Shown in pieces: positions 1 to 64,000 of a stretch of DNA of 64,000 nt. A program made the translations under genes and the position numbers. The DNA is taken from NCBI GenBank assembly GCA_038496445.1, contig JALMLS010000368.1, positions 62,001 through 126,000 of the forward strand, written 5' to 3'. The notes beneath the pieces were generated by a model, which worked only from the letters and a program-made list of their open reading frames with translations, ran no database searches and had not been told where the DNA came from. How positions within the stretch are numbered: the first letter of the stretch is position 1; every line of letters starts with the position of its first letter. The DNA is from Trichosphaerium sp. ATCC 40318 (Eukaryota; Protista; Tubulinea).

Positions 1-169
1 TTTGTTTTTTGCGTTTTTACTTTCCAAAACACGTGAATTCCAGAAAACAACTTAAAAAGGCATTGGATTTTAATGTAATGTATATTTTTGGGTGGTACTC
101 TAAAACTGCGAATTGGAAGGGAAAACGATTTCGCGTTTTTTTGCGGACGCGAAAGGGTTTTTTTTTTTT

Positions 170-2493
170 TCCGAAACGAATTTTTTTTGAATGTTGTTCG
201 CACTTGTTGACGTATTAGATAAAGCTCCTCAAGCCTTGCGAATGCCTCATCTAGTATCTCATGATGCCGCACTTTCCGGTCGTCAAGCCTATGCACCGTT
301 TCTATAGCGTCATCGAGCTTACGACGAGCCACCACTGAGAAACGCACAAAAAAGTTAACAAAAAAAATCGCAAAATCAAAAAAAAGATCTATCGTCATAT
401 CGCTTTGTTGTACCTAGTCTATCCTCAACATCTGGTGTATTGTTGAAGCCGTCAAGGTGTAAAACAGACAATCCGCGTTCTTCAGCAGCAACAATTGTCA
501 AACCGATACATTCTTCAAGAAGTAAATCCCTGTGCGCCAAAAGGGACGATTCGTGTATTTCTAGAACAACCAGGAGGAAAAAGTAGAAAAAGAAAATTGC
601 ACTCAACACGCCTTGAATACAAATGTTAGAAGTGGCGCACAGGTAATATCTATACTCATTACGTACCTACACATGCTCGAAATATGCCTATACGAAGTCT
701 ACGTCTAACAGTCTTTTGACTCCTTGTTTTTGCCGATTTACACCCACAGATCAACGCACATTGATATAAAACCATTTTTGGTGACTACACTGTCGCGTTG
801 TAATGATCGTTTAAAAAATGCTAAAATAGACAGTGTGAAAACTAAACAACTCCGAAAACTGCGGAAAAAAAAAAAAAAAAAAAAGACCTCATGGGACGGA
901 AACGTTCCCAGTGGAGTTATGTGTTGAATGTAACGACTCACAATGTGTTTGTTTGTTACAAACGATGTAGATACGAAGTATGAGTGTACACAGGAGGTTT
1001 TTATTAGGCGTAAGAACGAACAATGAGAAGTGGCATGTTTTTAACAAAAATGTAAAGTTTAGTTTTTTGTTTAATACGTAGTTGCAGTATACCTCCTCCA
1101 ACACCTTCATACACATCAATTTATCCCATACGGGGGTTGTTATATAGTATTATGTATAATCCGAATGAATACCATAAAGGGAGAAGTTCGTAATTTCAAG
1201 TTTTTACGAGCTTCCTACTTCAAAACTCTGTTTTCGGTGATTTATAAATACCCCGTCTTTTGATGTAAGTTCATAGCTTATGCGTGCAAAAAACAGCTGT
1301 GTCTTAAACCGTGAAATTTCAATTTTAACTTGAAAACGAAATACCTGTTGGAACATGTGCGAGGAATCGTTTTCTTAACCATCTCAAAACACAAAACGCA
1401 TAATCTTTATTGCACTATAGTATTACTATCTTGTTTCATCACAACCAACTTGAGTATCACTAGTAATGGTAGAAACTAGACAACACCGTGTAGCTAGCAT
1501 CGTACCAAAGTTGCTTCTTTTGGTATACAAATTGAACAAAACGTATTGTGGTCTTAATCTTCACTTGCTATCGTATTTTTCCTCAATGCAGTTATGATCC
1601 ACAGTTGAGAATAAAACCAATTAGTAGTAAGCACTTTACTTGATCACATACAAATGTGTAACCATTCCTAGCCTACCCAAAAAAAAAAAAAATAATTTCA
1701 AAAAGCCTTCAACGTTTTTTTGCGTCAAATGAAAACTGTACTTTTTGGGGGTGACAACAGTAATGCAAGTAAGCAAAAAGGTAGTTCTTTGATCAACCAG
1801 CTCGCCGGCGTAGTTTTTTAAAATTACCATGTAAAGTAAATGACGAATACAACGCTAGATATTGAAAGACTGCTAGGTTCTAGGCAATCATCCTGCGCGC
1901 GAAATTAACTTTGAAGTACATAAACAAACCTTACAATGTTGTCCGAATACTACTGCCGAAGGGCACGGGGGCAACACCAAATAGGATCGCTCTACCTAGA
2001 AGTAAAACGGTTGAAAAAAAATGTTAATTTGAAAAATAAGTCGATAGTACTGCTTCAATTCAGCCAACACACGCAAACCTACAAATGTGTCAATTGATGT
2101 TGTAGTACCATGATCTTTTAGGAAGCCAATAGGGTTTATACCACCAAGGGATACGTGATAATAATGTCACAATCATCCGTGTTTTTTGCGAGCTAATACA
2201 AGACTACAGAAGCTTTGAGATTCACAAAAATGATTGAAAACACCAACACGTATCATTGGTGAACAGCAAAACCATAATTTTTGGCTGTTCACTGTGTGGT
2301 TTTGCAAATACTCTCGGAAAGAAGGTTAAGTCAGGGTTAAGTCCGACGGTATTTTTCTCTTCATAAATTAAACTCATACCCGTGTACGCTGGTATTCTGT
2401 CCAACCATCGAGCTATTTCATGCTGGTAAACTTTCGCTCACATTCTCGCAACCAACTGCCAACATGCTTTATTCTCAAATGATCTTGCCTCAT
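170..2493 (-). CDS. Possible multi-exon hypothetical gene (fragmentary, model unresolved, may be degenerate)
   Basis: Several open, protein-like minus-strand segments bounded by GT/AG, e.g. WARRKLDDAIETVHRLDD (~220-335), LEIHESSLLAHRDLLLEE (~415-570), HEIARWLDRIPAYT (~2380-2422). I could not build a consistent spliced frame across 1100-1250 and 1900-2200. Confidence 0.3.
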
Positions 2494-2571
2494 CTTGCTG
2501 GTAGTACCTCACAAAGACAGGAAACCAGTACGTAAAACAAATTATAGCCATTTAATATTTAATTGGTCGTA

Positions 2572-4557
2572 ATGGAGACTGTGTTTACCAATATTGTAGG
2601 TTTTGACAAAAGCCTGATAAATAGAGTAAATTCGAACAGTTCCAAGCCAATTTGTATTCTTGACTTGAGAGACGTCGAAAGAAAATATAATCAATGGATA
2701 CAACTCCTACCACGCATAAAACCACACTATGGTACGCAAAACAACAAAATAAAGTACAAAAACCCTTCTAACTTACTAAAACAGCCACAAAATGCAACCC
2801 AAATCAAGCGCTATGCAAGACATTGGCTAATGTAGGATGTAACTTTGATTGTGCAAGCGCAAAAGAAATAGAGCTGGTAAGACGAGAAAATCGAGGAAAT
2901 TCTTTAGAAACTTTCAGAAAATTGTTTGTGTCCCGTTAGTTAAAAGCAGTTAACCTAAACCAGTAATTAACTCATTTTAACGCTACAGATAACATCATTG
3001 GGAGTGTCATCTGACAGAATCATATACGCAAACCCATGTAAGCCAGATGACCATGTTCGTTATGCTAGGAGTATTGGTGTTCATACTACGGTGTTTGATG
3101 ATACAGACGAGCTCGATAAACTGAAAGAATGTCATCCAAATGCAAAATTATTATTACGTCTACGCGTTGACGATTCACACTCTGTATGCCCTCTTAACCT
3201 TAAATTCGGCGCAGATATCACTGGTACAATACTGGTTTCGAGGGTTTTTTTCTTTTCTTCTGACTTTTCCTGTTTTTGCCGCTTTGTCTTCAAAACGCTT
3301 CCAAAACACCGCAAATAATGTGAATAAGCTGTTTTAAAGGTCTAGAACTAACTTGTTGTCTTTAGACGTAAAAGAACTTCTTGAACACGCGATTCGCCTC
3401 AACTTAAGCGTAGTAGGCGTTGCGTTCCACGTTGGTAGTGGATGCATGGAGTAAATACGACCTTTTTCTAACAATTTCGTTTTTCTAACTTCTTTTAGCG
3501 CCTCAGCGTACCACGATGCACTAGTACTTGCCAGAACAGCATTTGACATTGCATGGGTACGTTTTTAACTCAGATTCGTCAACTCTCCGCCTGTTGGAAG
3601 CGAAAAACCCCGAAATCCGTAAAAATTAATTCGAAACAGCGGAAGAGCTCCAAAGTTTCTCCTATCCGTCTCGTACAAGGTATCTAATGTTTTATTCAGG
3701 GCCTAGGTGTTAGATTCTCTGTTCTAGATATCGGTGGTGGTTTTCCAGGGACCTGGAAGCCTCTTAATGGCGAACCGCATTTTACTGAATTTGCGCGTGT
3801 TATAAACGCTTCGCTTACACAACTCTTTCCCGATCCTAGTACCTATGTGATAGCAGAACCAGGTCGCTACTTTGCCTGTAGTTCATGCACACTTATCACA
3901 AAAGTAATCTCGGCCAAGAAGGTACGACACACTGTCATGAAGACACGCAACTTCTCAATTTTGTTTTTTTGGGTTTTTGTTTTCTGTTATCAAAAAATCC
4001 CGTAAGAGTCAAAATGATGGTAATATTCAAGACGGGGATGATTGCTGATTATAACCTGAATCCTGATTGCTCTTTATTTTGTGTCTTTTTTGGAACCAAG
4101 CTCTTCCAATCAAAAAAAAGTTTCCCAAAAACAAAAGAATGTTCGACTGACAGCTATGACCTAGAAAACAATAAAAGGAGTAACACAAATGTCTTACTAC
4201 CTCAATGATGGCCTATACGGATCATTCAACTGTAAATTATTCGATCACTACACACCTGTACCATTCACACTAACAGACATGACCAGTACGTATTTTCTTG
4301 GATTTCATCCCAAAAAAAAAAATCCAAAAAATCAAAAAAAATTTAATTGTTCATCTCTAGGCGCACCAAACCATTCTACAACTATGTATGGACCTACATG
4401 TGACTCTCTTGATACTATAGTAACGGGAGTTTTATTTCCTCAATTGAAGAGAGGAGATTACATCGTGTTTCCCAACATGGGCGCTTATACACTCTGTGCT
4501 GCTTCAAGGTTTAATGGTTTTGAAAAACCTGAATTATTCTATGTAACTGCAAATTGA
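2572..4557 (+). CDS. ODC1: Ornithine decarboxylase (fold III PLP decarboxylase), ~8 exons
   Basis: Spliced translation gives PHYATKCNP (PLP lysine), FDCAS, IIYANPCK, FHVGSG, LDIGGGFPG, IAEPGRY, YLNDGLYGSFNC, GPTCDSLD, NMGAYT, FNGF. Confidence 0.95.
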
Positions 4558-4859
4558 AGCAAATTCATCAAGCTTAAAAACAAGACGATTTTCTAATGAC
4601 ACGTGAAAAAAAACAACAACAATCAATCAATCACAACGAATTCGCAAAAAATGTATTTTTTTTTTTTCTGTATTTCTCTCTTCTCCATAGCAGCTTGTAT
4701 AAAATAAATGAACATTACGAATTATTACAAAATCGCTCCTTTATTATTTTTTGTTTCAAAACACTACTTCTTTGGTTGCTTGGGTGGCCTGAAAAATCGC
4801 ATGTTAAAAACAAAAAATATTCAACGGTTTTTTTTGTACTTGCTTTTTTTTATTTATGT

Positions 4860-6185
4860 CAGCACGCATCTGAGATAGCTCTGTTGGTCCTCTAAATCTT
4901 CTGAAAGACGTTAAAAAAAACCGTCAACTGCTTATTTAGTTTACCTTGGTTTCGAATTATCAGAAGGTATGCGCTTGTCAGAACGAAGCTAGGAGTAAAT
5001 AAGGAACGAAAAAATTTATTTATTTTTTCACAGCGGATCCAAAAACGTGCCATAAATAAGAGATTATCAAACTGCTCTTTCAACTCATTGTATTGCACTT
5101 CTAAGTTATTACATTTTGATGCTAGAGCTTTAACATCACCATCGAATTTCTTTTCATGCTTAGAAGTTCCATTGGATTCACTAGTGATAATGTCTTAGTA
5201 TTAGAAAAAAACAAGTTTAGCAATACCTTTGGGATTCAACATTTGTTTGTTGAGGACCATGTTGATGTCCATTCATACTCTCAGCAATTCTATCTACACA
5301 CTGAAGCTCTATTGTTAATCTGCGATCCTCTTCATTTAGTTTCTGTTCCCTTGCATCGAGCAAGCTCGACCGTTGTTCAACCTCTTTTTCTTTGTTGGAA
5401 ATAGCATGTCTTTTGCTTGAAAGCTCCTCTTCTTCTTTCACTAACACCTCCTCTTTCCTCTTGGCCCTAGAGACATTTGTATTTAACTGTTCAATACGAT
5501 CTAGAAGATCCTTCTCTTCACGTGAAAGTTTACTTTGACGTGACATTAGAATTGTTTCAAGTTCTTCAGCTTTTCTTTCTTTACTTTTTAATGCACTTTC
5601 TCTATCATCAATAGCATCTTCTCTCTCTGAAAGAAGGATGTACTTATCACCAATATCAGTCTCTCTTTGGTCTAGCAATAACTCCTTCTCCTCAAGCTTA
5701 TGCTCTCTGTTATCGAGTTTTGTTTGAAGAGCACTTAGTCTATCTTTTTGAGCCTGCATTGCCAGCTCTTTGTCAAGCATACATGTTTCTCTTTCGTGTA
5801 ATCTAGCAGCTCGTTTTTCTATATTAGTTGTTCTATCGTTTAATACAGCATCACGTTTTGCATTAACGTGACACGTGCATAAAAACCAAAACGTCATTTT
5901 TGTTTTAAAGTTTGAATGTTTTTTCTTCAGTGCTTCGTTTTCAGCTTTCAACGCTTCCACTACGTCTTCTACCTTCTCTTTTGTGCTTGTTTCTTGGTTA
6001 TCTATAATCTCCTTAAACTGATTCAATTCTTCTCTTACGCTTTGAGCGTCGCTCAACCCACGTGATAAGAAGCCAATTGTTTCCTCAACCTTTTTTACAC
6101 TTCGCCATAAATTGTCGATTTCCAGCAAAGCAGCCGTCTCACCGTTACCATCTACGTTATTCCAAGATGCTCTTAACTCATTCAT
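4860..6185 (-). CDS. Long coiled-coil protein (3' end uncertain)
   Basis: 322-aa ORF rich in E/K/R/L heptads, with a further in-frame exon at ~5050-5194. Confidence 0.7.
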
Positions 6186-6420
6186 TATCCTTTAAGACGT
6201 TTTATCTCTTCAGAGCTTAGAAGTTTACCCGTTGATGAATTACTACGCGCGACCTGGTGCTAAGGCAATTCCAAACAATCCTGTACGAATTTCAACAGCA
6301 AAAAGTTGTCTAAGGTCGGAGGTTTTAAACCAGTGGTCAAGATTTAGTCGAGAGTTGTTCGTGCAGTAAAGACTTATTAAAGACTATAGGGGTATAACCA
6401 TCAGTGCGAAGTGACAGCTT

Positions 6421-7581
6421 GTTTGTTTGTTTGTTTGTTTATTGTTTATTGTCTGGGGTTGACTTTCAGGGCGCAGATAAGGCCGCTATAGAAAAGACGC
6501 CACACCACCCGACATGGCTACTAGAGCCTATAATGTAAAAAATAAAATAAGAATTAAAATAATGGAGGAAAAGTTACAGAAAACCCCCCTTGCAGGAAAA
6601 GCCCCCTGGCATAAAAACCTGCGACCCCGTCTACATAGTCTATTCCGCTCACTTATCTACCAATACCCTTACATCCCGACTCACTCGTCCAATCGTTCAC
6701 TCCTCTTTCTCTTGACCTTCTTCCATCTACCTTTACCAACTGTTCTACCTCGCTCACTCCTTATTTTTGCCTCTGTTTTACATCTCGCTTTGTATTTTCG
6801 ATACAATAGCGTAATGTATGCCACGTTGATCATACTTGTGGCCGTCTCCGCTTTAGCCTTGGACAATCCAAGTATGCCTTTCACCTTCTCACACATTCCT
6901 TTAATCACCCACCCCATGGACGTGCGATACGAGAAATTATCCTTACTATCCGGTTTCACACCCCATATCTCCGCCAATTCCGTGGCTCTTTGTATGTTTG
7001 ACATTCTGCCATGTAGTAATACCTCTTGTCTTACACGCCATTCTCTAATCTTCTCCTCACTCATCCCCAGCAAGGCCACTTCACGCATTTCATTTGTTAC
7101 CCTCCAAGTTTTGACCATATCCGGTAGCACAAATGCGTTACCTGCCGTCACTCCCACTATAATTGACCTGTTAGCATCCGATTCATCCCACGATAACTTA
7201 GGATGCGGCCATTGAGTCACATGTTGAAGTATGCGGGAGACCTGCGTTACAAAGTGAAACTCAAAATCGAAGTCACAATTGACACAGCTAGCAAAATGAT
7301 GAAAATTTTCCGTAGCTTCAACGCCAACTGCCAAGCAAGCTCCACAAAGTGCATGCGGGTACATGATGCGGTTTCTCTTAGACCAGACCGACTCTGCTTT
7401 TCCACACTTCCGTGGGTTATGACATGCTAGGTTCAAACTGAGTGCATTATTCCGAACCCGAAAGACAAATTCTTTGATCGCAGACTGTGCGTAAGTACAG
7501 TCTGGGAAGAAAGATTCCCGATACATCGTGCCTGCTCTACTTCTTCCATAGGACTCCGATACCTGTTCCATTTCTCTGATT
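6421..7581 (-). mobile_element. 5'-truncated non-LTR retrotransposon (LINE-like) copy
   Basis: 13-bp direct repeat GAAGTGACAGCTT at 6408-6420 and 7582-7594 (TSD). (AAAC)n tail on the minus strand at 6421-6450. Intronless, with higher GC than the flanks. Confidence 0.85.
6681..7571 (-). CDS. C-terminal part of a LINE ORF2 with a zinc-knuckle (zf-RVT-like) motif
   Basis: 296-aa ORF with LCGAC...ATENFHHFASC (CxxC..E..H..C) and a basic C-terminus, inside the TSD-bounded element. Confidence 0.7.
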   Translation of the reverse strand: MEQVSESYGRSRAGTMYRESFFPDCTYAQSAIKEFVFRVRNNALSLNLACHNPRKCGKAESVWSKRNRIMYPHALCGACLAVGVEATENFHHFASCVNCDFDFEFHFVTQVSRILQHVTQWPHPKLSWDESDANRSIIVGVTAGNAFVLPDMVKTWRVTNEMREVALLGMSEEKIREWRVRQEVLLHGRMSNIQRATELAEIWGVKPDSKDNFSYRTSMGWVIKGMCEKVKGILGLSKAKAETATSMINVAYITLLYRKYKARCKTEAKIRSERGRTVGKGRWKKVKRKRSERLDE

Positions 7582-7922
7582 GAAGTGACAGCTTTGGTTG
7601 TTTTTAAGGCACAAAAAACTTTTTAGATTGATTTTTTATCTCGTACTTAATCACGTGATTAGATATTTACACTACGCGCGTAATCCCTAGCCTCTATAGC
7701 CTATACAACGAAGGGAAGTTATAATGCCTTCTAAAACACGGTATGTCCAAACCAATGTCTAAAACGGCGCTCTCCATACAATATTTCGCCACTAGCTGCA
7801 GTGAAACGTTAAACAGCATCCGTTGGTTCTTTTTTTTTTTGATCCTTTAATAGCCATAAAACCGGTTGTTTTCGCATCTACAGCGCTAAGTATGTATCTA
7901 TAGGACGATTTTGACAGTTTTT

Positions 7923-8550
7923 ATGATATATTTCGCTGCACTGACATTGGCAGCTTATAATTGGAAACACAACCCCTTTCCTGATGGTCTGCCACGCAAA
8001 TTCGGCAAGGTAGATGAGTTTTGCTTCCACGTAGATGAGACACTCGTTGAGTTTCCAGACGGAAGGAAGTGCGGATTCACTGAGTTAGATGTGTGTGTAC
8101 CTATAGAAAGAGAAGGAGGCTCACTTGGTATTCATGGCGACAACTTTCGGTTCATACGCAAGGATAGTGTTGATTTCGACTTGCCGTTGTTCTGCATGGG
8201 CGAAACAGTCAAGACAAGAGGTACAATTGGACAAATCTCCACAAGAGCATTCTACAAAGACGAAGAACTCACTTGCGAGGCTGGTATTGGTGAGCTATCT
8301 TATCAAGCGGTAACAACAAATGCGTTTAATGCCATGTCACGTCTTTTACCTGATGCTATGCGTGGATCGTTCGGAAAAGCAATGTCAGCGAAACTATGCA
8401 GCGTTGTAGGGTAAGCAGAGCATTTCTACGTTTTTCAATCTTCCTACGTGGCATTCTCGAATTGACGTTCTATGTAGGCGTTATATAGATGAATTAATAG
8501 AGTCTGGTGCTAAAATAGAAGCGGAGGAAGCGAAGAAACCAGAGTTGTGA
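7923..8550 (+). CDS. Hypothetical protein with N-terminal hydrophobic segment
   Basis: Open frame from ATG 7923, intron 8411-8477, last exon RYIDELIESGAKIEAEEAKKPEL* ending 8550. An upstream exon is possible. Confidence 0.65.
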
Positions 8551-9378
8551 ACTGATTTGCAAAAAAGCAAAAAAAGAAGAAAATAAAAGTATTTTTCAAG
8601 ATTATTTGAAAACACTTGGTAGGCGCTGTATTATTGCCCACACAATAGGTACAAACACATCCTTTGCGCATGGTTCCCTTCTAGTACGCACACTTGCATA
8701 CTTGGCTGTTGTGGCGATGTGAGTCTTTTTCTCCCTTTTTCTCCTATGTTTCTACAAAAAAGATTCTGGCGCGTATTTGACGTTGAAATGCATCGGTATT
8801 GTACTACAGCTATACAAGTTTTACAACGAACAGAAATGTGACACGTTTTGTTTCGCTCGAAGAAAGCGTCCGAAAAGAAAAATACGAACGTTGGGTTTTC
8901 GTTTGGGCAATTGAAAAACGCAATACCAAAGTAACGTTCAACCGTACAAAAAGGACGCATTCAGACGTGGAGTAATATGCCACAACCTCTTTTTGTTGTA
9001 GCGTTACTTCAGGAAAACTGCACGGCATAAAAACTGTTGTTTCTTATTAGGCAACGCTAGCTGAGAGCGTATAACGAGTTGGAGGAACTGGGAGAAAAGT
9101 GGAGGATTCACCTAAAATAGGGTGAACATTTTATGAGTTCGGGTGAAACATTCGCGAATATTTTCGCAGTATTACTCATCTAAAGTATCCACAACGCATC
9201 TACAGATGTAGACTAATCCAAAATATTCATGCGCTTGCAAACTACGCAGCATTAAAAACCGAATAAACTTTAGATAATTTGCTCGTCAAAACCCGACTAC
9301 CCGGTCGACCTAAAACCCTGCAACGTACGGTTGCATGCTAAGCTCCATTTTACGTGCGATTTTAGCATAAAAACCCGA

Positions 9379-12300
9379 ATGGCTCAACAAATTTCACCCC
9401 CAACATCTTCTCCAACCGGTCTTTGCCCTAGAGAGTATTATTTCGTTGTAGATATTAACTTCAAGGTAATTTAGAAGGAAAATAGCTTTGCCGAAGAAAA
9501 TTGGGCTTGCGTATTCCTTATTTCGCCCTAATCGTCTCGCAACGTCAAAGAATCGTTTTCTTCGAGCGTTTTACGGAGAATCGCGGCCGGGGAAACAAAT
9601 TTGAAGCTATTTCTTGCCAACAGTTTTTTTTTACCAATTTTAATTTTGTTTGTACCTGTCAACACCAATTCGCTTATTATTCAACTATAGAACTCGCTTG
9701 ATAGATTTGCATTGCGTGACCTACGTATTTTACTCCAACAGTTCAATCTAGCGACATCTGGTACAAAATCACAGCTCGTAGAACGCGCATATCTAGCGTT
9801 TAAAGACCTGTATCAACGTTATGAATTCGATCGGTTACCATACCAGGATGTTTACTCGAAATTCACCTGTTTGACCAGCTTGAGGTGCGTATCGAGTAGA
9901 ATATCCATCACGCAATGGTATGTTAGCCTAACAAGCACTATAGCAAACAACGGGGTTTATCTTGTCAACACTACGTTATTAGCCCCAGGCAAGGTGCGTG
10001 GCCGCACATTTAACACGCTTTCACGTGAATGACGTGATGTTACGGAAAATACAAAGCTTTTGTTGGCAGACATTTTTAGCAACTTCTTCCTCCTAAATCT
10101 TATACTACTTGCAGTCCAACTTCCACCAGACCATCCCGCTCTTACTCAGACGAACGATCCTTTTTTGGAATTATTACGCCTAGAGCCTATTAGCCAATTC
10201 TACTTAGAGCGCGTGTACCATAGGTACGCTTTGAGGCGGAAACAAAGATTGTTTTTTTATTTTTTTCAACAACCTGTCGCTGACGATTTTTTTTTAATTG
10301 CTTTAGTGAGATGAAGCAACACCGATTTTCTCTTGGTTCAACTAATTTAAAACACACGAAAACAAAAAAGTGGAAAATAATATTAAGATGTTTTCAATGT
10401 CGCCCGTGTCAACAGGGTAACAACTTTAATGCAATCTTATGTACTAACTCAACAAAAAAAGGACGATTAATTGTAGATCGTGAGCATAGTTGGCCAGAAG
10501 GACTAGAGGTTAGAGTTAATAACCGTGCTGTAACTATTATTACGGTATGTTATTTTAGAGCGAGTATTGTCTCATGTTCTGATTTCGCGTAGAAGCATCC
10601 TCCGAAAAAAAATGGAAAGGGGAGCATTAGGGATATTGCTTCGAACATCACCAGATCACTCATGGGTGGTGATAATTGTATTTATTTGAGTTTGGCTTGC
10701 TCTCCCAGCGTGCGTTTATATAACGCCCCTATGTTGAATACTGTCCGTGTTTTATTGCACTCTTTTTCCTACCAATACAATTGCTGACACTTCTACGTTC
10801 CTCCAGGCATATATTGGAGTTGTACAGTACGCAAAAAGTGTTCATGTAGATAAACTGCTATCAATTATTCAAGAAAAGCGAACGCTAACATACGAGCATG
10901 CCTTGGAAAAAGGTACAGGCAGTTTTTTTTTTCTTGTTTTTTTGGGTGTTTTTGGGCTTTTTTCCTTGTATTCCTGGTGCTCATCATGTGGTTTGTATAG
11001 TCAAAGCAGCGTTTGGTAGTGATGAAGATATTTGTGAAGTAGAAAAAACTGTTCGGTTAACGGATCCATTAGTACTTAGACGGATACAAGTACCCGGTAG
11101 AGCATCATCATGTAGACACTTACAAGTACGAACTATTTCCATTTCGTGTAGTTTACTCGCTCATGTTTTTTATTCTTTTTTAGTGTTTTGACCTTCAAGC
11201 TTACTTAAAGATGAACGAGAGGCTACAAACATGGACATGTCCTTCATGTAATAGACCAGCACCTTTCTCAACACTTGTTGTAGATGAGTATTTTTTAAAG
11301 ATTTTACAAAACGAAGAAGTTACATCAAACGAAGATGTATGCGAAGTCAAGATATTTCCAGACGGAAAATATGAAATCAAAAAACCTCCTGTGGTTGAAA
11401 AAAGGGAAGACGATAGCGAAGATAGCGAGTCTGATGATGGAAAGAATAATCTAGCCACAGACGCTATAGTAGATTTAACTGATGACTCTGAAACAGTTAC
11501 AACAAACACTGCTGGTTTTTCAAGGCCTATACCTGCTACTCTACCACGAAGCCCTCATTTACCGCCTATTGGGAACCTTCAAATACAGCATGGAACTCAA
11601 GTAAGCGGTGGTTGGTATAACCCGCATTTACAACATCAAATGATGCAACCAGCATATCAAGCAGCTTATTACCAACCGCAAATGTCTCAACACCCTCATT
11701 TGGGACAAGTAGTGGCGCCATTGAATATGAGGTTTAATGGTGATTTGAGGCAACAGCAGCAACAACAAATGTATTCACATCAATCTGCTCCTATTGTTGC
11801 GAATGTAATAGCTACTCATCCTGTTCAACAGCAACATATGGTTCCGCAACAACAGCATATGACGCCACAACAACAACATCAACAGCAACAGCATCAATTG
11901 CAACAACAGCTACAGATTCAACAACAACAAGAACAATTAAGGCAACAACAATATTATCAAAATCAAATCAACAATCAATTGCCAGCAGGTCAAAACTTTA
12001 CAAGACTAAATAGTTACCTGAAGCAAGGTACATAGAAACTTAAATTTTTTTTTTTGTGGGCGCGTAAAAAGCATCTACTTTCTTATCTTCTTGGATTAAA
12101 AAAAATCCCACAAAAAAAAAGGTAGTTTGGTCAAAATTTGTTCAAGCATGCTTTTCGCGTAACACCAAGAGACCGCTACGCGGACTTCTAGGATTGCCTA
12201 CTTTCCGTACTGATTCTTTGTATAGCACCTTTCCAAAATCAACAAACCCATGTATATTCTCACAACCAACAAGCTGTATATAATACCAACCAAACATCAA

Positions 12301-12974
12301 CAAAACAAACTTCTTCTTTTTCTGCCGTACCACACGTCGATGAAGCTTTAACTTGCATCATGTGTAAGGGATCTGGCGATTACATATGCGGGCAATGTAA
12401 AATACCACGATACTGCTCCACAGAATGCCAACGCGCCCACTGGTACGCTTAAACGTGAAACTCTAGCTTTGCATTCAATAGGATTTTTCAAAAACAAAGA
12501 CCCTTTTTCTTAGCGCCAAACTCAGTTTGCCTTACGTTTTGCTACAGGCGGAGAGAACATAAGCAAGAATGCGGTGCTAACAGGGCGGCAGCCAATAATA
12601 ATGCTCAACAACTTGGCCCTCAAATAGGGTCTGCAGTTACCCACTTACCTCGTCCAGCATCACAGCAACAACATCAGCGAAGGACGCCAGTAACTCAAGA
12701 ATTTACAATAGTAAATCCAGGACAACACAGATCAGCGTTCGGCGAAGCAAAGGTAATGATTACAAGCCAAATTAAATAAGAAACTAACTTTTTTTTTTCT
12801 TCGAAAAAGAAGTCAAACGGAACACCTCTACGTGCAAGTGAAGTAGTAACACCTCTTGCAAGTCCTATGAGGGCTAATACAAAACCACGATCTGGTCAAA
12901 AGCGTACACGATCAAAGGCCGGTGAGGGAACAACACAAACTACCACAAATGCAAAGAAAATCCGATATCGGTGA
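9379..12974 (+). CDS. PIAS: PIAS/Siz-type SUMO E3 ligase (SAP, PINIT-like, SP-RING, SIM, poly-Q) with C-terminal MYND zinc finger
   Basis: SAP: LDRFALRDLRILLQQFNLATSGTKSQLVERA. SP-RING: LTDPLVLRRIQVPGRASSCRHLQCFD...WTCPSC. SIM: IVDLT. A phase-1 splice 12028/12226 leads to CIMC...CGQC...YCSTECQRAHWRREHKQEC, with stop at 12974. Confidence 0.85.
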
Positions 12975-13105
12975 AAAAAAAAAAAAGAAAAAAAAAAGCA
13001 ATAAATTATTAACACTGTAATAAAACAAACCCCCCACTCAAAACATAAAACTGTAAATACTCAAAAAATAAAGACTAAACATAGAATACCACGTTTTTTT
13101 TATGT

Positions 13106-13922
13106 TCAATCCAAAAAACCTGACCAAAATGGCAGAAATTGTTCTCTCACCCTCGTGCCATCCCAATGCCAGACCTTGTATTCTCCTTCCAGTTTATCAT
13201 TTATGTAATTACACTCGATCTTCAATTGCCCATTCGAATGCCACATCTTGTATTCTCCTTCTTTTTTGTCATTTATGTAATTACACTCGATCTTCAATTG
13301 CCCATTCGAATACCACACCTTGTATTCTCCTTCTTTTTTGCCATTAATGTAATTATGCTGGCTTCTCAATTGCCCATTCGAATGCCACACCTTGTATTCT
13401 CCTTCCAGTTTGTCATTAATGTAAATATAGTGGCTTCTTAAATCCCCACCTACAAACCACTTCTTGTATTCTCCTTTCTTGTCATTGGTGTAAAGGCACT
13501 TGCTTATCAATCCGCCGCTATAGTACCATACCTTGTACTCTCCTTCTTTTATGCCATTGATGTAATTAATTTGCCTATCTAATTGACCGTTGAGGTACCA
13601 ATCCTTGTACTCTCCATCTTGTACACCATGTTTCCAGCATGTTTGATTTACAACAAAGTTGTTTACTTTTCGTAGCCATTTTCCATGCTTATTCATCTCA
13701 CAATCATACCTTGTGTTTATTGCTGCCTGTTTTGAAAGGATTGGCCACTTTATATAAACTGACAAGTCCAAATCGATAATATCAAGCTGAATCTCAACTG
13801 GAAGGTTAAACAGATGGCATTCTTCTGGTTTTTTTGTAAATCTCTATTAAAGTCGTTACTTAGGCACTTTATCTTGTAATTAAACGAATGCTAATTACCT
13901 TGTATTCAGTGTTTGCAAGCAT
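13106..13922 (-). CDS. F-box-like + MORN-variant (MORN_2-type) repeat protein
   Basis: Short exon MLANTEYK, then LFNLPVEIQLDII, then ~24-aa repeats EGEYKVWHSNGQLKIECNYINDKK. Confidence 0.85.
13170..13620 (-). repeat. ~72-bp tandem coding repeats (MORN units)
   Basis: Near-identical units containing ...caccttgtattctccttc...atgtaatta...caattgcccattcgaat. Confidence 0.85.
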
Positions 13923-14397
13923 AATCCAAAATGTAAGGGTCTTTGGAGGAACAACGTAAGCGAAAACGGTCTTAAGTACAACTAATGTTAAATGAATATT
14001 TTCTTCAGCAGCACGCAGGTCAGATTCTTGCCTTTCTCACTACAGAATTACTTTACAAGTTTATTCTGCGGAACATTTTGTATCCCATCTAAGAGTACTC
14101 AAAGTATATATAACTGTCTATTGACATCAAGCACTCATAACAAAAGTTAAAAATATCTCAAGTTTGAAATGAAATCCGACATTGTTTGTTATGGCACGTG
14201 ATGAAGAAAAAACCAATTATGGTTTGCTTTCTACAATTGGAGTTATCAACCTCTTGATGGACAAAGGACAAAAAGGGTAGCGCCGAATTTTGATTCTGGC
14301 AGCAAAGTCCGCAGTTTTTGTGCAGCGCTTACTGTTGTAGACTTCATGCGTTTTTTTTGCTTTGAATTGCCCAAATACCAACTAATAGACACCAACA

Positions 14398-14836
14398 ATG
14401 AATAGTGACGATTTTATGCAAACAACGTTCCATATGAAAGAAATGGGCTACACACTCCTAAAAACTACAACATCATGCTTCGAGAACTGCGTAGGTAACT
14501 TCAGAACCTCACAAATAGACGAACACGAAGAAGCATGCATCTACAAGTAAGCACTTGTTTTAATTTAGCGTATAGCGCGCTTTTCGCTACATAAGCGCTT
14601 ATTACCACCTATTTCCCATGAACTCACATTAAAATACACAGGTGTTTCTCCAAATACTTGCCAGCAGCTGAGTACGTATAAAGACCTCTATAATATCAAT
14701 TTTTACGCCTTTCAAAAACAATACGGCCTTTTTGCTTAAAAGTTGCTTAATGCGCGTCATACTAACGTAAAATAGACAATTTGGTGAAAACTGGGCTAAT
14801 AACATGATGGTACAAGCGCAAAAACATCAACGTTGA
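14398..14836 (+). CDS. TIM9: Small Tim chaperone (Tim9-like), 3 exons
   Basis: Spliced product MNSDDFMQ...SCFENCVGNFRTSQIDEHEEACIYKCFSKYL...QR* carries a twin CX3C motif. It is missed by the ORF track. Confidence 0.85.
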
Positions 14837-15751
14837 GGCACATAATAAACGCTCTTTAAACTCCTTCGTATGCGTAAGTTTTCTATCGTAAAAAGGTAAT
14901 GGACAATATTTGGTTCCAATTGAGACCTACAAACTACAAAAAAAGTTGTTTTTTCCATTTTTTTTTTGCCCTTTCATCAACGCCAGGAGGCCCTATTCTG
15001 CAATCATAATATCTTCGTACAATTATTTTTTCTTCACGTGTCAAAAAATGACACTTTGAGTACATTACATCCAATCAGCAAACAACATTTTCAGTTTGAA
15101 GTCAAATTCCTGCGTACCGCCAGTACGAGCGATAAACAATTTGAGTCAAAAAGAACCTTGCACGTGGTATTGAGAAACATTGTTGCAACTATTTTGGTTG
15201 CAAATCAGGAAGCGTGTTTCTATTATTAGTTCAAAATAGCCACGTAAAACCGTTTCTTCTACTTGTTAAACATATTAACAAAGAGAGCTTTCTTTTGCGA
15301 AATAAATAAGAATTCTAATGCGAACGTACAAGAAAAAACGTGTTGTTTAAACAATGAAAATGGAGCTGTTAAACAAGGGTAGTAGAAAGTTTGGAAGTAA
15401 GTTGTTGTTCTGGCCAATATAATCTTGTATACGGACCAATAGCTCTCATTCATATACCTGATAGGAATCAATACGTTTTATGCTCACGTGACGCAAACTC
15501 AATATCTTTGTTAATGTAATGTTTTGTGAGAAAAGTGTGGACAAGGTATGCATTGATTCATAATGAAAGCCTATCAGGACCTACTTGTTAATTAACTGGA
15601 TTTAGTAAACGTGACAGTAGTTATAGAAATGCAGCGTGTTGTTGTAATAGTTTGACAGTGTTGATGAGTCCTCCCACAGCACGTAGTCCTCCCATAGTGT
15701 CTAAACGCAATTCTGCCTTAATCTATGTTCAGATATTTATAGAGTGTTGTC

Positions 15752-17175
15752 ATGCCGCGCCACAACAACAATAAGAGGAGCATGATGGATTATCTCCCAG
15801 TTGAATTGATTTTAACGATATTTGATTGTATTTTAACACCTAGAGACCTTTCTTCCTCTCTACAAACGAGTTGGTGTTTAAACTCAATAGTAAAATCAAC
15901 GATATTGTACAAGGTAGCCCTGACTGAGATGCACACGAAATAAACAGTTTTGTTATTTAGAGCTTAACAACTGTTTTTCCGATACAACACGTGGCTGGTG
16001 CATACAAAAAGGGTAGTTGTGATGGTATGTATTAATTTCTGAAAGTACAGAGTCAAAATTTAAGAAAAACCTTGTTTTTAGGTCCAGCACGTGATGCACG
16101 TTTTTTCCATGCGCGTGGATTGGCTTTTGATAGAGATGGTGATGTACGTATTAGCCACGAGCTATTTTTACTTAAGATTGTCTCTGTATTACCAATGAAT
16201 ATATGAGAACCTCAGCACGCAGCTTGTTTTATTTTTAAACAAGTTTTAAAGTACTCAGTAAGTTTTTATTTATTTTTTTTTAAAGTTGCTCATCACCGAT
16301 AACTCAAATCATTGTATACGCAAGTTGTGTATGTCTACTGGTATTGTAAGCACATTAGAAGTAACAAGGAAAGGCTTAGAATTTCCTCATGATGTAGCTG
16401 TTGATAGTGATGGCAACATCTTCATCGCAGATGCTGCACACAGTGTAAGGTGTTTTCTTTTTGGTTGTTTTTCTCGTTGTCAAAAGTACATCCTTCAAAC
16501 TGTCATTTTTGACCCTTTATCTTCTATCATTACCTTCACTAACTATTAGCTAAAGAGCATTAAATACATTGACTATAAAACAGGAGAAATGAAGGTATTT
16601 TACAGGCAACCTTCCGAAGGATGGCTTAGAAGTATTGCGATAAGTCCTTGTTCAGGAAAAATATACTATACCAACAGCTCTAACAGTCGTGTGGAAGTCA
16701 AGTGTGGGATTTCTAAAACATCAACAAAGGAGTTACCAATAGGAGAGTTTATAAATATAACAAGAGCATACGGAGTAGAAATAGGAGATGAAAGAATTTT
16801 TGTTGGAACATATACAAAACTTTTTGTTGCTTCGTGCAAAAGTCATACAGTGTATCAGTATCCTTTTAAAAACTTGTCTAATTTGAGCCTTCTATGTTAT
16901 GTTAAAGGTATGATACGAATGACACGTGAATATTTCAAAAATCAAGCGTGTATTGCATTTGACATTGTTTGATTTTTTTTTTTGTAGGCAGTCTGTTTTT
17001 TGGATGCAGTGGGACTCTTTACCGATTGTTTGTTGAATCAAAGGAACTTGTCAAAGTAAAATTAAGCACTAATTACCCTTCTTTGCACGATATTCATGGT
17101 ATGGCGTATCATAATAACGAGCTATACTTCACACATAATGTTCACGTTTTAAGCAAAATAAGAATAAAAATCTGA
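15752..17175 (+). CDS. F-box + NHL-repeat (beta-propeller) protein
   Basis: F-box: MDYLPVELILTIF. NHL: DGPARDARFFHARGLAFDRDGDLLITDNSNHCIRK and FPHDVAVDSDGNIFIAD. Confidence 0.85.
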
Positions 17176-17359
17176 TATTTTCCGAGAAAAATCAACAATC
17201 GTTTGTTGCATGTACCTCATACCTCATTAACTGCTATCTTTGTGTAAATAATATAGTTGAACAGAGACATAATTCTCCTTCAAATGATGGTTGGAATGCC
17301 TATGCAGTACTCATAACAATCAATCAAGTACGAAAATTTAATAAAGTTGAGTTAAATAT

Positions 17360-18658
17360 TTATTCATTGTCACTGTCTTGTTCATAGTAGTCGATTGTGT
17401 ACAACTTGAACTTTTTCATTGCATCCTTGAAGATAACATCTGAGGTTAACTTACCCTTTAACGGATCAAAATCAACCTGGTGATCAATACTGTACACAAC
17501 AAGGTTACAGATGACAAACTGCCTCAAATTGACATTTCCTGTAAAAAACCAAAATATATCAGTTTACAAATAGTACTTCTGTATCACGCTTACCTATTAT
17601 CAATGAATAGTCACCAAGTTGTATAATGGTAAATCCAAACCATTCGTTACGCTGACCATCAAAGTAGGCTATTCTATTTTTATTGGAGCCACCCTCGAAA
17701 CAAATTAGTCTCCTCTCTTTGCTTACTTGGATTTCTCTTTGATGCCACTCAACAACTTCTTTGAACTTTTCGCAGACTGCTTCCGTATATTTCCTCAAGG
17801 TACGCTCTGGATAATCCTTTATCTCAGCACCTACGAAAGTAGGTATTGTTGGGTTGATGAACGTTTCCCAAACGCCTGGAAACTCATCAAGATCTTCGCC
17901 TTCAAACTCGGAAAAAATAAAATCCCAGTCCATATCAAGTTGTAAAGGTTGACCTTTGAATATGCTCAACATACGTCTAGCCATTTCAGCGGCTTTGGGA
18001 TTATGTTTTAATAGCGTTTTTAAAACCCCAGAGGAATTGTATTCTCTAAGAAGCTCTACAAGTTCTTCAAGTTTAGGCATGTCTGTAACTTTTTCTTCAA
18101 AATCTGGCAACTCTTCGGGTTGTGAAACGTCTTCGTATGCTACACTACGGATATGTTAGAAACTGAGAAACAAAACTAAGGAAAGTGGCCACATACTAGG
18201 TTCCAGATTTCACAGTTCGTACACTAGGTGACGTAGACTCAATGAATATTTGCATTTTTCTTTTTGGGATAACTATGATTGGTCTAACGCTTTGATAAAA
18301 TTCCAAGAAAACTTCAGCATTCTTGCCGCGATAAACCTTTCCCCCGTCAGTCATGACCAGTATATCCTTATCATCGCTATTGTATTAAGAGAATATAAGA
18401 CAGAGATGGCTTCAAATTTGTTGAGGCTGAACGTACAGCACAGCTTCTCGCTTAGTGAGCAAGTAGTAACATTTTGCACTTTCTTCAATACACTAAAAAA
18501 CAAGCACGTGAACACATCGTAAAAAAAAAACTAAAGCACGTTCTCACCTTTTGTTTTAAGACTTCAGTAACAGTTGAATCAGTTACGACTAGTATCTGTT
18601 TAAACCGATTAGGGTTTGTTTCTGTAGGTACTGGTGGTCTGTATTTTCTTGCTGGCAT
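17360..18658 (-). CDS. Hypothetical protein (multi-exon)
   Basis: Spliced frame from MPARKYRPPVP through CYYLLTKREAV, GKVYRGKNA, QIFIESTS and the 183-aa ORF, ending ...YEQDSDNE*. Confidence 0.7.
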
Positions 18659-19182
18659 TCTATTAAAAATGTAAGAGGTGTGTATTCCGTTGTGTAATTT
18701 GTCAAAAAATGGTTAAAATACGAGTCGACGCTGGTTTGTGGTTATCACTGAAAACACAAAAGCGCACTCAGCATAAAGGACTCGTGTCTGTACCATAGTG
18801 GGCTTTTTTTTTGCTTGGATAGGATAGTACAGAAGAGCTAGTATAAAACAAATTTCGTTACTTGAAAATTATATGATTTGACCTGAAGTAAGGTTATTTT
18901 TACAAGAGAAAAATATAAAGGCAGGTAGTTTTTTTTCATGGCAAAATGTACTCCCTAGTATAATTTTAGGAAAACGTAAGACCTGACACCACTGGCAACC
19001 TCACACCATATCACAAATAAACCCAGTCATTAAACAACCATGGTTTGAGTAATATTTTGCAATCCACAACTTATTTTAGCTCGAGTTGTGTTCACGTGAC
19101 AACAGTCAACAGTTGACTTGATTTCAAATTTTTTTTTTCATTTTCTGTACAATTTTGGTTTTTTCTTCTTTTTTTTTTGCTA

Positions 19183-22100
19183 TTAACTGGATGTTTCAAC
19201 ATCCCAAGTAGCCTCATCAATAGCACCACGAAGTGTACCAACAAGGTTTTCTAATCTTTCTGAATTCTGTATCGCTTCTGTTTCAACTTGTTCTTGCTTA
19301 ATACGCTTAGCCTCAATCTCAAGATCCTTTTCAACAAGCTCATTGTCTGTTTCGAGCACTGTTTGGATTTCTTCCAGAGAAAGAGTCTCATACTTCAGCA
19401 ACGATCCAGCGAGCTTGTGTAGGTGTTGTTCATGATCTACAAGCAATTTCTGTACCCTCTCGTAAGATTCCTAAAGCGTGTAGTGGGTAAGCACTACGTG
19501 ACAGAAAAACCGCAACAAACTAAAGCTCTTTATGCACGCGCACGTTTGTGAGTCTAAGAGCTTCTCTCTCAGCCTTTCTTTTCAAGTCTTCTGAAATGTC
19601 GACATTTTGAAACAATTTCCCATCAAGAGCTAATTTACCATACTCTTCACTCATACCATATTGAGTAACCATCTAATAACCATAAATCAGTAAAAAAAGC
19701 ATAACAAAAAAAAAAGTTTTTTGAAGTTTTTAAAAATCACGTGATAACGTACGCTGAGTGCTGTTTGTGTTGCTTGTCTAAAATCACTAGAAGCACCTTG
19801 GGTTACCAAGGATTTACCAAAAATAAATTCCTAAAATGACGTTAGTCACACGTGTCTTTGACTTTTTTTTTGATTCAAGAAAAAGAAATGCATTTCTTTT
19901 TTTTTTTCTGGTTTCATCTTTGATGTACCTCTGCAGCTCTACCACCCATAGCAACGTCAAGATTTGCAAGCAATTGTTCTCTTGTTATCAATTTCTTATC
20001 ATCTCCGCTAAAATTAACCATACCCAAGGCTCCACCACCTAAACTTGTTTAGTTTGCTTTTTTTTTTTGGAAATGTGAAAAAAAAATATTAGCGTACGAG
20101 GTATCAAAGTTGCTTTTCTGATCTTTTGTGCGCCTTGAGTGAAATAAGCAACAAGTGCATGACCTGACTCATGGTATGCAGTCAATCTCTTTGTTTCTGC
20201 GTCTAGAACCATTGTTTTCTTTTCGCGGCCCATAGCAACATTTAAAATAGCTGTATCAAGCATTTCTTGTGAAATCTTCTCCTGCTTGGCCTATTTAAAG
20301 GTAAGTAAAATGCTGTCGGCAAAAAAAAGACGCCTCAAACTAAAACGTACTTTGATCGCTTCAATACCAGCCCAATTCACCATATTGAATATATCTGCTC
20401 CAGAAAACCCTGTACAAGCTGATGCAAGGGATTCCAGATTAATATCTAGAAGATTGTGTCAGTTGAGATGTTGATTTCTGCTCTTCTTTTTTTGAAAATT
20501 TTTTTCATACCATCAGTTCCGTTGTTTTTAAGGTATAATTTAAGCATTGCTGCACGTTCTTTCATGTCAGGGTATCCGAAATATACTTTTCTATCAAACC
20601 GACCAGGTCTTAGTAATGCTTTATCAAGCTTTGACTCCAAATTTGTAGCACCAACAATGATAACTTTAAGAAGAAAATCAGAAAAAAAAGAAAAAAAGCT
20701 CGTTTTTAGTACCATCATTTTCCTCAAAACCATCCATTTCAACAAGCAGTTGATTTACTGTATTATTACTTGATAACATGCTCTGATCCCTGCGACCAGC
20801 TAGAGCATCAACCTCATCAATAAAGATGATACAAGGCGCATTTTCCTTAGCAGTTTCTAGAGACAGTATCAGCAGAAGAAAACAGAAGAAAAAAAAACGA
20901 TTGTAATGAACATAACATAAAAAACACATACTGAAGAGCTGTCTTAATCTCCTAGCTCCAAGACCAACAAAAACTTCATCGAATTCTGAACCACTTGATG
21001 AAGAAAAATAAGCAAAAAGAAAAAAAACATCGAACTTCAAAAAAAAAAAAACAATCAAGTGCGAAGAGCACGTCTAATATTTGAAGTATCTAGCTCTGTA
21101 CCTAACACTTAAAAAGCTCACACCAGCTTCACCTGCTAATGCTCTAGCCATCAAGGTTTTACCTGTTCCAGGTGGCCCTACAAGAAGTACACCACGTGGT
21201 GGTTTGACACCCAAGCGATCATACTCTGAAGGGTTACGAAGGAACTCTAGGATATCGCTCAAGTCTTCTTTTGCTTCAGCACAACCAATTACATCTTCAA
21301 AAGTAAAATCTGGATTCTCAACAGCGCCATAGTCATTATTAAGGATTTCTTTTAACATCCCTCCTTGGCTGATAAAAAAAATTTTCAGTTTGTTAATGTG
21401 TGGATGCTGTCTTACCCTCCATTACCAAGAATGAGATATAAGAATGCGCAAAGCAAACCAAGGCTTACAAGAAATTGTAATACACTCATTAATTTCTCGC
21501 CTGTGCTACGTTGTACCCTGTAGAAAAAAAAAGTTAAAATGTGGAAGTTAGTTTTTTTTTCTTTTTTTTTTTGTTTTCCCCTTTGGGAGAATGGTACCTA
21601 ACGTATAATGCTCCGCCAAGGCTATCTATGAGTACTTTCATCTCTTGTGATATATTTTTATTCTTCTCAACAGCAGTCTCTACAAGAAAAAGAGAAAATA
21701 AGCACAAAAAGCTCAAACTGTGATAGTTTTTTTTTTGGGAAGTTGGAAACTTTTTTTTTTGTACAGATGGACGTACTGAGGTCAATCACGCCTAGACCTT
21801 GCGTTGGTTTCCTGTGGGGGTTGAGTCTTATTTTCGGTTGATCTTTTACTACGTTCTTCATTTCTTTAAAGTTCCAATCTTGCCACCCAGAGCCCGTTTT
21901 TATCTCAACTTTTGGTTTTGAATCTTCAACTTTTGGTTTTGGATCTTCAACTTTTTTCACTTTTTTACCGAAAATACTCCAAAATGTTCTCGCTTGTAAA
22001 AAACCTTGTTGACGATGCGTCAATACAACCAAAAACAATAGAAAAGCGACATAATTTACAAAAGAAATTTGCGTCTGTCAGACCGGCGTTTCCTTCGGCA

Positions 22101-22505
22101 AAATACAAAATATTTGTCGTTACGTCTAGTGCGACTACATTGAAGCTATTTATCGCTGTTTTCACGTACTTGGCGAGCAATATCTAGGCCGAGATGTAAT
22201 GGAAGAATGTAATAGTGGATGTCTAGTAGTAGACTTGCGTAGAGTACTTCCTGAGCTGTTTAGTTGATTAGTGCATAATAACCTTACAAATGATATGTTG
22301 ATGTATTTTAGGCGTTAATAGGTGTTTTAAGACAAGAATTAGTCGAGTTATCACGTACCCAATAGTTTTTACATAATTTCGCTGTGTTTCGCGTGTACAT
22401 GTACTACGTAGCGTTATAGAGCGTGCGTACGTGCCAGAACGCCACAACTACTCAAAAGGCGTCAGAATACCAACTAGCGTGTTATATACTGCGTACCAAT
22501 GACAT
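19183..22505 (-). CDS. YME1: Mitochondrial i-AAA / FtsH-family ATP-dependent zinc metalloprotease
   Basis: Walker A GPPGTGKT, Walker [22 protein letters not shown], zinc motif AYHESGH, GASSDF. Arg-rich N-terminal presequence. Confidence 0.93.
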
Positions 22506-23196
22506 GAATATTATTCTTAACGATAAGCTCACTGTCTGCTTACAATAATCAAAAAAAAAAAGAGCAACCAGAAATTTCGATAAAATTAGGCAAAACAATG
22601 TTTGCTTACTGAAACAAAACCGCTACAACTCCATACCGCCATTTTCTACTTTCTTCGCTACCTGAACGGAATCGCGTAACGATTTCACAAAATTCCTTCG
22701 AATTTCTGTGTCCGCTTGTAAAAAGAACGTACAAACGGTCTTTAGCATCAAAATACTGCGCTGGATCAATCAAATGAAGTACCAAAAACTCCACAAGCGA
22801 AAAGAGAATTAATCGTTTGGTAGCACGTTTTGCAAACCAAAACATAGCTGAAACTGTTCTCACGCATGGAAAATAGATACCAGAAGGGTTTATATGTGTT
22901 TTAGAATGTGCATTATCCATATTTAGAGTATCAGAGTAGATATTTCAGTGAATTAGACCAAACTATTCGAATTTGCCTTTGATTAATGTAAAACGAACAT
23001 ACAAAACGTTCATAAACACCTACGCAACGTGGTGGACCGATGGAAATTGTATTTTATCGAAATCCACTAATACCACTTTTTATTTTTATCAACAAATGAG
23101 TGGTTTATAAATATTTCACTTTTGTTTATCATCAGGAAGGAAAATAGCACGGTAAACAAGGAATAGCACTGCAAAGAAGCTTGGCGTAGAATTTAA

Positions 23197-23399
23197 ATAT
23201 TCAAAGTAGTTCAACCAAGGGGTAAGCACAGGACCCCAGTGTTGTCTGCTGCGCCAACTACACTGGCTATGCGTATTTTCCAGCACTGTCATTAACATGG
23301 CTAGTGTCAGCGTATCAAATGATAACGATACGGAGGTACCCCACTGTGCACCCGTAAGACCAACGGCAGGGGGGGCGCCGACTCTCACAATATCTTTTT
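23197..23399 (+). ncRNA. Candidate structured non-coding RNA (family not recognised)
   Basis: GC-rich island with a closing stem 23220-23231/23344-23353 enclosing three hairpins. G-U pairs favour the + strand, and a T5 run follows at 23395-23399. Confidence 0.4.
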
Positions 23400-23607
23400 G
23401 TTTGTACAAACAGATAAAGTAGCCATGAAACCATCGAAACCAAACGATCATATTTTTAGCATTAAGAAGATGATTTCCCTCAACCATTTATTTGAAGTAC
23501 AAAGACATGTAACTGGTATGCTTATTGATGCAGCGAGCACATGACAAGGGTTTTTAGCGGCATTCATTGATTACATGAAATGAATGAAGTATTGTTGTGT
23601 TCCTTCA

Positions 23608-24600
23608 TCAAAACTGTGCAAATCCTCTTCTGGATACGTTTGCACAGTGCAATGCCTTGATACCCTCCTCTGTAATAGATGTACAATACTCTAGATTAAT
23701 GGTATGCACGCCCATCAATGCCTTTAAACCTTCATCTGTTATTGATTTAACATCATACAAGTTGATTGTATGTACGCCTGCCAACGCCTTTAAACCATCA
23801 TCTGTTACCTCTGTAAACGCTAGATTAATATCATGAACGCCAGCCAATACCTTGATGCCCTCATCTGTCACTTGTGTCTCACAAAGGTTGATTGTATGAA
23901 TACCAGCCAATGCCTTGATGGCTGAATTCGTTATGTTTTTACACCTGTGCAAACTGATTTTTCGTAACCCACCAGCCAAGGCTTTCACACCTTCATTTGT
24001 AACATTTGTAAATGATAAATCAATATCACATACACCAGCTAACGCCTTGACACCCTCATCTGTAATTTTTAAGCAGTCATGCAAGTTAATTTTGTGTACA
24101 CCAGCCAAAGCTATCAAAGATTCATCTGTAACATCTAAATACGACAAATCAATTGTATGTACACCAGCCAATGCCTTGACACCCTCATCTGTTATTGAGT
24201 TGCACTTACACAAGTTGATGGTATGTACACCAGCCAATACTTTGACTCCATCATCTGTTATCAATTCACAATAATGTAGGTCAATAGTGTGTACACCTGA
24301 TAGTTCAACAAGGTGAACGTCATTTGGCTCAAAATCACAAGTGAAAGAAATTGTAGTATTGCTCAGTAACGGACTCCCACAAAGAAGTTGCACTTCTTGG
24401 TTGTTTGAAAGAGTTATTTTGCCGTATCCAATGTGCTTGTGGACGATATCTCGCAATAAACGGCATGTTTGGGCTGAATGGCGTGTAAACGTTCCTTGTT
24501 TCAAAATAAGAACTATTAATTCAACTGGAAGTGTTATAAGCTCAGTTTTAGCCTTTTCTGTGCACCCCGAGCTTAATTTTGCTTTTCTTTGTCTGTTCAT
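23608..24600 (-). CDS. Intronless F-box + leucine-rich-repeat protein
   Basis: LITLPVELIVLIL, then ~9 repeats of LAGVHTINLxxCxxITDEGVKA. Confidence 0.88.
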   Translation of the reverse strand: MNRQRKAKLSSGCTEKAKTELITLPVELIVLILKQGTFTRHSAQTCRLLRDIVHKHIGYGKITLSNNQEVQLLCGSPLLSNTTISFTCDFEPNDVHLVELSGVHTIDLHYCELITDDGVKVLAGVHTINLCKCNSITDEGVKALAGVHTIDLSYLDVTDESLIALAGVHKINLHDCLKITDEGVKALAGVCDIDLSFTNVTNEGVKALAGGLRKISLHRCKNITNSAIKALAGIHTINLCETQVTDEGIKVLAGVHDINLAFTEVTDDGLKALAGVHTINLYDVKSITDEGLKALMGVHTINLEYCTSITEEGIKALHCANVSRRGFAQF

Positions 24601-24730
24601 TGATGTTCTGTGTTTCTTTGTTTGTTTCGTCAACAGGCGCTTTTAAGCTATACCCAGTGTTGATGTGCCTGAGAAAGTATAAATAGGCACTCAAGTCAAG
24701 TCAATTCAAGTGTACACTAAGTCTGAGACC

Positions 24731-24937
24731 CAATGAAATATGTCAAATGGGAAGCCCGCGTATAGACACAAGTAAATTCACACCTGTAACCATCGCAATC
24801 CCACTGTTCCATCAAGTTTCACAAATGGCGTCACATTACAGATTTAAAACACAGGAGAACCAACTCTGTTTACAGTGTGACTTATAGCAGTAAACGGGGT
24901 TCTCCTGGATAAATATCCCTAACTTCCTTTCCTTTTC
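24731..24937 (+). mobile_element. Short TSD-flanked insertion (SINE-like, or extremely 5'-truncated LINE 3' end)
   Basis: 14-bp direct repeat CTAAGTCTGAGACC at 24717-24730 and 24938-24951, internal stem-loop 24852-24907, pyrimidine (TTCCT-like) tail. Confidence 0.6.
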
Positions 24938-25124
24938 CTAAGTCTGAGACCACACAAAGGTAATTGAGCTATCAAAAGATGGCTGGTTTTTGTAGGAAAC
25001 GAGTCCTAAGGCAAATCATGTAGAGTGTTTTTATGCTACTTACGCCATTGGACTTAAAGTGAGATATCGGTCACGTGAGTGTTTAAAAAGGTTTTTTTAT
25101 TTAAAAGAATCATGTAATTACAAG

Positions 25125-27480
25125 CTACAGTAGAAGCGAAAGCATTAAAGAAACAAGAGCCAACGTGAATATTTGTATTGAAGCTGTGCTTGTAGATCCG
25201 AAACCACACTTTGTATTGTCTGTGTTACAGCAACCAATGAACTGTGTATTTTCTACAGCAAGTGGTGATTCATCAGGTGCACAAGTGTTGAGAACATATT
25301 CGATGGTAGCAATTGGTGAGGTACAGTTTTCGTACTGGTATTCGTTGAAACGGATCTACAATAAAGTGTAAGTTTGATTGTTACTTTCGGTGATAGATTT
25401 CAGTACTTTACCTTGTTGTCAGTCATACAAGTGATGGAATAGTGTACTTCACCACCCGAAGTACCTATCTTGTTCGCATTACAAGCGCCTACTTCAATTG
25501 TTTCTTCGCCTTGCTTAGTAATATTGCAGTTGGTATCACCAGTTCCGAAATCTTGCTTCACCAGAGTTATTGGAGCTACTGGTGGGCCAGCTACTGGAAT
25601 TAGAGGACGGTCTGGTAAGTCAGCGAAATCAGGGAGTTCAGGTGCAGGCTCATTGTTTGGAGGCGTATAGCTTCCGCGATAAGAGCGACCAACGGTGAAA
25701 GCATCAAAACCTACAGAAAAGTAAGACTTTGGCTTGTTGAAAGCTTAGTGTTGATTTACCTCCTGAAGATGAAAAAGCTGTAGATAGTTCGAAATCTGCT
25801 AGTGGATCATCAACGCCGAGTTTGGCTAAAGCTGCTGAAATCTGGTCTTGGAAAAACGGAAATTTTGGAACAAGAGAGCCAGCCATTTTTTCGCAAATGA
25901 AGTCATTGCAAGTTGCTGTGTCTGGGCAAATGGATTCTGCGAGTTCGACTAGTACAAACATGAGAATTATGTATGACCTAGTGTATGGAAATCAAGGTGT
26001 ACCAAATGGTTCCAAGTCTTCTTTAATAGCATCAAGTTGAAGAGCTGATTTGACAGCGCTTGGGATACTCAAAGTATTGATAAAGTCAATGATCGCTGGT
26101 CCACATGTACCGATCTTAACAGCGAGATCGCGGAACTCAATAACCCAAGGGACACATACTAATGTAAGCGTTAATAGAAATATTAATTGGGATTGTATTA
26201 CCTGTTGCGAGATCAGAGCATGTCGCAGTTGCAATTGTTACTACTTTTTTTCCATTTACATCTTCGAAAAAGCGAAGAGGATCAGAATCACATGCGTAAC
26301 ATAAAGTACCAGCCTGAGTCTTGTTAGATTATTGTATAGAAAGTTAAAACATACGGCAAAAGCTGATAGTCCAGCAACGCATTTTAATCCGCTTGTGGAT
26401 AGTTTTGCGCTTCCAAGTGCAAACGAACTGATAAAGTCTAGAAAGAAAAAAAAGTAAGGGAACCGAAGAAGGAATGTACTTGAACGTACCTACTGCACAT
26501 GTGCGAACATCTGCTGGGATATCTATATCGGAGACAACTGGTATTTCAATAACAGTACCACCATTCGTTTTGTCAATAAAGTTGTCTAGGACAGTGTTGG
26601 CTTTTGATAAACCTTCCTCGATGAAATTTACTAAAAAGTGTTAGCTTTTATCGAACACTTGATTTTCACGGGTACCTGCAAAGCTCATAATGAACCTGTT
26701 CGCGGAATAGAGACCATTTATGACATTTAAAGTACTATCTTTACAGCACGTTTCGCCACCTGTATTTGGACAAGCAGAAGCAGCTGGCCACTTGAAAACC
26801 ATTAGTAATGTGTTTTAGAATAAAAAATAATACCTCTTGTGGAGCTGAGCGGAACGCTTGTTGGATTACTGATGGAAGAAAGCTGTAATTACAACTTTGT
26901 TCTTGACTGCGTTTTGTGGTTTCTTCCTTTGAAACGATAGTATCCAACGGATCGACGTCAACGTCTACCGATCAACAATAAGAACTCAAAATTAAGAACT
27001 GTAGGATTACGTACAACCATTACAAACACCGCGAATGTTGGTACCAAAGTGATCTCTGGAAGATGGAGTTAGGTTACAGGAACGCTATTGTATGGCAAAC
27101 GTACAAACAAAATGTTCTGTATTGAACAGTGACTGTAGGTTGATCACTACAATCTTCGGTAGAAAATCGCATTGTAATTGTCTAAACAAACAACTTAGTC
27201 ACATCACTTTCTTTACTGACCCAAGCAGAGTACGTACTTTTTGTCCGTGACAATACATCTTATAGTAAGCGCCTAGAAGAGATACACATTTATTCTGGTC
27301 TACTGAAGGAAGTGCTAGACCAGTATTTGCCTTAAGCAATATTGTTATTTTCGGCTTTACATTTGACGGTCTTTAGTGTACCTCGCAAAGACGTGAGTCC
27401 GCTTTGCTTAATAAGATAGTCTGAGATAGTACTAAGGGTACTAGTAACCCTACTACTAGGAAGAGAAGGTGCTGTTGCAT
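25125..27480 (-). CDS. Secreted, probably GPI-anchored Cys-containing surface protein (multi-exon)
   Basis: Signal peptide MQQHLLFLVVGLLVPLVLS, Pro-rich linker, hydrophobic end STSTASIQIFTLALVSLMLSLLL*. Confidence 0.75.
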
Positions 27481-29120
27481 GTTGAGAGACAAGAATTTGA
27501 CGAACTGGCATATTTTTTCAGGAAAATCCTGACTTAACTTGGAAAGCTCTCAGGAAGGCACGTGAGAATGTTTTCGTTACTTCAATCAGTGTTTATATGT
27601 TTTTTTAAGACTATTTTACGAGTGATAAGTCATGTCGGGTATGCATCATGCAAAGATCATTTTTGGTTGGTAGTCCACAAATGTTCATGAAAAATAGCGT
27701 CAAATACGAGGAGCGGAGACTCCTGTACTCTGTTCGTAAATATAGAGGTTTTCGACGTCGTACATGGAAAATTGCAAATAAACGGTAAATCTCGTAATTT
27801 TTTGTAAACTTCATGACCCAACAACTCTTCGGGTTTTTGGTATTTGATACGCTACTGAGTTGGTTGTAAGTGGGTTTTTCCTATTTTTTATAAAATTATT
27901 CTGTGATTAAATACCCAACCCGACCATGTGTCTGCTTTGTTAGAGTATAGTACAATCCTTAAATCAATGTAAACTGTGTCAAACAAATACCTGCATAAAG
28001 TATTGAAATAGTGTGCGGACAAAACTAAACCCGATACTTCTCAATCGTCAAACTACACCAGGCAAGCCAATGAATAGTGCGAGTATGATAAGTATCGTTT
28101 GCATCTGGCACCGTTCTGAAGCCAAGCCCAATAATGGTGCCTGTTGTTTGTTTAAGACATACAACCACACTGTAGTCGTCAGAATCACATGTTCAGAAAA
28201 CAGTAACCACCGACGTGACTGTAGCACTCAAGTTGTTGCTTTCTTCTGGACACCATAATATTGCGTACACCCATAAAATAGTTTTCAGGGTTACATTATA
28301 GTTTGGTTCGTTGGTTTGACAACAGTGGAGTGCGTGATCATTCAATATTAGTTCAAGCCATTGCGTCGAGATATACAAGCCTGACTTGTGCTGGTAAATT
28401 CTAGTATTTGTGAAAGATGACTGTTAACTGTAAGCCCTACAAATCTACACTTTTAAACGGGTTAGCCAATATCGTATTCTTCACTCTACTTTCATTGTGA
28501 TATTGATTCCATAACCTGGGACAAGAGTATAGGATACAGCATTGTCGACATAACGTTTAACAACTTAAAAAGGGTAGTTTCTCACGTGTAACAAAAAGAC
28601 ATCTACCGCTATTACAATCACAAAAATTGTATTTTAGACAGCCAGTAGATGTCATACTAACAACTATCATGTGTATGATAGTAGCCATGTCGAGCGTGAT
28701 GTTATACTACACTTATTCAAAAAGACAAGTCGACTTGTCATTTGCGGATTATCAGCATGGGTGCACCGTCACCTTGTCTTGCAAGTGCTAATCACAATAT
28801 AAACAGATGTAATGTATTTATTTCCTTTGTACATTCGAGAATATATGAAGATGTACAGATATGGTTGTAAGTTAAGAGAAGTAGGCGGTTTTAGATCAAA
28901 AAAAAAAAAAAAAAAAGAAATTCCCTTTTTTTCTTGTTCAAAATCACTACCATGTAGAAAAACCTTATCTACAACTCTTCCTTGTTAGGTATTTGATTAT
29001 CATGTTGGTTTTCGTTGATCTTTGTGGACGTTTCTTTACAAAATGGGCTACGCGATAAGCGTTTCCTTCCCGCGGGCGGTCCAAACCCTTTGCGGTACTG
29101 TATTGAATACTTTAGTAGCC

Positions 29121-29918
29121 TCAGTTTATGTAATTGGGACTCAGCGTAGTGTCCGCTTGTATTATAGGCGTGCATTTCACGCGCCAATCCAATACGCAAG
29201 CAGGTAGTGTTTGTTCCAGTTGTGCAGCATCCGCTGATTGGTCGCTATCGGAAAAACTTAGCGTATCGTAAATTTATAGTGCTCAATAACACCACAAGAG
29301 CGATATGTAGTGATTTCAAAGCGGTTGAGTGCGAAAACGGGAATTGCAGTTGTGTTTTTTCAATAAAAAAATTCTCCTTTGTGGTTCAAAAACGTACCTG
29401 TCGTATAGAGAGTCGCTGGAAGTGAGAAAACTTGATCTTTTGTTTGGTTCTGTTACAACAACTACAGGGGAGTTTAAAAAATCTATTATGTATACTGGTT
29501 CTCCATTTCGTTTCCCATAGAGCACTTTGCGATCCATTAGACGCCTGGTGAAAAAAGTTAGAAAGAGTTGAAGGAAAAATATCGTCAAACGGCGCTTATT
29601 TTATAGAATCTGCTATTAAACACGTTTTACTTACGCTGAGAAGATGCGTTGCCACTTTTGAAGGCCAAACTTAACCCGCGCAGCTGCGATCCATGCAGTA
29701 GCTGCCTCTCTAGCAGTCTTTCCCTCTGCTTGTATCATTGTAAATGGGCAGAAAGCAACTAACGAAGAAGGATGGCTCAAATCGTCCTTTGGTAAGAAAA
29801 ACAATTGACAGTAACGCGGCGTAGCGCCAAGCGGAATTTCGCTCATTTGTTCTAGAGCGCAGTGTAGCTTTTGTTGTACTTTAAAGGCGTTCTTTCTGAT
29901 GTCAGCAATAGTAGTCAT
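29121..29918 (-). CDS. Hypothetical protein with a HicB-like N-terminal motif, 3 exons
   Basis: Exon 1 contains LVAFCPFTMIQAEGKTAREAATAWIAAAR. Phase-consistent splices run to a stop at 29121. Confidence 0.55.
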
Positions 29919-30383
29919 ATTAAGAGAAGTGGTTTCAAGGTTGTATAAGGGTAGAAAATGACCAGGACTTGTATTGAAGGCAGCTAAACAGAAAGAGTTT
30001 CATTCATTGAAATAAAAGAAAAAAGTGTGAAAATCTACGAGCGTCATTATTTTGCCTCGTTGTCTGACTGAGCGTCATGTTACATTCGTGTAAAGTAGAA
30101 ATTTCAAGCGTTTGAGGTAATTCGTTCAAACAAAGTTAAAAATACTCAAAAGGCTTTTATCATGATGCTGGCGCGTTTTTGTTTCATTGCGGACTAGTTT
30201 AAATTTATTAACAACCTTGTTGCTGAACGGTTAACGTCGCAACCATGGTCTCTCTTATTTCCATGGTGAGGCTAATTGGAAAGAACTTTTTGTACGACAG
30301 GTAAAAGAAGCGTCAATGTCGTTGTAGTTCTACACATTTCAAAACGTTTCATCTCCTCAGCAACCAAACACGTACAGTCTTGT

Positions 30384-33300
30384 ATGTATGGAGGTAATGC
30401 AAGCCAGATAGGAGAGATTTATATTGGCAATGTACCGTATGAGGTACAAATAGGCTCTAGATAGTCTGTACTGACTTGTATTGTTGCAGGCAAGCGAGGA
30501 AGAACTTTCATACTTTATTGAAGCATCGTTTTCAGATACAACAGTACTCAGAATCAGGATAAAGACGAAGGGGTATCAACAATACCATTTTAGTCTCTGA
30601 GAGACGAAATACATGATTTTTCTTTGTAGGACCGCTTGCTTCGCTTTTGCTACTGTTACGAACATAAAACCAATACAGCATCATACTGAAAAGTTACTTT
30701 TCCGAAATCGTTGGGTAGGTATTGGTTCAGCATTGATACAAATTCTCTATTTTCTCAGTTTTCTTGATTACTAACAACGTTTTTATAGGTATGGATTAGC
30801 TTATCTAAAGACACAATTAAATCATTAAACACCCCAAAGAAAATATCACCTACTAGGAAGAATGGTTCGAAGGTGACAATGAGCGTGTTATCAATGGCAA
30901 TTGGGAGTATTTCAAGAGCAACTTTTTTTCCTTTAATACGTGTATGGGAAAACACTACTTCGAATCCTACTATGGGAGTCACTAGCAATATTATCTTTAG
31001 TCGTGATGCTATTGAATATGATAACGAGGTTATCAACTTGTTCTTTGAATTTAGAAGCAAAGGAATCCGAAAGATCGAATTCTGTTCCAGAACAGATGAT
31101 TTATTTGATGTATTTCTTCATCTCAAAGCCCATCCTAAAATGATGAGTAAGGTGCATGGAAACAAAAAGCGTATCGACCTGTCTTATTGGGAGAATACAT
31201 ATGGAGGTAGTATTAGTAGCGAGCTTGTTTATTACTGTCTAGCGAAATTGAACTGTGAAGAAACATCGCTTAAAAAATGGGCTGATTGGATAGGTGGGAC
31301 AAAATTGTCAGTTGCAAAAAAACTCAAGTCGTTGCTGCATAAAATACCAAGTGTTGATGGGATATCTGCTTTTGATGAGCAACATTACATTGAGTGGGAA
31401 TACTATGAGATGAGTCATTGTAGTATGCTAGAAAGCTTGCCTTTTGAAGTCAGATTTGCAATTGAAAAGCTGGACACGTGCGGTAATATAAACCTACGTA
31501 CCATAGACGCAGGATTTTTTGAATTGGTGAGCACAAGTATGGAACAGTAAGTCCAATACAATTTGAGTTTTTGGAAGGACAAGAATACTTACAGATTATT
31601 CTTTAAGGAAGAAAAGATTACGAAATGCCTTGCATCAGATGTGGTTAAAAGATTGCTTCTATGATGATCCTGAAGAAGATTTGAGACAGTTGTTGGCATC
31701 AAAGGAGCCGTATGAGTATAATGGAGGTGGTACTTACAGGTAAAAAGAAAAGTATTGATGGCATCTGTTATTCTAATGTTAAGTGTTATTGTTACGCCTC
31801 TAAAGGTGTATCTAACAGGACCACTCTATGAAAAGTCAAATAGAATTCTCCGTAATTATTCAAGACACAAGGACAGGTTTCTGAGATTGTCTCTCGCTGA
31901 TGGTACTCATTTGTTGTAAATATGTTGTAACACTTGTAGAGGATAAAAGTCGAATTACTGGTTGTGATATGTGTACGTATGGTAGTAACGAAACAGACCC
32001 TTATTCACAATAGCACGTGATGTCCAAGATAGATTCAGACATATTTTGAAAAAAGGTAAGTGACTGTTTTGGGGAGATTAAAATTCAAATGATCTTTAAA
32101 GGCATTGATGTTTGCGGCCGTCACTATGAGTTCTTGGCCTTCTCATCCTCTCAACTGAGAGAACAATCATGTTGGATGTTTTCTCCCATAGACAGCATAT
32201 CCGCAGAGAGTATTAGGTCAGATATGGGTAATTTCGAGCATATTAAAATTGTTGGGAAATGTGCTGCAAGGTTATGTATCAGTTTATAACTTTTTTAACT
32301 CATTTGATTTAGAATGGGTCAATGCTTATCTGATACCCGTCGTACAATATCGATACCACATCACTGCGTTCAATACACTGAAGACAAATTTGTTAATGTA
32401 TTGTACCCATCACCAATGTTTCATCCGTGTCTACAATACATGCTTCAGTACTTTGGGATTGTTGATATACCTAAAAAAGTTAAATACAACTATTCTGATG
32501 GCATAGGTGCGTCTGTTACATTAAAAAGCATGTTTTTTATATTCTATTAGGCACTATTAGCGAACTAACAGCTGCAAAAGTAGCATCTAAGATGAGGCTG
32601 AGTAGTATTCCTTCTGCTTTTCAGGTATCGTAATTGTATTTTGTTTTGGGCAAAAGTAATTTTATCAGATACGGTATGGAGGATGCAAGGGTGTTGTTTC
32701 AGTTGATCCAACATTGTTGCATAAGGACCTTTGCATTAGATCTAGTATGCATAAGTTCTATAGCAGCGATACAAATTTAGAAGTATGCAGCTATACAAAA
32801 CCTCATCTGCTCTACCTCAATCGCCAGATTATAAACTTGTTGAGCTTCAGAGGCGTTTCTAATAAAGTGAGATCAGGCAGAATAACGCAGTGGCTTTACT
32901 GACTTGTCAATTAGGTATTATTGGATAAACAGAAACACGTGATAAATATATTGAATGCAGCACTGCTAGACAAGACATGCGCAATATCTTTACTCAATGG
33001 TCAGTCTTGTCAGTACATGTTTTGTAAAAGAGCACTTGAAGCAGGATACGAAGTTCAGGAACCTTTCTTGAATAAAGTGCTATGAGTAATTAGAACAAAG
33101 AAGCTACAGGATCTCAGAAACAAAGCACGGTACACGATTGACAACGTTCGCAAGATAGAGTTAATGTGATGTTAGAATCCCTATTCCTCATAATGAAGGG
33201 AGGCTCCTGATGGGCATAATGGATGAAACAGGATTTCTAGGGCATGGACAAGTTTACATAAACATAACGAGAGATATTCGAGCTTCTAATAAGACCTACA

Positions 33301-34720
33301 TCGCAATTAAAGGTCCAGTAGCTGTAACCAAGAACCCTGCTTTGGCTCCAGGAGATATGAGGGTATTAGAAGCTGTAGGCGACTGTACTTTGTTATCCCA
33401 CTACCGAGACTGTTTGGTTTTCCCATCTAAAGGTATATCAATTTTTTTGCAATGTTTACACCAATAATTAGGCAAGAGACCTCATCCAAGCGAATGTAGT
33501 GGTAGCCTGAATATACGGTTGGGTTTGAATTAAAATGAATTTAGGATCGGACTTGGATGGAGATATGTATGCAGTGTTGTTCAACAATTCAGGGCTAGTC
33601 CCAACGTACCTCTTCTTTTTTACTCCTCAATGTCAGGTTAAAACTTAAACTGTCTAGTTCTCGAAACCCTGAGCCATTGTGTTATGACTCTCCATCAGTC
33701 AATAGGCAATCAGTTACTATTGAGGCAATCTGTGATTTTTTTGTTGATTTTTCGATGAATGAGAACTTGGGCATTATAGCACATGCTCATGTATGTACTG
33801 AAGCTCTCCCTTACCTAACGTTCATAATAGCTTGTTCACACTGACCTTTATGGGTTGTCACATAAGAAGTGCATTCAGCTTGCTAAACTTCATTCAGACG
33901 CAGTTGACTTTGCAAAATCTGGACATCCTGTAACACTGCCGCCAAGTTTAAGGCCTGAAAAGTACCCTCATTACATGCAAAAACCGGATAAAACATCATA
34001 CAAAAGCTATAAAATACTTGGACTACTCTATGACCAGACGACACAAGACAACAATTCTCACTTTATTCAAAGAACCTATGAAATATCCAAACACTTTTTT
34101 TCTTTCACCACCAAAAGTATTTGTCCAGTACCTCTATTGGAATGATTAATCGGTTTTAGTTGAAGGGCATGAAGCAAAGGAGATTACAAAGTTATATGAG
34201 GGCTATCAAAGAGAGTTGTGCTACATTATGAACAGATTTGGATTTAAGCAAGAAGAACAACTTATTGTTGGAGAATTCATTGTCACCCACAACAACCACA
34301 ATTCCAACAAAGCCACTAAATCATCAAAAATAGAATTATCAAAGGTACTGATAGGATAATAGTTTAAATAATTGGAATTAACTGTGTTGTGTAGTGTTTT
34401 GCGAATTTACAAAAAAGAAGCCAAAATCAATTTTGGAAGCCTTTCAACCGTTACCTTCAACCCAACTACTTTCTGCTGCATGAACGCAAAAATATTGGAA
34501 GCCTAGTATGTTGTTGTATAAAGACAAACATACAATATTATTTACTATAACACATAGATATGTCAAAGAGCAAAACTTTTTCTATCAATTGCATATTCGA
34601 AGAAAATCCCTGAGTTTTCCATGGGTTTCTTGTTCACGTGTATTATGTGCAATGAAAAACGATACAAAACTAGAAGATTATATATCTATTTGTAAAATTG
34701 TCAGCTGTATAAATAAATAG
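30384..34720 (+). pseudogene. RDR: Cellular RNA-dependent RNA polymerase (RDR-alpha type with N-terminal RRM), carrying an in-frame stop and 3' lesions
   Basis: IYIGNVP (RRM), SNRILR, YEFLAFSSSQLRE, GQCLS, SDGIG, SAFQIRYGGCKG, LMGIMDETG, KNPALAPGD, CSGSDLDGD, HSDAVDFAKSG, SFPW. TGA at 33083-33085, apparent +1 at 34411-34416, TAG at 34504-34506. Family call is secure, pseudogene status less so. Confidence 0.75.
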
Positions 34721-34978
34721 ACACTTATTTGACCAACTACATGTTGTAATTTAGTTGGATGAAGAGACGCAATCAAAGAATAAAAAGGGCGTAACGTAAA
34801 ATACAGTTTTATATTTTAAGTCACTTGTAACAGTAGTCACTGCTACGCAGGACAAGCATGATCTAGATAGTAACTTATTATGTACTGGTGTTGATATTTT
34901 AACATAAATAGCTACATGTAGGCAGACACTATACAAAATCATGTGCGTTTCAACGAAGTGTTTTAACTAGAAATTATT

Positions 34979-36287
34979 TTATTTAAATGGGAAAGGTGCT
35001 TGTCCAGGAGACTGGTTACTGAATCTGAACATTATGTGCATAGCATTCGTTGTACGTGGATCAGTACCAAGGTATCTTAAGCGAGGATTACTACCAGAAT
35101 CACATTCAATCTTATTTTGAGGCACTGTAGACTGACCATTGAACTTTGAGTCAAAAATGTTAATTGTAACTCTGTTACAGTTTTTAATCCAGATCAAAGA
35201 TCCTGTGCCATACCCACCCCTATTATTGATTTTGCTCTTTACAATATAATGTGGTCCATCTCCCCAAAATCTCAGCGTTCTGTGACCTCTACCGAATGTA
35301 GAAACACGAACAAGTTGAGCTCGTTTAGCTTTACAATCAATAGCAGAATCAGCGTTCCAATCTTGGATTGTCACATCCAATGCATAGAAGTTTGCAGCTC
35401 CATCGAGTACTATACCATCGTAATTGGTTGTTGAATAGCTTCTCCATCTATAAAACAATCAGTACACAAACTCTATACAGTGTCCAAGAAGAAGGAAGCA
35501 TACCTTGGCCAGTTTGGTCTTATGAAAACGTTTGACATCCAAACATTTGTACCAGCAAATTGTTGGGTAGTCAACACACCTCCACCGAAAGCGTCAGTGC
35601 TCCTCAAGTCAACGATCCTGGTGTTAACAACACCCAATTTCCTAGTTTTGGGGTTTTGACGATCATACGCAGCAAATCCGTACTTGCTGTTACGGTTCCT
35701 AAGGGTTTCTTGATTAGGCCTATTTTTTGATGAAAATAAAAGCACGTGACTTACCTTGCATCTTTCACCAAAATGGGAAGTTCAACGTTTTGCCTTGATG
35801 AGAATGAACCAGTTATAGTTGGGAAGTTTCTAAAGTGGTCTATGATCCAAGCACTGCCTCTTAAGGACCTCTTGCCTTTGGATACATATACACTGTTCTC
35901 CAGAGTTACACGAATACTTGAATCTAGTTCTTGTCCATCGAGATATGGTTGTGCGTCCAGAACAATTTCGCTACCAAAAATGCCAGCTGTTTCAAAACAG
36001 TTCGATGCTTTATCGCCTCCACACGCCATGTAGGGAGACTTAGTGTCGGTGTACGTCGTATGGGAGCTGTTAGTCCCTTCTAGAAACACAAAGCGCACTT
36101 CATCGAAAACAATTGAGTCGCTGCGAAACTCTACGTTGAAGCTTCTCAATGAAGATATATCAACGATTTCTCCCAAAGATACATTTGCTTCGAATACAAT
36201 ACCACCATTCGTATCGATAATATCGAGATGACTTGTCCCTATTGCCGCCACTATACAGACAAAGAGGAAAACAAAGCTGTGATGCAT
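34979..36287 (-). CDS. Secreted protein with a probable right-handed beta-helix C-terminal domain, 3 exons
   Basis: Signal peptide MHHSFVFLFVCIVAAIG. Beta-helix-like strands DGIVLDGAANFYALDVTIQDWNADSAIDCKA. Confidence 0.7.
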
Positions 36288-36594
36288 TCTGATCGGGTTT
36301 GTAAGCTTATGACTTGTAAGCTAGCTAGCGCTAGTTCGATACAATGTGAGCATTCAGTATGCTATTGTTTGTGTGCTGTACGCCACTACGGGATGGACGA
36401 ATATCACGTGATGCTATCGAGATTCTAAATACAACGAGTGTACGTTAGTAATTCACAAGCGGGCATACTCAGTGCCAACTAAAACCAATCGAAATCATAA
36501 TTCATGATACTACTCCTTCCCTTTTTTTACTAGTGACATACACGTCTTATAATTTTAGAGCAAAAATATTTAAACTATCTTTTTATTACATAAA

Positions 36595-37719
36595 TTATAC
36601 GATGAGAACGATCACTGCTGCAATTTTGTACAACAGCGTCTTTAGTGAACATGCGTTAGAACTAGTAGCTATTTCTGAAGGCATGGATACAGTTGAAGGT
36701 ATAGACGTTGGCAATGTCCCTGTAGGAGTTGCCATGGTTGGACTTCCTGGAATAGATCCTGAGGTAGGTGAATCTGGTGAAACAGGTGAAGGTGCGTTTG
36801 TAGAAATGCCAGTAGGCGCATCAGGAGAATCTGGAGAAACAGTCGTTGAAGGTATTTGTGTTGTAGGGTGCTCGGTTGTAGGGGCTTCAGTTGTTGGTGC
36901 GTCAGTGGTAGGTGGTGAAGTAGGAGCGATAGTAGTCGGTGGTATTGATGTAGGTTCATACCAAATGACATATTCGGTTGTAGATGTGAGGGTACCAGAA
37001 GGGATTGTGACTCTATTTCGGAAACAAAAGATTAGCCGCCTTTTCAAAAGTGTGACAAAATGAAACGCACGTGAATGATGTAGAATTAAATGATATTGTT
37101 GGTTGCTTTACCCATGTATTCCTTGTTAATGTCATATCTTAATTATAAGAATTAATTGATTTTATAGATTGTGAGGGTGGTGTACTTGTTAACATTGTTG
37201 ATTGCTCAGAAATAAATGTTGCACCAACTACCTGTCTTTCAAGGTTACATACTTGTACATCGGGCATGCAACCTAAAACTCCTGTATCAGGAGGAAACCT
37301 AATAGTGATTCTTGTTTCTGTTATTTCTAGTCTCATTGCTAGAAAGTCCATAAAGTGTAACTCTGCCTAAGATTTGTGAGAACGGCTTTGAAAAAAAAAA
37401 TGAAGTTAATATTCACAGTGGTAAGGCCATAACTCAGTTTTTAACGTACTCCGCCAACTTCTATGTAAGGTAGAGTTCCATTGCCTCCTGCAGCGTAGAT
37501 TTCATCTGTAAATAGGTTGAAACTTCCGCTACTTTGTGCTCTGTAGAATCCGTACGCCACATCTCCATTGGCTATGAGCTACGTTAGATTTAAGGCTTTT
37601 TTCTACTAAACCCGGAGTAAAAAGAGTGTTTAGGTGTTTATACGCGTACTGAATGCATAGACGATGTGTATTGTCGAAACAAGAGCGAAAAACATAGAAT
37701 AGCAGTTAACTCTTTTCAT
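36595..37719 (-). CDS. Secreted mucin-like, probably GPI-anchored surface protein
   Basis: Signal peptide MKRVNCYSMFFALV, a P/T/S-rich stalk (PTTxAPTT repeats) and a hydrophobic C-terminus. Confidence 0.75.
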
Positions 37720-38006
37720 TATAGCCTCAATGTGTGTTGTGTTCGTTGTTGTCAGTAAAGATTATGTACTTGTAGTAGTATACTACAAGAAACGACAGAA
37801 ATTTCACCTAAAATCACTGAAATCGCGCCACTTCTCGATTAGGCACTTTAACAAAAAGTCACGTGTTTTACAGTTATAATTTTTAAAAACTCGTACAAAC
37901 TGGTGCGTAGTTTGAATAAGTTATGTCCAGATCTGTTCGCATATGTCAATAGTTTTTTGTCAAAAACAGTGTTTGAAATAACAATGCTTCTCGAGATCTC
38001 TATTCT

Positions 38007-38855
38007 TTACCACCATGGATTTTTTCTTAGATCGTTTACTTTCTCATTAGGACCCATCCAAAAAGATCCATATCCTCCATCACCAGGAACACCAACTATA
38101 AGAGCAAAGTCATGCGGATAAGGTTCTTTTATAGTTAGAACACCCTGCTCTATCATACGCTGCCAACCCGTCAATGTAGAACGTTTGCTCTCAGCATACT
38201 CGCCACCGTATATCCAAGGAAATCCCTCTTGATAGAAACCCCAAAACGCAACATTTAGAGATCTAAGTGCCTTGACATAAGAGTCGAATACTAGGAAGCC
38301 TATTTTAAAACCTATACTCCCAGATATTGATTGTTTGTTTGATAAATGTGATACTCTTAAATCTGAAGTCACGTGACAAAGAATAATTACGCTGTCTTTG
38401 TTTTTGTCTTGTTCAAAATACTGTTTATCTGCAGTAGAATCTTGTAGTTGTTTACCCCACTTAATTAGACATTGTTGATCACAAGATAATGACCAAGTAC
38501 CGCTTGATTTTTTTTGATGTAAAGAGATAACTGAAAAAAGTTGTTCTTTCGAAAAAACTGTTATCTCTCGAGAAACGTCCTTCATTTTATCTTCCAAGTT
38601 TAGTGGCAACTGCTTGTCTTTTGTAGAGATGTCATTTAGTGTCAAGAAGTCGAGTACAAGCGATAGTAACGAAGGAATATGCTTTCCTGATGCTCTTTGA
38701 ACGTGTACTGTATAACAGCTCGATTTAGCCTTAGTTATCATTTCCACGCCGTTTCTAAACTCTTGACAACCTGTTGGTCCATCTGATGTCGCTATAAGCC
38801 AAAAACCAGGCATTGTACTTCTAATTTGCTTGTAATACCATCCACCCTTCTCCAT
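38007..38855 (-). CDS. Intronless hypothetical protein (282 aa)
   Basis: Long ATG-initiated ORF with globular composition. No family recognised. Confidence 0.7.
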   Translation of the reverse strand: MEKGGWYYKQIRSTMPGFWLIATSDGPTGCQEFRNGVEMITKAKSSCYTVHVQRASGKHIPSLLSLVLDFLTLNDISTKDKQLPLNLEDKMKDVSREITVFSKEQLFSVISLHQKKSSGTWSLSCDQQCLIKWGKQLQDSTADKQYFEQDKNKDSVIILCHVTSDLRVSHLSNKQSISGSIGFKIGFLVFDSYVKALRSLNVAFWGFYQEGFPWIYGGEYAESKRSTLTGWQRMIEQGVLTIKEPYPHDFALIVGVPGDGGYGSFWMGPNEKVNDLRKNPWW

Positions 38856-39216
38856 GATTGCTCAAAAAACGTTTTTATTTGTAAATAATCCGAAATAATT
38901 TACTCCAACCTCAGAATGGAGTTGACTTGCACCAGATTGTTATTTCGCAACCCTCCGCTCTCTTTTCTTTCTAAGCACTTTGTCGTATCAATAAACAAAC
39001 AGGGCTGTAGTTTATGAATTTGCAAAACTAGTCACGTGTTTGTGTTTCATTTTTATGGTACAAAAATTATTTTCTTTTTTTTTTGTCTACAGTACAAGGA
39101 GATTATATTGCAATCACTAGCTTTCTTTGTTTTTTTCTATTTGACTGTTGGTTTTTTTGGTTATGGTACAAAAAAATCAAACAAAAAGTCAAAGAAAACA
39201 GATCGCTGCGGTGGCA

Positions 39217-43442
<4,226 letters not shown>

Positions 43443-44306
43443 TTTCCATGTAGACGGCTAAAGGTGTTGCAACTACTTGTGAAACCAACTTTTCGTTTTT
43501 TCGTGAAAAAACTGCCAATTTCCCCAATTACTGTTCTTATCTTTTTAACTCTTTGCAAACGTAACTCCTTTGTCTACGCGTCGCAAACACAATGTCAACC
43601 TTGTTTCGGGTTTTTTATTGAACGTTTTTATTTCAGAAACTTTTGAACTCTCTTTGAATTCCATTCGGTTATTAGCTAGTGTTAGAACTCAGTTTCAAGT
43701 GTCTATTAGTGTACATTAAAAGTACTATTTAGTAACCTCTGCAGAGTAGATAATTATTGTAACCCAAAATACGATAACATACGGTACGGCTCGCTACAGC
43801 CGTGTGTCACGATTATTAGCGAAACGGCTTTATTTGGTAAAACGTAACCCCAGCTCAAATTGTTCGGGGTTAACGGTTAATGGATAGCACTAATAGATGC
43901 AGCGGTTGTTGCGTTAGTTTACGTGCATACCGTTTTTATAAAAAAAACGTAAAACTACACCGGTTTTATGCATAAACTGCGTCGTTGGTAACGAGCTGAG
44001 CGCTATTGCAATAACAGTAGCATGTGTATTGTACTTTGGTACGTTTTAGGCAGTTAGTTGGCGTTTGTACCTATTTTAAACAAATAACGACTGATACAAC
44101 TTATTGCGCGCTCACAAGCTCAACTACTATATGTTTGACTTTACATTGTTGTTATGAAGCAGTTTGTAAATGAATATAAACGTCTATTTTTGTATCTGAA
44201 CTTTCAGACAACTCTAAATTGTATTGTGTTTGGTTTGGTTTTTTTTTTACAGCTTTTTTTTTAATACACCCTGACGCTCCTCTCATACCTCTATATAGCT
44301 CCCTTG

Positions 44307-47300
44307 CTAAATTATCCATGAAGAATATACACGCACTAATCCAGTTGCTGTGCCTCGTATCGTTATCCAAGGAGGTAATACAGAGATGAGAGAGGATACA
44401 GCTGTTGAATGTTCTGGGCAGTTTATGTGAGATATCAAGCTCATGGCAATAGGTGCCTGAACATCATCCGATACGATCTTCATCGTCCATTCTGTCTTAC
44501 GACCCCAATACATGAATTCTTTATGATCCAGAAAATCTTGAGTTATATTGACAGCATCAATGACGACATGCATTGGCACCTGTACAAAAAAAAGAAGTTA
44601 GAGAAAAATCAAGAGGACAAAAAAAAAATAGAGTTAAAACCAAGACAACATTGTACCTTGTCTGTGAACTTGATCTGGTGAACCATAGAGTTATTTGTCC
44701 AAACTTTGAATGTAAGATCTCTTCTACCAGGTGTAGAGTCGTTCGACAACAACGTAAACACTGGTGGAGTCACTTTAGGTGCAGCAACAGGATACCTAAA
44801 TGGAGGTTGGTGAAATTCATTCAAAGTTTTGTTGAGAGTTAGAGTAACGTACTGACAATTAGAACTGTGGCTGCACGATATTTTGTCCATTGAAACATTG
44901 AGATATCGATCAAGTATTTCAACAAGATTTACTTGTACGAGCTTTGAACTAACATGCATGATGGACGTATGAAGATTCGTATTATTGGCTGGTGTCTCCC
45001 ATGACAATGGTTCTGGTATCTGGTACTCGTGGCTGATATCTAGAGGTACTGGGGATGCACTGGAGTAGGGAGCTACAAGAGCACTTCCTATAATGAGGCC
45101 AATTGATAGTACGCCAAAGATGGCTGTTAATTTCCCAAAATGACCTGCTCGCCGTGTTAGTGGTATCAAGTTTACCACAGACAGGATCGTGAGTGCAGAG
45201 CATAGTGTTGCGAAGAGAATCAAGGATTTTCCTAAACGGAATAAAAGGATTAGCCATGTGCGTCTTTCAAGGATTATGTATTGGCGTACCGGCTGATACA
45301 AACTTTAAGAGAGGTAGTGCCATACCCAAGAGCATTGTTCCTGGTACAAAACTTGAAACCAATGTGAATATAACAACCACAACGCCTAAAGAAAGAGTTA
45401 GTTCAAAATTTTTGAAGAAAAACATTGACAACAAATTCAACTTTACCGTCTGTCACTAGTAGCCATCGTCTTTTGTTTGCAAAAAATATTTTGATCTTCT
45501 CTACCTAACAAATGAGTGTAAGCAAAGGGCTTGATAAGTAGAAAAGTGATGTTGTGGGAGAGATGTTGCTTAACCATTCAGATTAAGTTATGAGTTTTTT
45601 AATTTCGTTGAAAGACCCAAAACAATGGCAACAAAAGAGTTTTTAGCTAATTTAACCGAAGAAGACCTATATTGTCCTATTTGCTATGAAATATTCTCAG
45701 ATCCAACACTAATTGGTCGTTGTAAGCTCAAAACGGGTTTTTTATCTCACTGACGCGTATTTCAGGCGGTCATACGTTCTGTAGAGGTTGTATTTATCCA
45801 TTAGTGATTAAACAACAATCTCTGTTCAAATTAAAGTGTCCAATGTGTAGACGCATGTCTATCCTACGCGTACGCCAACTTTGCTGAACCATCAAATATT
45901 TGGGAGCCTCACAGACGGTCACACATTTAAAAACTTTAGGGCGGTTCAAGAAACGGTGTAAATAACCTCAAAGCAAACGAATACATAGCAGACGTTTGTA
46001 AAAAGTGGTAGAAAAAGATTACATGCCAAAAAAGAAGCCAGAAGATGAGCCAAGGCTTAAAAATAATCTCGACTTGGATGTACTGGATTTAGGCACAGCA
46101 GATGTAAATAATGTCATAGATAGTCTGGGCAGAGCCACAGATTACTCAAACGGTTTTGGAGAGAGCATTCTTGGAGAAACGCCGGCATCTTTTTCTAAAA
46201 TTTTACAAAAACCTGGTGCTGCAGTCTTTGGCAAACAACGTCATGACAATACCTCATTCTCACCATTTGATTAAATACTCAAAAACACAAAAACCAAAAA
46301 CCGTCACGTGTACTTTAGTTGTAAAATAAAAAAACTTGCTTTTTGTCCCACACAATTTTGCGAAGTAATGAATATTCATCAGGCGTACCTCGTTTGTAAT
46401 ATAATCGAAAGCCAGTATGATGAGAAGACCAGCAAGACTGAACATGCCATAGTAGAATACGATGTATACAGAGCCATATTTGTGAGCCCAGTACACGACA
46501 GACAGGAGCAATGTTATCCAAAATAGTTGAAGACCATTTAAGTTATGTTTTTCTGCATCAAGAAGGAATATCTCATGTCTCCTTTCCCATGCCTGTATCA
46601 ACCACTGGGAAAACATGAATCCTATTGTAATAAAAATGAGTCAAACTCGTAATGACGCAAACAAATCTCATTTTTAAAGCCATACCTGTCAATGTAGGAA
46701 GAATAAACGTGAACATCCCCAAGTATGGTTGAGAGTACGTAAAGTCAGGGTTCCACCAAGATAGAATACCTGCCGCAAGTATAGAGCTCTAAGAACAACA
46801 TTTAAAAGGGTTGAAATGATGTTAAACTAACAAGTAAGTGCTTTGTTTCGTACCAGCATGCCGACAGCAGAGCTGCCAATCAATCCAAAATAAGTCATGA
46901 TTGTCCACAAAACAGGAGATTCACCTTTACTAACACGTGCTCTCCATGCTCTATACTGTTGTATGACAACGAAACCAAGAATGCAAATCTTGATCTAAAG
47001 CCGTAATTATTAATAATGTAGCACTCAACAACAAAAAAAAAATGATAAGAAAGCGTACAACTATGAGCGCAATAAAGAGATAGAACTGAAGTTCAATAGT
47101 GTACAAGGCCAATGCTATATTGTAAAAATCAAAATATACTTTATACTTATTATGGCCTGAGTATACTTTGCTTTCCGAAGCAATACCTTAAGATACACCG
47201 TTAGCTTGAGTCTCTAAATAACCAAAAAAAAGTTACTCACCATGTATCATTTGACTAAAGTCGTCTCCCAAGAATTGAATACTACCAGACTTGAACGAGC

Positions 47301-48924
47301 TAAGGGCGGGATTAAATGTGTTTTCAAGTTTGAGAATTTACCTCCAGTCGTCCTTTAGACTGTGTTTTGATTGTGTGTGATCGTAAAATGCAAAATCAAG
47401 GCCGGGGATCTTGAGTTGTTTGTAGACATTAAAGTTAGATTTTTCATCCAGTAAACCACCGCGTAGTAAGTCTCCAGCCTGTTCGAAAGTCAACACAATC
47501 GCACAACAATTCTGTTTTATATTTCAAAAAAAAAATCGTACTACAACATTGGCTTTGGGTCTGTTCGCATACTTCTTGTAGGCATGCTCTAAGAACGATC
47601 CTGATGATTGTAGTAGAGATGCTTGTTCCTTGGGAGAACTGTCCAAATTAACAAAGCCACGGACACTACAGCCACAAACGTATTAGTGAAAGAGAGCAAA
47701 AAAAAGGAAAAAAGTTTCTCCGCACTGTGCTCTGTTAGGATCACCAGACACAAATGACCGGGCTCCAAGAGATCCAGCTTCCATACCATTTGAAAATATC
47801 TAGATTGACAGCGTTAGATTTTCAGAAGAAAATCACGTGACAAGTCAACAGAAATGTAACGTACGAAAAATGTGCTATGTTCGGTTGCCGGCATATGAAG
47901 AAGATTTTGAATTAATTCTAAAGCAGTAGCAACACCAGAAGCGTCCTCATACGTCCCTTAAAATCAAAATTAAAATAACAAGATAAACGGTAAAATATTT
48001 AATACCAGGAGACAGAGTGACTGTATCATAATGAGTAGAAACAAGCAACGACTTGAGAGCCTAGAAAAAAAAAAAGTGTCAATCGGTACATTTAGAAATT
48101 TCTGCAAGAAAAGAGTTGTAAGGCGTAACTTACCTTAGAATTGGTTCCCTTGACTTCAACTACAATATTTCCTGTCTGCTCGTAACAAACCCTCTGTCCA
48201 TCATCTTCAGTACATGCCCCATCGTTTCTCTGGGCAAAGGCGATACTCCTGGAAGAGTTCTAAACGATCGAATTCGTGTCAGTGCACAAGTACAAGGTCA
48301 AACAAGAAAAATTACAATTTTTGTATTTTCTTTAAAATGTTGCCTCGTACGCTCAATAAATTTTTTAGCGTATCTATGATGTATTTCGGCGTCGTGACGT
48401 GGTTCTCGAACGATCCTATCGGGCGAGACCCAATAGTTTCTGATAAATGTCTTATAGTCTCCGCTGCACTATTTGAACGTTAGTCTGGTAGTGTACAGAA
48501 GAATGGACAAACCGTTCTTCAGAAAATAGAGATAAACTCGCAGAGGCTGGCCGAGGGTGCGGTAATTGGCTACCAGAGAGGTTTACAGATAAAACTAAGA
48601 TGACCCACATGACTGCAATAAACGAGTAGACTACAATTGTTTGTGTCTTGCGTAGGACCTTTTTGCGCTTTTCCTTCTTGATTTGAGCACTGTTAAACGA
48701 AAAGTGAGAAACCTGCTGGGTTTTATACAAAAAAAGAGATTTATGTACTCCTTATATGTTCTAGTTGCTTTGTTCGGATTATAATCTTTTACGCTATCCA
48801 TTCTATCAAAGGCGAGTTGGCCTTTTTCCGCTTCGGAAGCAAAAAACGCTTCTTCTTGCTCTTCGAGCGCATTTAAGCTGAGTAATGAAGCCCTGTCTTC
48901 ATACTCATCTAGCGTAACGTCCAT
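44307..48924 (-). CDS. ERMP1: M28-family multi-pass membrane metallopeptidase homologue (ERMP1/Pff1-like)
   Basis: FSEER, NIVVEVKG, LVSTHYDTV, IPGLDFAF, GSIQFLGDD, followed by multiple TM helices. Confidence 0.85.
45625..46274 (+). CDS. C3HC4 RING-finger protein nested antisense in an intron of the M28 gene, 3 exons
   Basis: Spliced product MATKEFL...LYCPICYEIFSDPTLIGRCGHTFCRGCI...KCPMCR...PFD*. It lies within host intron 45505-46388. Confidence 0.85.
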
Positions 48925-49312
48925 CTGATGCGTACTACAGCTGGTACAGCTTAACAACACAACAGTCGCACTTATTCACTCAAACTTAGACAAAAAACAA
49001 ACACCATCTAGACCTCTGTAAGCCGTTTACAACCCTCAAGTTGTACACTCACTTAAGGAGAAATTAGTGCTTTTAGGCGTTTTCGAAACGTTGATTTTAT
49101 AGTTCGTATAGCAACAGTGCCTTGTATTGAAATGAAAAGAGTACCTTATCTAATAACAACAAACATAGATCCGTAAGTTTCGTGCCAGATGGTCCAAAAT
49201 CTCAGATAAAATCCTGTGGATTGCAGGTCATCTGCCGTGAAATTCACGGGATCATAAATACATAGGACAATGAACTAATAGGTGCAAACACAAAGAACAG
49301 AATACAATTTTA

Positions 49313-50452
49313 TTAAAACAATGAAAAAAAGCTTTGCTTTTTTTTAAGTGCTAAAGCCCAGTCGCAACGCGGTTTAATAGTACACCCATCTTCTATAATG
49401 TCAATCGCAAAACTTCCAGCAAACATGACTGTATCATATTTAGTACCATTATCATCAACTACAACAGGTACAGTACAATAACCAGGGGTTATTTTAGACA
49501 AGTCAATAATAGGCCAATCAGATGTGATACTTAAACACCATGTCTTTTCAGATTTATTATCTCCTCGCCATATGCCGTCCTCGTCAAACGCGCAAAACAC
49601 TGTTACCCATCCACTTAAGAATGAAGGACCACTACCGCCTGCATGGCGATCACAAATGGTATTCCAAAATTTGAGATTTGGTTTTCCGGATGAAGCAGCA
49701 ACAAGTTCATCCAAAATAGGCGATAATAAGTCGTGCCACTTTTTCATTATTTTCTTATCTGAAACCTCGAATTCAAGCAGTTTATCAATCTTTTGTCGTA
49801 GCTTGATATAATCCTCAGGTGTACCAAGAAGAGTGATATTAGGAATGCCACAATCGAGGCAAAATTCATAAGAGAAATATTTCTGCATGCTTGCCATTAA
49901 GAGAACTGACGCTACTACCTTATCTGTCGGTGTTGTTGTTGTAAACTCTGGAATAACCCAAGAGCGTATTTGGTCGTCCTTCAAGTTTTTTTGCATTTCA
50001 ACTGTCATTGCTTTGGCTAATCCAGCGTAATTTGCTGTTCTAAGTGTTCCACCAGCGGTGACAACGAGTTTCTTCTTTCCAGAATGCGACACAAATTTAT
50101 CGCGTAGTGTTTCGGCGTTAGCGTTGACGTAGAGGCTGAATTGGTTTAGTATTGCCGTCCAAAAGTCGTCTGGGCGTAGAACAATATTGTGGTGATAGCA
50201 GTACGCGTCAACGATCGAGCTAACGAAGCCGTTGTTCTTCATGGCCCTAGCAGTAGGTTTTTTGGCTTCTTCAGAGCATTGAAGCACCTCCTGAAGAGGT
50301 ACGTAATCTTTGTGGCTTTTAATCTGTTTATCGCCTGCGTTACCTTGTACATACTCTTTCAAGCTAATAACGACATTGCGAAGACCAGGTGCGGTATTAG
50401 GTATCCGCACTGCTGTAGGTTTTGTATCTGCCGGCTGAAAGGTTGTGGACAT
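49313..50452 (-). CDS. DUF4419 family protein (intronless)
   Basis: NGFV...[60 protein letters not shown]. Confidence 0.88.
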
Positions 50453-50569
50453 GTCGTTCAAGTGCAGAAGTTGTAAATATGGAACACAAAAGACAAGCAT
50501 TCCGTTAAACCGAGAACCAAAATAACAACGTGTTGCATAAAAAAAACATCAAGAAACAAGCTTTGTTCA

Positions 50570-51000
50570 CATAATGGTAAACCGGGGGATGTTTCGTTAA
50601 TCGCACTCAGAGGCGTGCAAACAATTGATATACGTGATTGCTTCCATATAAACTGCTAAGGGAAAGGCTCTCAAAGACGCATATGAAATTGGGCTCAGGC
50701 ATTCAACAAATGCGTGTCGCAAACATGTTGGGAATGTACACACTCTTCATATTTCTTGTGGACTACACATCACAGATGATGGACTTAAACCACTGATAAA
50801 TGTCAAACACTTACATTAGTTTCAGTGTTTCAAGATTACAGACTCGGGTTTTAAGAATTGTAGCAATCTTCAACATCTGGCAGTTGTTGCTTGTAGTTTG
50901 CTTACAAATCATTGTTTGAAATAATTAACTTCAAAACAATTCGTATGCTTGGCACTAATATTACAAAGGATGCTGTTGCAGCATTGGGTGTAACTTGGAA
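50570..51000 (+). pseudogene. Degenerate LRR gene remnant, same style as 23608-24600
   Basis: VHTLHISCGLHITDDGLKPLINVKHLH*FQCFKITDSGFK, with several stops and frameshifts. Confidence 0.65.
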
Positions 51001-51395
51001 CAATTCACGTGTACTTCAGTATTTAAAGCGAATACAATATTTAAATGACTAACGTTTGCAATGTGTACATACTCAACGTTATACAACTTATAATCAGAAC
51101 AGCGGGTACCTTTCCTAGATGATCTGTTAAATGAGTGGTTAAAATCAATGCACGATGCTTGTCAACTCACATTCACACGGCGCATGGCTTTAAACTCCAA
51201 TTAGGTAGATCAGTAGCAGGTGATTTGGCTGTACGATTGTGGGTACTCTAACACGTGCCTTTAATGAAACATTAATTGTATGTGTAGAGGAATAAAAGCA
51301 TGGGCAATCCGTCATAAAATTTATGATTTATTTTGTTTTTTGTTACAGTAAGAACATAATATTACATTAGTTGCAACCTTCGGGCTTGGCATGTT

Positions 51396-54300
51396 TTAAA
51401 ATCCAAAGTCAGCGCCATTGATAGTATGGCTAAACGGAGAACCTTTACAGTTGTGTCCGTTAATCTTAACTTCAATTTTATATTTGCCAGGCTCAGCATC
51501 ATAAGAAATCTCGTAGGTGCCATCTTCGTTATCGATGATATCACGTGCCAATGGTCCCTCAGGACCAAGAACACTAATTTCGACAATATCACCTCCGGTA
51601 GGAACTTGTTTTCCCTTCTTTGTGCGTGCAAGTACTTTGATTGAAACGCTTTGTTCAACAGAAAAGTCTGAGAATCCAGCGTCAGCACCGTCTTTAACAT
51701 CAACAGTGTAAGGAGATTCCTAAAGAAAAGGAGTCAGTTTAAGGAACAATTTGTTTTAAAAAAAGGGGTCATGTTAACGTACAGCTACGGTATCATCTCC
51801 AAGAGCTACAGCAATCTCGATTGGACCAACAGTAGTTGGTGTGTAAGGAACAGTATAGGTTCCATCCAAATTATCAATGACATCAACAGGTTCGTCATCA
51901 ATGGTAACGTTGAATGGAGATCCTCCCTTTTTGGTTGGGTTTCCAGCGCCATCCTTTGCTTTAATCTTAAGCTTGAGAGGCACATTTTGTTTTGCCTTAG
52001 CAGGCAGCTTGACTTTAGATTGTTCAGGGTCTACGTCAACAACATCAAGCTCAATTGGTTCACCAACTGGTGTATCGCCAAGCATGAGTTGAGCCTTAAT
52101 CGGCTTATCTGCATCTTTAGGTGCTTTCAATTCACCTTCGAAGACGCCAGGTTTGTCATCGACAGGCTCCATGCTGATAGGGTCTAAATCGCATGGACCA
52201 TCAAGAGCAATGGTCAACAAATCTGTAGGTAAATCTACAGGGTCTTCATTGATATCATCGACTTTGACCAAGATTGGGCTTGTCTTCTTTGGAACAAGAC
52301 CTGGTCTTGACACAAGGGATACCTTGAGGTCTTCAGGTTCTAATATCACGTGTTAGTATAAAAATCAAACAGCACAATAAGGGTACGTACTTGGAATAGC
52401 AGTAAAGGTCTTTGGAGAGTCACCAATATGATCTCCCGGTGTTGTATCAGGAACTGGTTCCTTGGCTTTTGGCTCATCGGTTGTTGCAGGAGCATCAGTG
52501 GCATCAGGATCTTTAGCCTTATTAACAATATCGTCTACTAGATCAGCAATATCATCTTTGAGCTCTTTGGTTTTAGGGTCGTCTCCAGCCTTTTTGGCGT
52601 CTTCCAAGTCATCGAGTTTATCCAAAAGATCTTTAGCTTCATCGACAGCATCGGAAGGAAGAACTCCAGTACTGAGTAAGTCAAGTAGAGGATCTTTCAA
52701 CTTATCAGCATCATCAGCAAGAGTGTCAACTGGCTTATCACCATCAACATCTTTTCCGAGTTTGTCCATTGCGTTTTCAAGGTCATCAACAGCATCATCT
52801 GGGTTCTTGGCATCAACTGGTTTTGCCTGTTTAAACAGTTAGATAACAATGTCAGCATTGATAACAAAAGTACCTTGTCAAGAATATCATCAATAAGATC
52901 AGCAATCTCGTCTTTGAGTTGTTTGACCTTTGGTTCATCGCCAGCTTTCTTGGCTTCATCCAAATCATCAAGTTTCTTCAAAGCATCATTGGCTGCGTCA
53001 ACAACATCAGATGGAAGTACTCCAGTCTTGATCGCGTCATCGAGAGCGTCTTTGAGCTTGTCAGTATCGGCAGAGATGGTGTCGAGTGGTTCATCAGCAT
53101 CAACGTCTTTGGATAATTTATCCATTGCATCGGCGATATTGAGAGGAGGACAATCTTTAGCCTAAAATAAAGTTAATACGCCAATAATCAACATGGTATT
53201 TTTACCTTTTTGATGTCATCAATAAGGTCGGCAAGTTCATCTTTGAGCTCCTTGGTTTTTGGATCGTCACCAGCTTCCTTGGCATCTTCCAAGTCATAGA
53301 GTTTGTCCAAAGCTTCTTTGACTTTATCAACAACGTCAGAAGGCAGAACGCCAGTGCTGAGTAAATCAAGAAGAGGATCTTTCAACTTATCAGCATCGTC
53401 TGAGATGGTGTCAACTGGTTCATCAGCATCAACATCTTTGCCGAGTTTGTCCATTGCTTTATCGATATCATCCAAAGCATCAAGACCTTTCTTGGTGGCT
53501 GGTTTGACCTGAGAATGTAATTTTAGTAAAAATGTTGCACAGGTTCAAATGTACCTTATCAGCGATATCATCAATGAGGTCAGCGAGTTCATCTTTGAGT
53601 TGTTTAACCTTTGGTTCATCGCCAGCCTTTTTAGCATCCTCCAAGTCATCAAGCTTATCTAAAGCTTCCTTGACTTTATCAACAACGTCACATGGAAGAT
53701 CTCCAGCACTGAGCAAGTCAAGTAGAGGGTCTTTCAACTTGTCAGCATCATCTGAAATTGTATCGAGTGGTTCATCAGCATCGACGTCTTTTCCGAGTTT
53801 GTCCATTGCTTTTTCGAGGTCATCTAAAGCATCACCAACATTTTTCTTGTTTGCAGGCTTTGCCTATTAAGGTTTTAGAACAATATTCATAACCGTGAAA
53901 TTGCTTGGAACATACCTTATCAACAATATCATCAACAATGTCGTCAATCTCGTCCTTGAGTTGTTTGACCTTTGGTTCATCACCAGCTTTCTTGGCTTCA
54001 TCCAAGTCGTCAAGCTTCTTCAAAGCATCATTGGCTTCATCAACAACATCAGTTGGAAGTACACCAGCCTTGATTGCATCGTTGAGAGCGTCTTTGAGCT
54101 TGTCAGTATCATCAGAGATGACATCGATTGGCTTATCAGCATCAACGTCCTTTGAAAGTTTATCCATTGGATCAGCAACACTAACAGGTGGACACTCTTT
54201 AGCCTAAAGCAGTTGTTAAGTTTTAAAGATTGAATCATTTTTGTACCTTTTTGCCAATATCGTCTATGAGGTCTGCAAGTTCATCTTTGAGCTGTTTGAC

Positions 54301-57300
54301 CTTTGGTTCATCACCGGCTTTCTTGGCATCTTCCAAGTCATCAAGTTTGTCCAATGCTTCTTTGACTTTGTCAACAACGTCAGAAGGCAGAACGCCAGTG
54401 CTGAGTAAGTCGAGAAGAGGATCTTTCAACTTGTCAGCATCGTCAGAGATTGTATCAAGTGGAGCATCAGTGTCAACATCTTTGCCGAGTTTGTCCATTG
54501 CTTTATCGATGTCATCAAGAGCATCCAAAGCCTTTTTGGCATCAGCAGGCTTGTCATTACCACCAACATTGTCGCTTGGTTTGGCCTATATCATTTTTTA
54601 GTATTTGCAGCACAATTGCATATGTTACCTTGTCAAGAATGTCTGCAACAAGATCGTCAACCTCATCCTTGAGTTGCTTAACCTTTGGTTCGTCACCAGC
54701 CTTTTTGGCATCTTCCAAATCATCGAGTTTATCCAATACTTCTTTGACTTTATCGACTGCATCAGATGGAAGAACTCCAGTGCTGAGTAAGTCGAGAAGA
54801 GGATCTTTCAACTTATCAGCATCATCTGAAAGAGTGTCAAGCGGTTTATCGCCATCAACATCTTCTCCAAGTTTATCCATTGCCTTTTCAACATCGTTGG
54901 CTGCTTTATCAGCATCTTTGGTGTCTTCAGGCTTGTTCTAGGGTAGTGTTAGGTGCTGTTTCGGAAAGCGATATCGTGTACCTTATCGAGGACATCACTA
55001 ACAATATCATCAATCTCGTCCTTGAGTTGTTTGACCTTTGGTTCGTCACCAGCTTTCTTGGCTTCATCCAAATCATCAAGTTTTTTCAAAGCATCATTGG
55101 CTTCATCAACAACATCAGATGGAAGTACTCCAGTCTTGATTGCATCATTGAGAGCATCTTTGAGCTTGTCAGTGTCATCAGAGATTACATCAATTGGCTT
55201 ATCAGCATCGATGTCTTTTGATAGTCTATCCATTGCATCAGCAATACCGACTGAAGGATTCTTCTTTGTCTGAGAAAATCAGTTAGCATTTGATCAATAA
55301 AAATAGAAAATGTACCTTATCAACAATATCATCAACGAGAGCCGCAAGTTCGTCTTTGAGTTGTTTGACCTTTGGTTCATCACCGGCCTTTTTGGCATCT
55401 TCCAAATCACCGAGTTTGTCCAAAGCTTCTTTGACTTTGTCAACAACGTCAGATGGAAGTACACCAGTGCTGAGTAAGTCAAGTAGAGGATCTTTCAACT
55501 TATCAGCATCATCAGAGATTGTGTCGACTGGCTCATCAGCATCAACATCCTTTCCGAGTTTATCCATTGCCTTTTCAATATCATTAAGAGCGTCAACTGC
55601 TTTTTTGGTGTCATCGCCCTTGTCGCTGCCATCTTCTGGTTTTTTAGTACTAGCAGGTTTGGCATCCGTCTTGGTCTTAAATCAAGTTAGTTACTTTACT
55701 ATGGGTACACAAAAATACCTTATCGACAATATCATCAATAGCATCAGCGAGGTCATCTTTGAGCTGTTTGGTTTTTGGCTCATCACCAGCCTTTTTGGCT
55801 TCATCCAAATCATCAAGCTTTTTCAAAGCATCATTGGCTGCATCAACAACATCAGATGGAAGTACTCCAGTCTTGATTGCGTCATTGAGAGCGTCTTTGA
55901 GCTTGTCAGTGTCATCAGAGATAACATCGAGTGGTTTATCAGCATCAACATCTTTGGATAATTTATCCATTGCATCAGCAAGGCTATCGACTGGATCGAC
56001 ATTTGATTTGGCCTGTATAATTTTTAGTAACGCTAACTTGTGTAGTCTAAGTACCTTGTTAAGAATGTCATCAATGAGATCAGCAACTTCATCCTTGAGT
56101 TGTTTGACCTTTGGTTCATCACCAGCCTTTTTAGCATCTTCCAAATCATCGAGTTTATCCAATACTTCTTTGACTTTATCGACTGCATCAGATGGAAGAA
56201 CTCCAGTACTGAGTAAGTCGAGGAGAGGATCTTTCAACTTATCAGCATCGTCTGAGAGAGTGTCAAGCGGTTTATCGCCATCAACATCTTCTCCAAGTTT
56301 ATCCATTGCCTTTTCAACATCGTTGGCTGCTTTATCAGCATCTTTGGTGTCTTCAGGCTTGTTCTAAGAATACGTTAGAAGTTGTGTAGATGGCAAAAAA
56401 TAAAGTAAATCGAGTACCTGGGCGAGGATATCATCAACTGGATCAGCAATCTCATCTTTGAGCTGTTTGACCTTTGGTTCATCACCAGCTTTCTTTGGCT
56501 TCATCCAAGTCATCAAGTTTCTTCAAAGCATCATTGGCTGCATCTACAACATCAGATGGAAGTACTCCAGTCTTGATTGCATCGTTGAGAGCATCTTTGA
56601 GCTTGTCAGTATCGCCAGAGATGGTGTCAAGCGGTTTATCAGCATCAACATCTTTGGACAATTTATCCATTGCATCAGCAATACCGACTGAAGGATTCTT
56701 CTTTGTCTGAGAATCCAGTTAGAGTTTGATAATAAAATAAGAAAGTGTACCTTATCGACAATGTCGTCAATGAGTGCTGCAAGTTCGTCTTTGAGTTGTT
56801 TGACCTTTGGTTCATCGCCGGCCTTTTTGGCATCTTCCAAATCACCAAGTTTGTCCAAAGCTTCTTTGACTTTGTCGACAACATCAGAAGGAAGAACACC
56901 AGTGCTGAGCAAGTCGAGAAGTGGATCTTTCAACTTATCAGCATCATCTGAGATCGTGTCAAGTGGTTCATCAGCATCAACATCTTTGCCGAGTTTATCC
57001 ATTGCTTTTTCAATATCATTAAGAGCGTCAACTGCTTTTTTGGCATTATCGGCGTTGTTATCAGGTGCGTCGTTTTCTTGAGAATCATCTGGAGACAATT
57101 TGATAGATATTTCAGTCTTACCAGGGTTCTCAGGAGTAAATTCACCAGCGTATGTGCCATCACCTTTGTCCTCGAGAGGAGTAGCGACACCATCAAGAGT
57201 AACAACAAAGTTATCACCACCTGACGTTCTTGGCTTGCCTTCATCATCCTTTGCAATTACAACAAAAGGGAAAGGTTTGCCAACAATGACAAGTGAAAAG

Positions 57301-60300
57301 TCTGCTGGTTGGATCTCGCAGTTCGCAGGATTGGTAGGAGCAGTAATAATAAGCTCAAGTTTTGGTAGCAATACTGTGACACCAAGCTTGAACTCAAGAA
57401 CAAGAGTTCCGATTACAGTTGGTGTGAACACAATGTCTACCTTACCATCGCCAACAGGTGATAGTTCAACAGGACACTTTTGTTCCTTCTAGGCACGTGG
57501 GTAAGTCATATGTTTCAACAAGGTAAACAAAGGGCGTACACCATCTGGTCCAACAATTATGAGTACAACAACTGGACAGTAATCGTCGAGAGGAGAACCT
57601 TCTTCATCCTCAAGAGTAAGCGTCATTTTAACTGGTTTGTCAACAACGCCACCCTTGTCACCGTCTAATGGACAAGGTGTTTTAATGGATGGTTCAGCTA
57701 TTAATGCAATTAGAAGAGTGGACAAAGAACTAAGCAAAGATATTCGTACGCAAACATTTAACTGAAACTGGTGCTTCAGCTGGCATATCATACACCTTCA
57801 AATCGAGTGGAAGATCTCCGTCATCCTTTGGCGTAAAGGAACATTTGAATACACCATCTTCTTCGACAACATCGACATCAATAGGATTTCCATCGGCGTC
57901 TGATAACAACATTAGTCAGGATTATACTCTAAAAATCACGAAATTAACTACGAACCTTTAATGGCAGCTGCAATAGCCTCTGCAGGGATGGCAGAGACGG
58001 CTTCACCATCAGCATCTCTACAAGCAACTGTAAACTCTACAGGTTGCCCAGCGAGAATAGGACAATCAATGCCAGGTCCTTCAACTGTAATGTCAAATGG
58101 AGTCTCAGGCTTAATAAATCCTTCCCATGGAGAGTTCTTGATTGGTTCGCCACCCTTAAATGTGACTACAATAACGATCTTGGCTGGTTTCGTTGGTGTA
58201 AAGGTAACAACGTAGATACCAGTATTGTCATCCACAATGTTAGAGTCAATAAGACCCTCCTCTTCACTCTTGATTGTAACATCAAACAGAGCACCACCAA
58301 CAGGTATTGGTTCGCCAGCAGCATCGCGAGTCTCAATCTTAAATGAAGCCTCTTTGCCAGCAGTAGGGCATTCAAGGACCTCTAATGAGGTTGTAGCTTC
58401 AGTTGGACCTACACAATCGTCAATAACGTGAAAACTAATTATCCTGTAAAAACCAAAAAACACGTGCCTTCAACAATCTTCAAGAGAACAGGTTCATCTT
58501 GAATTGGTTTTCCGTATGCTTTAATTACGACAGTGTAATCGCCAGGTTTATCTACGTTGTATGTGATAGGGTATTGAGCTTCTTCATCCTTGGAAGGTAG
58601 CACTTCGCCTTCTGACTTTTCACCATCTGGACCAGTCAAGATAACATCAATTTTATCGTCGTCCATTTGGAATGCTTCTCCTTCTGGAGTAGTACACTTA
58701 AGTAAAGCGAGAACGACTTGAACATTTGTGATGCCAGGGTTCTTGAGGTCAACCAACTCGTATTTCGAACCAAATGGAGGACCACCGTCAGGTAAGACGT
58801 CGAATTCCACTGGTTGTTCAAAGATTGGCTTGTCGAACACTTTAATAGAAACTTCGTATGTTCCAGGTACTTCAATGTTGTACATGACAGCTACAGTGCC
58901 AGGTGTTTCACCAACACCAAACTCCATGTCAAGTTCCAAAGCATCAACTCTTCCCTGCAAAGATATCAGAAAAATGTAGTGCGGAAAAATGTAAAATGGT
59001 AAATATCAAACGTACGCTTAAAGAGGAAGGTTCTAGTGGGAACATTTCACCTTTGGAGTCACAGCACATGATGTAACCGATAGTGTTGTCGACATTAGCA
59101 GTGCCTTCAGTATCAAGATCCATAATGACAAACGTGGCGCCTTGTGGGGCACCAATGGTAACAGTAATTGGAATGCAATCACTCACGTTTAAGCCGAATG
59201 CATCAACGCTCAGCTTGTAGTCGCCTACAGTGTCTGGCGTGTACCTTATCTCAACGCCATCGTCCTTATCAACGAGTTCTACTTCAACATCACCAGGACC
59301 AAAGAAATCTACTTCGATAGCATTGGCCTCAAATTCTTTGACAGGTTCACCGTCTTTGTCTAGGCATTGGAGGACACCATAAACATTTGGCAAATTGACA
59401 GACCCTTCATTGTTTTCATCAGCATATTTAAATCCGAAATCAGTTGGTGGGCTTGCAGGTTTATCTAGACATAACTTAGTAAACAGTTCACCATAATAAA
59501 AAAGTTGGTGGTACCGTATGATGTTGTAGTGAATGGAGAATCTTTAATCGGTTCGCCAGCAAGCTGGACATCGATTGTATGTGGTCCTTTCTCCTTAGGC
59601 TCATAGGTGACATCGTATGTGCCATCGTCATTGTCTTCAACGGTTGCAGGTACATCAATACCTTGAGGTCCTTTGATAGCAACTGTGAAGCAATCGCCGC
59701 CAGTTGGGATTGGCTCATCTTGAATGTCCTTTGCCTTTACAATGAATGCAACAGGCTTATCAACTGGAGAGGCTTTCAAGCCAGGGCCATCAACAGTACA
59801 GTTTTCAGGTGAAGCCTTAGGACATACTTCAACCTTGAACGGTGCCTTGTCAATTGACTCATCGCGAACGAGTACGTCAACAGAGACTTCGGTGCAGTCC
59901 TTTGGAGTATACTCTGCGGTGTATGTACCATCACCATTGTCAGTGACATTGCAATCGACTGGGTTCTCTACAGCATCTTCAGGTGAAGTTACAGGAGCAT
60001 CAACGCCAGAGTCTTGCACGCCTTTAAGGGCATTTTTGACTTTATCAGCAGTAGCTGCAACGTCTTCTGGGGTGCCAGAATCTGCAACTTTAGAAAGAGC
60101 GTCAGCAGCGGCAACTAGATCATCAGCTGCTTTAACAGCCTTCTTGGAGTCTTCAGGACTCTCTACACGGACAGCAGCTGATTTAGCCTACAGAAATATT
60201 AGAACAAACTAGCAAAGTGTAAGGACATACCTTTTGGGCAATATCATCAATGAGATCCTCGAGTTCATCCTTCAACTGTTTGACTTGAGGTTTTTTGCCT

Positions 60301-63300
60301 GCTTTTTTAGCAGCATCTAAATCATCAACCTTTTTCAAGGCATCGTCGATCAATTCAGAGAGTGGCTTTGGTGTAAAGTCATCGGCAACGTCCTTGAGTG
60401 CATCTTTCAAGTTTGCAACTTGGGCGGACACATCATCAGCAGGTGCATCATCAACTGCTTTTGACAGCTTGTCCATTGCCTTGGCGAGCTTTTTGGATTT
60501 TGTTGGAGGTTTTTTGTCTGCAGGTTCTTTTACCTAAAATATATGGTCAGTTTGGACATAGTAACAACAAATCTTATATCGTACAGCATTGACAACATCG
60601 TCAACAAGTTCTTTAACATTGTCCTTCAACTTTTTGGTCTTTGGCTCATCACCGGCCTTTTTGGCATCCTCCAAGTCATCGAGTTTATCCAAAGCTTCTT
60701 TGGCTTCGTTGGCAACATCGGATGGGAGTACTCCAGCATTGAGAGAATCAAGAAGTGCATCTTTGAGCTTGTCAGTATCACCAGAGATGGTATCAACATC
60801 GACTGGTTCGGCTGCATCAACATCTGTAGACAATTTGTCCATTGCGCTATCGAGATTATCAGCAATACCAGCAGATTTCTTGTCATCAGATGGTGTAGCC
60901 TAAAGTCAAATTAGTCGGCTTCAGATTTGAAAGTAAAGTATATTACCTCATCAGCTACGCCAGGTACAATGTCGTCAAGGTCATCCTTGAGTTGTTTGAC
61001 CTTTGGTTCGTCACCAGCCTCCTTGGCTTCCTTCAAGTCATCAAGTTTCTTCAAAGCATCGTTGGCTTCATCAACAACGTCAGTTGGAAGTACACCAGCC
61101 TTGATTGCATCATTGAGAGCATCCTTGAGCTTATCAGTATCATCAGAGATGACATCAAGTGGTGCGTCAGCATCAACGTCTTTGGCGAGCTTATCTTGAG
61201 CAGCTGCGATCTTGCAAGGGAGGGTGTCCTTTGTCTAGTGAAAGTGTTATTAGCTTGTTAATAAAGTTGCACATTGAGCCTACCTTGTCAGCAATATCCT
61301 TAACAAGCTTGTTGAGGTCATCCTTCAACTCTTTTACTTTTGGATCATCTCCAGCACGCTTAGCTTTTTCAATATCATCAAGTTTCTTCAAAGCTTCCTT
61401 TGCTTGATCGACAACATCAGATGGAAGTACTCCAGCGCTCAATGCATCAAGAAGTGCATCTTCAACGTTGTCAACATCATTGACAAGCGTTTTTAGTGGC
61501 ACATCAGCGTCGACATCCTTTGAAAGCTTGTCAGCTAGTTTCTCGAGTTCGTCAACAGCGTCAAGAGTTTTATCAGGACCAGATTGATGTTTTGCCTGTG
61601 CACCAAAATATTAGTACAAGTGTTGCTTAACATAACAGGTAAAAAGATTGAAACGTACTTTGTTAGCAACATCATGAACAAGTGGTTTTACTTCATCACA
61701 GAGTTTCTTGACTTGTGGCTCATCTCCAGCTTTCTTGGCGAGTTCCAAATCTGTAAGTTTGTTTAAAGCATCATTGGCTTCATCAACAAGATCGGAAGGA
61801 AGTACACCGGCCTTAAGCGTATCTTTGATGGCATCCTTGACGTTATCGCAATCATTTGCAATAGTATCAAGAGGAGCGTCAGAGTCAACGTCTTTTGACA
61901 GTTTATCCATTGCCTTACCAGCATCAACTGGCTCTGCAACTTTAGACTAGGTATAAACGTGAGCATGTGATTTGATTTCAAATTAAAAATGTTACCTTGT
62001 CAGCAAGATCGCTAACAATGTCTTTGAGTTCATCCTTTAGTGTTTTGGCTTTGTCAGCATCACCAGCCTTCTTTGCTTCTTCCAATTCATCGAGCTTTTT
62101 GGCAGCCTTCTTGGCTTGTTCTGCAACAGGATTTGTAGCCTTTCCAGTATTTTTACCGGTGACCTTGACATCAATATCGTCTCCACCAGAAGTGATTGGT
62201 TTACCATCTTTGTCAACAGCTTGTACGTTAATTGTCGTTGGTTCACCAGCTACGGCGCCTTCAATACCAGGACCTGATACTTCACAGGTTGTTTTATCAG
62301 CAGCTAGTAGTAAGTATAAGGAATACGCCTGGAATGATCAAAGTCGTACGTAGCCTGACATCGAGTTTAATAGGATCGCCAACAGGTTGACCATTGATAG
62401 TCAATTGACCTTCGTATGGACCCAGATTTTCAGGTTTGAACTCCAAGAGGAATTCATTATCAACTCCTGACTCGGATGGACGAATAGTTGCTTCTAATGG
62501 AGGATCACCTTCTAGAGTGCAAGCAAGCATGTCACTTGGGATTTCAAGTTTGTCCTCAGGTGCCTCGTCAGCAGGAGGTACACCTGCATCAAGCAAGTCT
62601 TTGAGGGCATCTTTGAGAGTATCTGTATCTCCAACAATGGCATCGAGTGGAGCATCACTATCGATATCCTTGTCAAGTTGGTCTTTTGCCTTGTCAAGAC
62701 TATCCAAAGCATCAAGCGATTTCTTAGGATCGTATGGCTTGTCGCTCTTTTTAGCCTGTACAAAAATGTTATTATGGCTTATAAATATGCTGTCGTGCAG
62801 TACCTTATCAGCAATATCATCAATGAGTCAGCAAGTTCATCTTTAAGCTGTTTGACCTTTGGTTCATCACCTGCCTTTTTGGCGTCTTCCAAGTCATCGA
62901 GTTTGTCCAAAGCATCGTTTAGTGTATCAACAACGTCGGATGGAAGAACTCCAGTATTGAGCAAGTCAAGTAGCGAGTCCTTCAACTTGTCAGCATCATC
63001 AGATATTGTGTCAAGCGGCTCATCGCCATCAACATCCTTTCCGAGTTTATCCATTGCCTTTTCAAGGTCATCAACAGCATCAACTGGGTTCTTGGCATCA
63101 ACTGGTTTTGCCTGTTTTAAACAGTTAGATAACAATGTCAGCATTGATAACAAAAGTACCTTGTCAAGAATATCATCAATAAGATCAGCAATCTCGTCTT
63201 TGAGTTGTTTGACCTTTGGTTCATCACCAGCTTTCTTGGCTTCATCCAAATCATCAAGTTTCTTCAAAGCATCATTGGCTGCGTCAACTACATCAGATGG

Positions 63301-64000
63301 AAGTACTCCAGTCTTGATTGCATCGTTGAGAGCGTCTTTGAGCTTGTCAGTATCACCAGAGATGGTGTCGAGTGGTTCATCAGCATCAAGATCTTTGGAT
63401 AATTTATCCATTGCATCGGCGATATTGAGAGGAGGACAATCTTTAGCCTAAAATAAACAGTGTTACAAAAGTTGACAACAAAAAAACTTTACCTTTTTGA
63501 TGTCGTCAATGAGATCTGCAAGTTCATCTTTGAGCTCTTTGACCTTTGGTTCATCGCCGGCCTTTTTGGCATCTTCCAAGTCATCGAGTTTGTCCAAAGC
63601 TTCTTTGACTTTATCAACAACGTCAGAAGGCAGAACGCCAGTGCTGAGTAAGTCAAGAAGAGGATCTTTCAACTTATCAGCATCGTCTGAGATAGTATCA
63701 AGTGGAGCATCAGTGTCAACATCTTTGCCGAGTTTGTCCATTGCTTTATCAAGGTCGTCAAGAGCATCAAGACCTTTCTTGGTGGCTGGTTTGACCTGAG
63801 AATGTAATTTTAGTAAAAAAGGTTGCACAGTTCAAACGTACCTTATCAGCGATATCATCAATGAGATCAGCGAGTTCATCTTTGAGTTGTTTAACCTTTG
63901 GTTCATCACCGGCTTTTTTGGCATCCTCCAAGTCATCGAGTTTGTCCAAAGCTTCTTTGATCTTCTCAAGAACGTCAGATGGAAGATCTCCAGCACTGAG
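51396..64000 (-). CDS. Giant filamin/ABP-120-like protein, 3' portion (5' end beyond window): filamin Ig repeats plus arrays of an acidic helical repeat
   Basis: Filamin motifs GPG, GGD, DNxDGTYxVxYxP, GxPIKDSPF. The final repeat resembles the ABP-120 dimerisation repeat. Stop at 51396. Confidence 0.92.
52440..57095 (-). repeat. Array of 13 ~95-aa helical repeats, one per exon
   Basis: Units MDKL(G/S)KDVDAD.P.D.ISDD(A/T)DKLKD...GVLPSDVVD...LDDL.(D/E)AKKAGDEPKVKQLKDE, separated by short (~40-55 nt) introns. Confidence 0.92.
59980..62150 (-). repeat. Array of 5 diverged helical repeats flanked by two half-repeats
   Basis: Exons ~60231-61947 encode diverged units. Half-units lie at ~62150-61996 and ~60187-60000. 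Confidence 0.85.
62570..64000 (-). repeat. Third helical-repeat array (continues beyond window)
   Basis: Three complete units, one unit cut by the window edge and one half-unit. 63075-63905 is nearly identical to 52790-53620, introns included. Confidence 0.9.

What the first reader, a model, noticed from the sequence alone, without database searches (positions are those of the whole stretch)
52390..62755. Filamin Ig domains split by huge helical-repeat inserts: a possible 'latch and hidden length' cytoskeletal protein
Seen in sequence: the helical repeats sit inside individual filamin domains rather than between them. (1) Strands A-F (TNPANCEI...TSGGDNFVVTL..DKGDGTYAGEFTPENPGKTEISIKL, ~57340-57095) are followed by 13 repeats (~1,350 aa). 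Only then comes the missing last strand, GDHIGDSPKTFTAIP (~52440-52390). (2) Strands A-C (TCEVSGPGIEGAVAGEPTTINVQAVDKDGKPITSGGDDIDVKVTG, ~62290-62155) are followed by ~600 aa of repeats, then the rest of the domain (PVDCNVTDNGDGTYTAEYTP...IDKAPFKVEV, ~59965-59825). (3) The third array runs directly into a domain that begins at about strand C (IPSDMLACTLEG...GQPVGDPIKLDV, ~62550-62355). Established: filamin repeats are ~100-aa beta-sandwiches ending in a GxHIxGSPF-type strand and are normally contiguous. Inference: each split Ig domain could clamp a long loop of helical bundles that is released under force, or display it as a side arm. I know of no described filamin with this layout.
Basis: partly seen in the sequence, partly recalled or inferred. 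Interest (0 to 1): 0.92.

Follow-up and report, generated by a model that had tools for sequence, protein, structure and literature searches.

The report
Filamin domains interrupted by helical-bundle arrays
One giant amoeba gene encodes a filamin-like rod in which two, and probably three, of the small beta-sandwich domains are cut open in surface loops and carry long strings of a lineage-specific acidic four-helix bundle; this is an extreme natural case of one domain nested in another, and whether it works as a mechanical latch is untested.

Summary
Window 51399-64000 (minus strand) is the 3' part (at least 3,692 aa, 32 exons, 44-64 nt GT-AG introns) of one gene.

- **Junctions.** Four junction exons each carry a filamin piece and a helical piece in one open frame.
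- **Complementary halves.** Pfam Filamin matches stop at profile 82/93 (domain 1) and 59/93 (domain 2). The second half of domain 2 covers 48-93. On Dictyostelium ddFLN4 the domain 2 halves map to residues 8-51 and 54-100. With a filamin HMM built only from other organisms, the joined halves score as single full domains: 97 and 66 bits, against 63-118 for intact neighbours.
- **Inserts.** They hold 5 whole repeats plus two half repeats, and 13 whole repeats. AlphaFold predicts each repeat as an up-down four-helix bundle (pLDDT 86), whose ends should lie together and so suit a loop insert.
- **New.** Array 2 starts with helices 3-4 and ends with helices 1-2, halves that could close the loop.
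- **Selection.** The repeats are under purifying selection (dN/dS 0.15) and have almost no relatives in 1.8 billion proteins.

Domain insertion is common, and filamin C domain 20 carries a 78-aa insert, so this is a new variant, not a new kind. The latch function, cis folding and transcripts remain untested. The scan noted this repeat on the same stretch (s1-397297), not on other DNA.

The parts
62561..64000 (-). Array 3 (partial; continues beyond the window). It has 3.5 full helical repeats plus a terminal half repeat (helices 1-2, model aa 363-418).
   Evidence: Repeat HMM coordinates. Colinear with the end of array 1 at 89.4% nucleotide identity.
62351..62560 (-). Ig piece S3C: strands C-G of a filamin-like domain, directly after the half repeat in the same exon. 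Its strands A-B are not in the window.
   Evidence: Own-gene HMM positions 42-100 of 104; 35% identity to residues 27-100 of the intact domain at 52038-52337. Weak Pfam Filamin match 61-88/93.
62155..62303 (-). Split filamin domain 2, N half (strands A-C).
   Evidence: Pfam Filamin 3-59/93, 34 bits. ddFLN4 (1wlh_A) residues 8-51. Independent HMM positions 3-48.
59972..62154 (-). Array 2 (627 aa). It holds a half repeat with helices 3-4 (61996-62151), five full repeats (one per phase-0 exon), and a diverged half repeat with helices 1-2 (60002-60151).
   Evidence: Repeat HMM: aa 540-591 = positions 51-102; five full matches of 101-128 bits; aa 1106-1155 = positions 4-54.
59825..59971 (-). Split filamin domain 2, C half (strands D-G).
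   Evidence: Pfam Filamin 48-93/93, 44.9 bits. ddFLN4 residues 54-100. The joined halves score 97.2 bits over HMM 3-98.
57345..59824 (-). Seven uninterrupted filamin or filamin-like Ig domains.
   Evidence: Pfam Filamin matches. Gene model and own-gene alignment.
57096..57344 (-). Split filamin domain 1, N part (strands A-F).
   Evidence: Pfam Filamin 2-82/93, 45.6 bits. ddFLN4 residues 22-83, E 3.7e-18 for the chain.
52440..57095 (-). Array 1 (1,367 aa): a 20-aa acidic linker, 13 full helical repeats, and a 26-aa Pro/Asp/Thr-rich linker.
   Evidence: Thirteen repeat HMM matches of 129-143 bits. Composition 30% D+E, net charge -189, one aromatic residue.
52392..52439 (-). Split filamin domain 1, G strand with the G-x-x-I-x-x-S-P motif. 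It splices straight into the next Ig domain.
   Evidence: It adds 12.9 bits and extends the match from HMM position 84 to 96. None of 200 shuffles and none of 450 insert 17-mers reach this score. Splice junction read.
51399..52339 (-). Three C-terminal uninterrupted Ig domains and the stop codon.
   Evidence: Pfam Filamin matches. Gene model.
62825..62826 (-). Frame break 1: one base missing relative to paralogous repeats, at a C-C step.
56493..56496 (-). Frame break 2: one extra A relative to paralogous repeats.

Best explanation
This is a nested-domain (domain-insertion) architecture.

**What it is.** A giant filamin-like rod protein has surface loops of individual Ig domains opened: the C-D loop of one, the F-G hairpin of another, and probably the B-C loop of a third. 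Each opened loop carries a string of small acidic four-helix bundles.

**How it most likely folds.**
- An up-down four-helix bundle begins and ends at the same end. A string of them can therefore hang from a loop like charms on a bracelet, without pulling the two Ig halves apart.
- The separated Ig pieces most likely reassemble within the same chain into complete seven-stranded filamin domains.
- In array 2 the loop is probably closed at its base as well. The first half repeat (helices 3-4) and the last half repeat (helices 1-2) would pack into one bundle.

**Likely consequence (inferred, not shown).**
- The arrays are shielded from tension that runs along the rod while the host Ig domains are folded.
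- They would be exposed to tension when a host domain opens. This would release roughly 230 nm (array 2) and 500 nm (array 1) of contour length.
- Until then they are free to act as side-arm binding or polyanionic modules.

**Shown.** One open frame across all four junction exons, complementary halves, the four-helix prediction, and purifying selection on the repeats.

**Inferred.** Reassembly in cis, closure of the half bundles, and any mechanical role.
For: - **Gene model.** 32 exons with no in-frame stop over 3,692 codons apart from two 1-nt indels.
- **Junction exons.** Ig and helical parts lie in the same frame.
- **Complementary Pfam ranges.** 2-82 for domain 1; 3-59 and 48-93 for domain 2.
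- **Complementary mapping on solved ddFLN4.** Residues 8-51 and 54-100.
- **Joined halves score as single full domains.**
  - Own-gene HMM: 62.1 and 55.2 bits.
  - HMM built from 22 filamin domains of other organisms: 97.2 and 66.1 bits. Intact domains of the same protein score 62.9-117.5.
- **All three breakpoints fall in loops.**
- **Repeat structure.** AlphaFold gives four helices (9-28, 33-53, 58-79, 83-102), pLDDT 86.1, pTM 0.72. The best structural matches are BRIL/cytochrome b562 and FAT-type bundles. BRIL is the bundle routinely engineered into receptor loops, as the listed entries show.
- **Complementary half repeats at the two ends of array 2.** HMM positions 51-102 and 4-54.
- **Selection.** dN/dS is 0.149 between array 3 and the end of array 1. 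Exons are 90% identical and introns 81%.
- **General rule.** Inserted domain families tend to have close termini (PMC13114784).
Against: - No structure of a complete split domain could be predicted. The halves are not contiguous, so no reference exists for them.
- No RNA and no orthologue is available. Neither the genome nor close relatives are in the protein library.
- A six-stranded Ig would have to wait for about 1,370 residues of translation before its G strand appears. That is extreme for a nested domain.
- The G-strand assignment rests on about 15 residues.
- The C-terminal half repeat of array 2 is weak, at 12.7 bits.
- The half repeats can also be paired differently. The end of array 3 could pair with the start of array 2.
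- The bundle register could be offset by half a repeat.
- Two frameshifts are present.
- The N-terminal partner of the third Ig piece is unseen.
Confidence: 0.6

Rival explanations
1. Complementation in trans. The incomplete Ig pieces are completed by the matching strands of a second molecule (strand or domain swap). On this reading the split domains are dimerisation or polymerisation joints, and the helical arrays are spacer rods between them.
For: - The G strand is an edge strand that can be donated from elsewhere.
- Incomplete Ig folds completed in trans are known: obscurin-like-1 Ig3 with the myomesin linker, chaperone-usher pili, and the filamin A 20-21 strand masking (PMC5222588).
- A 1,367-aa separation makes intermolecular capture kinetically plausible.
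- The halves are complementary. That fits cis and trans equally.
Against: - Bundles with adjacent termini, and the complementary half repeats at both ends of array 2, look built for closing the loop within one chain.
- The effective local concentration favours cis.
- No multimer prediction was possible.
Confidence: 0.15
2. Relics of repeat shuffling or of assembly. The half domains are debris of unequal recombination, deletion or mis-joins inside highly similar arrays. They do not fold, and the gene may be decaying.
For: - Two 1-nt frameshifts lie inside repeat exons.
- The arrays are 76-90% identical at the DNA level, so mis-joins inside them are conceivable.
- The third Ig piece has no visible partner.
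- No transcript or protein of this gene is in the libraries.
Against: - dN/dS is 0.149, and exons are better conserved than introns.
- All 31 introns keep GT-AG and the reading frame.
- The split halves are among the most canonical filamin sequences of the protein. Their breakpoints match to within a few positions, twice for the Ig domains and once for the bundle.
- The junctions lie in unique sequence, not inside repeats.
- Both broken exons are flanked by phase-0 introns, so skipping them keeps the frame.
Confidence: 0.12
3. Splice-regulated cassettes. The arrays are removed, or varied in length, by alternative splicing, so some isoforms carry contiguous filamin domains.
For: - Every internal repeat exon is flanked by phase-0 introns, and apart from the two exons carrying the 1-nt indels their lengths are multiples of three.
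- A GTAAAAAT at 62155 and an AG at 59975 are phase-compatible. Together they would excise array 2 exactly.
Against: - The introns of this gene are 44-64 nt, and a 2.2-kb intron would be out of character.
- No compatible pair of sites restores domain 1.
- The first and last helical units share exons with the Ig pieces, so simple exon skipping cannot remove them.
Confidence: 0.08

Closest known systems
Filamin C (gamma-filamin) Ig-like domain 20 with its muscle-specific insertion
   Same: A filamin Ig repeat interrupted in the middle by extra sequence encoded by its own exon, with the domain still functional (PMC2192634).
   Different: That insert is one stretch of 78 aa used for Z-disc targeting. 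Here the inserts are 627 and 1,367 aa of tandem folded four-helix bundles, in at least two domains of one protein.
Dictyostelium gelation factor (ddFLN/ABP-120) rod repeats, especially ddFLN4 (PDB 1KSR, 1WLH)
   Same: The closest solved relative of the Ig parts (E down to 3.7e-18). The B-C breakpoint of the third piece coincides with the A-B | C-G boundary of the ddFLN4 mechanical intermediate (PMC6754583).
   Different: ddFLN repeats are contiguous and carry no helical inserts.
Engineered domain-insertion (host-guest) proteins: GL5/I27 elastomers and BRIL loop fusions
   Same: A guest domain sits in a loop of a host domain. The guest feels force only after the host opens. A four-helix bundle with adjacent termini is the preferred guest (PMC5133956; Peng & Li 2009 as cited in PMC5222588; BRIL fusion entries).
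   Different: Those are artificial and carry a single guest. This one is natural and carries arrays of guests.
Talin rod / vinculin-type helical bundles
   Same: Small cytoskeletal helical bundles that unfold under low force and store length. The only significant sequence relative of the repeat is a vinculin/talin-like protein, P0002 (E 6.6e-7 in 1.8 billion proteins; hhalign probability 90%, 46% identity over 63 aa).
   Different: The match to talin-1 itself is not significant (E 0.37). The structural scores (Z about 11) are within the noise for helical bundles. Talin bundles are in line with the force path, not nested in a loop.
Ig folds completed by a donated strand (obscurin-like-1:myomesin; chaperone-usher pilins)
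   Same: An Ig-like fold lacking one strand is completed by a strand encoded elsewhere (PMC5222588).
   Different: There the donor is another protein. Here the missing strand lies on the same chain, 1,367 residues downstream.

Membership tests
Filamin/ABP280 repeat (Pfam PF00630) | Match to the family profile above the curated cut-off (26.9 bits) | tested here: met
   The N part of domain 1 scores 45.6 bits. The halves of domain 2 score 34.0 and 44.9 bits. Intact neighbours score 46.8-133.9 bits. The third piece alone scores only 12.6 bits.
Filamin/ABP280 repeat (Pfam PF00630) | One contiguous domain of about 93 positions covering strands A-G | tested here: not met
   For the split domains the profile coverage is broken at 82|83 and at about 50-59|48 by inserts of 1,367 and 627 aa. 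Coverage is complete only when the halves are joined.
Filamin protein family (actin cross-linker) | N-terminal tandem calponin-homology actin-binding domain | not testable with these tools
   The 5' end of the gene lies beyond window base 64000. No protein of this genome is in the libraries.
Filamin protein family (actin cross-linker) | Rod of tandem Ig repeats ending in a C-terminal repeat | tested here: met
   At least 13 Ig-like domains including the split ones. The last repeat ends at the stop codon, 51399.
Domain-insertion (nested domain, A1-B-A2) architecture | Two segments of one host domain separated by at least 30 residues that form another domain | tested here: met
   The host halves are complementary on Pfam, on ddFLN4 and on an independent HMM. 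The insert is predicted to fold. The criterion is taken from PMC13114784.
Domain-insertion (nested domain, A1-B-A2) architecture | Host halves physically reassemble into one fold | not testable with these tools
   The joined halves have no reference sequence, so they could not be handed to the structure predictor.
Talin/vinculin helical-bundle superfamily | Significant sequence or profile match to a family model | tested here: inconclusive
   The repeat has no Pfam family. Talin-1 scores E 0.37. A vinculin/talin-like protein, P0002, matches at E 6.6e-7 with hhalign probability 90%, but over helices 3-4 only.

The most novel reading that the evidence does not exclude
The split filamin domains are natural mechanical fuses. 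Each intact Ig domain carries the load and hides a loop of 6 to 13 weak four-helix bundles. When the host domain opens under force, up to about half a micrometre of chain per domain is paid out and can refold. At the B-C site the host opening would be the known early A-B detachment step. This would give an amoeboid cell a built-in, resettable, very large-strain shock absorber of a design so far known only from protein engineering.
Probability: 0.2. Interest if true: 0.85.

Novelty: new variant of a known kind. Interest (0 to 1): 0.62.

Why it matters
- **Mechanobiology.** Filamin, titin and talin are the textbook cases of how cells store length and sense force, and in all of them the modules are strung in series. 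A natural protein with weak helical bundles nested inside strong Ig domains would impose a fixed unfolding order, host first and guests after. That principle has been shown only in engineered host-guest elastomers.
- **Protein folding.** It would stretch the known limits of domain insertion. An Ig fold would have to complete itself after more than 1,300 intervening residues.
- **Protein design.** It would offer a natural scaffold for designers.
- **Testability.** The idea can be tested directly with recombinant fragments and single-molecule pulling.
- **If the mechanical idea is wrong.** The gene still documents a new orphan four-helix repeat, one repeat per phase-0 exon, and an unusually tidy case of nested modules.

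Tried and rejected
- **Relatives of the helical repeat.**
  - The profile search of 1.84 billion representatives gave 5 weak hits and no self or orthologue.
  - The metagenome scan gave nothing.
  - Pfam gave no family.
  - PDB sequences gave only E 0.018 or worse.
- **Orthologues or transcripts.** A search with junction exon 59516-60187 found nothing above 45% identity. The neighbouring DUF4419 gene also peaks at 52-55%. The genome and near relatives are therefore absent, and no RNA test was possible.
- **Talin or vinculin membership by structure.** Rejected as unproven. Z of about 11 lies within the helical-bundle background.
- **Precise excision of the arrays as giant introns.** A compatible pair of sites exists for array 2 only. 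It is probably chance.
- **G strand alone.** It was too short for Pfam and for PDB phmmer.
- **Mixed alignment for a second structure job.** MAFFT placed the filamin rows on the helical region. The alignment was discarded and the job was not run.
- **Joined halves or spliced split domains.** They were not sent to Pfam or AlphaFold. They have no reference, and typing them in was not appropriate. Local HMMs were used instead.
- **Circular permutant.** Reading the third Ig piece plus the next domain's A-C strands as a circularly permuted Ig was rejected. Strand C would be present twice, and the G-to-A linker has only about 6 residues.


Full report
**Gene**

The window has about 40% G+C. From 64000 down to 51399, the minus strand carries a chain of open frames separated by short GT-AG introns.

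A dynamic-programming splice model gives 32 exons and introns of 44-64 nt. The result is one reading frame of 3,692 codons that ends at a stop at 51399 and runs off the window at 64000. The 5' end is therefore unseen.

Two single-base indels break the frame inside repeat exons:
- At 62825-62826, one base is missing relative to all paralogous repeats.
- At 56493-56496, there is one extra A.

I read both with X. They may be assembly errors at short homopolymers, or they may be real. Both exons are flanked by phase-0 introns, so skipping either would keep the frame.

Earlier notes of this scan call the organism an amoeba. I could not name it. The neighbouring DUF4419 gene has at best 52-55% identity to anything in the protein collection.

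**The observation**

All four visible junctions lie inside single exons, so they do not depend on the splice model.

- Exon 56751-57488 matches Pfam Filamin at profile positions 2-82 of 93 (45.6 bits). It then continues through a 20-aa acidic linker into a helical repeat.
- Exon 61996-62301 matches Filamin 3-59, then becomes helical.
- Exon 59516-60187 starts helical, then matches Filamin 48-93 (44.9 bits when scanned alone), then holds a complete repeat.
- Exon 52392-52826 is a helical repeat, a 26-aa Pro/Asp/Thr-rich linker, and a 15-residue peptide with the G-x-x-I-x-x-S-P signature of the filamin last strand. It splices directly into the next Ig domain.

The closest solved relative is the Dictyostelium gelation factor rod. 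On chain 1wlh_A:
- the A-F piece covers residues 22-83;
- the A-C piece covers residues 8-51;
- the D-G piece covers residues 54-100 of the same domain, ddFLN4.

**Do the halves add up?**

I built two filamin HMMs that contain none of the split pieces. One came from ten intact domains of this gene. The other came from 22 domains of database proteins of other organisms.

| Piece | Independent HMM | Own-gene HMM |
|---|---|---|
| Domain 2, N half | 45.7 bits, positions 3-48 | 25.7 bits |
| Domain 2, C half | 46.9 bits, positions 53-98 | 34.0 bits |
| Domain 2, joined | 97.2 bits, positions 3-98 | 62.1 bits |
| Domain 1, A-F alone | 53.2 bits, positions 2-84 | 44.9 bits |
| Domain 1, A-F plus G strand | 66.1 bits, positions 2-96 | 55.2 bits |
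| Intact domains of the same protein | 62.9-117.5 bits | not scored |

For domain 1, 200 shuffled G strands reach at most 61.9 bits. All 450 other 17-mers of the insert reach at most 60.7 bits.

The third piece (62351-62560) aligns to positions 42-100 of the own-gene model. It also aligns to residues 27-100 of the intact paralogous domain at 52038-52337 (35% identity, E 7e-7). It therefore starts in the B-C loop and lacks strands A-B. Whether those strands sit upstream of array 3 cannot be seen from this window.

**The inserts**

Twenty repeats align with 62% mean column identity. There is one repeat per exon, all introns between them are phase 0, and apart from the two exons that carry the 1-nt indels the exon lengths are multiples of three.

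AlphaFold on this alignment gives four helices joined by 3-4-residue turns (pLDDT 86.1, pTM 0.72). The best structural matches are cytochrome b562/BRIL, PsbQ, de novo bundles and FAT domains. That is a generic up-down four-helix bundle, whose first and last residues lie at the same end. Many of the listed BRIL entries are fusions placed in receptor loops, which illustrates why such a bundle is a good loop insert.

The arrays are 24-30% Asp+Glu, carry about -14 net charge per repeat, and have one aromatic residue in 1,367 aa.

The repeat is nearly an orphan:
- A profile search of 1.84 billion representative proteins gave five weak hits.
- A metagenome scan gave none.
- Pfam gave no family.

The one meaningful relative is P0002, a 1,768-aa vinculin/talin-like protein from a sequencing-run assembly. 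It shares the helix 3-4 motif (hhalign probability 90%, 46% identity over 63 aa). Talin-1 itself is not significant (E 0.37). A talin/vinculin origin is therefore a lead and not a result.

**New observation**

Scanning the model protein with the repeat HMM gives the following:
- Array 1 has 13 complete repeats.
- Array 2 begins with a half repeat covering positions 51-102 (helices 3-4), has five complete repeats, and ends with a diverged half repeat covering positions 4-54 (helices 1-2).
- Array 3 also ends in a half repeat (positions 5-60), directly in front of the third Ig piece.

The two ends of array 2 are thus cut in the same helix 2-3 turn. Together they would make one bundle, which would bring the ends of the insert together exactly at the Ig loop.

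Two caveats apply:
- The same half repeats can be paired across the Ig pieces, with the end of array 3 pairing with the start of array 2. This is the reverse nesting.
- If the structural register were offset by half a repeat, array 2 would be six whole bundles, and array 1 would be the array with complementary loose ends. The conserved short turns within an exon, and the variable 8-25-aa linkers between exons, favour exon = bundle.

**Is it functional?**

The visible part of array 3 (64000-62803) is colinear with the end of array 1 (53713-52517) at 89.4% nucleotide identity, introns included. In that pair:
- exons are 90% identical and introns 81% identical;
- dS is 0.338, dN is 0.050, and dN/dS is 0.149 over 343 codons.

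That indicates purifying selection, not decay. The split Ig halves are among the most canonical filamin sequences of the protein. No further copies of either module occur elsewhere in the window.

**Mechanism**

The best-supported reading is domain insertion. The host Ig domains reassemble in cis, and the bundles hang from their loops.

This follows from four results:
- the halves are complementary;
- all three breakpoints lie in loops;
- the bundle has adjacent termini;
- array 2 has complementary half repeats at its ends.

It also agrees with the general finding that inserted families have close termini and that insertion is common (PMC13114784).

The mechanical consequence is an inference from topology. 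Tension along the rod passes from strand A to strand G of the host, so the insert is unloaded until the host opens. This hierarchy has been built artificially (GL5/I27, PMC5133956; Peng & Li 2009 as cited in PMC5222588).

The B-C breakpoint matches the A-B | C-G boundary of the ddFLN4 unfolding intermediate (PMC6754583). At that site an array would be exposed by the first, early step.

Rival readings are kept with lower weight:
- completion in trans, for which incomplete Ig folds completed by donated strands are a precedent (PMC5222588);
- non-folding relics or assembly artefacts;
- splice-regulated cassettes. A phase-compatible GTAAAAAT...AG pair would excise array 2 exactly, but it would make a 2.2-kb intron in a gene whose introns are about 50 nt.

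**Comparison and novelty**

A filamin repeat with an internal insert is known. Filamin C domain 20 carries 78 aa from an extra exon (PMC2192634). The kind is therefore known.

What I found no description of is tandem arrays of 6 and 13 folded modules nested in loops of at least two Ig domains of one protein, with a split bundle at the base (literature searches).

The scan had already noted the repeat itself on this same stretch (s1-397297). It had not noted it on other DNA.

**What could not be done**

- The joined halves, and a whole split domain with its insert, have no reference sequence.
- No RNA data was available.
- No upstream sequence was available.
- No orthologues were available.

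Noticed in passing
window 62825-62826 and 56493-56496 (-): Two single-base indels break the frame inside helical-repeat exons: one base missing and one extra A relative to all paralogous repeats. Both exons are flanked by phase-0 introns, so skipping them would keep the frame. They may be assembly errors or real.
   Followed up: partly
window 62155 and 59975 (-): A donor-like GTAAAAAT lies right after strand C, and an AG lies right before strand D. They are phase-compatible and would excise array 2 exactly, leaving a contiguous filamin domain. The same 8-mer is the donor of the real intron after exon 53206-53508. Probably chance, given introns of 44-64 nt.
   Followed up: partly
window 52440-57095, 59972-62154, 62561-64000 (-): The helical arrays are 24-30% Asp+Glu, carry about -14 net charge per repeat, and have one aromatic residue in 1,367 aa. 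The helix 1-2 turn is an Asp-rich D-V-D-A-D-E-P motif that might bind cations.
   Followed up: no
window 64000-62803 versus 53713-52517 (-): A 1.2-kb stretch of array 3 is colinear with the end of array 1, introns included, at 89.4% identity. This indicates a segmental duplication or gene conversion between arrays. Within array 1, repeat types recur in a higher-order pattern.
   Followed up: partly
L001 (Logan SRR5256710 contig, 5,380 nt), protein P0002 residues 720-860: A vinculin/talin-like protein from an unidentified sequencing run carries the only significant relative of the helical repeat, sharing the helix 3-4 motif. It may point to the origin of the repeat.
   Followed up: partly
window 49313-50500 (-): A single-exon DUF4419 gene lies just downstream. 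Its best database identity is only 52-55%, with relatives scattered over fungi, oomycetes, algae and an amoeba (Pelomyxa).
   Followed up: no
window 52340-52391 and other introns of the gene (-): Some of the short introns contain yeast-like branch-site motifs (TACTAAC/ACTAA) close to the acceptor.
   Followed up: no
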